A DNA stretch of 44,056 bases. It comes from a virus. Its lineage: Duplodnaviria > Caudoviricetes. The position numbers and the translations under genes were made by a program. A model generated the notes under the pieces. The model saw only the letters and a program-made list of their open reading frames with translations. It searched no databases and was not told the DNA's origin. The stretch is from the IMG/VR virus record IMGVR_UViG_3300030119_000303, positions 1 to 44,056 of that record; one strand, 5' to 3'. Position 1 is the stretch's first letter. Each line of letters opens with the position of its first letter. Shown here one piece after another: positions 1 to 44,056 of the stretch.

Positions 1-74
1 TGCATAAGTATTCACTTGCATAAGTATTCACTTGCATAAGTATTCACTTGCATAAGTATTCATAAGTATTCACT
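1..74 (+). repeat. Tandem array, 16-bp unit TGCATAAGTATTCACT
   Basis: Three full units (1-48) plus two shortened units, giving five CATAAGTATT cores. Confidence 0.95.
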
Positions 75-275
75 GGTAGTTATTACTAGCTAATTATAAG
101 CGCACTAACCATATGGTCAGGGATGTTGCAAAAAATAGTACCCAGTAGATATGTGTATATATGTGTGTAGGTATGGGTGTGTGTTGTTAAGAAGATAGTT
201 AATGGGGTGTGTAGGTATAGGTATAGGTATCACCACCAGCTACCAGGTAGCAATCACCTTCCCAAAATAACACCT

Positions 276-324
276 TAGCAACTACTAATAATAGCCACTA
301 CTAATAACTACATGCTACTAGTAA
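276..324 (+). repeat. Tandem degenerate array TAGC(C/A)ACTACTAATAA
   Basis: tagcaactactaataa, tagccactactaataa, ...gctactagtaa. Four related units occur in the right-end copy. Confidence 0.8.
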
Positions 325-519
325 TCTAGCTTATAATGATAGTAACCACTAACTAACAGGGGGGAGTGAGACCTTTTTTAGTTCCAGCGAGATGGCTTTC
401 CTAAGTAACCCCTAATAATTTCCTAAATTTTTTCTAGTTTACCGATGGCTCTTACCTCTATTTACAACTAGTACTATATACTTATATACATAAGTTAAGC
501 ATCAGACGGACTAAGCACA

Positions 520-1161
520 ATGGGTAGCGCAGAAGAACTATTAGCCTCTCTTGGGGTGGACGCGGAAGATAGCAGCACTGAATCACTCAATACTAATAAC
601 TACACCTCAAATAACAGTGGTAGGCAGGGAGTAACAAGTACTACTGAGGAAAAAGCATTAGAGTTATTAGGTAATGGTATAGCTAATGAGTTAGTTGCCT
701 CCGCGATTGGCGTAACTCCAGCCCGTATAACTCAGTTATTAGCTGATGAAAACTTTGCTTTAGAAGTACAGAAACGCCGCTTTATTAACTTGCAGAAACA
801 TTCAATGCGAGATAATATCTATGATGAGTTAGAAGACATAACATTGCAGAAGCTAAGACGTGCCATTAAGTCAGGCATGATAGTTAAGCCAGAAATGTTA
901 TTAAAAGCTCTTAAGATATTTAATGAAGCTAAGCGTAGAGGTAGTGCAAGTACTAATAATATTACTGATACTGGTGATATAGTACAGATTAATATACCTC
1001 AAATAGTAAAACAAACTTTTGTGACAAATATCAATAACCAAGTAGTTCAGGTTGGAGATAGAGAGTTAGAGACAATCTCAGCAGATAAGTTACAGAAGAG
1101 TTTAGAGGGGTCAAATAATGTTATTACGCAACGAGAAGATAACTCTGGCGGAGAAGATTAA
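520..1161 (+). CDS. Probable terminase small subunit (HTH DNA-binding protein)
   Basis: HTH-like segment ELVASAIGVTPARITQLL; first gene of the late arm, just upstream of the large terminase. Confidence 0.6.
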   Translation: MGSAEELLASLGVDAEDSSTESLNTNNYTSNNSGRQGVTSTTEEKALELLGNGIANELVASAIGVTPARITQLLADENFALEVQKRRFINLQKHSMRDNIYDELEDITLQKLRRAIKSGMIVKPEMLLKALKIFNEAKRRGSASTNNITDTGDIVQINIPQIVKQTFVTNINNQVVQVGDRELETISADKLQKSLEGSNNVITQREDNSGGED

Positions 1162-1321
1162 ATTACATAAGGGTGAATTGAAGACTCTACATAAGACTCA
1201 TAAACCTACTATTAAGGATAAACGCCGCGCCAACAAACTACTAACTGACTTAGTTAATAAGTTATATGATAGTGAGATAGCAACTGAGCGGCAGTTACCT
1301 AATGTAGATAAGGATTATTAA
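1118..1321 (+). CDS. Hypothetical small basic protein
   Basis: GAGGGG RBS upstream; its stop overlaps the terminase ATG (TAATG). Confidence 0.6.
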   Translation: MLLRNEKITLAEKIKLHKGELKTLHKTHKPTIKDKRRANKLLTDLVNKLYDSEIATERQLPNVDKDY

Positions 1322-2901
1322 TGAATAAGTCAACCCCTGCTTTGATGGATAAGCTAGGTGAACAATACGAAGCTAATAAGGATATAGCTAAAGATGTTAA
1401 GTCACAGGTAACTACAGAAGCTGATTATAATAAAATAGAGTCAGTAGGTGCTAGTGCTAAAGAGTTACAAGAAGCTGCTAAGGCCGATTTGAACTTCCTA
1501 GCTGCCTTATGTATGCCCTTAGTATTTAAGTTCATGTGGCCTACTCACTTTGTTAGTGCATGGCAATGGTTAGTTGAGTGGGCTGAGAAGGATAGAGTAT
1601 TCCCGCAATTAGCATTAGGTTTACCTAGGGGCTTTGCTAAGTCTACATTAATGAAGCTGTTCCTAGTATATTGCATACTGTTCACTAATAAGAAGTTTAT
1701 ATTAGTACTAGCTGCCACAGCTAAATTAGCAGAAGCTATCATTGCCGATGTTATGGATATGCTGGAAGAAGATAATATAGTACAGGTATTCGGTGATTGG
1801 AGAGTAGGTGTTGAGAAAGACACCCAAGGACTTAAGAAGTTTGGTTTCCGTGGCAGAACTATAATAATAGCAGGCTTAGGTGCGGAAGGTAATGTACGTG
1901 GTATTAACTTAAAGAATGAGCGCCCTGATGTAATGTTATTTGATGACGTACAGTCTAGGGAATGCGCTGATTCAGAAACACAAAGTAATAGCTTAGAGCA
2001 GTGGTTTGTAGGCACTGCAATGAAAGCTAAGTCACCTTTTGGTTGCATGTTCTTATTTGTAGCTAACATGTACCCTACTAAACACAGTATACTACGTAAG
2101 CTTAAACACAACCCTAAATGGCTTAAGTTCATAGTAGGCGGTTTATTATCAGATGGTACTAGCTTATGGGAAGAGTTACAGCCAAGAGAACAATTAATAG
2201 CTGAGTATGAAAATGACTTATCTATGGGCAGGCCGGAAGTATTTTTATCTGAAGTACTTAATGATGAGAATGCTAATGCTAGTAAGTATATTAATCTAGC
2301 TGAGTTACCAGAGTTACCTTATGAAGAAGGTGATATTAGTGCAGGTAACTTTATTATTATTGACCCTGCTAACGATAAGAAAGATAGTGATGAAGTAGCT
2401 ATAGGTTACTTTGAGATATATGACACTAAACCAGTATTAATGGAAGTACGTGCTGATAGGTTCTCACCTGGAGACATGATAAGAGTAGCGTTAGAGATGG
2501 CACTAAGAAATAGATGCGCTCTGATAGCAGTTGAATCTAATGCTTACCAGTTCTCTATACTATATTGGTTTAAGTTCATAACTAGGCAGCGTAATATACA
2601 AGGTATATACTGTGTTGATATCTATTCAGGAGTTAAAGCTAAGACCCAGCGTATACTTAAGATGCTACAGGCTTACGCTGCTGGGGAGTTATTTGTAGAC
2701 CATAGTACTAGGTTATTAGTGCACAAAGAGATTAGTGAGTTCAACCCGTTAGTTAAAGATAATAAAGATAACATACTGGACTTACTAACTTATGCTCCAA
2801 GAGTTATGCAAGAATATAAACAATTTCTTACTTCTGGTGATGTAATAGAGGGCGAAGATTACTATGAAGCAGAAGTATTAGAAGACAACACTGAGTTTTA
2901 A
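1321..2901 (+). CDS. terL: Terminase large subunit
   Basis: Walker A-like LPRGFAKST, Walker B MLFDD preceded by VRG, RNase H-like nuclease motifs IIIDPA, AVESN and DNILD. Confidence 0.93.
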   Translation: MNKSTPALMDKLGEQYEANKDIAKDVKSQVTTEADYNKIESVGASAKELQEAAKADLNFLAALCMPLVFKFMWPTHFVSAWQWLVEWAEKDRVFPQLALGLPRGFAKSTLMKLFLVYCILFTNKKFILVLAATAKLAEAIIADVMDMLEEDNIVQVFGDWRVGVEKDTQGLKKFGFRGRTIIIAGLGAEGNVRGINLKNERPDVMLFDDVQSRECADSETQSNSLEQWFVGTAMKAKSPFGCMFLFVANMYPTKHSILRKLKHNPKWLKFIVGGLLSDGTSLWEELQPREQLIAEYENDLSMGRPEVFLSEVLNDENANASKYINLAELPELPYEEGDISAGNFIIIDPANDKKDSDEVAIGYFEIYDTKPVLMEVRADRFSPGDMIRVALEMALRNRCALIAVESNAYQFSILYWFKFITRQRNIQGIYCVDIYSGVKAKTQRILKMLQAYAAGELFVDHSTRLLVHKEISEFNPLVKDNKDNILDLLTYAPRVMQEYKQFLTSGDVIEGEDYYEAEVLEDNTEF

Positions 2902-2912
2902 GGAACTAAATT

Positions 2913-4907
2913 ATGTCCATGAATAAGGTTGTACCTTTAAGTAAGGCTTCTCAGAAGAAACTTATAGCATACTACCAGTCTCTACAGAATATGAACAATA
3001 TTACTAGAGAAAGTTATCGCTCTAATTTAGAGGAGATTGACAGGCATTACCAGCGAGAAGTAGATACTACTGAAGAAAACGCTAAAGCGACTAGAGCTAA
3101 CAGGTTAGGTGATGTTACTAAGAAGCGTAATATTACTGTACCTGTTATTATGCCTCAAGTAGAAGCAGCTACTGAATATCAAAGTTCTGTTTTCCTTACA
3201 GGGGAACCCTTATTTGGTGTAGTGTCTGCACCTGAACATATTGATGCCGCTTTACAACTAGAAACTACTATTGAGCAGCAGGCACTAAAAGGTGGTTGGA
3301 CACAGGAACTAATGTTATTGTTTCGTGACGGGTTTAAATACAATGAAGCTTTATTAGAAGCAGATTGGCATACCGAAGCTTACGAAACTATAGACACTGA
3401 TTTATCTAATGATACTGATAACGGTGCTAACCTTAAACAGCTTCTGTGGGCAGGTAATAAAATAGAGCGCTGGGACTTATATAATAGTTTCTATGACGGC
3501 AGAGTAGATATTACTAAGCTATCTACAGAAGGTGAGTTTGCAGGCACTACTAAATTCATGTCTAAGATAGCAGCTAAAGACTATATTAACTCACTGACTG
3601 ATACTATTACTGCTAATATCCGTCCTGCCTTTGAGTCTCCTAGCACTGTTAGCATAGCTTCTAATATAGGTAGTTATAATTACTATGTACCTAGTATTAA
3701 CCCTGATAAGTATGACAGGGAGAAGAAGAAAGCTATGTTTGACACTGACTGGTTTAACTGGGCAGGCATAGAAAACAGTGATAAGAATAGCGGGGCTATA
3801 CAATATAAAGCTGGGTATGAGATTACTAAGTTATATGTTCGTATACTGCCTAGTGAGTTTGATATAGTAGTACCTAAGTCTAATACTCCGCAGATATTCA
3901 AGATTATTATCGTCAATCATGCCTACATAGTTAAGGCGGAATTACAAACTAATGCTCATAAGAGATTACCAGTATTAGGTTGTCGTCCTAAATTAGATGG
4001 ACTAGGTGCACAAACTAAGTCATTAGCTGAGAACGCGCTAGACTTCCAACAACTAGCTACTTCATATATGACCAGTATTATTGCATCTCAGCGCCGTGCT
4101 ATTAATGACCGTCTATTATATGACCCTAGTAGAGTGCGTGAATCAGATATTAATAACCCTAATTCCGCAGCTAAAATACCTGTCCGCCCATCTGCTTATG
4201 GTGAGCCTCTTAGCCAAGCTGTTTACCAGTTTCCTTATAGACAAGAAAATACTGCTATTGATATGCAGCAAGTACAGGCTATCATGGGACTAGCTAATAC
4301 AGCTAACGGGCAGAACCAAGCTAGACAGGGTCAGTTTGTAAAAGGTAATAGAACTCTACGTGAGTATGAGTCTGTTATGCAGAATGCTAATGGTACTGAC
4401 CAGCTTACCTCTATCTTATTAGAAGCCCAGCTGTTTACGCCACTTAAGCAAATAATTAAACTTAACATACTTCAATACCAAGGTAAGGAAAGTTACTATA
4501 GTCCTACTAAGGAAAGAGTAGTTGAGGTTAACCCTATTACTTTACGTAACTCTGTATTGCATTTCCGTATTACTGACGGATTAATACCTAGTTCTAAGGT
4601 AATAAATAGTGAGAACTTTAGTGTAGCATTACAAACTATAGCTACTAACCCTCAAATAGGTGGTGGTTATGATGTTACTAAGATGTTTTCCTATTTAATG
4701 AAGACTCAAGGTGCTGACTTAAGACCGTTTGAAAAGTCTCCAGAGCAGTTAGCATTTGAGCAAGCTATGGGAGCATGGCAAGAACAAGCTCGATTAGCAC
4801 TAGAAAAAGGAGTTGAATTTACTTCTCCTCAACCTAAACCCCAAGATTATGGGTATAATCCAAACCCTAATCAAGCACCCCAACAAGGAGCATTAACTAA
4901 TGAATGA
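2913..4907 (+). CDS. Portal protein
   Basis: 664 aa directly after TerL; podovirus portal-like size, C-terminal Q/P-rich tail; AAGGA RBS. Confidence 0.85.
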   Translation: MSMNKVVPLSKASQKKLIAYYQSLQNMNNITRESYRSNLEEIDRHYQREVDTTEENAKATRANRLGDVTKKRNITVPVIMPQVEAATEYQSSVFLTGEPLFGVVSAPEHIDAALQLETTIEQQALKGGWTQELMLLFRDGFKYNEALLEADWHTEAYETIDTDLSNDTDNGANLKQLLWAGNKIERWDLYNSFYDGRVDITKLSTEGEFAGTTKFMSKIAAKDYINSLTDTITANIRPAFESPSTVSIASNIGSYNYYVPSINPDKYDREKKKAMFDTDWFNWAGIENSDKNSGAIQYKAGYEITKLYVRILPSEFDIVVPKSNTPQIFKIIIVNHAYIVKAELQTNAHKRLPVLGCRPKLDGLGAQTKSLAENALDFQQLATSYMTSIIASQRRAINDRLLYDPSRVRESDINNPNSAAKIPVRPSAYGEPLSQAVYQFPYRQENTAIDMQQVQAIMGLANTANGQNQARQGQFVKGNRTLREYESVMQNANGTDQLTSILLEAQLFTPLKQIIKLNILQYQGKESYYSPTKERVVEVNPITLRNSVLHFRITDGLIPSSKVINSENFSVALQTIATNPQIGGGYDVTKMFSYLMKTQGADLRPFEKSPEQLAFEQAMGAWQEQARLALEKGVEFTSPQPKPQDYGYNPNPNQAPQQGALTNE

Positions 4908-5211
4908 TTCAGAGGTAAATGAACAGACACCCAGTAATGAGGTAGATATTGACTTATCTGCTTTTCAACATAAACCATTTATTAGCGAAGAGCATAAGGT
5001 AAGAGCTAGCACCTTCTCAGATGAGCACTTACAGTATCTTCAAAACTTATTAGCTGAGACAGCAGTCAAATTAGTTAATGAGCCTGTAGACCCTAATAAC
5101 GTTCAAGGCTACGCATGCTCTAAGGCTTTTTACCTAGGTCAAGTTAGAGCATATGAAGCTTTGATACTTAACCATAAAATTAACTTGCAGTGCACCAAAA
5201 CTAACTACTAA
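4900..5211 (+). CDS. Hypothetical head-module protein
   Basis: Small helical ORF between portal and scaffold; AAGGAG RBS. Confidence 0.7.
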   Translation: MNDSEVNEQTPSNEVDIDLSAFQHKPFISEEHKVRASTFSDEHLQYLQNLLAETAVKLVNEPVDPNNVQGYACSKAFYLGQVRAYEALILNHKINLQCTKTNY

Positions 5212-5222
5212 GGAAACTTACC

Positions 5223-5978
5223 ATGAATATTTTTGATTTATTTAATAAAGGTCAGCAAGCCCAGCAACAACCTGCTCCGCAACAACAACAACAACCTGCT
5301 GCTGCAGCTCCAGGTAACTTACCAGCTGATGCGGGAGATGTTAATAACGGTAATGAGGGAGGTGAACCTAACGGCACTGTTCCACCTGCTGCTACTGATG
5401 AAGGAAAATCAGATGACCCATTGGATACCTTTAAGGACTTATGGGAGAATAGCTCTAATGAACCTAATGAATTAAAGTTAACTGAGTTCAGCAAAGAAGA
5501 CTTAATTAAAGCTGCACAGAAAGTTAACTTTAGTGATTCATTAAACCAAGACTTAATTAAGCAAGTAGCAGCTGGCGGTGAAGAAGCTGTTAGTGCTATG
5601 AGCCAGTTACTTAATACTTTCGGTCAACAACTATTAGCCCACTCTGCTGGAGTTAGTAGTCAGCTTAGCAAACGTAATATTACTGAAGCTGTAGGCGGCG
5701 TTAACCCTAAGATTGAACAAGCTATACGTAATTACACCTCTCAAAACGACCTCTCTGCTAGTCATAAGCAGTTACAACACCCTTCTGTAAAACCAGTGGC
5801 AGATGCTGTTAGGCAACAGCTACTAAGTAAGTACCCAGATGCGTCACCTAATGAGATATCTGACATGACAGTTAACTACTTAGAGCAAATGGGCACTATC
5901 ACTAAACCTGCTCCCACTCCTGCACCTACATCTGAAAACCTAGACTGGGATAGCTGGATAGAGTCAGGTAGTAATTAA
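5223..5978 (+). CDS. Probable capsid scaffolding protein
   Basis: Q/P/A-rich acidic low-complexity N-terminus and helical core; immediately upstream of the major capsid gene. Confidence 0.75.
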   Translation: MNIFDLFNKGQQAQQQPAPQQQQQPAAAAPGNLPADAGDVNNGNEGGEPNGTVPPAATDEGKSDDPLDTFKDLWENSSNEPNELKLTEFSKEDLIKAAQKVNFSDSLNQDLIKQVAAGGEEAVSAMSQLLNTFGQQLLAHSAGVSSQLSKRNITEAVGGVNPKIEQAIRNYTSQNDLSASHKQLQHPSVKPVADAVRQQLLSKYPDASPNEISDMTVNYLEQMGTITKPAPTPAPTSENLDWDSWIESGSN

Positions 5979-6021
5979 CTCTCTTTTTTACTAACTACAC
6001 TAAACTATTAAGGAGACTATT

Positions 6022-7251
6022 ATGTCTACTGGTGTGTTTAATACGACTAACTTTACTAATAACTTAGCTAAGAAGTCGTTTGCAAGTATGATTACTAGGC
6101 TAATGCCTAATGGTCAAGCCCCGTTGTTTGCGTTAACCTCTTATCTTAAAACTGAGACTGCGGTTAATACTACACACGGATTCTTCACTAAAACTATGGT
6201 GTTCCCTGAGTTCACTATTAACAAAGACGGCGGGTATTTAACTACCTCTACAGGCTTTGCTATTGATGCTACCGATAAGTTATTACCTGGTATGATTTTG
6301 GTAAATGATCGTAGCGGCGAAAACATCATTATTAACTCTGTCAATTCAACTACTAGTATCTCTGTTACTAGAGATGTAGGTACTACTGGCCCTAAAGCTA
6401 TTAATGATAACGATGTATTCTACCAAGTAGGTAATGCATTTGAAGAAGGTTCTCAACGCCCTGATGCTAATAACATCATCCCTGTTGAAGTTAATAACTT
6501 AACTCAAATCTTCCGTAATACTTGGGCTATCACTGGTACTGCTGAGCAAGTAGAAGTAATTGCAGGTAATAAGACTGAAGCAGAAAACCGTCAAGATTGT
6601 GCTGGTTTCCACGCAGCTGATATTGAGAAGGCGTTATTCTTTGGTCAGAAATCTAGCGGTACTCGTAATGGTAAACCTTTCCGTACTATGGATGGTTTAC
6701 TTAACATTGTTGAGAACCCTGCTTACTACCCTGCTAGCTACGGTGGTTCTGTTAACTCATTTACTGCTGGCGCTACTACTAACTGGACTCAGTTATTAGC
6801 TATGCTAGATAATGTGTTTGACCAAGCTACTGACCCTAAGTCTAGTAACGAACGTCTGTTATTTGTTGGTGGTGCAGCTAAGTTAGTACTTAACGAGATT
6901 GGCCGCCTTAACGGTACTTACCAGTTGATGGACGGGCAAACTAACTTCGGTCTGCGCTTTGATACACTTAAGACTCCTCGTGGGACTTTCCGTATCATTG
7001 AGCACCCTTTGTTTAACTCTAACGCGTCTTGGGCTAAGTTAGCAGTAGGCGTAGATTTAGCTACCTTTAACCTAGCTTACTTAGGTAATCGTAAAACTCA
7101 GTCTAAAGAGTACAATACTCAGGGTAAAGTAGCTTCTGATTATGGCGTAGATGCTATCGGCGGTACACTTACTACTGAATGTACTTGTACTGTTAAAAAC
7201 CCACCTGCTAACGTGGTTATTCGTAACCTAACTGCTGCAGCACAAGGCTAA
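6022..7251 (+). CDS. Major capsid protein (SU10/DUF5309-like)
   Basis: Motifs NLTQIFR, DIEKALFFG and RTMDGL typical of this MCP family; strong AAGGAG RBS; codon usage of a highly expressed gene. Confidence 0.9.
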   Translation: MSTGVFNTTNFTNNLAKKSFASMITRLMPNGQAPLFALTSYLKTETAVNTTHGFFTKTMVFPEFTINKDGGYLTTSTGFAIDATDKLLPGMILVNDRSGENIIINSVNSTTSISVTRDVGTTGPKAINDNDVFYQVGNAFEEGSQRPDANNIIPVEVNNLTQIFRNTWAITGTAEQVEVIAGNKTEAENRQDCAGFHAADIEKALFFGQKSSGTRNGKPFRTMDGLLNIVENPAYYPASYGGSVNSFTAGATTNWTQLLAMLDNVFDQATDPKSSNERLLFVGGAAKLVLNEIGRLNGTYQLMDGQTNFGLRFDTLKTPRGTFRIIEHPLFNSNASWAKLAVGVDLATFNLAYLGNRKTQSKEYNTQGKVASDYGVDAIGGTLTTECTCTVKNPPANVVIRNLTAAAQG

Positions 7252-7324
7252 GCTAGCCACAACACATAGGGTGGATACATAAGTTGAAGCCCTATTTACC
7301 CCCTTATATAGAGAGGAAATAATT

Positions 7325-7723
7325 ATGACTAATTCAGCATTAGATGCGCTTAAAAATAAGACTGCTGATAACGCAGAACCTAGCGAAGGTTGGCAGGTAT
7401 TTAATTGTGCTAAGCAAGCTACCACATTAGTTACTCCAGCAGGTAAAAGAATTACATTTACTGGTGGGCGATGCTTAACTAAGGATGCCGATGTAATAGC
7501 TTATTTAGATGAAGTTATCGCATCCGGAGTTAATTCTATCACTAAAGGTGATACTATCTCTGATGAAGAAGCTATCGACCCAGATATCCGTTTGCGACTT
7601 AAGATTCGTGAAGAAGAGAAGGCTAAGTTAATGAAGACTTTAGACTACTCTACTGACATGGGTAGTACACCACAAACTGGTAAGTCTGCCAAAATGGCTA
7701 CCTCAGCCGACACAGCTAGTTAA
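7325..7723 (+). CDS. Hypothetical virion-module protein
   Basis: GAGG RBS; lies between the MCP gene and a terminator. Confidence 0.75.
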   Translation: MTNSALDALKNKTADNAEPSEGWQVFNCAKQATTLVTPAGKRITFTGGRCLTKDADVIAYLDEVIASGVNSITKGDTISDEEAIDPDIRLRLKIREEEKAKLMKTLDYSTDMGSTPQTGKSAKMATSADTAS

Positions 7724-7730
7724 TTTAAAT

Positions 7731-7762
7731 AAGCTGCATTAGTTATACTAGTGTGGCTTTTT
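7731..7762 (+). terminator. Rho-independent terminator
   Basis: AAGCTGCATTAG-TTATA-CTAGTGTGGCTT stem with G-U pairs, followed by a T run. Confidence 0.7.
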
Positions 7763-7790
7763 AAGTTAATTCCCTACCGAGGATTACATA

Positions 7791-8381
7791 ATGACTTTTG
7801 CTGAAATACTAGAAGAAGTATACCTTATCACTAATAGACGTGATTTGGAAGCACAAACTAAGTCTGCTATTAAGAAAGCTACACTTAAAGCCCATCAATC
7901 AGATTTCTATTATCGTGATTTATATGAAACTGGTATGGAGTTTGATGAACCTAATCATAAGCAGTACATAGACCTAAATAGCACTTTCGCTAACTTCAAT
8001 GCTATTAACTACATAAAAAGAGTAGAAAATGAGAATGATGAGCAGGGAGTAGTTTTTACAGAAGTTACTCCTGATAACGTAGTTGATGATTACGGGTACT
8101 TAAAAAGGGATGTATACTATGTAGCTGGCAGGAATATAGAGTTAAGAGCTAGCTGTGCATTTGATAAAGTACTAGTTGGCTTGTATGTACTTCCTGTACT
8201 AACTGAAGAAGATTACTCTTCCTGGGTGGCGGATTTAGTACCTTATTTTATAGTCCATGAGGCAGCTAGGACAGTGCTTAGGGTTATAGGTTATTTAGAA
8301 GAATCAAATGCACAGAGAGCAGAAGTAGCTGAGCAGCTTAAAATACTTAAGCAAATCGGCCTAGCTACTACTGGTTACTAA
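7791..8381 (+). CDS. Probable head-tail adaptor (tail tubular protein A-like)
   Basis: ~200 aa starting MTFAEILEEV, helical N- and C-termini around a beta core; typical position. Confidence 0.7.
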   Translation: MTFAEILEEVYLITNRRDLEAQTKSAIKKATLKAHQSDFYYRDLYETGMEFDEPNHKQYIDLNSTFANFNAINYIKRVENENDEQGVVFTEVTPDNVVDDYGYLKRDVYYVAGRNIELRASCAFDKVLVGLYVLPVLTEEDYSSWVADLVPYFIVHEAARTVLRVIGYLEESNAQRAEVAEQLKILKQIGLATTGY

Positions 8382-8404
8382 CAGCCTTATTAGAGGATAA
8401 CAAT

Positions 8405-10837
8405 ATGAGCAATGCTAATGCTACTGTATGGGAGCCTTCCAAACTCACTAAGATATCAGGCAATACTATGTCTGTACCTGAAGTGTTTACTACTGAGGCT
8501 GGCAAAAAGAACTATACTTTAACTAAGTTCACTTATGCTATGCATACTGGTGCACTAGAACTTTATCTTGACGGTAAGTACCTTACTTTAGGTAAAGACT
8601 GGATAGAACTTACTGATTCGTCTTTCTTACTATTACTAGATACAGTGGTAGCTGGACTTACTTTGGTCGCAGTAGGTAAGGTTGGTATTTCAGCGGACTT
8701 AGTTATTGAGTTACCTCCTGCACCAGTTGTACCTGATGTAGATGCTGCTACTTTACCTGTCGCTCATGTAGCTATAGAGGATATTACGCTATCTGGATTA
8801 CAGACAGTGGAGTCTGGGGACATAGCTAATGGTGACAGAGTACTAGTATTAGGGCAAAGTAACGCTGCTAATAACGGTATCTATGTAGCCAGTACTGGCA
8901 ACTGGGAAGTAGCAGCTGACTGGGCGGACACATCATTAATAGTTAGTGGGTGTACAGTACTAGTAACTGCTAACAGTAAGTTATATCATTCAGTATATAC
9001 TGGTTCGTTAGTGATAGGTACTACTGAGGTGACGTTTAAAGAAGTTACTCCGGATATTCCAAGTGCTACTTACCCTAGCCTCGAAGCTGCAGTAGAAGAC
9101 GAAACTATTGAAGTACTTACTTTTATTACTACAGGCTCTTATTTAGCTACATCGTCTACAGAGCATAATGTAAGTGGTAACATGTACCTTAAGATAGTAG
9201 GTCAAGCTGTAGCTGGTGATGGTTGCAGATACATACCTACTACTGATGGTAATACTTTAGTAGGTATGTTTCCTAATGGTTATGTAACTCCAGAACATGC
9301 TGGTGCCGCAGCTGCTTATAATGTTTACGCAGGTGATAAGATAGCTGTAGCTAATGCTGTTGCCGCTGCACTTAATATGCCGCTTGTATTCTTTAAACCT
9401 AATTACAACATGGGTACTGATAGCTTTATTATAGATGGCTTTGCAACTAGTTGGGAAGGAAGAGGCGGACAACCTAGTAGACTATATTGGGATAGCGTAC
9501 CAGCTGAAGGTTACGGGTTACTTATTAAAGGTGAAGATGTTTATGAAGCTAATGACCGTATGGCTAAGTCATTCATTACTCACCTTAACTTATCTGGTGG
9601 CCCTAAGAACAGTGAGTTTACTGCCTCAGCTATACAGATAGGTACTGGCGCTAGTGAAGACAAAGTTAGTTGTGGTAGTATAGATTATGTAAGCGTCAGA
9701 GGATTTAAAACTACTTTTGAGTTCACTGATTATGTATGGAAGTTTCATATTACTAATAGTCGTACTATTGGGGGTGTTATTAAGATGCCTCCATCTGCTT
9801 GGAACGCTGCTGTTGACTTTGGTGAGTGTATGGTTATCCGTGATTGCTTCTTTGCTGATACCAGTAATACGCCTGTTTACTTTACTAGGGGCGAATGGCA
9901 CATACTGGGTAGTTCATTCAATAACATTCCTATTGTTACTGAGCGTGATGCAATTGTATATTGGGAAGGTCATATAGAAAACCCTAATAACAGCTTAACT
10001 ACATTTAAGTATGTAGAGGTCACTGGGGCTAGCTTATTCTGTATAACTAAATCATGGGTACCTAATAACAACCGTGCTTTTGATGAACCTTACTTTATCT
10101 CAGATGCTACTGAAGGTAAGACAGGCGGGCTTATTATGAGAGATTGTACTTATAATATGTCTGGTGATTACAATGTTCGTGGCTCAGGTTATGCTCCTCA
10201 TGACTACTTAGTAGATGGAGTAGGCAGAGTAGCTATTCAGAATCCTCACTACTTAGGTTTCGTAGATTACTATATACCTCCTGTCAGTAAATACACTAAC
10301 ATGATGGCTAATGGTGACTGTGAATCTTCTGATATGAGTGTATATCATAAGCGTGAGTTCTTAGGCGGTAATGCTACTTCTAGTGACTTAGTACTTACCT
10401 CAGAAACTGTTGATGGTAGTATAACACCTAACTGGGGTTCTCGTTTCGGTAAGATACAAGTTACTTACGCAGGTGATGGTGGTCTACAAGGTCTAGAAGT
10501 AGGTCAGTACTTTGCATGTAAACCAGGTGATATTTATACTGGTGGTGTTTATATACGTAATGACTGGGATGCTTCTAATGATGCAGGTCTGTTTCAGGTA
10601 ATCATATATTATAATGATGCCTTAGGTAATAGGAAGCTTGGTGATAAGGTAGAAGCTAGGGTAGAAACCTTACAGAATGACTGGCAGTATGTTCGCATAG
10701 GTGGTATCGTACCTAAAGGATGTACTAATATTCGCCCCTGTGTACAAGTACTATATAACACTGGTGTAAGTAATACAGCTGGTACTGTTATTACAGGTTA
10801 CTTTAACGAGTTCCATTTCGAGATACAGCCTCTATGA
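8405..10837 (+). CDS. Tailspike / tail fibre receptor-binding protein
   Basis: Common tail-fibre motif LSGLQT...GDRVLV..Q..AANNGIYV; central beta-helix-like G/N/aromatic region; C-terminal carbohydrate-binding-like domain starting NMMANGDCE. Confidence 0.8.
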   Translation: MSNANATVWEPSKLTKISGNTMSVPEVFTTEAGKKNYTLTKFTYAMHTGALELYLDGKYLTLGKDWIELTDSSFLLLLDTVVAGLTLVAVGKVGISADLVIELPPAPVVPDVDAATLPVAHVAIEDITLSGLQTVESGDIANGDRVLVLGQSNAANNGIYVASTGNWEVAADWADTSLIVSGCTVLVTANSKLYHSVYTGSLVIGTTEVTFKEVTPDIPSATYPSLEAAVEDETIEVLTFITTGSYLATSSTEHNVSGNMYLKIVGQAVAGDGCRYIPTTDGNTLVGMFPNGYVTPEHAGAAAAYNVYAGDKIAVANAVAAALNMPLVFFKPNYNMGTDSFIIDGFATSWEGRGGQPSRLYWDSVPAEGYGLLIKGEDVYEANDRMAKSFITHLNLSGGPKNSEFTASAIQIGTGASEDKVSCGSIDYVSVRGFKTTFEFTDYVWKFHITNSRTIGGVIKMPPSAWNAAVDFGECMVIRDCFFADTSNTPVYFTRGEWHILGSSFNNIPIVTERDAIVYWEGHIENPNNSLTTFKYVEVTGASLFCITKSWVPNNNRAFDEPYFISDATEGKTGGLIMRDCTYNMSGDYNVRGSGYAPHDYLVDGVGRVAIQNPHYLGFVDYYIPPVSKYTNMMANGDCESSDMSVYHKREFLGGNATSSDLVLTSETVDGSITPNWGSRFGKIQVTYAGDGGLQGLEVGQYFACKPGDIYTGGVYIRNDWDASNDAGLFQVIIYYNDALGNRKLGDKVEARVETLQNDWQYVRIGGIVPKGCTNIRPCVQVLYNTGVSNTAGTVITGYFNEFHFEIQPL

Positions 10838-11403
10838 TAAACATCAGTAGATTAGTTGATTGGGAATTCATTGCTGAACTAGAAGGGGGATGTGCCACTA
10901 TTGGTTACGTCCCTCCTCCTGATGGTGGTAAAGTTGAGTCTGGAGTTACTATAGCTACAGGCTTTGACTTAGGTCAGCGTTCAGCTACTGATATTAAGGC
11001 ACTACCTGATTACTTAATAGCTAAGCTTACACCTTTCTTAGGATTAACTGGTAATAAAGCTATCTATAAGTTAAAAGAGTGCCCTCTAGTACTAACTAAG
11101 ACGGAAGCCTTGCAGATAGATAATTTGTCTCATAGGGAAGCCTTAGTTAACTTGTTAAAAGATTGGGCTGCAGCAGATACTAGTATTGATTACAGGTACT
11201 TAGATAAAAATCTGAGAACAGTAATAGCTAGTGTTGCATTCCAGTACGGTGACTTGCCGTCTAGGACTCCTAAGTTCTGGTCTCAGGTAACTTCTAATCA
11301 GTGGGTTGATGCATACTATAACTTACTTGACTTCAAAGATAACTTTAGAACTCGCCGCCATAAAGAGGCTGCAAAGGTAAGAGGAGTGATATACGGTGAT
11401 TAA
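10834..11403 (+). CDS. Endolysin, pesticin C-terminal-like muramidase (T4 lysozyme fold)
   Basis: VDWEFIAELEGG, GYVP, SGVTIATGFDLGQ, VIASVAFQYG, TPKFW and TRRHKEA are the characteristic pesticin-domain motifs. Confidence 0.88.
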   Translation: MINISRLVDWEFIAELEGGCATIGYVPPPDGGKVESGVTIATGFDLGQRSATDIKALPDYLIAKLTPFLGLTGNKAIYKLKECPLVLTKTEALQIDNLSHREALVNLLKDWAAADTSIDYRYLDKNLRTVIASVAFQYGDLPSRTPKFWSQVTSNQWVDAYYNLLDFKDNFRTRRHKEAAKVRGVIYGD

Positions 11404-11854
11404 GTCAATACTCAGTTTCTTTAGCGGTAATAATGATTTAGCCAAGGGCATAGTAAATACAGTTGATGAAGCTTTCTATACTAACCAAGAGGCACAGGCA
11501 GATACTAGAGGCTTCATTTTCAGCTGGTTATCTGCTACCGGCCCTGCTGCTAGTACTCGTCAGTTTATAGCCATAGCACTAACAGTGTGTTTCTTACTAT
11601 GTATTATGTCAGGGTTGTTAGGTAAAGTACTAGCTAGCGGGTGGTTCTATTTACTTATGGAAGACCAGAAAAAAGCTAAGTTAATTACTGATGCTATGAA
11701 AGCTAGTTCTGGTGAAATGCTAGAAACTGGTGAGATGCTTGGCCCTTATTTCTTACTTATCTTAGCATTTTATTTTGCTATTGAAAAAGTAAATGGTGCC
11801 TTTGATAAACTGGCAGGTCTAGTTAAGCGTAAAAAACCCACAGAAGAGAAGTAA
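11396..11854 (+). CDS. Membrane protein, putative holin
   Basis: Two clear hydrophobic segments and a basic C-terminus; overlaps the lysin stop; GTG start with AGGAG. Confidence 0.6.
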   Translation: MIKSILSFFSGNNDLAKGIVNTVDEAFYTNQEAQADTRGFIFSWLSATGPAASTRQFIAIALTVCFLLCIMSGLLGKVLASGWFYLLMEDQKKAKLITDAMKASSGEMLETGEMLGPYFLLILAFYFAIEKVNGAFDKLAGLVKRKKPTEEK

Positions 11855-11894
11855 GTATGTACATGAGTAGTATATTGTACAAGGAACTAATAAG

Positions 11895-12212
11895 ATGCCC
11901 GACGAATACACTATTAGAGAGATTGCAGACGCCATGGCTAGACTAGAACTGCTAGAAACTACTTTAGAGAAGTATATAGCTAAAGATAGTATGCGTGATA
12001 GAGACATGCACGAACTACTGACAGCTGTTAAAGAAATTAAAACCTCAGTAGAAACCTTAAAGACTAACACAGAGGGAGTAGTAACTACCTGGAAAGTTGT
12101 CAATGGTATACAAAGGTTCTTTAAATGGGTTAGTGGCTTTAGTGTAGTAATAACAGTTATAGCTTATCTTATAACTAAGTTCAAAGCAGAACTGATTAAA
12201 ATATTAGGTTAA
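11895..12212 (+). CDS. Coiled-coil protein with C-terminal TM helix (holin/lysis accessory-like)
   Basis: Heptad-like N-terminus and hydrophobic segment WVSGFSVVITVIAYLI. Confidence 0.55.
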   Translation: MPDEYTIREIADAMARLELLETTLEKYIAKDSMRDRDMHELLTAVKEIKTSVETLKTNTEGVVTTWKVVNGIQRFFKWVSGFSVVITVIAYLITKFKAELIKILG

Positions 12213-12225
12213 TAGGAATTACATT

Positions 12226-13782
12226 ATGGCAGTTATAAATTACTCCATCCAAATAAAAGAAACTAACTTTTCTTTACTATCTACTGACCAGTCTAGTACT
12301 ATCATCGTAGATAATAACAATGAAGTAGCTCCTTCTAATCCTGCCATAGCTTATTGTCATAATGTAATGCCTACTAGACAAGGGCTTAATAGCACTGAGT
12401 TAGTGTTCACTGTACCAGCCGTACAAAGCTTACTTGATTCCCAGAACGAAGTTATTTATACAAATAAGATTGTGTATTCCACAGATAAAAATAAAGTAAC
12501 TATTGCGTTCACTAATATCAATGAGGCATTTGTACTAGATACTGATACCTCTGAATGGTATAGACTACCTGTATTATTGCCTGAACCTACTGGGCCGGAT
12601 GACCCTATATTAATAGAGCGTACATATGAAGTAACTACCGGTACTGTTAATGGTGTTACTTATGTGTATTTATCTAACATAGGTTGCTATACATATAGTG
12701 AAGACAACGTGGCTTTAGAGCCTGTAACACTAACTGGGTTAGATGCCAGTGAAGTACTAGGTGTTGTAGCATCTGGTGGTTACTTAGTTGCATACACAGA
12801 AGATAGTGTAGCTTGGTCGTCTACCATAGACCCTACTGATTTTACACCTAGTGATGTTACTGGTGCTGGTGCAGGTAAGATACAGGAAATACAAGGTAAT
12901 ATATTATTTGCCGTACCTAACTCTACTGGTTTCTTAGTTTATACTGAAGGTAACATTGTGTCTGCTACACTAACTAGTAGTGTTTCTTACCCCTTTAAGT
13001 TCTCTAGTGTAGTAGGTTCTAAAGGCGGTTCTAAGCTAATAACTACTAGTTATGAATCATCTGCTAGAGAGCAGTTTACTTATGGTGATGCAGGACTCCA
13101 GTCAGTTACTAACACTGAGGCATCTAACATACTTCCAGATATCACTGACTTTATATCAGGTAAGATGTATGAAGACTTTGATGATGAAACTATGACCTTT
13201 AACTATGTTGATTTAGTAGCCTCTACTGACATAATAGTTAAGGCAGTAAGCTTTATCTCCAACCGATACTTAGTTATATCTTACGGAATAGGTATAGCTA
13301 ACTCTGATTTACCTACCTTTACTTACGCTCTTATATATGACGTAGAGTTATCAAGACTAGGTAAGGTTAAGTGTACTCATGTGGATGTATTAGAGTTACA
13401 TAACAAACAAGAAGCTCCTGCTAAAACCAGCATAGGTTTCTTAAGTGCAGACGGTAAAGTAGAGTACCTAGATTGGAGTCCTACGGCAGATTCTAATGGT
13501 GTAGTTATTTTAGGTAAGTTACAGTATAGTCGCGAAAGGTTAATAACTCTTCAGGGACTAACAGTTAGTAACATATTTCCCGTAGCTGAACTAGATGTGT
13601 ATGACAGGTATGTACTACCTAACTTCTATGAAGCTATGGTTAAAGCTTATGATGCGGCTAGTGTAGGTAATAAGAGAATATTCAATATACTAACTCAGGC
13701 GCAGTATCATAACATTATCATGAAAGGTAAATTTAACCTTGTTGATGTTATCTGTAAGTACACAATAGCAGGGAGACGATAA
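12226..13782 (+). CDS. Tail nozzle / DNA stabilisation protein (tubular protein B or P22 gp10-like)
   Basis: 518 aa beta-rich, propeller-like protein with NVMPT motif and VAWSS..DP motif; typical position. Confidence 0.7.
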   Translation: MAVINYSIQIKETNFSLLSTDQSSTIIVDNNNEVAPSNPAIAYCHNVMPTRQGLNSTELVFTVPAVQSLLDSQNEVIYTNKIVYSTDKNKVTIAFTNINEAFVLDTDTSEWYRLPVLLPEPTGPDDPILIERTYEVTTGTVNGVTYVYLSNIGCYTYSEDNVALEPVTLTGLDASEVLGVVASGGYLVAYTEDSVAWSSTIDPTDFTPSDVTGAGAGKIQEIQGNILFAVPNSTGFLVYTEGNIVSATLTSSVSYPFKFSSVVGSKGGSKLITTSYESSAREQFTYGDAGLQSVTNTEASNILPDITDFISGKMYEDFDDETMTFNYVDLVASTDIIVKAVSFISNRYLVISYGIGIANSDLPTFTYALIYDVELSRLGKVKCTHVDVLELHNKQEAPAKTSIGFLSADGKVEYLDWSPTADSNGVVILGKLQYSRERLITLQGLTVSNIFPVAELDVYDRYVLPNFYEAMVKAYDAASVGNKRIFNILTQAQYHNIIMKGKFNLVDVICKYTIAGRR

Positions 13783-13940
13783 TGGCTATTAACTTAGATA
13801 TACCTAAATTCCCTTCTGATGATTTAAAGAAAGTAAGTCCTGATGCTTACAACTATATAGCTAGTCTGCATGCTGCTGTAGAGTTGTTAGCAGAAAAGGT
13901 TGATGAGTTAGAGTCTGAGATAGATGCCTTATCACCGTAA
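13782..13940 (+). CDS. Small 52-aa protein missing from the ORF track (MAINLDIPKF...EIDALSP)
   Basis: ATG overlaps the nozzle stop (TAATG); GGGAG RBS; C-terminal heptad pattern. Confidence 0.75.
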   Translation: MAINLDIPKFPSDDLKKVSPDAYNYIASLHAAVELLAEKVDELESEIDALSP

Positions 13941-13955
13941 ATACGCATGACCCTA

Positions 13956-13985
13956 TTGTTATTTACACCTTACATAGAGTATACT
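13956..13985 (+). promoter_or_regulatory. Possible sigma70-like promoter for a leaderless transcript
   Basis: TTGTTA-N18-TATACT with the ATG of 13993 seven nt after the -10 box; no SD sequence. Confidence 0.4.
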
Positions 13986-13992
13986 TATTAAC

Positions 13993-14397
13993 ATGAACTA
14001 CACAATTCGCCCCGTTACTTTATCTGAAGTATTACATGTTGCATCAAAGATACCTCAGCTTAAAGATAAGTTTTCAAATATAACCGACTTAGCTAACGGG
14101 GTTAAGTACTTAGCGCTTGAGTATAATACATATAAAATTATATTCAGTTTAGAGCACAAAGGTGAAGGATACGAAGGGCATATAGCTATAATGCCAGAAC
14201 ATCGTAAAGTAGCTAGACAGCTAACTAAATTAGTATGTCTGTGGGTGTTCACTGAGTATGATAAAGAAGCTAAGTATATAGTAACCCACTTTGATGAAAC
14301 AACTAAGTTTGGTATAATGCTAGGTAATTTTGCTAAAAAATGCGGGTTTGTTAAAGTAGCAGACGTATACCTACTACCTAATAGGAGAGTATTATGA
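13993..14397 (+). CDS. GNAT-fold virion assembly protein (P22 gp14 / T7 gp13-like)
   Basis: YEGHIAIMPEHR and FAKKCGF resemble GNAT motifs A and B; sits just before the ejection proteins. Confidence 0.6.
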   Translation: MNYTIRPVTLSEVLHVASKIPQLKDKFSNITDLANGVKYLALEYNTYKIIFSLEHKGEGYEGHIAIMPEHRKVARQLTKLVCLWVFTEYDKEAKYIVTHFDETTKFGIMLGNFAKKCGFVKVADVYLLPNRRVL

Positions 14398-14774
14398 GTC
14401 TTGATTTAGGCGGAAGCGCAGAAACAGAAAAAAGCAGATCAGATAAGAGCGGGTCAGAAACTAGTGTAGTATCTGGAACTCAGACTACTAGTAAACAGCT
14501 TGACACAGATACACTTAATTACTTACTTGATAGTTTTATGGGTGAGAATCAAGGACTGTCTCAAGTGTTTAGTACTGAACAAGTCTCTGGTATTTATGAT
14601 AGCTCAGTAGCTAGTGAGGCTGCAGGAGACTTAACAGCTAAAATATTAGCAGAGTTAGCAGCACTTACAGCGGAAGAAGTTACTACTACCGAAGGTGTCA
14701 CTGAAACAGAATTCGATGAATCCTCTAATAGTAAGTCTAAATCCGCAGGTGTTAACTTTGGGCTAGGTCTATAA
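14394..14774 (+). CDS. Small internal virion (ejection) protein
   Basis: S/T/G-rich, acidic; AGGAG RBS; first of three genes of increasing size. Confidence 0.6.
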   Translation: MSLDLGGSAETEKSRSDKSGSETSVVSGTQTTSKQLDTDTLNYLLDSFMGENQGLSQVFSTEQVSGIYDSSVASEAAGDLTAKILAELAALTAEEVTTTEGVTETEFDESSNSKSKSAGVNFGLGL

Positions 14775-14787
14775 GTAAGGAATTATT

Positions 14788-16737
14788 ATGAATCCTGTAT
14801 TAGGCAGTATATTTAAAGCTCTACCTTCTGAAGACCAGAAAGCAGCTACTGACATTGGCGCTGAAGAAATAACTAAGCGCCTTAAAAAAGCAGAAGAGTT
14901 AATGGTATCTCAATCAGCAGAAGTTAAAGGCTATGTAGAAGAGCTGGAAACTAATAAAAGGGAAGGCAATGCTGCTAGGGATGCTAAGGCAGCTGCTATT
15001 ACTAATGCCGCAGAGGCCACTACTATAGTTGCTACTGAGAAAGCTAATTTAGTTCTTAAAACAGAGAACGCAGTTATTGATGCTGTCGGCGACTCTGCTG
15101 ATGTGAATTATTTGTCAGAACTTATGACTGAAATCCGCACAGAAGCTAGTGCCCTTGATGACTTATATGACCAAGCTAGAGATATTAGTAACGAGGAAGT
15201 TACTGGTATAGGTTTCTTGGATACTATTATTAGCAATACTCGTATTAAGATGATGCAACCTAAGATAGATGCTCATAAGGCAGCTTTACTAGGTACTCAG
15301 AATGAACTAACTAGCGTGGCTAATGCTACTGAGTCTATTTATTCTATTCAGAATAATACTAAGCGAACTGTTAATAATGAAATAATTGCAGCTAACAATG
15401 AAGTTGTTAAAGCTAAGGCTGAACAAGAACTATCTAATAACGAAGTAGAACGTGCTGCTAGTAATAGTCAGGACGTCGCTCGTATATTCGGTATGAAAGG
15501 GGAAGAACTTAAGAATGCTATGGCAGCTGTAAGATTAGCGCAGGCTGAAAGGTCAGAAGTAACGGAACAGGAACGCATTAAGTTACAGCGTAAACAACAA
15601 GAGTTAACAGAGAAGCGCATAGACCTTGATACTAAGAACCTAGAGCGCGTAGAAAGAGACTCTGCTACTCGTAGTGAGTTATTAGAGCTAGACCTAGCTG
15701 AGAAGAAACGTCAAATTGAACAAGCTAAAGTTACTGACCCTCTGAAAGTAGAGAAGTTACAGACTGAACTTAGTGTACTTAATAGCCAGTTAGCATCTAC
15801 TAGACTCACTGAGCAAGACATAGCTATTAGGGTAAATAAAGCAGAAGCTGCATTAGGATTACCACTAACTTCTTCTGCTACTTTACGTGAAAGATTCAGT
15901 GCTGAAAAAGGAACTGAGTTAGGTACTCGTTGGAGAGACTTGTATTTAATGGGTGGCGGCGAAGGTGAATCAGTACAAATAGGTACATCGCCATTTGATG
16001 CCCTTACTACTGTATCTAAGTTATCTCCTAATGGCGTACCTGCTAACCTGCAATCTTCAGGACTTAAGTTAGCTGAGCAAGCATTAGTTGCTATGTCTAA
16101 TAAAATAGACACAAGAACACAGAAGCGTATAGAGCCTAAGACTGCTCAGGAAGCCGAAGCGTTATTTAATGCTACCTTATCAGAGTTAATTAATGACTAT
16201 ACATCTAACATCAAGGCAGATGATTACTCTAACCCTTATCATGCTCCGCCATTATCAGTAATTACTGAGTATAGTGAAGCTGTTAAGAACAGTGCATTCT
16301 ATACTAAAGTACTTTCTAATGCAGAAGGTGTTAAGGATGCTAATCCTGACAAGTTATTAACTATGGGTGCAGCTGCTGTTAATGCAGGTACTATTAAAGC
16401 TGAAGAAGTAGTTGATGGTATAGAGCTTATCTTTGACACAGCTGTTCAGTATAATAATAGTATTAATGGCGGCTTTGAACGTTACAACATAGCACCGCAA
16501 AGTAGCTATAAGAGTGTAGTTAAGCCAGCAGATAACTCATCTATGCTTAGTAAAGTTGGTGGCTTCTTAGTAGATAGGACTGTAGTAGGCGGAGTTAACA
16601 CAACTACAGAACTTATTAAAGGTCCTGAACCTACTGTAGCTATTGACTTCACTTCACCTGTAGAAATAGAGAACATGCTAACTAAGTATATAGTCAACAC
16701 TCCAGCAGCTACTAATTATAGCGAGGATAATAACTAA
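14788..16737 (+). CDS. Internal virion (ejection) protein, coiled-coil
   Basis: 649 aa, Ala/Glu-rich helical, no Cys; typical position. Confidence 0.7.
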   Translation: MNPVLGSIFKALPSEDQKAATDIGAEEITKRLKKAEELMVSQSAEVKGYVEELETNKREGNAARDAKAAAITNAAEATTIVATEKANLVLKTENAVIDAVGDSADVNYLSELMTEIRTEASALDDLYDQARDISNEEVTGIGFLDTIISNTRIKMMQPKIDAHKAALLGTQNELTSVANATESIYSIQNNTKRTVNNEIIAANNEVVKAKAEQELSNNEVERAASNSQDVARIFGMKGEELKNAMAAVRLAQAERSEVTEQERIKLQRKQQELTEKRIDLDTKNLERVERDSATRSELLELDLAEKKRQIEQAKVTDPLKVEKLQTELSVLNSQLASTRLTEQDIAIRVNKAEAALGLPLTSSATLRERFSAEKGTELGTRWRDLYLMGGGEGESVQIGTSPFDALTTVSKLSPNGVPANLQSSGLKLAEQALVAMSNKIDTRTQKRIEPKTAQEAEALFNATLSELINDYTSNIKADDYSNPYHAPPLSVITEYSEAVKNSAFYTKVLSNAEGVKDANPDKLLTMGAAAVNAGTIKAEEVVDGIELIFDTAVQYNNSINGGFERYNIAPQSSYKSVVKPADNSSMLSKVGGFLVDRTVVGGVNTTTELIKGPEPTVAIDFTSPVEIENMLTKYIVNTPAATNYSEDNN

Positions 16738-19700
16738 TGGCTAATGCATACCAAGATTATATTAACCAGTACACTAAAGGCAGTGCAGCTAGTCCACCAG
16801 CTTGGGCTACTGCTGCCGATACTCAATCCATAGCTAATGGGAATAAAACATTCCTAGAATCTGCCTCTGATTTAACTGCCAGTATACCTAAGTTTATTGG
16901 CGTTAGTCTAATGAGCGGCGTAAACGAACTATATAACATGCCTACTAATATAGGTAATTTGTTCGGTGCTGACTTAGAGACCAGAGAGACAGAAGACTTT
17001 ATAGCTAACTTCGGTGATAACTGGGTTGATTATTATAAGGAATATAAAGAAGGCGCAGACTTAGCTGGGTTTATAGTGTCTTCCTTTATTCCAGGTACAG
17101 CTGGTGTGAGGTTCTTAAACCTGGGTCAGAAATCACTGCAAACTGCTATAGGTGCGGGTAAGTTTAGTTCTGGTATGGGTAAAGCACTAGGGCTACTAGC
17201 ACCTAATAAACCACTGCACTTAGGTAAGGCACTTAAAGAAGTAGCTACTACTGGTACTGCTACATCACTATTTCAAGGTAATGCACTTAAAGCCTTAGCT
17301 AGTGGTGCTCAACAGAACTTCTTAGAAGCATTGGCTTTTGAAGGTATGGTAGCAGCTACTATGTATAGCAGTCCTATATTAGAAGAACAGGATTTCTCTG
17401 ATATAGCTAAAAACGCGCTCTTTGGTGCAGCCTTATTTACAGGTATAGGAGGGGCAGTAGATGCGGCCTCTATTAAGTTCGCTATCCGTAACAAAGCTGA
17501 TGCTGCAACTATTGAAGCTATGCCTTGGACTCATATTCCTGAGCAACATAATATCACAGACCCGCACGCTAAGATTATTATGGATTTGGACACTATTAAT
17601 AACATGCCTGATATCCCTACTAGTTTTAGTCCAGAGCGCCAGTCTATATTAAAGAACAAAGCAGAAGCTACTAAGGCTAAGCTTGAGAACAGGTTAAGAG
17701 AGAACTTTAATGATATTACCGGTAAGGATTATGAAGTATCAGCAGTGCTTACGGATAACATTAAACAACTTCCTTTTGAAGAGCAAGTTAAGTTCGTTAC
17801 TGGCTTAAAGGAAACTAGCAGGCTAACTAAAGACCCTAAGCTAATAAAGGAATACGAGAAGCTAACTGAGAAGGTAGCACTAGGTAAAGCTACTGACGAG
17901 GAAATGAAGAAGTTCCTAGACTCAGATATACATGAAGGTACTGCTAAGTTATGGGGCGAGAATGCTGGTAAGATATCTTTTGAGAAGCCCATAATAACTC
18001 AGCTTGCGGATACACTTAAGAAGGGAGAGAAGATTGAGATTAATAAGTCTCGTACCAAGGTAACTGCTGGTAAGAAAACTTTCTCTTTCTCATTAAAAGA
18101 ACATACTGCTAAAGCTAGCGGTAAGTCTAAGAATCCCTTTAACTTATTCAAAGCGGACAAGCTAACAGTTAATGCTCGTTATATATGGGCACAATCTATA
18201 CCTGATTTAAAGCTATCTGCTAAGAATAAGTTATATGTAGATGCTAATGACTTCCCTTTATTGGAACGTGCTTATCAACAGTACGGGGAGGAAGCATTAG
18301 ATTACCTGCAAATATCTGGTTTACCTAAAGGTGAAGACCTAAGTACTATTGGACTTAAAGACTTTATTATAAGACAGAAATTAGAAGCTGCTAATGAGTT
18401 AATGTACAGGGCTGGTGGTGCTAAGCCTACTGCTACAACTCAGGAAGAAATAGCGGCCATAATTAATGTTAAAAATAAAGTACTTAGTGGCGAGTTAAAA
18501 ACTACTACTTCTGCAGACGACTTTGATATTAGTGACTTCACAGCACTCCAATCTTATGCTAAGGAATTTTCTGATAAGTTCGCTGACGGTAAAGAAGTAG
18601 CTATCTGGAATCGCCCACAACATATTAACGTAGCCTATGATATCTCTAACTTTAATGACTTAGATGGTAACGTACTTAAGGCTGTAACTATTATTAAGGA
18701 GCAGCAACGTGTATATAGACAAGGTATGGATAGAGCAAGTGCTACGGTGTTGGGTGACTTCTTTAGGCAGCTACCTGATATCTTTTCTTCTGATATTAAA
18801 TCAAAGGCTAAGTCTAGTGGAGCAGGGCCTGGCTTCCTTAGTTTTAGTAACGGTAACTATGGCTCGCTAGCAAGTACAGTAGAGTACGTAGGTAATGTTA
18901 CTAACAGAGCAATAACTAAGGCCAAAGAAGCAGCAGAACTTAGGTTGAATGCCCCGCTATATAACTTACGTAATAACGAAAAAGCTGCTATTGAGTTCTC
19001 AACCTTAGATGCTAATTTACGGGCGCTTGAAACTAAGTATACCCTTAATGATGCTGGTAATGCTATGGTTCCGCTTAACCTATATAAGTGGGAGAAGATG
19101 GCTAAAGAAGCAGTAGATAATGGCAAAGAACCACCTACTCGCCCAGTGTTTGATTCTAGGACTCCTGAGAACATACCTATTAAGAACAAGGAAACAGCAG
19201 AAGCTATTAAGGCTCACATAGAACTTAACGGTAAGAATGTAAATAACCTTGCTGCTATCCGCTCTGCTCAAGGAATAGAACTTAACAGAGACCCTCTTGA
19301 GTACTATCCTATTCCTGTTAACCCTAGTGACTACCAGCACTTTGCTATCGTAATAGATAACAGCATTACTACTGGTAATCATCATCGTACTATATATGCT
19401 ACTAGTGAGGAAGAATTAGAGACTATGAGTAATACTCTTAAAAGTAACCCTCAGCTTAAGGTGTTATTTAAGCGGGATGCTGAGGAGTATTACAAGTCTA
19501 TAGGCCAGTATGAGTATGAGAAGACTATTAACAGTAACTACCTAGACATGGAAGTTAAGCGCTTAGGTGTATCTGCTAACTATAACCCTCCTACTGACCC
19601 TACTCTTATTACGCAGAATGTTCTTAAGTGGCATAATGCTAAGGCAGCTAATATTGTAAGAGAAGGTGTTACAGCTAAGTATGAAGTAGAGTTTCAAGAG

Positions 19701-21674
19701 TTATTAAGACTTGGTGAAGAAGCTACTAACTTACAGACTTCCACTTTCTCTAATGTTAGTTTAGCTAAATTCGCTGAGTCTCTGTCTAATAATCCATTTA
19801 ATGATTACATAAAGACAGCACTTAATGTATCTAGGCATAATGACTATCCTTATTGGATGAATGCTAGCACTATGTTAGACCGCAGTGTCAGTACTATGTT
19901 TAAGCGTATTCATCAAGCTATGGCAGGTGAAGTATCTGGAGCCTCACTAGACAATAAACTTAACAGTGTAAATAACATACTTAAAGAGAGTGGCTATCAA
20001 GGTGTTGCTTACAATGCTGATATGCAACTATTCGCTAACAGTACAGTACCTAAAGGTGCGCTTTCTACTATGATACAGAAAGTCAATAGTATGCTAGCTA
20101 CAGTCGTGTTAAGGTTAGATAGTATCAACGCCGTGGTGAACACTGTATCAGCTAACGTATTATTAGGTAGTGAAACTAAAGCTGTTATTCGTGCTATTAA
20201 TTCCAGTAATGCTGATGCAGCAGGTGAGTTAGCACAGCTAGCTAATATTAAAGTCATAGGTACTGATAAAACTATGTTTTCTGCGCATAAGCTTATTGGC
20301 AACTCTATGATGAAGTTTAATTGGAATAGCCCTGAGTTCAAGATGTACAGGGAACGCGGCGTATTATCTAGTATCAGTGACCAGTATATGAAGTCTATTG
20401 ATGACTTAACACTTACTGGCAAGGAATCCTTTGAAGAAGTTAATGGTATCCTACAAAGAGTATCTAAAGGTGCTGAGAAGTTTGGTAACTTAGGTGAGAA
20501 GATAACTGGTAACAAGTTAGCGGAAGAGTTTAACCGCTTTGTTGCTGCTGATGTTATGAAACAAATAACTGATGTAGCTGTTAAGCATGGTGTTATGGAT
20601 GATAAGACAGCTTGGGCATATATCAATACCTTTGTTAACCGTACTCAAGGTAACTATTTAGCTGCACAGAGACCTGGGGTATTTAGTGGTGCTATAGGAC
20701 AAGCAATAGGTCTGTTTCAAACTTACCAGTTTAACTTACTTCAACAGCTATTAAGACATATGGGTGAGGGACATGCTAAAGATGCTGCTACCTTATTAGC
20801 ACTACAAGGTACTATCCATGGTATGAACGGCTTACCTGGGTTTAATGCTGTCAACACACATATACTAGGTAATGCTTCAGGTAATAATGAACATAAAGAT
20901 GCCTTTACTACTGTGTATGGTACGGCAGGTAAGGAAGCAGGTGATTGGTTAATGTATGGGTTAGGTTCTAATATGTTTGGTTTAATAGACCCAGCATTAA
21001 AGATTAACTTATATACTCGCGGCGACATTAACCCAAGGCACGTTACTATACTACCTACTAACCCAGCAGAAGTTCCAGCTATTCAAGCTACTGGCAGGAT
21101 GTTAGGTAACATATTCGGTACAATAGGTAGTTTAGCTAATGGCGCGGATGTTAGTACTGCATTGCTAAATGGACTAGAACATAATGCTGTTAGCAGACCG
21201 TTAGCTGGACTGGCTGTGGCACTTAAAGGTTTTAATAACCCAGAGCAAGCTAGTTATAGTACTAGTAGCCGTGGTAATGTTATAGCTGCAAATGACTTAC
21301 TTACGCTAACTAACTTAACTAGGTTAGCAGGTGCTAAGCCACTAGATGAAGCTATTGCACAGGACACTGTATATAGAACTACGGCTTATCAAATGAAAGA
21401 TAATGCTCGTAGACAGGTATTAGGTAAAGCTATTAAAACTGAACTTATTGCTGGTAAGCAGCCTGATGCGGCTAAGATAGATGAGTTTGCACAGAGATAT
21501 GCAGAGATAGGCGGGGATATTACTGGGTTTAATAGGTGGTATACCTCACTATATAAATCTGCTAACTTGTCTCAAGCTAATGAACTGGCTGATAACTTAA
21601 ACAGTCCATACTCTAAACACATGCAAATAATAATGGGAGGTAAACCACCTAGAGATTTCTACGGGGAAGACTAA
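16737..21674 (+). CDS. Large internal virion (ejection) protein
   Basis: 1645 aa, Cys-free, Gly/Ala-rich hydrophobic segments near both termini; last late gene. Confidence 0.75.
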   Translation: MANAYQDYINQYTKGSAASPPAWATAADTQSIANGNKTFLESASDLTASIPKFIGVSLMSGVNELYNMPTNIGNLFGADLETRETEDFIANFGDNWVDYYKEYKEGADLAGFIVSSFIPGTAGVRFLNLGQKSLQTAIGAGKFSSGMGKALGLLAPNKPLHLGKALKEVATTGTATSLFQGNALKALASGAQQNFLEALAFEGMVAATMYSSPILEEQDFSDIAKNALFGAALFTGIGGAVDAASIKFAIRNKADAATIEAMPWTHIPEQHNITDPHAKIIMDLDTINNMPDIPTSFSPERQSILKNKAEATKAKLENRLRENFNDITGKDYEVSAVLTDNIKQLPFEEQVKFVTGLKETSRLTKDPKLIKEYEKLTEKVALGKATDEEMKKFLDSDIHEGTAKLWGENAGKISFEKPIITQLADTLKKGEKIEINKSRTKVTAGKKTFSFSLKEHTAKASGKSKNPFNLFKADKLTVNARYIWAQSIPDLKLSAKNKLYVDANDFPLLERAYQQYGEEALDYLQISGLPKGEDLSTIGLKDFIIRQKLEAANELMYRAGGAKPTATTQEEIAAIINVKNKVLSGELKTTTSADDFDISDFTALQSYAKEFSDKFADGKEVAIWNRPQHINVAYDISNFNDLDGNVLKAVTIIKEQQRVYRQGMDRASATVLGDFFRQLPDIFSSDIKSKAKSSGAGPGFLSFSNGNYGSLASTVEYVGNVTNRAITKAKEAAELRLNAPLYNLRNNEKAAIEFSTLDANLRALETKYTLNDAGNAMVPLNLYKWEKMAKEAVDNGKEPPTRPVFDSRTPENIPIKNKETAEAIKAHIELNGKNVNNLAAIRSAQGIELNRDPLEYYPIPVNPSDYQHFAIVIDNSITTGNHHRTIYATSEEELETMSNTLKSNPQLKVLFKRDAEEYYKSIGQYEYEKTINSNYLDMEVKRLGVSANYNPPTDPTLITQNVLKWHNAKAANIVREGVTAKYEVEFQELLRLGEEATNLQTSTFSNVSLAKFAESLSNNPFNDYIKTALNVSRHNDYPYWMNASTMLDRSVSTMFKRIHQAMAGEVSGASLDNKLNSVNNILKESGYQGVAYNADMQLFANSTVPKGALSTMIQKVNSMLATVVLRLDSINAVVNTVSANVLLGSETKAVIRAINSSNADAAGELAQLANIKVIGTDKTMFSAHKLIGNSMMKFNWNSPEFKMYRERGVLSSISDQYMKSIDDLTLTGKESFEEVNGILQRVSKGAEKFGNLGEKITGNKLAEEFNRFVAADVMKQITDVAVKHGVMDDKTAWAYINTFVNRTQGNYLAAQRPGVFSGAIGQAIGLFQTYQFNLLQQLLRHMGEGHAKDAATLLALQGTIHGMNGLPGFNAVNTHILGNASGNNEHKDAFTTVYGTAGKEAGDWLMYGLGSNMFGLIDPALKINLYTRGDINPRHVTILPTNPAEVPAIQATGRMLGNIFGTIGSLANGADVSTALLNGLEHNAVSRPLAGLAVALKGFNNPEQASYSTSSRGNVIAANDLLTLTNLTRLAGAKPLDEAIAQDTVYRTTAYQMKDNARRQVLGKAIKTELIAGKQPDAAKIDEFAQRYAEIGGDITGFNRWYTSLYKSANLSQANELADNLNSPYSKHMQIIMGGKPPRDFYGED

Positions 21675-21872
21675 TCAGAAAGAAGGTGTAAGAGACACTC
21701 CAGCTTTATTTAAAGCAGAGAATATACTATGTCTAATTTCTGCATCTTCTTCGTCTTCATCTTCTGAATGACCTTGTAAGTAGTTTTGAGTAAGTGCAAG
21801 TAAGTAACGTGCTTCACCTTCACTTAGTACTAGTGTAGCTGTAGTAAGTGTTCTTGTAGTACATTGAGCCAT
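21675..21872 (-). CDS. Hypothetical protein
   Basis: GAGG RBS; its stop abuts the stop of the large ejection gene. Confidence 0.7.
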   Translation of the reverse strand: MAQCTTRTLTTATLVLSEGEARYLLALTQNYLQGHSEDEDEEDAEIRHSIFSALNKAGVSLTPSF

Positions 21873-21900
21873 ATTAATTTCCTCTTGGTAGTGGTACTTT

Positions 21901-21924
21901 CTGGGAACGGATGCCCAGCTTTTT
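21901..21924 (+). terminator. Possible terminator for late (+) transcripts
   Basis: CTGGG-N8-CCCAG followed by CTTTTT; short stem. Confidence 0.35.
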
Positions 21925-21926
21925 AC

Positions 21927-22220
21927 TTATTGCCGCAACTCTGTGCCTCTTTGCTTAAGGGAAGTTAAGGCAGCAGCTAGTCTATCTTCTTCAAAGCTAC
22001 TTAACCTTCTTAGGTCTAAAGACTCATCTAAAGCAACCGTCTTAAATCTAACTCCCTTAGTCCCCCTATCTACATTAAATACAGACATTATATGCCTACA
22101 GAACTTAAACTCAGTCTGCGAACGTATTTGTCTGGCATCGTGTACAGTAGCAGTTATGACTAAATCCACCTCACCACTATTTAGCAAAGATATAATCTCT
22201 TCCCTAGGCAGTGTGTTCAT
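21927..22220 (-). CDS. Hypothetical protein (start revised to 22220)
   Basis: AAGGGAG RBS before the ATG at 22220, just after the MazG stop. Confidence 0.65.
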   Translation of the reverse strand: MNTLPREEIISLLNSGEVDLVITATVHDARQIRSQTEFKFCRHIMSVFNVDRGTKGVRFKTVALDESLDLRRLSSFEEDRLAAALTSLKQRGTELRQ

Positions 22221-22224
22221 GTCA

Positions 22225-22977
22225 CTACTCCCCTTCTGCTTTATCCGCCCTATTAATAGCTTGTGCATCAGAGTACTTACCTTCTGCATAACGCGCATTA
22301 GCTGCCTTAACTAACTTATCCATGTTAGCATGCATTGCTTCTTCCTTAGTAATACCTAAGCAGGTAAATAACGAAGCCATTCCGTCAGTAACAGGGGAAG
22401 TCTTATATAGCCTATCCAAGCTTTCCTTACTAGGCTTTAATCCTTCCGTCTTATATAATAGCGCCCCGCCAGTAGTATAGAACATGATATCTCCGCACTC
22501 TTCTAATACATTCTTAGTATCAAGAGGTTTACCGTAGATTACATTCTTCTTAATAGCATCCAGCAATTCACCTAACTCACCAGCTACGCCCATATACATA
22601 TGCAAGTTATTAAGCAGTATGTTAATAAAAGCTTCTTCATAAGTAGCATCAGGGAAAGGCTCTAAAACATCAGTTGTCTTAACAGCCTCGATAAAACTAT
22701 CGTCTACCTTATAACCTAGTTTACTAGTTTCTAGTAGGTGCTCACAGGTATCCTGCAATATACTAGCGGCACCAGAGATGTTACTAGCTAACTGCGCTAT
22801 CACTTCTAAGCTACCTACTTTTACGCCCTTTATATCTTGCGGAGGTTTAGCTAACTTAGCTACCATCTCCACATACTCTGCTATTACTTCTTCCGGTACT
22901 TCTTCTACTGCTTGAGAACGTTCCGGTTCACGCATACCTATTGGCATAAGGTTTTTAATATCTGTAACTTGTTTCAT
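22225..22977 (-). CDS. mazG: MazG-like nucleotide pyrophosphohydrolase
   Basis: GVAGELGELLDAIKK, LEECGDIMFY and ANMDKL...RY motifs. Confidence 0.85.
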   Translation of the reverse strand: MKQVTDIKNLMPIGMREPERSQAVEEVPEEVIAEYVEMVAKLAKPPQDIKGVKVGSLEVIAQLASNISGAASILQDTCEHLLETSKLGYKVDDSFIEAVKTTDVLEPFPDATYEEAFINILLNNLHMYMGVAGELGELLDAIKKNVIYGKPLDTKNVLEECGDIMFYTTGGALLYKTEGLKPSKESLDRLYKTSPVTDGMASLFTCLGITKEEAMHANMDKLVKAANARYAEGKYSDAQAINRADKAEGE

Positions 22978-22986
22978 AGTAGTTTC

Positions 22987-23313
22987 CTAATGAATGATTT
23001 TATTTTCTGTGGAGTCTGTACCGTACTGCTCAAAGCCTATAGCTGCAACATCAGCATAACCTTTAATACGGCGTGTAATTAACTTGTCCCTAATGGCAGT
23101 GTATATAGGATTTAATTCATCTTCAGTATACACGCCTTCTAAGACTACGTTAACATAAGCTGCTATTTGACCTAGTAACTGACCCCAATTCAGAGGGTTA
23201 TTAATATTCAGTCCCATGTCAAGTAAGCAACGAACTAATGGAGGATGCCTGTTAACTTCTTGCATTAACCAGACACGCTCCTTAGAAAAATAAGCAGCAC
23301 CTGCTATGGCCAT
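22987..23313 (-). CDS. Hypothetical protein
   Basis: AAGGAGG RBS; overlaps the upstream stop. Confidence 0.75.
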   Translation of the reverse strand: MAIAGAAYFSKERVWLMQEVNRHPPLVRCLLDMGLNINNPLNWGQLLGQIAAYVNVVLEGVYTEDELNPIYTAIRDKLITRRIKGYADVAAIGFEQYGTDSTENKIIH

Positions 23314-23801
23314 TTGTTTATTACCTCCTTTATCTTACTCCACTGAGTATCAGTTAGAGTTTGTTTAGCATACAGTTTAAAACGACGGTATAGGTCTTGT
23401 TCTCTACACCCGTATTCTGCATTAAAACCTTCAGCGCTAATAGTAAACCCTGCTATATACGCATTGTATATATCAATCTCACTGATAGTATCTGCTAATG
23501 CTGGCAACCGCGTACTATTAGCTTCATCTAAATCAGCTCTAGCTTTAGCTAATACTCTGCTTATGTTAGCAATAGTATCTTGTACAGTACAGCTATACAT
23601 ACCAAAAGGCTTAGGTGTAGGCTGTACTAAAGATGAGATATTCTTAAGAGCGTTATTAAGAACCTCAATCAAAGTAATACTTTCCTGTAATACAGGTACC
23701 GGATTAGCTTTTACTTGAGCCTGTATAATAGCCATAACAGCTGTTAGCTTAGCTACTTGTTGCTGTGCTGGATTTATTTTACTAATCATAATACTATGCA
23801 C
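23304..23801 (-). CDS. Hypothetical protein
   Basis: Part of the tightly packed minus-strand operon; true start may be 23789. Confidence 0.7.
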   Translation of the reverse strand: MHSIMISKINPAQQQVAKLTAVMAIIQAQVKANPVPVLQESITLIEVLNNALKNISSLVQPTPKPFGMYSCTVQDTIANISRVLAKARADLDEANSTRLPALADTISEIDIYNAYIAGFTISAEGFNAEYGCREQDLYRRFKLYAKQTLTDTQWSKIKEVINKWP

Positions 23802-24097
23802 CTTTTGTTGAATTGCTGTTCAGTGACTACTAACTTATAGGCAAGTATGTCTATTATATAGTCACCTACATTAACTTCATCGTACCTATTTCCTAGAGGA
23901 TGAGGTCTAAATAACTTAAACACATTACCGTTATCCTTAACGTACTTAACATACTCTTCGTCACTATAAAACCAAGAGTCGAACTCAGGGTGCCTACCTG
24001 TAAACTCAAGTACTTCCAATAAGTTATCTCCTGTATATTGTATAAAAGTACATACGTTATCTACGTTTACACACTTATTTTCGGCCTTCATTATCAA
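23786..24097 (-). CDS. Hypothetical phage protein
   Basis: IQYTGDN...VGDYII pattern common in small phage proteins; start may be 24091. Confidence 0.7.
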   Translation of the reverse strand: MIMKAENKCVNVDNVCTFIQYTGDNLLEVLEFTGRHPEFDSWFYSDEEYVKYVKDNGNVFKLFRPHPLGNRYDEVNVGDYIIDILAYKLVVTEQQFNKRCIVL

Positions 24098-24452
24098 TCT
24101 CCCACCTAACAGGCATAGAGTTAAACAGTAGTTTAATTTCAGGGAACACTGTTCCTGCAGTATAATCAGCTAACTTATAAGGCTTACTACATAAGTTACA
24201 ATACACCCAACCATCTTTAAGTAATACTGCATGACCTACCTTATCTACAGACGCGTATACTACATCACCCCCACCAAAAGCCTTCTGTAAAGTAAAAGCA
24301 AAATCTTCACAGTCACCTTCAAAAATATGGTATATACTACTATACCTGATAGCTTCATTGTACTCATCCTTCACGTACACGAAGTTAGCTTTGGCCGCTT
24401 TAAACTCCCGCCAGTGAGGAGGATTTTTTAATAACTTATCTAACCATTTCAT
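24075..24452 (-). CDS. Minimal transglutaminase-like cysteine protease (BTLCP/peptidase C93-like)
   Basis: GDCEDFA and GHAVLL motifs; AAGGAGG RBS. Confidence 0.75.
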   Translation of the reverse strand: MKWLDKLLKNPPHWREFKAAKANFVYVKDEYNEAIRYSSIYHIFEGDCEDFAFTLQKAFGGGDVVYASVDKVGHAVLLKDGWVYCNLCSKPYKLADYTAGTVFPEIKLLFNSMPVRWEIDNEGRK

Positions 24453-25096
24453 TTGTCTACCTCCTTACCTAGTACACTAGCTTCCATAGCTTTCCATCTA
24501 GCTATCTTAGCTCTGCACTGTTTAAGAGTTTTTATTTGAGCCTTGCAATCATGGATACCATTATGAGGTACTTCAGACTCTACTTTAGGTACACCTAATT
24601 CATCAGCTAAAGTACGAAGTTCTTTAATAGTACAGTGCTTACTCCAAGGTACAGGCATATTAACTTGTCTGAATAAGTTATTCAGAATAGGGAAGTCAAA
24701 GTTACCACGAGACCACCAAGCTACTATATTAAAGTTAACATTACTATAACCATAGATTCTATTTATGGTGTTAATGTTCTCTGCAATAGTGAAGGCAGTC
24801 GCGTGCATACTATGATTACTTCTAACTTCAGACTCGTTAATAATAGATATAGCCTTATCCAACATAGGCTTATTTTCAGGGCTGTTCCAGAACTCTAATG
24901 TACTCTTACTAGTAGTTCTGCCGTTATCTAACTGCTCATCTATGTCTAGATAGAAGTTCATATACAAGTCAGGTACTTCCTCAGTAGGTGAGAATATAAC
25001 CATACTTATCTGAAATACTACCGCTAGTTCTACTGTGTCTAAGGACTCAATATCTACCATAGCTTCTAAGTCAATTTGTTTCTTTTGTGTTTCCAT
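24449..25096 (-). CDS. DEDDh 3'-5' exonuclease (Rv2179c/DUF5051-like)
   Basis: MVDIES, STLEFW, WSRGNFDFPIL and HNGIHDC motifs. Confidence 0.85.
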   Translation of the reverse strand: METQKKQIDLEAMVDIESLDTVELAVVFQISMVIFSPTEEVPDLYMNFYLDIDEQLDNGRTTSKSTLEFWNSPENKPMLDKAISIINESEVRSNHSMHATAFTIAENINTINRIYGYSNVNFNIVAWWSRGNFDFPILNNLFRQVNMPVPWSKHCTIKELRTLADELGVPKVESEVPHNGIHDCKAQIKTLKQCRAKIARWKAMEASVLGKEVDK

Positions 25097-25107
25097 AATA
25101 ACCTCAT

Positions 25108-26397
25108 TTAATAAGAGTTAAGTTCTTCCTGAGTTAAATACTTCCAATCTACTAATCCATCCTCACCGTCAAATAATACTTTCTTCTTAGGTAAGTAGAT
25201 TGTCCTGCCGCTATTAGTCTCTTGTACTGCTATTTTATCTGCCAGTAACAATGAGTTGATAGCTTCTATTACTTGTTCCCGCTTATCAAAGTCTTGGCTA
25301 ACAACCTTAAAGATTTCTTTAAATGTAGCCATACCTTTGTTAGTGATAAACACAAGTATCTTATGGGTAGCAGCACTATTCTTACTTCTACCAAATTCAC
25401 CTAGTGCTCTAGGCATAAGCTGTTCAGCGAAAGTAAGGACAGTATTAGCCTCAATAACTACATCCTTTGTTATCTGCATAGATAACTTACTTGCTGCTAT
25501 AACCATAGTAAGTTTTATAAGATGCTGGAATCTACGGTTACTATAATGTTCAAATCTAGGGTCATCAATACTATCCCACTTAGTGTAGATAATTTTCATT
25601 AACTCCCTAGCCTCATCTGTTAGTAACATCTCACCATGTAATTTATCTTCTACATCTGAAAAGAATTGTACTAAATCACCTTTAAGAGATTCATCTGGAG
25701 GTAATGGGAATGGTATCTCTTTACCGCTAGGGTCACTGTATATAAGTAACAGCCTGCTAAAGAAACCTTGCCCTATAATCTCTGGAGGGAAAGCTGAGTT
25801 AAGACCTACTTGAGTATTACCGCCTAGTATATTAATGGTAGGGTTATTAATATAAATACTATCGCTGTTCTTTAGACGGTAATCAAATACTCCATTGTAA
25901 TCCCATAACTCACCTAGTATAGAAATGAAGTCTACGTTGTTATAGCCTATAAAGTTATTAAACTCATCAGCTGTAACAAAAGACTCCGCAGGTGCTTTAT
26001 TAGATGCCGCTGATTTCTCACTAGCAGAGTCTTCATCTAATGTTAAGTTATCTAGGATTAAATCTACGTCACTTGTATCTTTACCTTTATTTAGGAATTG
26101 CTCTGCTAAGTCAGTTAGGTACTTTTCCTGTCTAGTCTTCTTTGCTGCAAAGTAATCATACCCAGTATCTCCTAATAACTTAGCGCCCATCTTGATACCT
26201 GTTGATTTCTTAGTACCTGGGCTACCTATTAATAAGACATACATATTAGGGTATATATTAAAGTGACCGAATCTAAAATGTACTTTTCTACCTAATTTTG
26301 CTGCAAGGCAACTTAACGCAGTCCACCTATGAAATAACTTCGGACACTCATTATCGTCAGTATATTTAAGATAGGTAGCTATGTAGTCTATAGCCAT
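25108..26397 (-). CDS. DUF3987-like P-loop ATPase (putative replicative helicase) with C-terminal winged helix
   Basis: YPNMYVLLIGSPGTKKST Walker A, ADEF Walker B, GFFSR arginine finger, HLIKLTM; no primase domain attached. Confidence 0.8.
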   Translation of the reverse strand: MAIDYIATYLKYTDDNECPKLFHRWTALSCLAAKLGRKVHFRFGHFNIYPNMYVLLIGSPGTKKSTGIKMGAKLLGDTGYDYFAAKKTRQEKYLTDLAEQFLNKGKDTSDVDLILDNLTLDEDSASEKSAASNKAPAESFVTADEFNNFIGYNNVDFISILGELWDYNGVFDYRLKNSDSIYINNPTINILGGNTQVGLNSAFPPEIIGQGFFSRLLLIYSDPSGKEIPFPLPPDESLKGDLVQFFSDVEDKLHGEMLLTDEARELMKIIYTKWDSIDDPRFEHYSNRRFQHLIKLTMVIAASKLSMQITKDVVIEANTVLTFAEQLMPRALGEFGRSKNSAATHKILVFITNKGMATFKEIFKVVSQDFDKREQVIEAINSLLLADKIAVQETNSGRTIYLPKKKVLFDGEDGLVDWKYLTQEELNSY

Positions 26398-26412
26398 GCT
26401 AACCTCTATTTG

Positions 26413-28854
26413 TTATTCTGTTTCTGCCCAATACTTGGCATATCCTTTATCAGTATGCTGGCCGCCTTTAACAGAAGCTGGTACTACGAAAGAACGTACT
26501 ATGTTATCGTAACCTTTAATAGTTACTGGTACTTCCATACGTTCTCTGACCATCTCCATTAAATAACTATGACCTAATCTATACTGCCCTATTATGGAAT
26601 CATGAACTTGTGCTATTAACTTGAAATTATCGCTATACTTAGGATTGATTGCTATATCTTTATATACTGTAATAAATGATTTATTTAGTGTCATTGCATT
26701 TAAGGATTGTGGTGGGTGTGCTATGTAAGCGTTAGCCGCTGTCTTAGACTTACTAGGGTCTTTAAAGCACCTTCTAGTCCAAGCACCGCCAGCTTCGGTA
26801 TACATATGTTCCCATTCAGAGTTCCATTTATCTTTAATAGAGGGGTTTTCTAGCATGGTTTTAGTTTCAGTCCAGTTATGGTGAACTGCTTGAGAGCGTA
26901 GTAATCCAGTAAGTAATACTTCTTTAATAGCACCTTTATGAAATACAGCTCTTATTTTGGGGTAAGCCTTGTGGAATTGTTCTAACAGATGTTCAGCCAC
27001 CTGCACAGCAGAGAAGAATTTATTTAAAGCTAGTAACTCTTTAGCTAACCATATATGAGCAACACCCATAGTATCTATTAATACGTAGGCTCCCATGTTA
27101 TAGTTAGCACCGTGGTTAACAGGTTTAGCTAATTGTCGTAATGGTTTATTAAGTACTTTGCCTGCCTTAACATCGAATATATCTTCAAAGGGTATACCGA
27201 AGAAAGCACTAGCATTAGCACTGTGAAAATCAGGTGAGTGTTCAACCGCATTAATAAGGTTAGTATCACCACTTAAATAAGCAGTGTCCCGCGATTCAGC
27301 TTGTTCTAAGTCTACTTCAAATAAAGCAAAGCCTTCATCTGCTACATAAGTAGACTTAACTGCACCACCTCTAGGTATATTCTGTATGTTAACTCCACAC
27401 CAAAAAGCATGTTCTCTACTAGCTTGTCTGCCTGTATCAGTGCCATGTGGGTTAATAGAGAATAGTATTCTATCTTTATTCTTTTCTTGGAACTCTTTAC
27501 CTACTGTTATATATGTAGATAGTTCCTTACGAATCTTACGTATGTTTAATACATAACCTAATATACGTTGATTAATAGGACTTCTATCCATAGCCTTCTT
27601 TAGACTTTTTTCATCAGCAGACTTTAAGTCACCGCAACCTAATATAAATAATAGTTGCTTCATTTGCTTAGGCGAACTTACATTAAATTCAGAGCCTTCG
27701 GGGGTACTTAATACTGTATCTAATCTAGCTTGGTATTCTGCACGTATACTATCACCTTGTTTATAGGCTTCTTCCATCCTACTAATGTCACGCTTTATAC
27801 CACGTAACTCACACATGTGGCTAGGGAATGTTAGCGGGAACTCATCTTTATAGTTCTTAATAGCCCAATCTGGCATTTCTGCTAACATGACAACACACGC
27901 CATAACAGTACCCCAAGTATCAAGAGCATTATAGCGATAGTATTCATACAAGTCATTTGTATCTGATAAGTCTTTCCAGTAATAAGCCTCACGAATAAGG
28001 AAGCTGTTAAGGAAACCTAAGTCTTTAGGTAACTCTGCATACCACGAATGGAACATCATAGCAGTATCATATTGGTAATTATATACAGGTGCATTGTACC
28101 TAGCAAAATAAGCTATGTCATACTTACCATTCTGCATTACCTTAGCTGCTTTAGTGTCCCAATTAAACTTACGCATTATCTCTACTGCAAACATACTATC
28201 TATAGCTAATACATAAGTCTCAGTATGGTATCCGCTAGGCTCACTGCTATCTTCCCACAGGCCAGTATAAGATAAGCACTTAATACGGGTGTGGTCTTTA
28301 AGAGTCTCAACATCAATACCTATTAACAGGCAGTTATCTTGTTTAAGACATGCTAAAGCGGACTCGTAGTTACGTTCATCTATTACATGCCATTTAAATT
28401 CAGGGGGTTTAAACCAATTATCAGGATTAGATAACTTAGATATATGACGGGTTGCCATAAACTTGCCGTAGCTAACAGTAGCTAGTTGTTTGAGGGGGTT
28501 AATGAATACTATCTCTATACCCTCTATATTAAAATAACTACCTGCATAGTTAGACAGACTAGGTGCAGCCCGCTTATCCCATTTAAGTAGTAATCTCAAC
28601 AAAGGTACAGAGGTAGTAAACACTTTAGTTAAGTGCTTGCTCTTACAGTGTAGAGTAAACTGAGTAAGAGTACTAATAGCAGTAGTGTTTACTATAACAT
28701 GAGTACTACCAACACAAGACTTCAACATAGGTAAGTATGCTTTATCATGCCCAGTACCCCAAAAAAGAACACTGCTATTTACAGCTACAGCATTCTTTTT
28801 CTCAGCGCGCATCTTAGCTAACTTATCTTTCATAACTTGTAGTTGTGTACTCAT
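26413..28854 (-). CDS. polA: Family A DNA polymerase with 3'-5' exonuclease
   Basis: Exo I IDVET, Exo II QNGKYD, Exo III YNALD; TDTGR, NIQNIP; motif A DLEQAESR, motif B RQLAKPVNHGANY, motif C QVHDS. Confidence 0.95.
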   Translation of the reverse strand: MSTQLQVMKDKLAKMRAEKKNAVAVNSSVLFWGTGHDKAYLPMLKSCVGSTHVIVNTTAISTLTQFTLHCKSKHLTKVFTTSVPLLRLLLKWDKRAAPSLSNYAGSYFNIEGIEIVFINPLKQLATVSYGKFMATRHISKLSNPDNWFKPPEFKWHVIDERNYESALACLKQDNCLLIGIDVETLKDHTRIKCLSYTGLWEDSSEPSGYHTETYVLAIDSMFAVEIMRKFNWDTKAAKVMQNGKYDIAYFARYNAPVYNYQYDTAMMFHSWYAELPKDLGFLNSFLIREAYYWKDLSDTNDLYEYYRYNALDTWGTVMACVVMLAEMPDWAIKNYKDEFPLTFPSHMCELRGIKRDISRMEEAYKQGDSIRAEYQARLDTVLSTPEGSEFNVSSPKQMKQLLFILGCGDLKSADEKSLKKAMDRSPINQRILGYVLNIRKIRKELSTYITVGKEFQEKNKDRILFSINPHGTDTGRQASREHAFWCGVNIQNIPRGGAVKSTYVADEGFALFEVDLEQAESRDTAYLSGDTNLINAVEHSPDFHSANASAFFGIPFEDIFDVKAGKVLNKPLRQLAKPVNHGANYNMGAYVLIDTMGVAHIWLAKELLALNKFFSAVQVAEHLLEQFHKAYPKIRAVFHKGAIKEVLLTGLLRSQAVHHNWTETKTMLENPSIKDKWNSEWEHMYTEAGGAWTRRCFKDPSKSKTAANAYIAHPPQSLNAMTLNKSFITVYKDIAINPKYSDNFKLIAQVHDSIIGQYRLGHSYLMEMVRERMEVPVTIKGYDNIVRSFVVPASVKGGQHTDKGYAKYWAETE

Positions 28855-28858
28855 GTTT

Positions 28859-29125
28859 CTATTTCTCCTCGTTAGTTGTTACTGCAATACACTCAGCAGT
28901 TACTTCATCCCAGCTACCTAAAACATGCCTTATCAGCTGTTCAGCTTCCCGTAACTTCTGTAACTCTTTTAAGTAGTCTGGGCTAACAGCTACAAGGTGC
29001 TTTATGTTTCGCCAGTCACTATTAATACCACTAAGTGAACTTTTCATACTAGCTAGCTGGAACTTTTGGAAGTTTCTAGTACGTGCTACCCGTTGCTTGT
29101 TACTAGGTCTATGATACTTTTTCAT
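28859..29125 (-). CDS. Hypothetical protein
   Basis: Coupled ORF with basic N-terminus. Confidence 0.7.
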   Translation of the reverse strand: MKKYHRPSNKQRVARTRNFQKFQLASMKSSLSGINSDWRNIKHLVAVSPDYLKELQKLREAEQLIRHVLGSWDEVTAECIAVTTNEEK

Positions 29126-29129
29126 TAGC

Positions 29130-29351
29130 CTATCCCTTATTCCTTTGTCTCAGTTTCTTCTTCCTCTTAGCAAGTTTCTTCTTACGTTGCCTACTCTGGT
29201 AAGTATCAACAGGCTTAGGTGTGCTACTAGGTGCAGCAGCATCTGTGTTGATAAGGCTAACAGTTAATAAAGACTTAGTAGCACCATCAGTAGTGTTGTG
29301 TGTTAGTGTATTGCTTAACGCAGCCAACAAATGAGCTTTACTTATCTTCAT
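29130..29351 (-). CDS. Hypothetical protein with very basic C-terminus (start revised to 29351)
   Basis: AAGGAG RBS before the ATG at 29351; ends RQRKKKLAKRKKKLRQRNKG. Confidence 0.65.
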   Translation of the reverse strand: MKISKAHLLAALSNTLTHNTTDGATKSLLTVSLINTDAAAPSSTPKPVDTYQSRQRKKKLAKRKKKLRQRNKG

Positions 29352-29427
29352 TGTTAGTCTCCTTCTGATAAACAACTCCGTACATTGCAGCTCTAATACA
29401 CATTGTAATGTAGTTTAACTTAAACAT
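29338..29427 (-). CDS. 29-aa small ORF missing from the ORF track (MFKLNYITMCIRAAMYGVVYQKETNNEDK)
   Basis: CGGAG RBS; overlaps the start of the next gene. Confidence 0.5.
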   Translation of the reverse strand: MFKLNYITMCIRAAMYGVVYQKETNNEDK

Positions 29428-29486
29428 GGTAGTATCTCCGTGGTTATGTTCCTTAGTAAAGACAGCTATAAATAACAATCTTTAAT

Positions 29487-29514
29487 AAAGAAGCCCCGTA
29501 ATTAAACAGGGCTA
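29487..29514 (-). terminator. Rho-independent terminator after the SSB-like gene
   Basis: Minus strand AGCCCTGT-TTAATT-ACGGGGCT followed by TCTTT. Confidence 0.7.
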
Positions 29515-29537
29515 CTCACTTAAATTACGATAAGCTA

Positions 29538-29975
29538 TTAGCCTAGTGTAACCTGTTTAATCTGCGTGTAGAACTTATCAGGATCGTTCTTGTCCTTACG
29601 TAAGGTAGTAGTTACCGCACATTCAAGGTCTTTAACAGATGCCACAATCTCAGACAGATTAGAAGTACCAAGCGCTTCACCAATAGGCTTACAGATTGCC
29701 TTTAAGTTACCCTGTCCGTACTCATTAGTTAAGTCGCACAAGATAGAAGTTTCATCACCTTCCACACATTTCTTGTCTTCGCTTACTTCTTTAGCAAGCT
29801 CTACGGTTTCAACCATGACAAGCTTAATTTCTACGCAAGGTTTTTCGTTAACTTCTTTCTTATCCATAGTCATCTTAATTAAGTGACTGCCAGCAGGGAA
29901 AGGTTTAAACTCAGGTAAATCGTTTAAATCGTCTAGAGAGATGTCTAATAGTTCGTCGATGTTAATATCTGACAT
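29538..29975 (-). CDS. Single-stranded DNA-binding protein (DUF669-like OB fold)
   Basis: FKPFPAG.H motif, beta-rich, acidic; directly downstream of the Sak4-like gene. Confidence 0.7.
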   Translation of the reverse strand: MSDINIDELLDISLDDLNDLPEFKPFPAGSHLIKMTMDKKEVNEKPCVEIKLVMVETVELAKEVSEDKKCVEGDETSILCDLTNEYGQGNLKAICKPIGEALGTSNLSEIVASVKDLECAVTTTLRKDKNDPDKFYTQIKQVTLG

Positions 29976-30152
29976 AATAATATTCCTATAAATGGATTAA
30001 TAAATTAATGGATTGATAAATAGATGTATGCTATTGATTGCTATACATGGTTATTGCACACTAGGTATTAAACTTAATATGCAATATAATATAAAGCAAG
30101 ACGTATACTATTGTATAGTTCGGTATACCAGCGAACTTAGCGCACGGAGAAA

Positions 30153-31130
30153 CTAGGTTTTAGTTCTAGCCCGTAAAGCAGCTAACTTATCTTTTACTGA
30201 GTCATTAATAGTAGCGCTACTGTTAGTAGTGGTAGCAGTATCGGCAGACTTAGTATTAGTAGTAGTGGGCTTAGTGGTCGTATCTTTCTTAACATCTTTT
30301 AAACTCTTGTTCTTTTTATCCGCAGAAGTAAATATAGGAAGTAAGCTAGTTACTCCGTCTTTCTGCAAGTCAACACTAGTACGTGAGCCAGACAGTACAG
30401 TAGTACTATCAGTTGTACTAGAACTAAATACATGTTTCTTAAGCTTACGTTCAGCGTATACTACATGTCCGAAGTACTTAGCTAAGTTACGTGCAAAGTT
30501 ACGAGTGCCGCCAAGAGGTACTATAATAGTCTTACCAGATTCAGTTTCAGACTCAACTTCGTGGGTAATGACTACTACCTTATACTTAGCTTGCTGCAAA
30601 TAAGATAAGAATCTGTCAAGCAACATACCAAGGTGCGCCCAATCATCATAATTAAGCTTATAATCATCCGGCTGGTTACGGGTAATCTGCGCAATAGCAC
30701 TGTTAGTTAACTGAGTAAGACTGTCAAATACTACAATAGTATCATCAGGTAAGTTGTTAACATCCACAGTAGTGAATAACTCGTCGTCAGATAAGTCACT
30801 GTCTTTAGCAGTCTTAGTACACAGCATACAATTAACTTTACCGTGTTCATCACATATCTTAGACTTACCTTTAACAACCTTAAGTGCAGTCTCGATACCG
30901 ATAGGAAAGTCCCTTGTGTCAGGTATGCTTACTAACTGTATACGTTCCTGCCATTCAGTAGGTAGTTGTTCTAACACTTCACTACCGTTCTCGAAGTCAA
31001 ACCATATAAGGTTATACTCTTCAGCTAACTTACCAGCACCCAATGATTTACCAGACTTAGGTGCACCATATATAATGACTTTAGGGTAAGTCTTGTTTTC
31101 AGCTTTACGACTAGCTATAGTCTTAGCCAT
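30153..31130 (-). CDS. Sak4-like AAA_24 ATPase (recombination/annealing)
   Basis: IYGAPKSGKS, FDFENG, VVFDSLT and VVITHE motifs; T-rich disordered C-terminal linker. Confidence 0.85.
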   Translation of the reverse strand: MAKTIASRKAENKTYPKVIIYGAPKSGKSLGAGKLAEEYNLIWFDFENGSEVLEQLPTEWQERIQLVSIPDTRDFPIGIETALKVVKGKSKICDEHGKVNCMLCTKTAKDSDLSDDELFTTVDVNNLPDDTIVVFDSLTQLTNSAIAQITRNQPDDYKLNYDDWAHLGMLLDRFLSYLQQAKYKVVVITHEVESETESGKTIIVPLGGTRNFARNLAKYFGHVVYAERKLKKHVFSSSTTDSTTVLSGSRTSVDLQKDGVTSLLPIFTSADKKNKSLKDVKKDTTTKPTTTNTKSADTATTTNSSATINDSVKDKLAALRARTKT

Positions 31131-31136
31131 TGTTAA

Positions 31137-31418
31137 TTACTCCTTAGGTTCTACTGCTATTCTAAACAAAGGGTGAGTGTTATTAGATATAATCCAGCCA
31201 GTATAACCAAACACTTTTATATCTCCTTCCACGTTTATGTTAGGTATTGCTACTTTAGGGTAACTGCATGTGCCTCTTAATAAGCTGGCGGCAGTAGCAT
31301 TAACATAGACAGTAATGTCAGGATTAACTGCGTGCATACTATTAGCTACAGCTATTTGCATACGTATGTCGCCCAATAACTCCTCGGTTTTAGTGCGTAT
31401 ATAAGTTTCCATACTCAC
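31137..31418 (-). CDS. Hypothetical protein
   Basis: GAGGAG RBS; GTG start overlapping the upstream stop. Confidence 0.7.
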   Translation of the reverse strand: MSMETYIRTKTEELLGDIRMQIAVANSMHAVNPDITVYVNATAASLLRGTCSYPKVAIPNINVEGDIKVFGYTGWIISNNTHPLFRIAVEPKE

Positions 31419-31753
31419 TGGTTATCTCCTCTTTGCATAGCATTAAGCTTATCGGCTGCACTAGTATTGATAGTAGCTATAGCTTCATCAGCAGGTACTT
31501 CATTAAGCCTAAGAAGGTCAGTTTGTGCTGGGCCAGCTATATCATGAATAAACTTATCCCATACCCACACTAATGCTAAGTCCTCACGATAGTTAGCTAG
31601 CATCTTCTTAGGCAACCACGTGTTAGTAGGTATGCCTTGCGCATCAATAAACTTAAATAGCATGGCTTTCTCTGACTCTGCTACTACTTCGTCAAACGTA
31701 ACACAGGTATTAGATTCCTGCACTGTTTCTAAGCCCATAATTTTAATGTTCAC
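31415..31753 (-). CDS. Hypothetical protein
   Basis: ESEKAMLF...WLPK pattern; C-terminus resembles the Sak4 tail. Confidence 0.7.
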   Translation of the reverse strand: MNIKIMGLETVQESNTCVTFDEVVAESEKAMLFKFIDAQGIPTNTWLPKKMLANYREDLALVWVWDKFIHDIAGPAQTDLLRLNEVPADEAIATINTSAADKLNAMQRGDNQ

Positions 31754-32759
31754 TTGTTTTCTCCAGCTGTCTTTCTATTAAGGTTTCGAAGTCAACATTA
31801 AATTGGTACTTACCTTCATCCTCTTTAACGTACGCTTCAACTAAGTTAGTGTAAGGTTTAGTAAGCTGTAAGTTACTATGCTCACATATACCTAAGTATT
31901 CGCAAGGACGACCGAAAGAGTAACAACTTTCTCCATGCATAGGGAATAAGTCAGACTTATGATATAGTTCTAACTTCTCTATATCTAACAGCATTTCAGA
32001 TAACCACTGCGCTCGCTTAGATAAAGACTTCATAAAGTGCATAGGTTTATACTCATAGCTACGAGTCTCATACACTAAATAATAAACACTATAACTAGAC
32101 AGTTCTGGAAACAGTTCATCTAATACTACACTGTAACCAATAGCTTGCCCGCTGTTCTGGAACATAGCAGGTTGAGCAATACCACTACTAGTCTTAAGTT
32201 CTAGTACTATTATCTCACCTGTTTCCTTATGTCTAAGTACTACATCTAGGAAACCACGATAGCGATAGCCATTAGGTAATATAATATTAAAAGATAATTC
32301 ACATGCTGGCTTACCCTTGTAATACACAAGTTCGTAGTCACTTATTGCACCTAATGTATATAGGTCATAGAACTTTTTAACAGCATAGATAGCCCGATAA
32401 TAAGACTTATTTTGTCTTTCGGTAGCAGCATCTAAATCTATTTCCCATTCAAGGAAACAATCTAATACTGCTCTATCAAATGACTTACCTTCTATAACAG
32501 ACTGTATACCTACACCAACTACGCTACCAAAGTTAAGAGTAACTTCTGATTCCTGTTCTCTTTCAGGGTCAGTAGATACAGAATTACTTTTAAGCTTATA
32601 CAGTTCGTACTTACGGGGGCAGGCATGTAATAAGTTACGAGAAGAGTGAGACAGTAATTTAATACGCGGGTCTATCTCACCTTGTAAATCTATTACCTCA
32701 ACTTCTTCATCAACTACTTTGATATCAAGCTGGGTATCTAGGAATGAAAAATCTGGCAT
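31743..32759 (-). CDS. PD-(D/E)XK exonuclease, Cas4/AddB-like with four Cys (Fe-S)
   Basis: LSHSS..L..CPRKY, GFLD...ELKT, Q...Y, and C-terminal C-x6-C-x5-C. Confidence 0.85.
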   Translation of the reverse strand: MPDFSFLDTQLDIKVVDEEVEVIDLQGEIDPRIKLLSHSSRNLLHACPRKYELYKLKSNSVSTDPEREQESEVTLNFGSVVGVGIQSVIEGKSFDRAVLDCFLEWEIDLDAATERQNKSYYRAIYAVKKFYDLYTLGAISDYELVYYKGKPACELSFNIILPNGYRYRGFLDVVLRHKETGEIIVLELKTSSGIAQPAMFQNSGQAIGYSVVLDELFPELSSYSVYYLVYETRSYEYKPMHFMKSLSKRAQWLSEMLLDIEKLELYHKSDLFPMHGESCYSFGRPCEYLGICEHSNLQLTKPYTNLVEAYVKEDEGKYQFNVDFETLIERQLEKTSEH

Positions 32760-32769
32760 TGTTAAGTTC

Positions 32770-33129
32770 CTAATGTGTTAACACTATTAAAGCTACTCTG
32801 GTACATAGCTCACGGTTAAATTTAAGGTCATACTTCTTGCCCATATTATGTGCTACTATTCTAGCTAACTCACCTATAGCATAACTATGGCACATACTAG
32901 ACAGTAACATTAACTTACTATCCTGCTTTAACTTATCAAACTTATCGTCTTCTAAATCAAGAGGCATATTACCTTCATTAGTTAGCCAGTCTAATATAAC
33001 TTTGCTATCGTGCATATAATTAATATACATGCTATGCTGGTGGTACATATAGAAGGTAATGAAAGTAGTAAGTGTATGAGGGGTACGAGCAAGCTTAAGT
33101 TCTTTTACCCGCTGGGATAACTCAGACAT
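32770..33129 (-). CDS. Hypothetical protein
   Basis: ORF within the minus-strand operon. Confidence 0.65.
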   Translation of the reverse strand: MSELSQRVKELKLARTPHTLTTFITFYMYHQHSMYINYMHDSKVILDWLTNEGNMPLDLEDDKFDKLKQDSKLMLLSSMCHSYAIGELARIVAHNMGKKYDLKFNRELCTRVALIVLTH

Positions 33130-33138
33130 ATTAAATGC

Positions 33139-33438
33139 CTATAAGTCATCAGCTGTAATAGACTTAAGTGCCTTCTTAGGTGCTTTCTTCAACTGAGAAG
33201 TAGATATTTCAGTCTTAGAAATAGACATCTGAGCCTTAACTATAACAGCTAATTCTTCATCTGTTAATAGTGTAGCTTGCTCAGGGTCTTTCTTAACAAT
33301 GGTGTGAATAGTTTTGAGAGCAGAACGCATCTCAGGATGGTTATCTTTGAAGTGAGTATCTAACTCTACTAACTTCTCTTGAATACGGAAGTCTACTTTA
33401 GAGTCACTTAATGATAAGGTTGGTAGTGAATCAGCCAT
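33139..33438 (-). CDS. Hypothetical protein
   Basis: CGGAG RBS; helical, ends SITADDL. Confidence 0.75.
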   Translation of the reverse strand: MADSLPTLSLSDSKVDFRIQEKLVELDTHFKDNHPEMRSALKTIHTIVKKDPEQATLLTDEELAVIVKAQMSISKTEISTSQLKKAPKKALKSITADDL

Positions 33439-33458
33439 TACATTTCTCCGTGCAATTG

Positions 33459-33701
33459 CTAAAGGTTAATAACATTATGGGTTAAGCTACCCACTATGTA
33501 AAAAGTTATCTTAGTGCCTTCTATCTTGTGCATTAACTTAGGCCGTATGCCTGCTTCTAATGCTAGATACTTATAGGCTTTATCTAACTTCTTTTCTTTT
33601 CTCACTGCTTCTATTAACCTATTATGCATATCAACTGGAGCCTCTACCGTAGCAGTAGAGTTATCTCTAATAGTGTTCCATAACTTCTGATATTTACGCA
33701 T
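33459..33701 (-). CDS. Hypothetical protein
   Basis: Basic 80-aa ORF; no obvious SD. Confidence 0.7.
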   Translation of the reverse strand: MRKYQKLWNTIRDNSTATVEAPVDMHNRLIEAVRKEKKLDKAYKYLALEAGIRPKLMHKIEGTKITFYIVGSLTHNVINL

Positions 33702-33724
33702 AAGTAATGATAGCTAACAATGAG

Positions 33725-33763
33725 AAAAGAAAAAAAAAACGGTAGCTAACTTAATAGCTACCG
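33725..33763 (-). terminator. Strong rho-independent terminator
   Basis: Perfect 9-bp stem CGGTAGCTA/TAGCTACCG with 6-nt loop and a 10-nt T run on the minus strand. Confidence 0.9.
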
Positions 33764-33789
33764 CTTATTAGATAACCTGGGAGAGGTTA

Positions 33790-34530
33790 TTAAAGGGCTT
33801 CTAGTATAGAGCTTTCGCTTGTTTCTTTGAAGGTAGTAATCTTCTCAGCTAAGAACTCGATAACTTCTGCGAATTCTTCAAGGTTAGCTTGCTCAGCATT
33901 AGCGTAAACACCAAGTTGCTCTTCAAGTACAGACAGAACTTTCTTGTTAGTCTTAACAGGCTGTAGCTTAGCGTTGAATAGCTTAGCAGCAAAGGTAACT
34001 TGCTCAAGAGTCTTATCGGTAACTTCTTGCATAACTTCAATGTAGTCCTTAACAAAGCCTTCCCAGATTTCTTTAGGAATACCGCCACCTTTACGGCTAG
34101 CTTTAGGCATGTTAGCAATGAAGTCCCAGCTAAGTTGGTCATAAGGGAAGTTAGCAGCATTAAGCTTTTCGTCTTCGCTAATAAGGCTACGTGCTTGAGT
34201 CTTAATAACTTCCGTTACCGCTTCACGTAATAGCTCAGCACCTTTACCACCTTCTTCAATGATAGAAAGAACACCATTAATAGTAGGGATAGGCAAAGGC
34301 ACAACTAAGGTATCACGCTTATATTCAATACCGCTGTCATCTTTCTGCTTACGGAAAGTAAATTCAGTTGGAGTAGGTACTGTCTCAACTTTCATCTGAC
34401 TACGTACTTCTGCAACGATAGTAGCTAACTCTTCCTTAGTAGGGTTCTCAGCAGGAATTATTTTAAGTTCTTGCTTTTCTACAACATTGTTGCCAGTTTC
34501 TACGGTAGTAGTATCTTGTTGCTCAGACAT
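33790..34530 (-). CDS. Hypothetical protein, probably highly expressed
   Basis: Own promoter, AAGGAG RBS and terminator; capsid-like codon usage. Confidence 0.85.
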   Translation of the reverse strand: MSEQQDTTTVETGNNVVEKQELKIIPAENPTKEELATIVAEVRSQMKVETVPTPTEFTFRKQKDDSGIEYKRDTLVVPLPIPTINGVLSIIEEGGKGAELLREAVTEVIKTQARSLISEDEKLNAANFPYDQLSWDFIANMPKASRKGGGIPKEIWEGFVKDYIEVMQEVTDKTLEQVTFAAKLFNAKLQPVKTNKKVLSVLEEQLGVYANAEQANLEEFAEVIEFLAEKITTFKETSESSILEAL

Positions 34531-34646
34531 GTTAATGTCTCCTTAATTAAGTGGCGTCTTATTTAAATAATGTGCGCCGTTAAACAATAAGTAATTAATT
34601 ACTCACTTAGTTTGTTTGGGATACAAGTTCCCCTAAATGAATAATC

Positions 34647-34674
34647 ATTATGCCATAGGTTACAAAATCGTCAA
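34647..34674 (-). promoter_or_regulatory. Sigma70-type promoter
   Basis: TTGACG-N16-CATAAT with extended -10 TG and an upstream A tract. Confidence 0.7.
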
Positions 34675-34717
34675 GAACTTTTTTACTCTTAACTAGTTAG
34701 TGTGTTTATTTTAGTAA

Positions 34718-36601
34718 CTAATAACCATCATTAGCTTCTAACTTACCTTTAAAGAACTCCGCTTTCTCAGCTAAGGTATCACCCTTAATCTTCTGTGACT
34801 TAATACCTTTAACAAAACTATCAGGTTCACATATAACATAAAGCTCTTCTCTTGCCCTAGTAACACCAGTATATAACAGTTCCCGCTGTAACATAGTAGC
34901 GTGAGTTTGGTGCAGACATAAGAATACTTTACGCCATTCACTACCTTGTGATTTATGTACAGTCATAGCATAAGATAGCAATAGATTGTTAACTTCACTA
35001 GCAGACTTAAGTTCTACTGTACGCTCAGTATCTTTAAGTTTAACCTTAATAATATGGGAGCACTGCGTAGTTCTTTCTTCTACATCAGTATCAGCTAAGC
35101 TATCTAACATAGCATCTATATCTTGCTCTTCTTCTTCATCCTCTAAGCCAGCAGCCTCTGGGTCTTGGTTACAACCCCAATAATCTAAGAACCTACTAGG
35201 TTGCTGAGGCATCTTACCTAGGTACTTATGATTACGTTCTATTTCTATTATCTCGCCGTCTTCCCTGTCTACTAAGACATAGTCACCTACAGATAGATAG
35301 TGCTTATTAAACCCAGCTACTATCTCATGTGTTAACCTACCGTGCTTACGAGCAATGTGATTAGCTATACCCTTATTGAGTTCAATAGTACCGCAACCTT
35401 TATTATAAGGTATTAGTATTATGTCTTCATCAGGGTTATACGCATCATTATCATAAGCATTAGCAAAGAACTTCATTAAGATAATACAAGCGTTATCAGC
35501 ATTAAGTTTCTTCTTCCAAGGATGTAAGGTTAACTTACCTTCTGTTTTCCATTTAGGAAACTCTTTTACTGGTATAGGCTTACCTGATAATATCCTATGT
35601 GCTAACCTGATAATAGGTGACTCAAGTGCTTGCCTGTATACCTCAGTTAATTCTATTACTGGTAACTCTAGTAACTTATAACCTAATATAGCAGACCCGA
35701 ATACAGGAGGTAACTGGTTAAGGTCACCTATAAATACCCATATAATATCCTTAGGTAAAGCTAATACTATCTCTTTATATAACTCAACAGATAGCATAGA
35801 GGCTTCTTCTACTATTATTACCTTTAGACTAGAGGGTAGTTTATTGCTAGCATTCCTAGCTGGTTCAAACACCCTACTAACTCTCTTTTCCCCAGTCTCT
35901 TCGTTAATAATAGTCTTATCAACAGGCTGGTACTCAAGTAGTTTATGGGAAGTAATACAGTTATGCTTCATATCTTCCGACTGTACTTTACGTATGTTAT
36001 TAACAGCTCTTCTTGTGTAAGAGATAATAACAGCCCCAGGGGTACCGCTAGTAAGGTGCTTATGCGGAGCGTCTTCTGATATAGTAAGTACGCCAGCTAC
36101 ACCGGATTGTATTAAGTTATTAAGACCCCCCTTAGTAGCAGTTGTTTTACCAGTACCAGCAGCACCTATTAAGACACATGATTTACCTTTACCTAATGTA
36201 GTAACAAACTCTTCTTGTCTTTCATTATAGGTAATAACTTCACCGTTCATACCAGTAGTAGTATTAGCACCTAATGTTTCAGGTGGGGATATAGGTAATA
36301 CTTTATCCTGTGGTGGTATTTCTTCCTTCTCTTCCTTAAGCTTCTTTTCTTCCTTGTACTTAGCTAGTGCAGCAGCTAACCTATCCTTAGAAGATACTTC
36401 CTTTTCTGGTTTAGTCTTCTCTTCCGCTTGCTTATTAGCTAATGCTTTAGCAGCTAAGTTAGCCCGTACCCTTTCCTTAATAGACAGTGCCTTATGCTTA
36501 GCTAACTGAGGTTCTTCTTTAGGTACTTCTTTATTAGCCTCAGCTTCTTCCTTAGCTTTCTGCAATTTACGGGCTTCTATTATAGCTTTAATATCAGCCA
36601 T
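34718..36601 (-). CDS. RecD/Dda-like SF1B DNA helicase
   Basis: GAAGTGKT, VEEASM, IGDLNQLPPV, LTEVYRQ, YAMTVHKSQGSEW and LLYTGVTRA; ~120-aa charged N-terminal extension. Confidence 0.93.
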   Translation of the reverse strand: MADIKAIIEARKLQKAKEEAEANKEVPKEEPQLAKHKALSIKERVRANLAAKALANKQAEEKTKPEKEVSSKDRLAAALAKYKEEKKLKEEKEEIPPQDKVLPISPPETLGANTTTGMNGEVITYNERQEEFVTTLGKGKSCVLIGAAGTGKTTATKGGLNNLIQSGVAGVLTISEDAPHKHLTSGTPGAVIISYTRRAVNNIRKVQSEDMKHNCITSHKLLEYQPVDKTIINEETGEKRVSRVFEPARNASNKLPSSLKVIIVEEASMLSVELYKEIVLALPKDIIWVFIGDLNQLPPVFGSAILGYKLLELPVIELTEVYRQALESPIIRLAHRILSGKPIPVKEFPKWKTEGKLTLHPWKKKLNADNACIILMKFFANAYDNDAYNPDEDIILIPYNKGCGTIELNKGIANHIARKHGRLTHEIVAGFNKHYLSVGDYVLVDREDGEIIEIERNHKYLGKMPQQPSRFLDYWGCNQDPEAAGLEDEEEEQDIDAMLDSLADTDVEERTTQCSHIIKVKLKDTERTVELKSASEVNNLLLSYAMTVHKSQGSEWRKVFLCLHQTHATMLQRELLYTGVTRAREELYVICEPDSFVKGIKSQKIKGDTLAEKAEFFKGKLEANDGY

Positions 36602-36603
36602 TA

Positions 36604-37593
36604 CTAACTCCTCTTACTTAAGTTGTATGCTATCTTAGCTTTAAGGTACTCACCCTTAGTAGCATAGTTAATTTGTTTAGGTTCTTCTGCCGGAGCGCTA
36701 GCTATTACATCATTAACTAACTTATCGTTAGCTTCAATAGACTTCTTAGCAGCTGCAGCCTTCTCTAAGCTAGAAGTACTCATAGACATAGATAACTGTG
36801 CATCTAAATCTAGTAGTGAAGAACCAAGTATATTGATTTGGTTATTGATACCTTCTTTAAGACAATCCATTACCTCAGAATAATGTAAGCTATCTAACTC
36901 TAAGTTAGTTTCACAGTGTTCCTTTATCTCTTTAAGAGTTGTGGAATCTACATTAAATATCTTCTTAGGATTAAAGCAGTACCTAATAGCTTTCTTCCAT
37001 TCTTCTACTCTATCAGCAGGGAAGTTACTAGCCATTGCTGCCCAATCTGCTATTAGTGTTACGTACTGAGGTGCCTGCTTATCAGACAATACTAAGTAAG
37101 TAAGCTTATTCTGTACAGCCATTAACTTAGCATGGTCAGTAAGAGATGCTTGCTTATTCTTAAATTCCTCAATATTATCTCGCCAAGCCCGCACCCAATT
37201 ATGGATGTTATCTAAGCTACTATTATCTACGTTAACTACAAACCTAGGTTGTTTAAACTTAGGGTGTTCAATAATAGCTGTCTGCTCAAGTGAAGCTACT
37301 AGTCTGTTAATGGTGTTAGCTATGTAAGACTGACCTCTAACAGAATTCCACTCTAGTGTTACTGGTACTCGCCAAGTTACCTTACCTGATAAGTTTAATA
37401 AGGCTAGGAATAGTAAGTATGATTCCTTATTACTACATTCGCCTTTAGCATATAACTTATAGGTAGCTAATAACTGTTTCTTGTTAGCAGCAAAGATAGG
37501 ATGAATATATCCACCTTGAGAACTAACATTTAACTTACTAAACTCAGGCAGTATTATTTTTATACCTGATATAGCACAGGTTATTTTAGCCAT
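36604..37593 (-). CDS. Hypothetical protein upstream of helicase
   Basis: 329-aa ORF coupled to the helicase; function unknown. Confidence 0.8.
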   Translation of the reverse strand: MAKITCAISGIKIILPEFSKLNVSSQGGYIHPIFAANKKQLLATYKLYAKGECSNKESYLLFLALLNLSGKVTWRVPVTLEWNSVRGQSYIANTINRLVASLEQTAIIEHPKFKQPRFVVNVDNSSLDNIHNWVRAWRDNIEEFKNKQASLTDHAKLMAVQNKLTYLVLSDKQAPQYVTLIADWAAMASNFPADRVEEWKKAIRYCFNPKKIFNVDSTTLKEIKEHCETNLELDSLHYSEVMDCLKEGINNQINILGSSLLDLDAQLSMSMSTSSLEKAAAAKKSIEANDKLVNDVIASAPAEEPKQINYATKGEYLKAKIAYNLSKRS

Positions 37594-37605
37594 AGGAATA
37601 TTCCT
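37594..37605. promoter_or_regulatory. Palindrome AGGAATATTCCT containing the SD of 36604..37593
   Basis: Perfect 12-bp palindrome abutting the ATG; repeated at 39571-39582, with a variant at 41480-41491. Confidence 0.6.
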
Positions 37606-37611
37606 TGTTTA

Positions 37612-37809
37612 CTAGTTACGTTTGTTTACAGAGTTATATACATATATCAGCACTAGAAATAAGTACATAGTCGCGGATACATGTAACACTTCACTGTCAA
37701 TAGTAGTAGCTAATACCAGTAAGATAAGCAGTGTGTCTAGTAATATTAAATCTACAAACACTTTGTAATTATCCACTAGCTTACTAATTTTGCTGCATAG
37801 ACTTCTCAT
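37612..37809 (-). CDS. Small two-TM membrane protein
   Basis: Two hydrophobic stretches; AGGA RBS. Confidence 0.55.
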   Translation of the reverse strand: MRSLCSKISKLVDNYKVFVDLILLDTLLILLVLATTIDSEVLHVSATMYLFLVLIYVYNSVNKRN

Positions 37810-38206
37810 ATTCTATTTCCTGCTCTTCTGTTAATAGGTCATTGAGATAAGCGTAGTTCTTAGCTTTGTTAATAATCTCTACATTTACATGTGTAAAGTC
37901 ATTACTAGCTATTGCCTCTTGCCATAAGGTATAACAATCAGCCTCACTAATAGTGTCGCTATTAGCATCGCTAGTTACTTCTTCAGGGCTACCTAGTTGC
38001 GTTAACATATCAGGCTTATCTACAGTGCTATGACTAGGCTTAATAGCGCCTGCCTTAATCTTAGCTACAAAGGGTGCTAGCTTACCAATAGCAACTAATG
38101 CTAGCGGGTGGTTATTAGTGGCGAATTCGCGAGTAACTAGGTTAGATAAATACTCTAGTGTTTCCGCGTCTAATGATGGACGATATTTAGCTTTACTTGT
38201 GCTCAT
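37784..38206 (-). CDS. Hypothetical protein
   Basis: AAGGAG RBS; ATGA overlap with the upstream gene. Confidence 0.75.
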   Translation of the reverse strand: MSTSKAKYRPSLDAETLEYLSNLVTREFATNNHPLALVAIGKLAPFVAKIKAGAIKPSHSTVDKPDMLTQLGSPEEVTSDANSDTISEADCYTLWQEAIASNDFTHVNVEIINKAKNYAYLNDLLTEEQEIEYEKSMQQN

Positions 38207-38733
38207 TTATTTAGCTCCTTATAAATATCAGTTAGTTTAAATAGCATAGGGTACAAGAAAGCAGTACTTTGATTATTAACTATAGAGGTTATAGAAGTTT
38301 CAAGTACTCTATACTGGATACCAGTACGCTTGTTAACTAATTTAATAAGTACCCTTTTATGCTTACCTGAGTTTTGTATAGTATCTATCCTCAAAACAAA
38401 AGGTATATCTTTTAAGTAGTCCTCAGCTAAGATATTAATTATATCTTCTGCTAGCAGGTGGCTAGTATCATGCGCTACATGAAAAGGCATCTTACCTTTA
38501 AGCTTAGAGCTAAGAAATATGCTATGCCAGTTGTTTATTATGTTAGTATTGAGATTAACATGATAAGCAACCTCATTAGAATTAATGGGCTTAATGTTTA
38601 TCTTAGAGGGACTACTAACTACTATCCAACAGACAGGCTTATCTGTGTCCTTATTAGCCTTATAACAATCATGCTTAATACGTCTGGCTGTTAGGTACTT
38701 GCTTATACAGTGGCTTTGCAATTCTGTTAACAT
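38203..38733 (-). CDS. Hypothetical protein
   Basis: AGGAG RBS. Confidence 0.7.
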   Translation of the reverse strand: MLTELQSHCISKYLTARRIKHDCYKANKDTDKPVCWIVVSSPSKINIKPINSNEVAYHVNLNTNIINNWHSIFLSSKLKGKMPFHVAHDTSHLLAEDIINILAEDYLKDIPFVLRIDTIQNSGKHKRVLIKLVNKRTGIQYRVLETSITSIVNNQSTAFLYPMLFKLTDIYKELNK

Positions 38734-38735
38734 GA

Positions 38736-39569
38736 TTACGCTCCTGCTTTAAATAGATATCTATAGTAATTACTAGGTGCTAACACCTTAGTATGTAATA
38801 GGTTAAGATACTGATAAGCATCTGCTGCTGATACGTTATGCTTATTTAAGAAAGGTAACGTGGCTAGTTGCTTATCAGTTAGCAGGCTAGCATTAGTTAT
38901 ACGCTTATTTCTGTTAACATAAGAAAAATTGTAAGTACTATTAGATAAGGAATTCCCCATAGCATAGTACATAGAATCAACTACAGCTTCAGCTATAGAG
39001 TTTATATTTAACAGTTCATATGAACTTAGTTTATAGCGAGGACTTAGTTTATAGCTAGTACTGTAAAACGTCTTTTCTTCTAACAAGGTAGCTAGCATAA
39101 AAGGGAATAGCTTACCTGTTAGTATATGAGAACCTATTAAACAAGCAGCATAACCACAAGCTGTATGCTCAGCATACCAAGTAACCATATCAAACTTTTT
39201 ACCTTGTAGGTACTTAGGTTTATGTACTAACCTGTTATGCTTAGCTTCTATTCTCATAGTATGAGTTAGTGTACCTAGCATAGCTTTAGTTAGTGTTATG
39301 TTAGGTATATAATAACCTTGTCCTTCAGTGCTGCCTTTCACCCATACTTTATGTTGCTCTCCACTATACAGCTTAACAAGTGCATCATAGTTATCTACTA
39401 AGTAATGAGTAATACCGTTTACTCTAGCTTTTAGTTGTGTATAGTAGCTATCGTACTTACTACCAGTTGCTTCGGGGCTAAAGTTAGCAGCATTCACAGG
39501 GTACTTATTATATAAGCTACTAGCCAGTGAAGATAGTGATGGTGCTGGTTTATTAATATCTAGTTTCAT
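38736..39569 (-). CDS. Hypothetical early protein with FDM..W...CG.AAC..G motif
   Basis: Cys motif ACGYAACLIG; SD lies in the palindrome at 39571-39582. Confidence 0.75.
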   Translation of the reverse strand: MKLDINKPAPSLSSLASSLYNKYPVNAANFSPEATGSKYDSYYTQLKARVNGITHYLVDNYDALVKLYSGEQHKVWVKGSTEGQGYYIPNITLTKAMLGTLTHTMRIEAKHNRLVHKPKYLQGKKFDMVTWYAEHTACGYAACLIGSHILTGKLFPFMLATLLEEKTFYSTSYKLSPRYKLSSYELLNINSIAEAVVDSMYYAMGNSLSNSTYNFSYVNRNKRITNASLLTDKQLATLPFLNKHNVSAADAYQYLNLLHTKVLAPSNYYRYLFKAGA

Positions 39570-39597
39570 TAGGAATATTCCTTATTGGTTTATGTGG

Positions 39598-40065
39598 TTA
39601 GGAAAAGTATTCTGATTTATTAACATTCTCAGCGTACATTCTGTAACACTTAGCGCTACGAGTAGTAATAACTTTTTCATATAACAAGTTGTCAATAAAT
39701 GCGAATCTAAACTCATTAGGTTCAAAAGATGTACTGGAATTTCGCTTACAGCCATCATGACTTATTTGTAAGTCTACTAACTTATTATACTGTTCACTAG
39801 TATATACACTTTTTCTCCAGCCTTGTTTAAGAAGTGCGCTAACATTACCTTCATAGTTACCATACGCTTTTAACTCTGGCTTAGTCATAATGTGGCCAAT
39901 AGCACAATGTAGAGAACTATCTTCACTACTAGTATATTGGCATACAAACTTAGTTTCATTTTTGCTAGCGTATATATCAGGTATATCACTACCGCTACGC
40001 TTACCTTGCTTAATGGTAGCTATAATAGCTTTGTGTAACTCTTTCATAAACTTAGAATGTTTCAT
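39598..40065 (-). CDS. Hypothetical early protein with C.Y...CAIG...LQ..HD motif
   Basis: CQY, HCAIG, YEG and LQISHD pattern seen in uncharacterised phage proteins. Confidence 0.75.
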   Translation of the reverse strand: MKHSKFMKELHKAIIATIKQGKRSGSDIPDIYASKNETKFVCQYTSSEDSSLHCAIGHIMTKPELKAYGNYEGNVSALLKQGWRKSVYTSEQYNKLVDLQISHDGCKRNSSTSFEPNEFRFAFIDNLLYEKVITTRSAKCYRMYAENVNKSEYFS

Positions 40066-40460
40066 AGGTTGTTATCCTTATCCTTAGGTATACAGTGAAT
40101 ACTAATAGTTGCTTTAGGGTATGTCATTCTTAACTTATAAACTAACTTTAATAGTTCAGTACAGTATACTACGTTACGATAGTGTGCAGAGGCGTTAATT
40201 GGTAGTTTAGGTTTAGTTTTAACATGTTCGGTCTCGTGCCACCCAAACAATATACGTGAGCGTACATTAATTACTACCTTCTTATTAGGTTTTGGACAAC
40301 CTTTAATTACAATATCTAACTCTTCTAAACAGCTTCTTACCAGTGAGTTAATATGACTCTTGTTTATGTGTGATGGTATTAAATCACTATAACCAGTACA
40401 AGCTTTAACAATAGAAGTTAGGTCACCCATTGCCTTACCCCAATCATTATAAGTTAACAT
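40062..40460 (-). CDS. Hypothetical early protein
   Basis: AAGGAG RBS. Confidence 0.7.
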   Translation of the reverse strand: MLTYNDWGKAMGDLTSIVKACTGYSDLIPSHINKSHINSLVRSCLEELDIVIKGCPKPNKKVVINVRSRILFGWHETEHVKTKPKLPINASAHYRNVVYCTELLKLVYKLRMTYPKATISIHCIPKDKDNNL

Positions 40461-40482
40461 CGCTATTCTCCTTATCCTTAGG

Positions 40483-40755
40483 TTATATATCTAGGCTACC
40501 TTGCTTAAAGAACACTAACTCAATACAAGCCTCAGTTAGTTTAGTATAAGCTCTTGGTAACAGGTCTCTGCCAGCTTCATGCTTAGTCTTACTAATTGCT
40601 AAGGTTATCTCTTTATACTGGTTAGGATTACCATTAACAGACACAATTACAATAAGATACCTAGGGGAACTATGCTGTAGTTGTATGTTACATTTAAAAG
40701 CCTTAGCAATAGCAGCTAGCTGTAATGTATGTCTCTTATATATTTTATTAGTCAT
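40483..40755 (-). CDS. Hypothetical early protein
   Basis: AGGA RBS. Confidence 0.7.
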   Translation of the reverse strand: MTNKIYKRHTLQLAAIAKAFKCNIQLQHSSPRYLIVIVSVNGNPNQYKEITLAISKTKHEAGRDLLPRAYTKLTEACIELVFFKQGSLDI

Positions 40756-40767
40756 GATTATTATATC

Positions 40768-41118
40768 CTATTCGTAGTAATCAGTAGTATTTAGATTTAA
40801 ATTCAACTCACTAGTATATGCTACGCACTTTTCAGTACAGTCATAAATACCTTTAATTAACATTATTATATCAGCTACTATAGCATTCTTTGCCTCTAGT
40901 AAGTTATCTTCACTACTAAGTACACTAGTAGATAATACAGCACAATGAAATAACTTAAACTTAGCCTTAGCACTAAATATGTTTATATAAATATTATTCT
41001 CTGGTACTGAGATTACTTTATACTCCATAGTTATGTTTATTTTCCTGCTAAACTGATTGTTAATTGAAGCTAGTTCTGAGGTTATTAAATCTGTTAACTT
41101 AGTAATTGGTTGCTTCAT
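40768..41118 (-). CDS. Hypothetical early protein, paralog of 41122..41478
   Basis: Near-ungapped similarity to the adjacent ORF (I.SA...FKL.H.A...T....SED). Confidence 0.8.
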   Translation of the reverse strand: MKQPITKLTDLITSELASINNQFSRKINITMEYKVISVPENNIYINIFSAKAKFKLFHCAVLSTSVLSSEDNLLEAKNAIVADIIMLIKGIYDCTEKCVAYTSELNLNLNTTDYYE

Positions 41119-41121
41119 TAT

Positions 41122-41478
41122 TTATACTCCCTTATAATCAGCAGCAGTATTTAATGCCACCACTGTCTTTTTATAACGTGACTTAATATTATCAGCACAG
41201 ATGTTAGCATTATACATACTTACAATCAGGTCATTGCATATACTATTAGCTACTATCAACATGCTATCTTCACTCATATACGCATTAGTAGCTATGTTAG
41301 CTGAGTGCTCTAATTTAAATCCGTTACTAGCGCTATATATAACTATGTTCAAGGTCTTATTAGCTATGTTAACCATGCTATAACCAAAGCTAATAGATAA
41401 GTCTTTTTCAAAGTTTTCTTTTGTTACATCTAGCTTATTACTTAGCGCCTGTATTAAATCATGCATTGATTTCTTCAT
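41122..41478 (-). CDS. Hypothetical early protein, paralog of 40768..41118
   Basis: Same shared motifs; AAGGA RBS within a hairpin. Confidence 0.8.
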   Translation of the reverse strand: MKKSMHDLIQALSNKLDVTKENFEKDLSISFGYSMVNIANKTLNIVIYSASNGFKLEHSANIATNAYMSEDSMLIVANSICNDLIVSMYNANICADNIKSRYKKTVVALNTAADYKGV

Positions 41479-41528
41479 TAGGACTATTCCTTATTAGTGT
41501 ATAAAAAGTTTAATTTAGTAAGCGCAGT

Positions 41529-41544
41529 TGGCATACTATTTGCA
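41529..41544 (+). promoter_or_regulatory. Sigma54-type -24/-12 site
   Basis: TGGCA-TACTAT-TTGCA with exact GG-N10-GC spacing. Confidence 0.45.
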
Positions 41545-41558
41545 TGGGAAACCAAAAA

Positions 41559-42055
41559 TTGGCACGGTCTGCCCATATCGACCATTTTACCACATTGCCA
41601 ACCATGTGCAAGTCCTATATCACCCCCTATTTCATGCCCCCTTATACCTATATACTACCTATATATGGGACTACTATATACTAGCTAACCACCTGTTACT
41701 AGGTACTACCTATCTATCAGACTATCTATATAACTGCCTATATATACTACTATCTATCTAACCTATATCTTAACGGGGTATATTTCAGGGGTGTGTATTA
41801 TTTTTTATATATTAATAATAACTATTCTTTACTAATTACTTTTCTTAACACACACCCTTAGACATAGATATAGATAAGCTAGCTAATACAGACTATTAGA
41901 CATACATATAGACTAAGACTGATACATACACTAATTAGGTATAGGCTAGCTAGACAGATACTAATAAGGACATACCCACAAAAGCACCCCCATTCACCCC
42001 ATAATTTGGGCGTTGGCAATGTGTCACTTTGGTAATAATTGTCATATCGTGCCAA
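41559..42055. other. Dyad-symmetric non-coding element, candidate replication origin
   Basis: Inverted 44-bp boxes TTGGCACG-N24-CACATTGCCAAC at both ends; inner GGGTGTGT/ACACACCC flanking a ~53-bp AT-rich core. Confidence 0.6.
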
Positions 42056-42161
42056 AAAGCTCTACAAGCTAATATAAGACTATAAAACTAGCTAGCTAAT
42101 ATAAACCTATTAAGGCTGTCAAATAACTTCTTAGGATGGATTACAGGAAAGATACAGGCAC

Positions 42162-42187
42162 AAAAAAGCCCCGCTATTAACGAGGCT
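42162..42187 (-). terminator. Rho-independent terminator
   Basis: Minus strand AGCCTCG-TTAATAG-CGGGGCT followed by TTTTT. Confidence 0.85.
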
Positions 42188-42210
42188 GATTACTAGGAAC
42201 TAATTACTAT

Positions 42211-42909
42211 TTATAAGAACTCTAAGGTCTCAGTTTCTTTAACTGTATTTTCTAACCTTGTCTTAATCTTAAGGCTAACCTCACTTTCACTAATAAGGCT
42301 AATCACCTTTAATAATGCTTCCTTTTCATCATCTGGAATAACTACTTTAGGACTAGCCAGTGACTTAAACTTATTGCAATAAGCTTTTGCTATTCCTTCT
42401 AATTTGAGAGTCTGGCCGACTTCTAGCGCACTGGCATCATAACCAAGCTTGCCAATAAATGCCTCAATAACAACTGGCTTAACATCGCTAGCGAACCATT
42501 TTTCTACTTGTTCACCAGATAAGCGACCGCTAGTAGCTTTAGCATTCAATAGGCTAATTACATAAGCCATGTCTAGCTTCTCAGTGAAATAGCTTAGCGC
42601 GCCTTGTTTAAGCTCTTTCTTAATATCCTCATCTTCCACACCTTGTAGCCAGCTAATAATGTGCGGCATAAGTTGTTCAATGTTATCTGCTACGCTATCC
42701 GCACTAATATGACGCGTTGGTACGTAACAATACTTACTTTCCGCTTTCTCACCTTTAGCACTAGCGCGACCTAGAAACTTAGCTATTCTCATGCCTTTAA
42801 TTTCTGGGTAGTCTAGCTGGCTGTTATATTCCGCAAATTGACCTGCTTTCATTTCTTGCTTATCCGCACCCGCACTGTTACTTGTTACCGCGTTATCTAA
42901 TGTAATCAT
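42211..42909 (-). CDS. Hypothetical early protein (start probably ATG 42909)
   Basis: AGGTG RBS before ATG 42909; own terminator; weak similarity to 33790..34530. Confidence 0.8.
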   Translation of the reverse strand: MITLDNAVTSNSAGADKQEMKAGQFAEYNSQLDYPEIKGMRIAKFLGRASAKGEKAESKYCYVPTRHISADSVADNIEQLMPHIISWLQGVEDEDIKKELKQGALSYFTEKLDMAYVISLLNAKATSGRLSGEQVEKWFASDVKPVVIEAFIGKLGYDASALEVGQTLKLEGIAKAYCNKFKSLASPKVVIPDDEKEALLKVISLISESEVSLKIKTRLENTVKETETLEFL

Positions 42910-42937
42910 TTTATTCACCTATTGATTGTTAATAATT

Positions 42938-43001
42938 GCCACAATTGGCTGAATGCGTAATTGCATCCGGTTAGTACACTAGTTATTACCAATGCACTAA
43001 C
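42938..43001 (-). promoter_or_regulatory. Structured RNA leader (three consecutive hairpins)
   Basis: 14-bp stem with three G-U pairs that forms only on minus-strand RNA, then 6-bp and 4-bp stems. Confidence 0.55.
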
Positions 43002-43016
43002 AGAAACAATTAGCTA

Positions 43017-43409
43017 CTACCAATTTACGCGAAAATACCTAGCTATTATAAAAGCTAAATCATATAACAAACTAACGCCTTCATTATCTACTAATTCAAT
43101 ATCTACTCGCACTCCCTCAATAGTTTCAATATCTTCCACTAGCTCTACAATATCATCTAGCCTGCTTTCTTTAATATTACCCACACTGTTCACATACCTT
43201 GCACAATGCTCAAATAGTTCTGTGTGTTTACCTGCCGATACTTCCGGTAAAAGGCAATTACTGTTAAGTACCAAGTCATTAACTAGCAACTTAAAGTTAA
43301 GGGCGCTTATTGTTCTGTTTACTACTTGAGCCATAGTAAAGTTATTGCTTGTCACTGCAAAGCCTAGCTGTTCACATTGGTTACTTTTCATGTTATCCAC
43401 CTTATTCAT
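43017..43409 (-). CDS. Hypothetical first early protein
   Basis: First ORF after the right repeat; start may be ATG 43391 (AAGGTGG RBS). Confidence 0.7.
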   Translation of the reverse strand: MNKVDNMKSNQCEQLGFAVTSNNFTMAQVVNRTISALNFKLLVNDLVLNSNCLLPEVSAGKHTELFEHCARYVNSVGNIKESRLDDIVELVEDIETIEGVRVDIELVDNEGVSLLYDLAFIIARYFRVNW

Positions 43410-43452
43410 TCACTATTCATTCATGCTTATTGAGCACTATTATCCCGCCACA

Positions 43453-43484
43453 ATCTTATATGCTATATAAGCTATTCATGTCAA
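43453..43484 (-). promoter_or_regulatory. Possible sigma70 early promoter
   Basis: Perfect TTGACA, but the -10 is imperfect (TATAAG at 18-nt spacing). Confidence 0.4.
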
Positions 43485-43600
43485 ACAATATAATTAACTT
43501 ATTTTCACCTAAATCATTAAATGCCTGATTATCCTATTAATTTAATTCCCTATTTATCTATTGGTTATGCGTAACCTGTCATGTATTCTATTCAGTTTAT

Positions 43601-44056
43601 TGCATAAGTATTCACTTGCATAAGTATTCATAAGTATTCATAAGTATTCACTGGTAGTTATTACTAGCTAATTATAAGCGCACTAACCATATGGTCAGGG
43701 ATGTTGCAAAAAATAGCCCCAAATAGGTATAGGTATATATGTATGTAGGTATGGGTGTGTATTGTTAAGAAGATAGCTATGGGTGTGTAGGTATAGGTAT
43801 CACCACCCGCATGTATGTATAGGTATGTATACCTGTATGTATCCCTGTCACCAGGTAGATACCAGATAGCTACCAGGTATCACCACCACCTTCCCAAAAT
43901 AACAACATAGCCACTACTAATAACACTTTAGCCACTACTAATAATAGCTACTACTAATAATTACATGCTACTAATAATCTAGCTTATAATGATAGTAACC
44001 ACTAACTAACAGGGGGGAGTGAGACCTTTTTTAGTTCCAGCGAGATGGCTTTCCTA
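43601..44056. repeat. Right terminal direct repeat (imperfect copy of 1-403)
   Basis: Same order of blocks as 1-403 but 53 bp longer, with different repeat-unit counts. Confidence 0.9.

Follow-up and report, generated by a model that had tools for sequence, protein, structure and literature searches.

Enzyme recruitment by the SSBs of phages and bacteria usually runs through the acidic tail of the SSB itself, and the bacterial SSB C-tip (DDDIPF) is a hub of this kind. Among phages, the closest described arrangements are the Sak4-SSB pair of HK620 and the Gp63-Gp64 pair of Healer. The acidic tail of the HK620 SSB is required for Sak4 loading on SSB-coated DNA (PMC5928155), and the DUF669 SSB of Healer works together with its AAA partner (PMC13687109). 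The C-terminal domain of lambda Red-beta, a folded three-helix bundle, binds both exonuclease and SSB (PMC6393309). In these hubs, annealase, exonuclease, and SSB are connected through a single small element. In eukaryotes, the RPA32C-binding motifs of UNG2, XPA, SMARCAL1, TIPIN, and NEIL1 bind an acidic surface of an ssDNA-binding protein, and this binding has been measured (PMC11387677).

The window examined here (the whole stretch of 44,056 nucleotides, IMGVR_UViG_3300030119_000303) is an entire podophage of ~43.7 kb related to PaP2, 119X, and PaMx41. The proteins in it that carry a recurrent basic motif belong to types that commonly partner SSB. As in HK620 and Healer, Sak4/AAA_24 and DUF669-like SSB genes are adjacent and an exonuclease gene is nearby; however, the SSB described here is tail-less, whereas the SSBs of both systems have long C-terminal tails (an acidic tip in HK620, a flexible acidic region in Gp63; PMC5928155, PMC13687109), and the P/Q-enriched or acidic-tipped C-terminal region of the Healer type (PMC13687109) is absent. 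Conversely, the HK620 Sak4 has no tail, whereas the Sak4 here bears the motif. One small element would link similar partners as in the bacterial C-tip hub, but here the flexible motif is on the clients and is basic. The RPA32C-binding motifs are similar in being basic, on disordered extensions, and shared by unrelated DNA enzymes; that system is eukaryotic and its RPA32 receptor is a folded winged-helix domain, in contrast to the 16-residue phage SSB arm proposed below (PMC11387677). The logic proposed here would be RPA32C-like in its mode of action. A literature search on PaMx41/Fredfastierviridae, replisome or SSB motifs, and phage membrane helices, limited to sources other than subscription journals, found no description of the motif.

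The basic motif and its carriers

The first-pass annotation reported five KDKLAxhRA-like peptides on PolA, Sak4, a helicase, and a hypothetical protein. All five translate on the minus strand at the coordinates given below, and the motif is real and extends beyond this one genome. The three gene names are supported by Pfam/PHROG: PolA (26413-28854, minus strand; PF00476), a Sak4-like protein (30153-31130, minus strand; AAA_24 PF13479, phrog_124), and a Dda-like helicase (34718-36601, minus strand; phrog_325). The hypothetical protein (112 aa, 31415-31753) matched no family in Pfam/PHROG.

On Sak4, the motif occupies residues 312-321 (30168..30197, minus strand) and follows a T/K/S-rich linker. 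Matches were found in 108 of 118 Sak4 homologue tails (5.0 in shuffled sequences) and in 74 of the 126 representatives of at least 280 aa obtained by 50% clustering (14.8 shuffled). The tail or linker ranges from 18 to 178 residues, and the Sak4s of L029 and L098 end without one. In the helicase, translation and profile rank place two copies at residues 41-50 (36452..36481) and 71-80 (36362..36391; both minus strand), in agreement with the 30-residue spacing noted earlier. Two further copies are present in the window. One is at helicase residues 4-13 (36563..36592, minus strand), which is the site of the first copy in most orthologues and ranks sixth in the window by a helicase/PolA profile. 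The other, assigned by eye, is at the N-terminus of a 119-aa protein (32770-33129; motif at 33091..33120, minus strand); 19 of 43 N-termini of this family, the window's included, fit the strict pattern, and the window's copy is not one of these. Among 68 helicases, the N-terminus has one copy in 43, two in 22, three in two, and none in one, and the tail lengthens with copy number. PolA carries the motif at residues 8-17 (28804..28833, minus strand). About 40% of the polymerases have it and the remainder have no extension: it was found in 24 of 36 extensions of at least 15 residues, and 47 of 83 orthologues lack such an extension. These 47 PolAs and the tail-less Sak4s of L029 and L098 indicate that the motif is not essential on every carrier.

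The copy on the 112-aa protein (31430..31459, minus strand) is private to its lineage, being absent from all 13 orthologues and from a 41%-identical relative. Its DNA is identical to that of the Sak4 tail at 40 of 84 bases, and it may possibly have been duplicated from there. The conservation in related phages that had been suggested as a check holds for Sak4, the helicase, and part of the polymerases but not for the 112-aa protein; the first refuting outcome that had been named, tails missing from orthologues, did not occur for these three. Additional proteins carry the motif elsewhere: it was gained in some lineages by orthologues of the exonuclease and of the 99-aa, 119-aa, 329-aa, and DUF3987 proteins. 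Over all carriers, gains have recurred in no fewer than eight unrelated families, at either protein end and in one to three copies. The 99-aa protein of the window (33139..33438, minus strand) has no basic tail, and its orthologues PaMx41 gp41, L131, L135, L141, and L148 have N-terminal extensions with one or two basic motifs; Tiera_038 is its counterpart by position and likeness only and was not among the hits of the homologue search. In some exonuclease orthologues, the basic motif precedes the acidic peptide described below.

A pattern test on the window proteins gave four matches compared with 0.03 in shuffles, but this test is circular because the pattern was derived from its own matches. 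A fair profile was built from 113 Sak4 homologue tails only, with the Sak4 of the window and its 81% relative excluded. Across 13,019 ten-residue windows of 50 proteins, this profile ranked the Sak4 copy first, the 112-aa copy second, two helicase copies 8th and 11th, and the PolA copy 19th, with unrelated helices at the intervening ranks. The same profile matched 13 of 67 helicase tails (1.7 shuffled) and none of 36 PolA tails. A second profile, which was seeded from the Sak4 profile and is thus not fully independent of it, was refined on the tails of helicase and PolA and matched 39 of 76 Sak4 tails (5.4 shuffled). Since ordinary helices also score (capsid N-terminus, 14/38; 329-aa C-terminus, 17/66), as do, sporadically (6 and 7 of 52), tails of the late gene that follows the capsid gene, the motif may be a general physicochemical tag. 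KDKLAxhRA is how this one genome spells a looser, family-wide helix class, and a sharp consensus was not borne out. The most conserved positions are hydrophobic; the central Leu is present in 113/113 windows of the Sak4 profile, in part owing to the way the seed was made. The motif probably forms an amphipathic helix, and the tails are putatively disordered, judging from their composition (F/W/Y/C 1-2%, P/T/S/A about 40%) and length variation.

Concerted respelling across each genome was not borne out, with p = 0.22 for Sak4 and helicase (n = 64; p = 0.27 when every copy was included, n = 48) and p = 0.08 for helicase and PolA (n = 22). Sak4 and PolA gave p = 0.02 (n = 33), to which the pair from the window contributed most. 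Spelling follows the protein more than the genome, and shared spellings occur within Tiera, within PaMx41, and within the window genome. Other recurring end peptides also exist in this phage family.

A tail-less SSB and the acidic peptides

The SSB gene (29538..29975, minus strand) lies directly downstream of the Sak4 gene, and this order is the same across relatives. It encodes a 145-aa DUF669-like protein that was modelled as a single OB domain (pLDDT 88), with no extra domain. The fold search gave 87 viral matches at E ≤ 0.001, many of them named DUF669, and the matches in PDB included PrgE and SSBs; PF05037 was weakly matched by 3 of 88 orthologues. The protein was found in all four distant genomes tested. 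From its fold and its position beside Sak4, it would bind ssDNA as an oligomer. The final strand of the model stops at residue 143 of 145, and the consensus over 88 orthologues terminates at that strand, leaving no C-terminal tail. A hub of the bacterial C-tip type was rejected because this SSB has no flexible acidic-aromatic tail. DIPF-type C-termini were found, none of them on an SSB, and the basic motif is absent from both ends of all 95 SSBs checked.

The SSB has an acidic N-terminal arm (residues 6-21; 29913..29960, minus strand) that is strongly conserved. Among 88 rows, D19 is present in 88, P21 in 87, D15 in 86, D16 in 85, L10 in 84, and D11 in 79, and the model has short helices at residues 6-11 and 14-16. 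Tiera and PaMx41 have diverged SSB arms together with their own motif spellings on three to four proteins each, in a comparison that is post hoc and covers two genomes. Acidic-hydrophobic peptides occur on at least four proteins and were assigned by orthologue pattern. They include the N-terminus of the PD-(D/E)XK exonuclease (31743-32759; peptide at 32724..32753, minus strand; 29/57 orthologue tails, 4.2 shuffled), helicase residues 494-504, which lie in an acidic internal loop (35090..35122, minus strand; 34/69 orthologues, 4.0 shuffled), and a loop in the helicase/primase-like DUF3987 protein (25108-26397; peptide at 26044..26070, minus strand; 17/55 orthologues, 2.8 shuffled).

Outgroup pairs show the opposite arrangement. 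The Sak4s of HK620 and six other outgroups (212-245 aa) end right after the core without the motif, and the downstream SSB or SSB-position genes encode long acidic C-terminal tails in 7/7 pairs; the six were hand-picked from 40 listed among 181 records, and three of the neighbours are annotated only as hypothetical.

Possible docking partners

The reading that we prefer, tentatively and with a probability of about 0.4, is an inverted SSB hub in which basic helices of the clients dock on the acidic arm of a tail-less SSB. The L/A-rich peptide on the long variable tails of Sak4, helicase, many PolAs, and other proteins would fold as an amphipathic helix and bind the conserved arm, such that SSB-coated ssDNA would gather these carriers. 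Single contacts would be weak, but oligomers of SSB and of Sak4, together with the one to three copies on the helicase, would supply avidity. The acidic peptides of the exonuclease and the helicase loop would be secondary sites, involved in annealase hand-off, a helicase latch, or cross-links. An SSB hub and pairing with an acidic motif had both been suggested in the first-pass annotation; they fit the comparative pattern best, and we infer, rather than establish, SSB as the likely docking partner. The conservation of the arm may instead serve SSB self-assembly, as a contact between the N-terminal 20 residues of Healer Gp63 and a neighbouring subunit is predicted (PMC13687109), and the carriers' spellings do not change in step within genomes. 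If the hub exists, a tail-less SSB with peptide-bearing clients would represent a phage that independently reached RPA-like logic, with a private interface beyond competition by host SSB partners. It would also explain the need of some Sak4-SSB pairs for a cognate partner, which is relevant to recombineering tools.

The main rival, absent from the earlier interpretations, is a weak membrane-targeting amphipathic helix of the Noc/MinD type that gains avidity by oligomerizing on DNA and keeps the replication machinery attached to the inner membrane; in that case, the whole family would share a membrane anchor for phage replication. The Noc helix is likewise weak alone, needs nucleoprotein assembly, and is short, basic, and terminal past a variable spacer, and the tolerance of respelling is also similar (PMC4331003). 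A hydrophobic moment of about 0.42-0.46 and a net charge of +1 to +2 agree with this reading, as do the lack of concerted respelling, the sporadic motifs on the late-gene product, and the Phe in the PaMx41 copies. A lipid-binding discriminant, computed with what we take to be the HeliQuest formula, had medians of 1.19-1.29 and exceeded 1.34 in 51 of 150 cases, i.e., in or above the "possible" zone. However, function of Noc is lost when any of its three Phe is changed to Ala (PMC4331003), whereas F/W/Y make up 0-0.9% of motif residues here, mean hydrophobicity is low (0.20-0.35), and the motif is spread across many enzymes. An anchor also leaves the tail-less SSB with its conserved acidic arm, the outgroup contrast, and the acidic peptides unexplained, and we regard it as unlikely, though a serious competitor. 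The scarcity of aromatic residues bears on another analogy: PIP boxes and clamp-binding motifs are terminal tags on replication enzymes that depend on aromatics and a sliding clamp. A PIP box was rejected given its aromatic consensus, and no sliding-clamp match was found among the modelled proteins (SSB and the 246-aa protein).

The helix might instead dock in a groove of another protein, much as MIM1 helices dock on MIT bundles. The receptor could be a conserved host protein or a helical bundle of the phage, for which the candidates are the Sak4 core and the 80-aa, 246-aa, and 329-aa proteins. The motif resembles MIM1 of ESCRT-III ([DE]xxLxxRLxxL[KR]; PMC12057046) in Leu spacing, basic flanks, and terminal position. 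MIM1 itself was rejected, as its strict consensus matched 0/222 tails (0/77 Sak4, 0/67 helicase, 0/36 PolA, and 0/42 119-aa); a relaxed pattern fits 3/77, 6/67, 1/36, and 14/42 of these, respectively, the last against 0.1 in shuffles. The 246-aa protein (33790..34530, minus strand; model pLDDT 91), named earlier as an alternative hub, rarely bears the motif (3 and 2 of 80) and has a helical-bundle C-terminal domain. Its best match among solved structures reached Z 6.6 only, and the match of that domain to ULK3 chain 4wzx_A, which we take to be an MIT domain, is within noise for helical bundles (Z 5.3, rmsd 3.2, 78 aligned); no MIT domain was recognized among the modelled phage proteins. It was also not detected in the motif-bearing, complete genomes of PaMx41 or Tiera in a loose first search that remote homologues can escape, making it the weaker hub candidate. 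In certain lineages, the 99-aa and 329-aa proteins bear the motif themselves, and on balance a receptor of this kind is improbable. To a similar degree, we doubt that the tails are non-specific stickers that weakly bind DNA, acidic loops, or one another and condense replication proteins with no single receptor. Low-complexity linkers, repeated copies, a loose consensus, the many partners offered by the acidic peptides, and the other recurring end peptides would suit stickers, but the hydrophobic character of the best-conserved positions and the small net charge are unlike a DNA-gripping tail, and the residue-level invariance of the SSB arm suggests a defined surface. It is very improbable that the motifs are common amphipathic helices that arose by convergence, each serving its own protein (oligomerization, stability) or nothing. 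The protein-specific spellings, the scores of unrelated helices, and the private, perhaps duplicated, 112-aa copy are compatible with such filler; the repeated gain on unrelated families, near-fixation on Sak4 and helicase with motif-free outgroup Sak4s, and shared spellings within genomes argue against it.

An extension of the inverted SSB hub, which we consider rather doubtful, is a two-part helix code. Basic client helices would pair with acidic helices on the tail-less SSB, the exonuclease, and the helicase loop to build a multivalent replication assembly, an inversion of the bacterial SSB-tip logic, and adaptors such as Tiera_039 would reconnect host repair enzymes. Tiera_039 has a basic helix at its start and a host-like DDDIPF at its end. 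Cultured relatives of this phage exist, namely PaP2, 119X, PaMx41, and Tiera.

Genome and sample

The window comprises the whole genome of a podophage. A repeat of its last 30 bases near position 373 shows it to be terminally redundant (positions 1 to about 400 and the final 400 or so bases); the structural genes occupy the plus strand and the replication genes the minus strand. The PolA product (26413-28854) matched 19 annotated phages at 26-33% identity, including Aeromonas P5, EBPR podovirus 3, Polaromonas Tiera, and the PaP2/119X/PaMx41 group (Fredfastierviridae). The contig was binned as C13 of a 1.41-Mb, 39-contig bacterial assembly and its relatives were binned with unrelated taxa, so no host was inferred. 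For comparison, three IMG/VR scans and three annotated regions yielded 162 loci in 121 genome groups. Orthologue counts are based on automatic start calls; cut ORFs and loci nearly identical to the window are excluded.

A basic, probably helical motif on protein tails

A short basic motif is a real, family-wide feature of protein tails in these phages, and apparently a previously undescribed one. The first-pass annotation had reported five such peptides, on PolA, Sak4 (30153-31130), helicase (34718-36601, two copies), and a 112-aa protein (31415-31753), and all five are present where it placed them. Because a pattern derived from these hits would be circular, we trained a profile on 113 Sak4 homologue tails, excluding the window's own protein. 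Among 13,019 ten-residue windows, this profile ranked the five copies 1st, 2nd, 8th, 11th, and 19th, with unrelated helices taking ranks in between. Two additional copies were found at helicase residues 4-13 and at the start of a 119-aa protein (32770-33129). A 15-nt pattern occurs exactly at only three places, always as in-frame code for the peptide, and in orthologues the helix pattern persists with different residues; the motif was therefore read as protein-level, and a DNA-level element was rejected.

The annotation had also raised the question of whether the tails are conserved in orthologues, and for Sak4, helicase, and part of the polymerases they are. Among the best 120 of 900 Sak4 hits, the motif was matched by 108 of 118 homologue tails, against a mean of 5.0 and a maximum of 12 in shuffles. 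More diverse loci gave 49/79 over threshold versus 5.6 shuffled, and representatives of 50% clusters gave 74/126 versus 14.8 (24 of 150 under 280 aa were excluded). The Sak4 alignment A4 omits 10 of 119 listed homologues, eight for odd N-termini or redundancy and two (P0088 and P0110) that have no clear motif; these omissions mean that its invariant L316 is overstated. For helicase, 55 of 67 tails fit a post hoc pattern (14.7 when shuffled), with one copy in 43/68, two in 22/68, and three in 2/68 by a profile partly trained on them. An N-terminal extension is present in 36 of 83 PolA orthologues, and 24 of the 36 match (4.3 shuffled). PolA also has a conserved N-terminal region, at about residues 28-150, ahead of the polymerase-profile coverage (PHROG match from 151).

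In other lineages, the motif is found on the exonuclease (7/57), on extended orthologues of the 99-aa protein (33139-33438), and, in P5, on the orthologues of the 329-aa and DUF3987 proteins. Aromatic residues are scarce in the tails, P/T/S/A make up about 40%, and Sak4 tails are 18-178 residues long. That unrelated proteins gain and lose the motif at either terminus, on tethers that vary freely in length, suggests short-linear-motif behaviour. The copy on the 112-aa protein did not prove to be conserved, being private to the window (0/13 orthologues). Its tail DNA is identical to that of Sak4 at 40 of 84 positions, so it may, judging from sequence, be a recent copy of the Sak4 tail. Separately, an 81-aa ORF (29130-29375) ends in a very basic run and, among the first 35 loci, occurs only in three near-identical ones.

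The motif is a loose class: hydrophobics at helical spacing, mostly Leu/Ile/Ala, then Lys/Arg, with a hydrophobic moment of 0.42-0.46, a net charge of +1 to +2, and <1% aromatics. It may resemble the C-terminal helix of PspA. The profile scores ordinary helices too, such as the capsid N-terminus (14/38), and is blank for scaffold (0/55) and portal N-termini (0/44). For the gene that follows the major capsid gene (7325-7723), the product ranks third in the window by the Sak4 profile; in a minority of relatives (L220, L224, L231, and L254) it has a motif-like helix at the N- or C-terminus, such tails being sporadic (6/52 and 7/52). Spelling tracks the protein more than the genome. Concerted respelling of Sak4 and helicase within the same genome was not found (p = 0.22; p = 0.27 in a second test); similarity between Sak4 and PolA was marginal (p = 0.02), with the window pair ranking 1/33. 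In both Tiera and PaMx41, 3-4 proteins share a spelling private to that phage.

Candidate docking partner and alternatives

The gene after Sak4 (29538-29975) encodes a predicted OB domain (pLDDT 88) whose model resembles DUF669 proteins, PrgE, and SSBs by fold; a search of its alignment against PDB sequences found no match. In the model, this SSB ends two residues past the last strand and thus lacks an acidic C-tail. An acidic arm with near-invariant Asp and Leu spans residues 6-21, and the basic motif is absent from the SSB (0/95). SSB is the candidate docking partner of the motif. In the reading that we tentatively prefer (probability about 0.4), the basic helices of client tails would dock onto the SSB arm, oligomers and repeated motif copies providing avidity. 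A near-invariant arm would spare most genomes any respelling, and lineages with an altered arm would have dialects, although this argument is post hoc. SSB was found in all four distant genomes tested, and 362 SSB homologues exist. A predicted complex of two SSB copies and a 33-residue Sak4 tail (62-row alignment each) scored 0.02 against a mark of 0.32, a result that weighs neither for nor against docking. Acidic-hydrophobic peptides like the arm also occur at exonuclease (31743-32759) N-termini (29/57 versus 4.2 shuffled), in a helicase loop (34/69 versus 4.0), and in a loop of DUF3987 proteins (25108-26397 in the window; 17/55 versus 2.8).

Alternatively, the arm may act in self-assembly of the SSB, a role predicted for Healer Gp63 (PMC13687109). 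The window shares the gene-pair arrangement of the Sak4/Healer module but lacks its SSB tail. HK620 Sak4 requires the six C-terminal residues of its SSB (PMC5928155). HK620 Sak4 itself has no tail, and six further outgroup Sak4-SSB pairs, hand-picked from a spread list, have the same arrangement, which is reversed in the window's family. This SSB contrast is left unexplained by a weak Noc-like membrane anchor, a less probable reading that agrees with the loose form of the motif and with a HeliQuest-type lipid-binding discriminant. Moreover, aromatics are scarce in the tails, whereas Noc needs three Phe (PMC4331003). We consider it improbable that the motif docks on another receptor, and equally so that it is a non-specific sticker; that the tails are filler is very improbable. 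A degron was set aside on general considerations because copies lie at both ends and internally.

Among known systems, the motif would work like RPA32C-binding motifs (PMC11387677) and recalls the way Red-beta contacts both exonuclease and SSB (PMC6393309), without belonging to either. It falls outside the SSB-tip class by the test applied and outside PIP-type peptides by the aromatic test, and the strict MIM1 consensus fits 0 of 222 tails.

The 246-aa protein (33790-34530), which the first-pass annotation had offered as an alternative hub, was set aside as the weaker candidate: no homologue was detected in PaMx41 or Tiera, it was found in one of the same four distant genomes, weakly, and it has no sequence match to solved structures. 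Its Atlas look-alikes were all below 0.8, and its fold matches (Z ≤ 6.6) span residues 151-246 only; one viral match, without a name, was found as well. It is well folded (pLDDT 91) and conserved, with numerous basic and aromatic residues that are near-invariant, and possibly binds nucleic acid. The 99-aa protein was rejected as hub; it has no usable match in Atlas or PDB and is itself a motif carrier in several lineages.

Other recurring end peptides

C-terminal [ST]xxDL is a third end peptide that recurs: it was found on the 99-aa protein, on many 80-aa proteins (33459-33701 in the window), and on some 329-aa orthologues of 36604-37593 (in L010, L154, and L157). An N-terminal LLxSLGG-type peptide is often common to the small and large terminase subunits (520-1161 and 1321-2901; orthologues in L184-L259) and is possibly a packaging-module tag. 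Host-SSB-like DDIPF-type tails were found at the ends of twelve small accessory ORFs (L037:7704-8141, which is Tiera_039, and ORFs in L026, L030, L070, L071, L087, L093, L094, L106, L131, L141, and L151); the phage SSB has no such tail. Tiera_039 has the basic motif at its start and the DDIPF-type tail at its end, and so could, from these two peptides, serve as an adaptor that links to host SSB partners.
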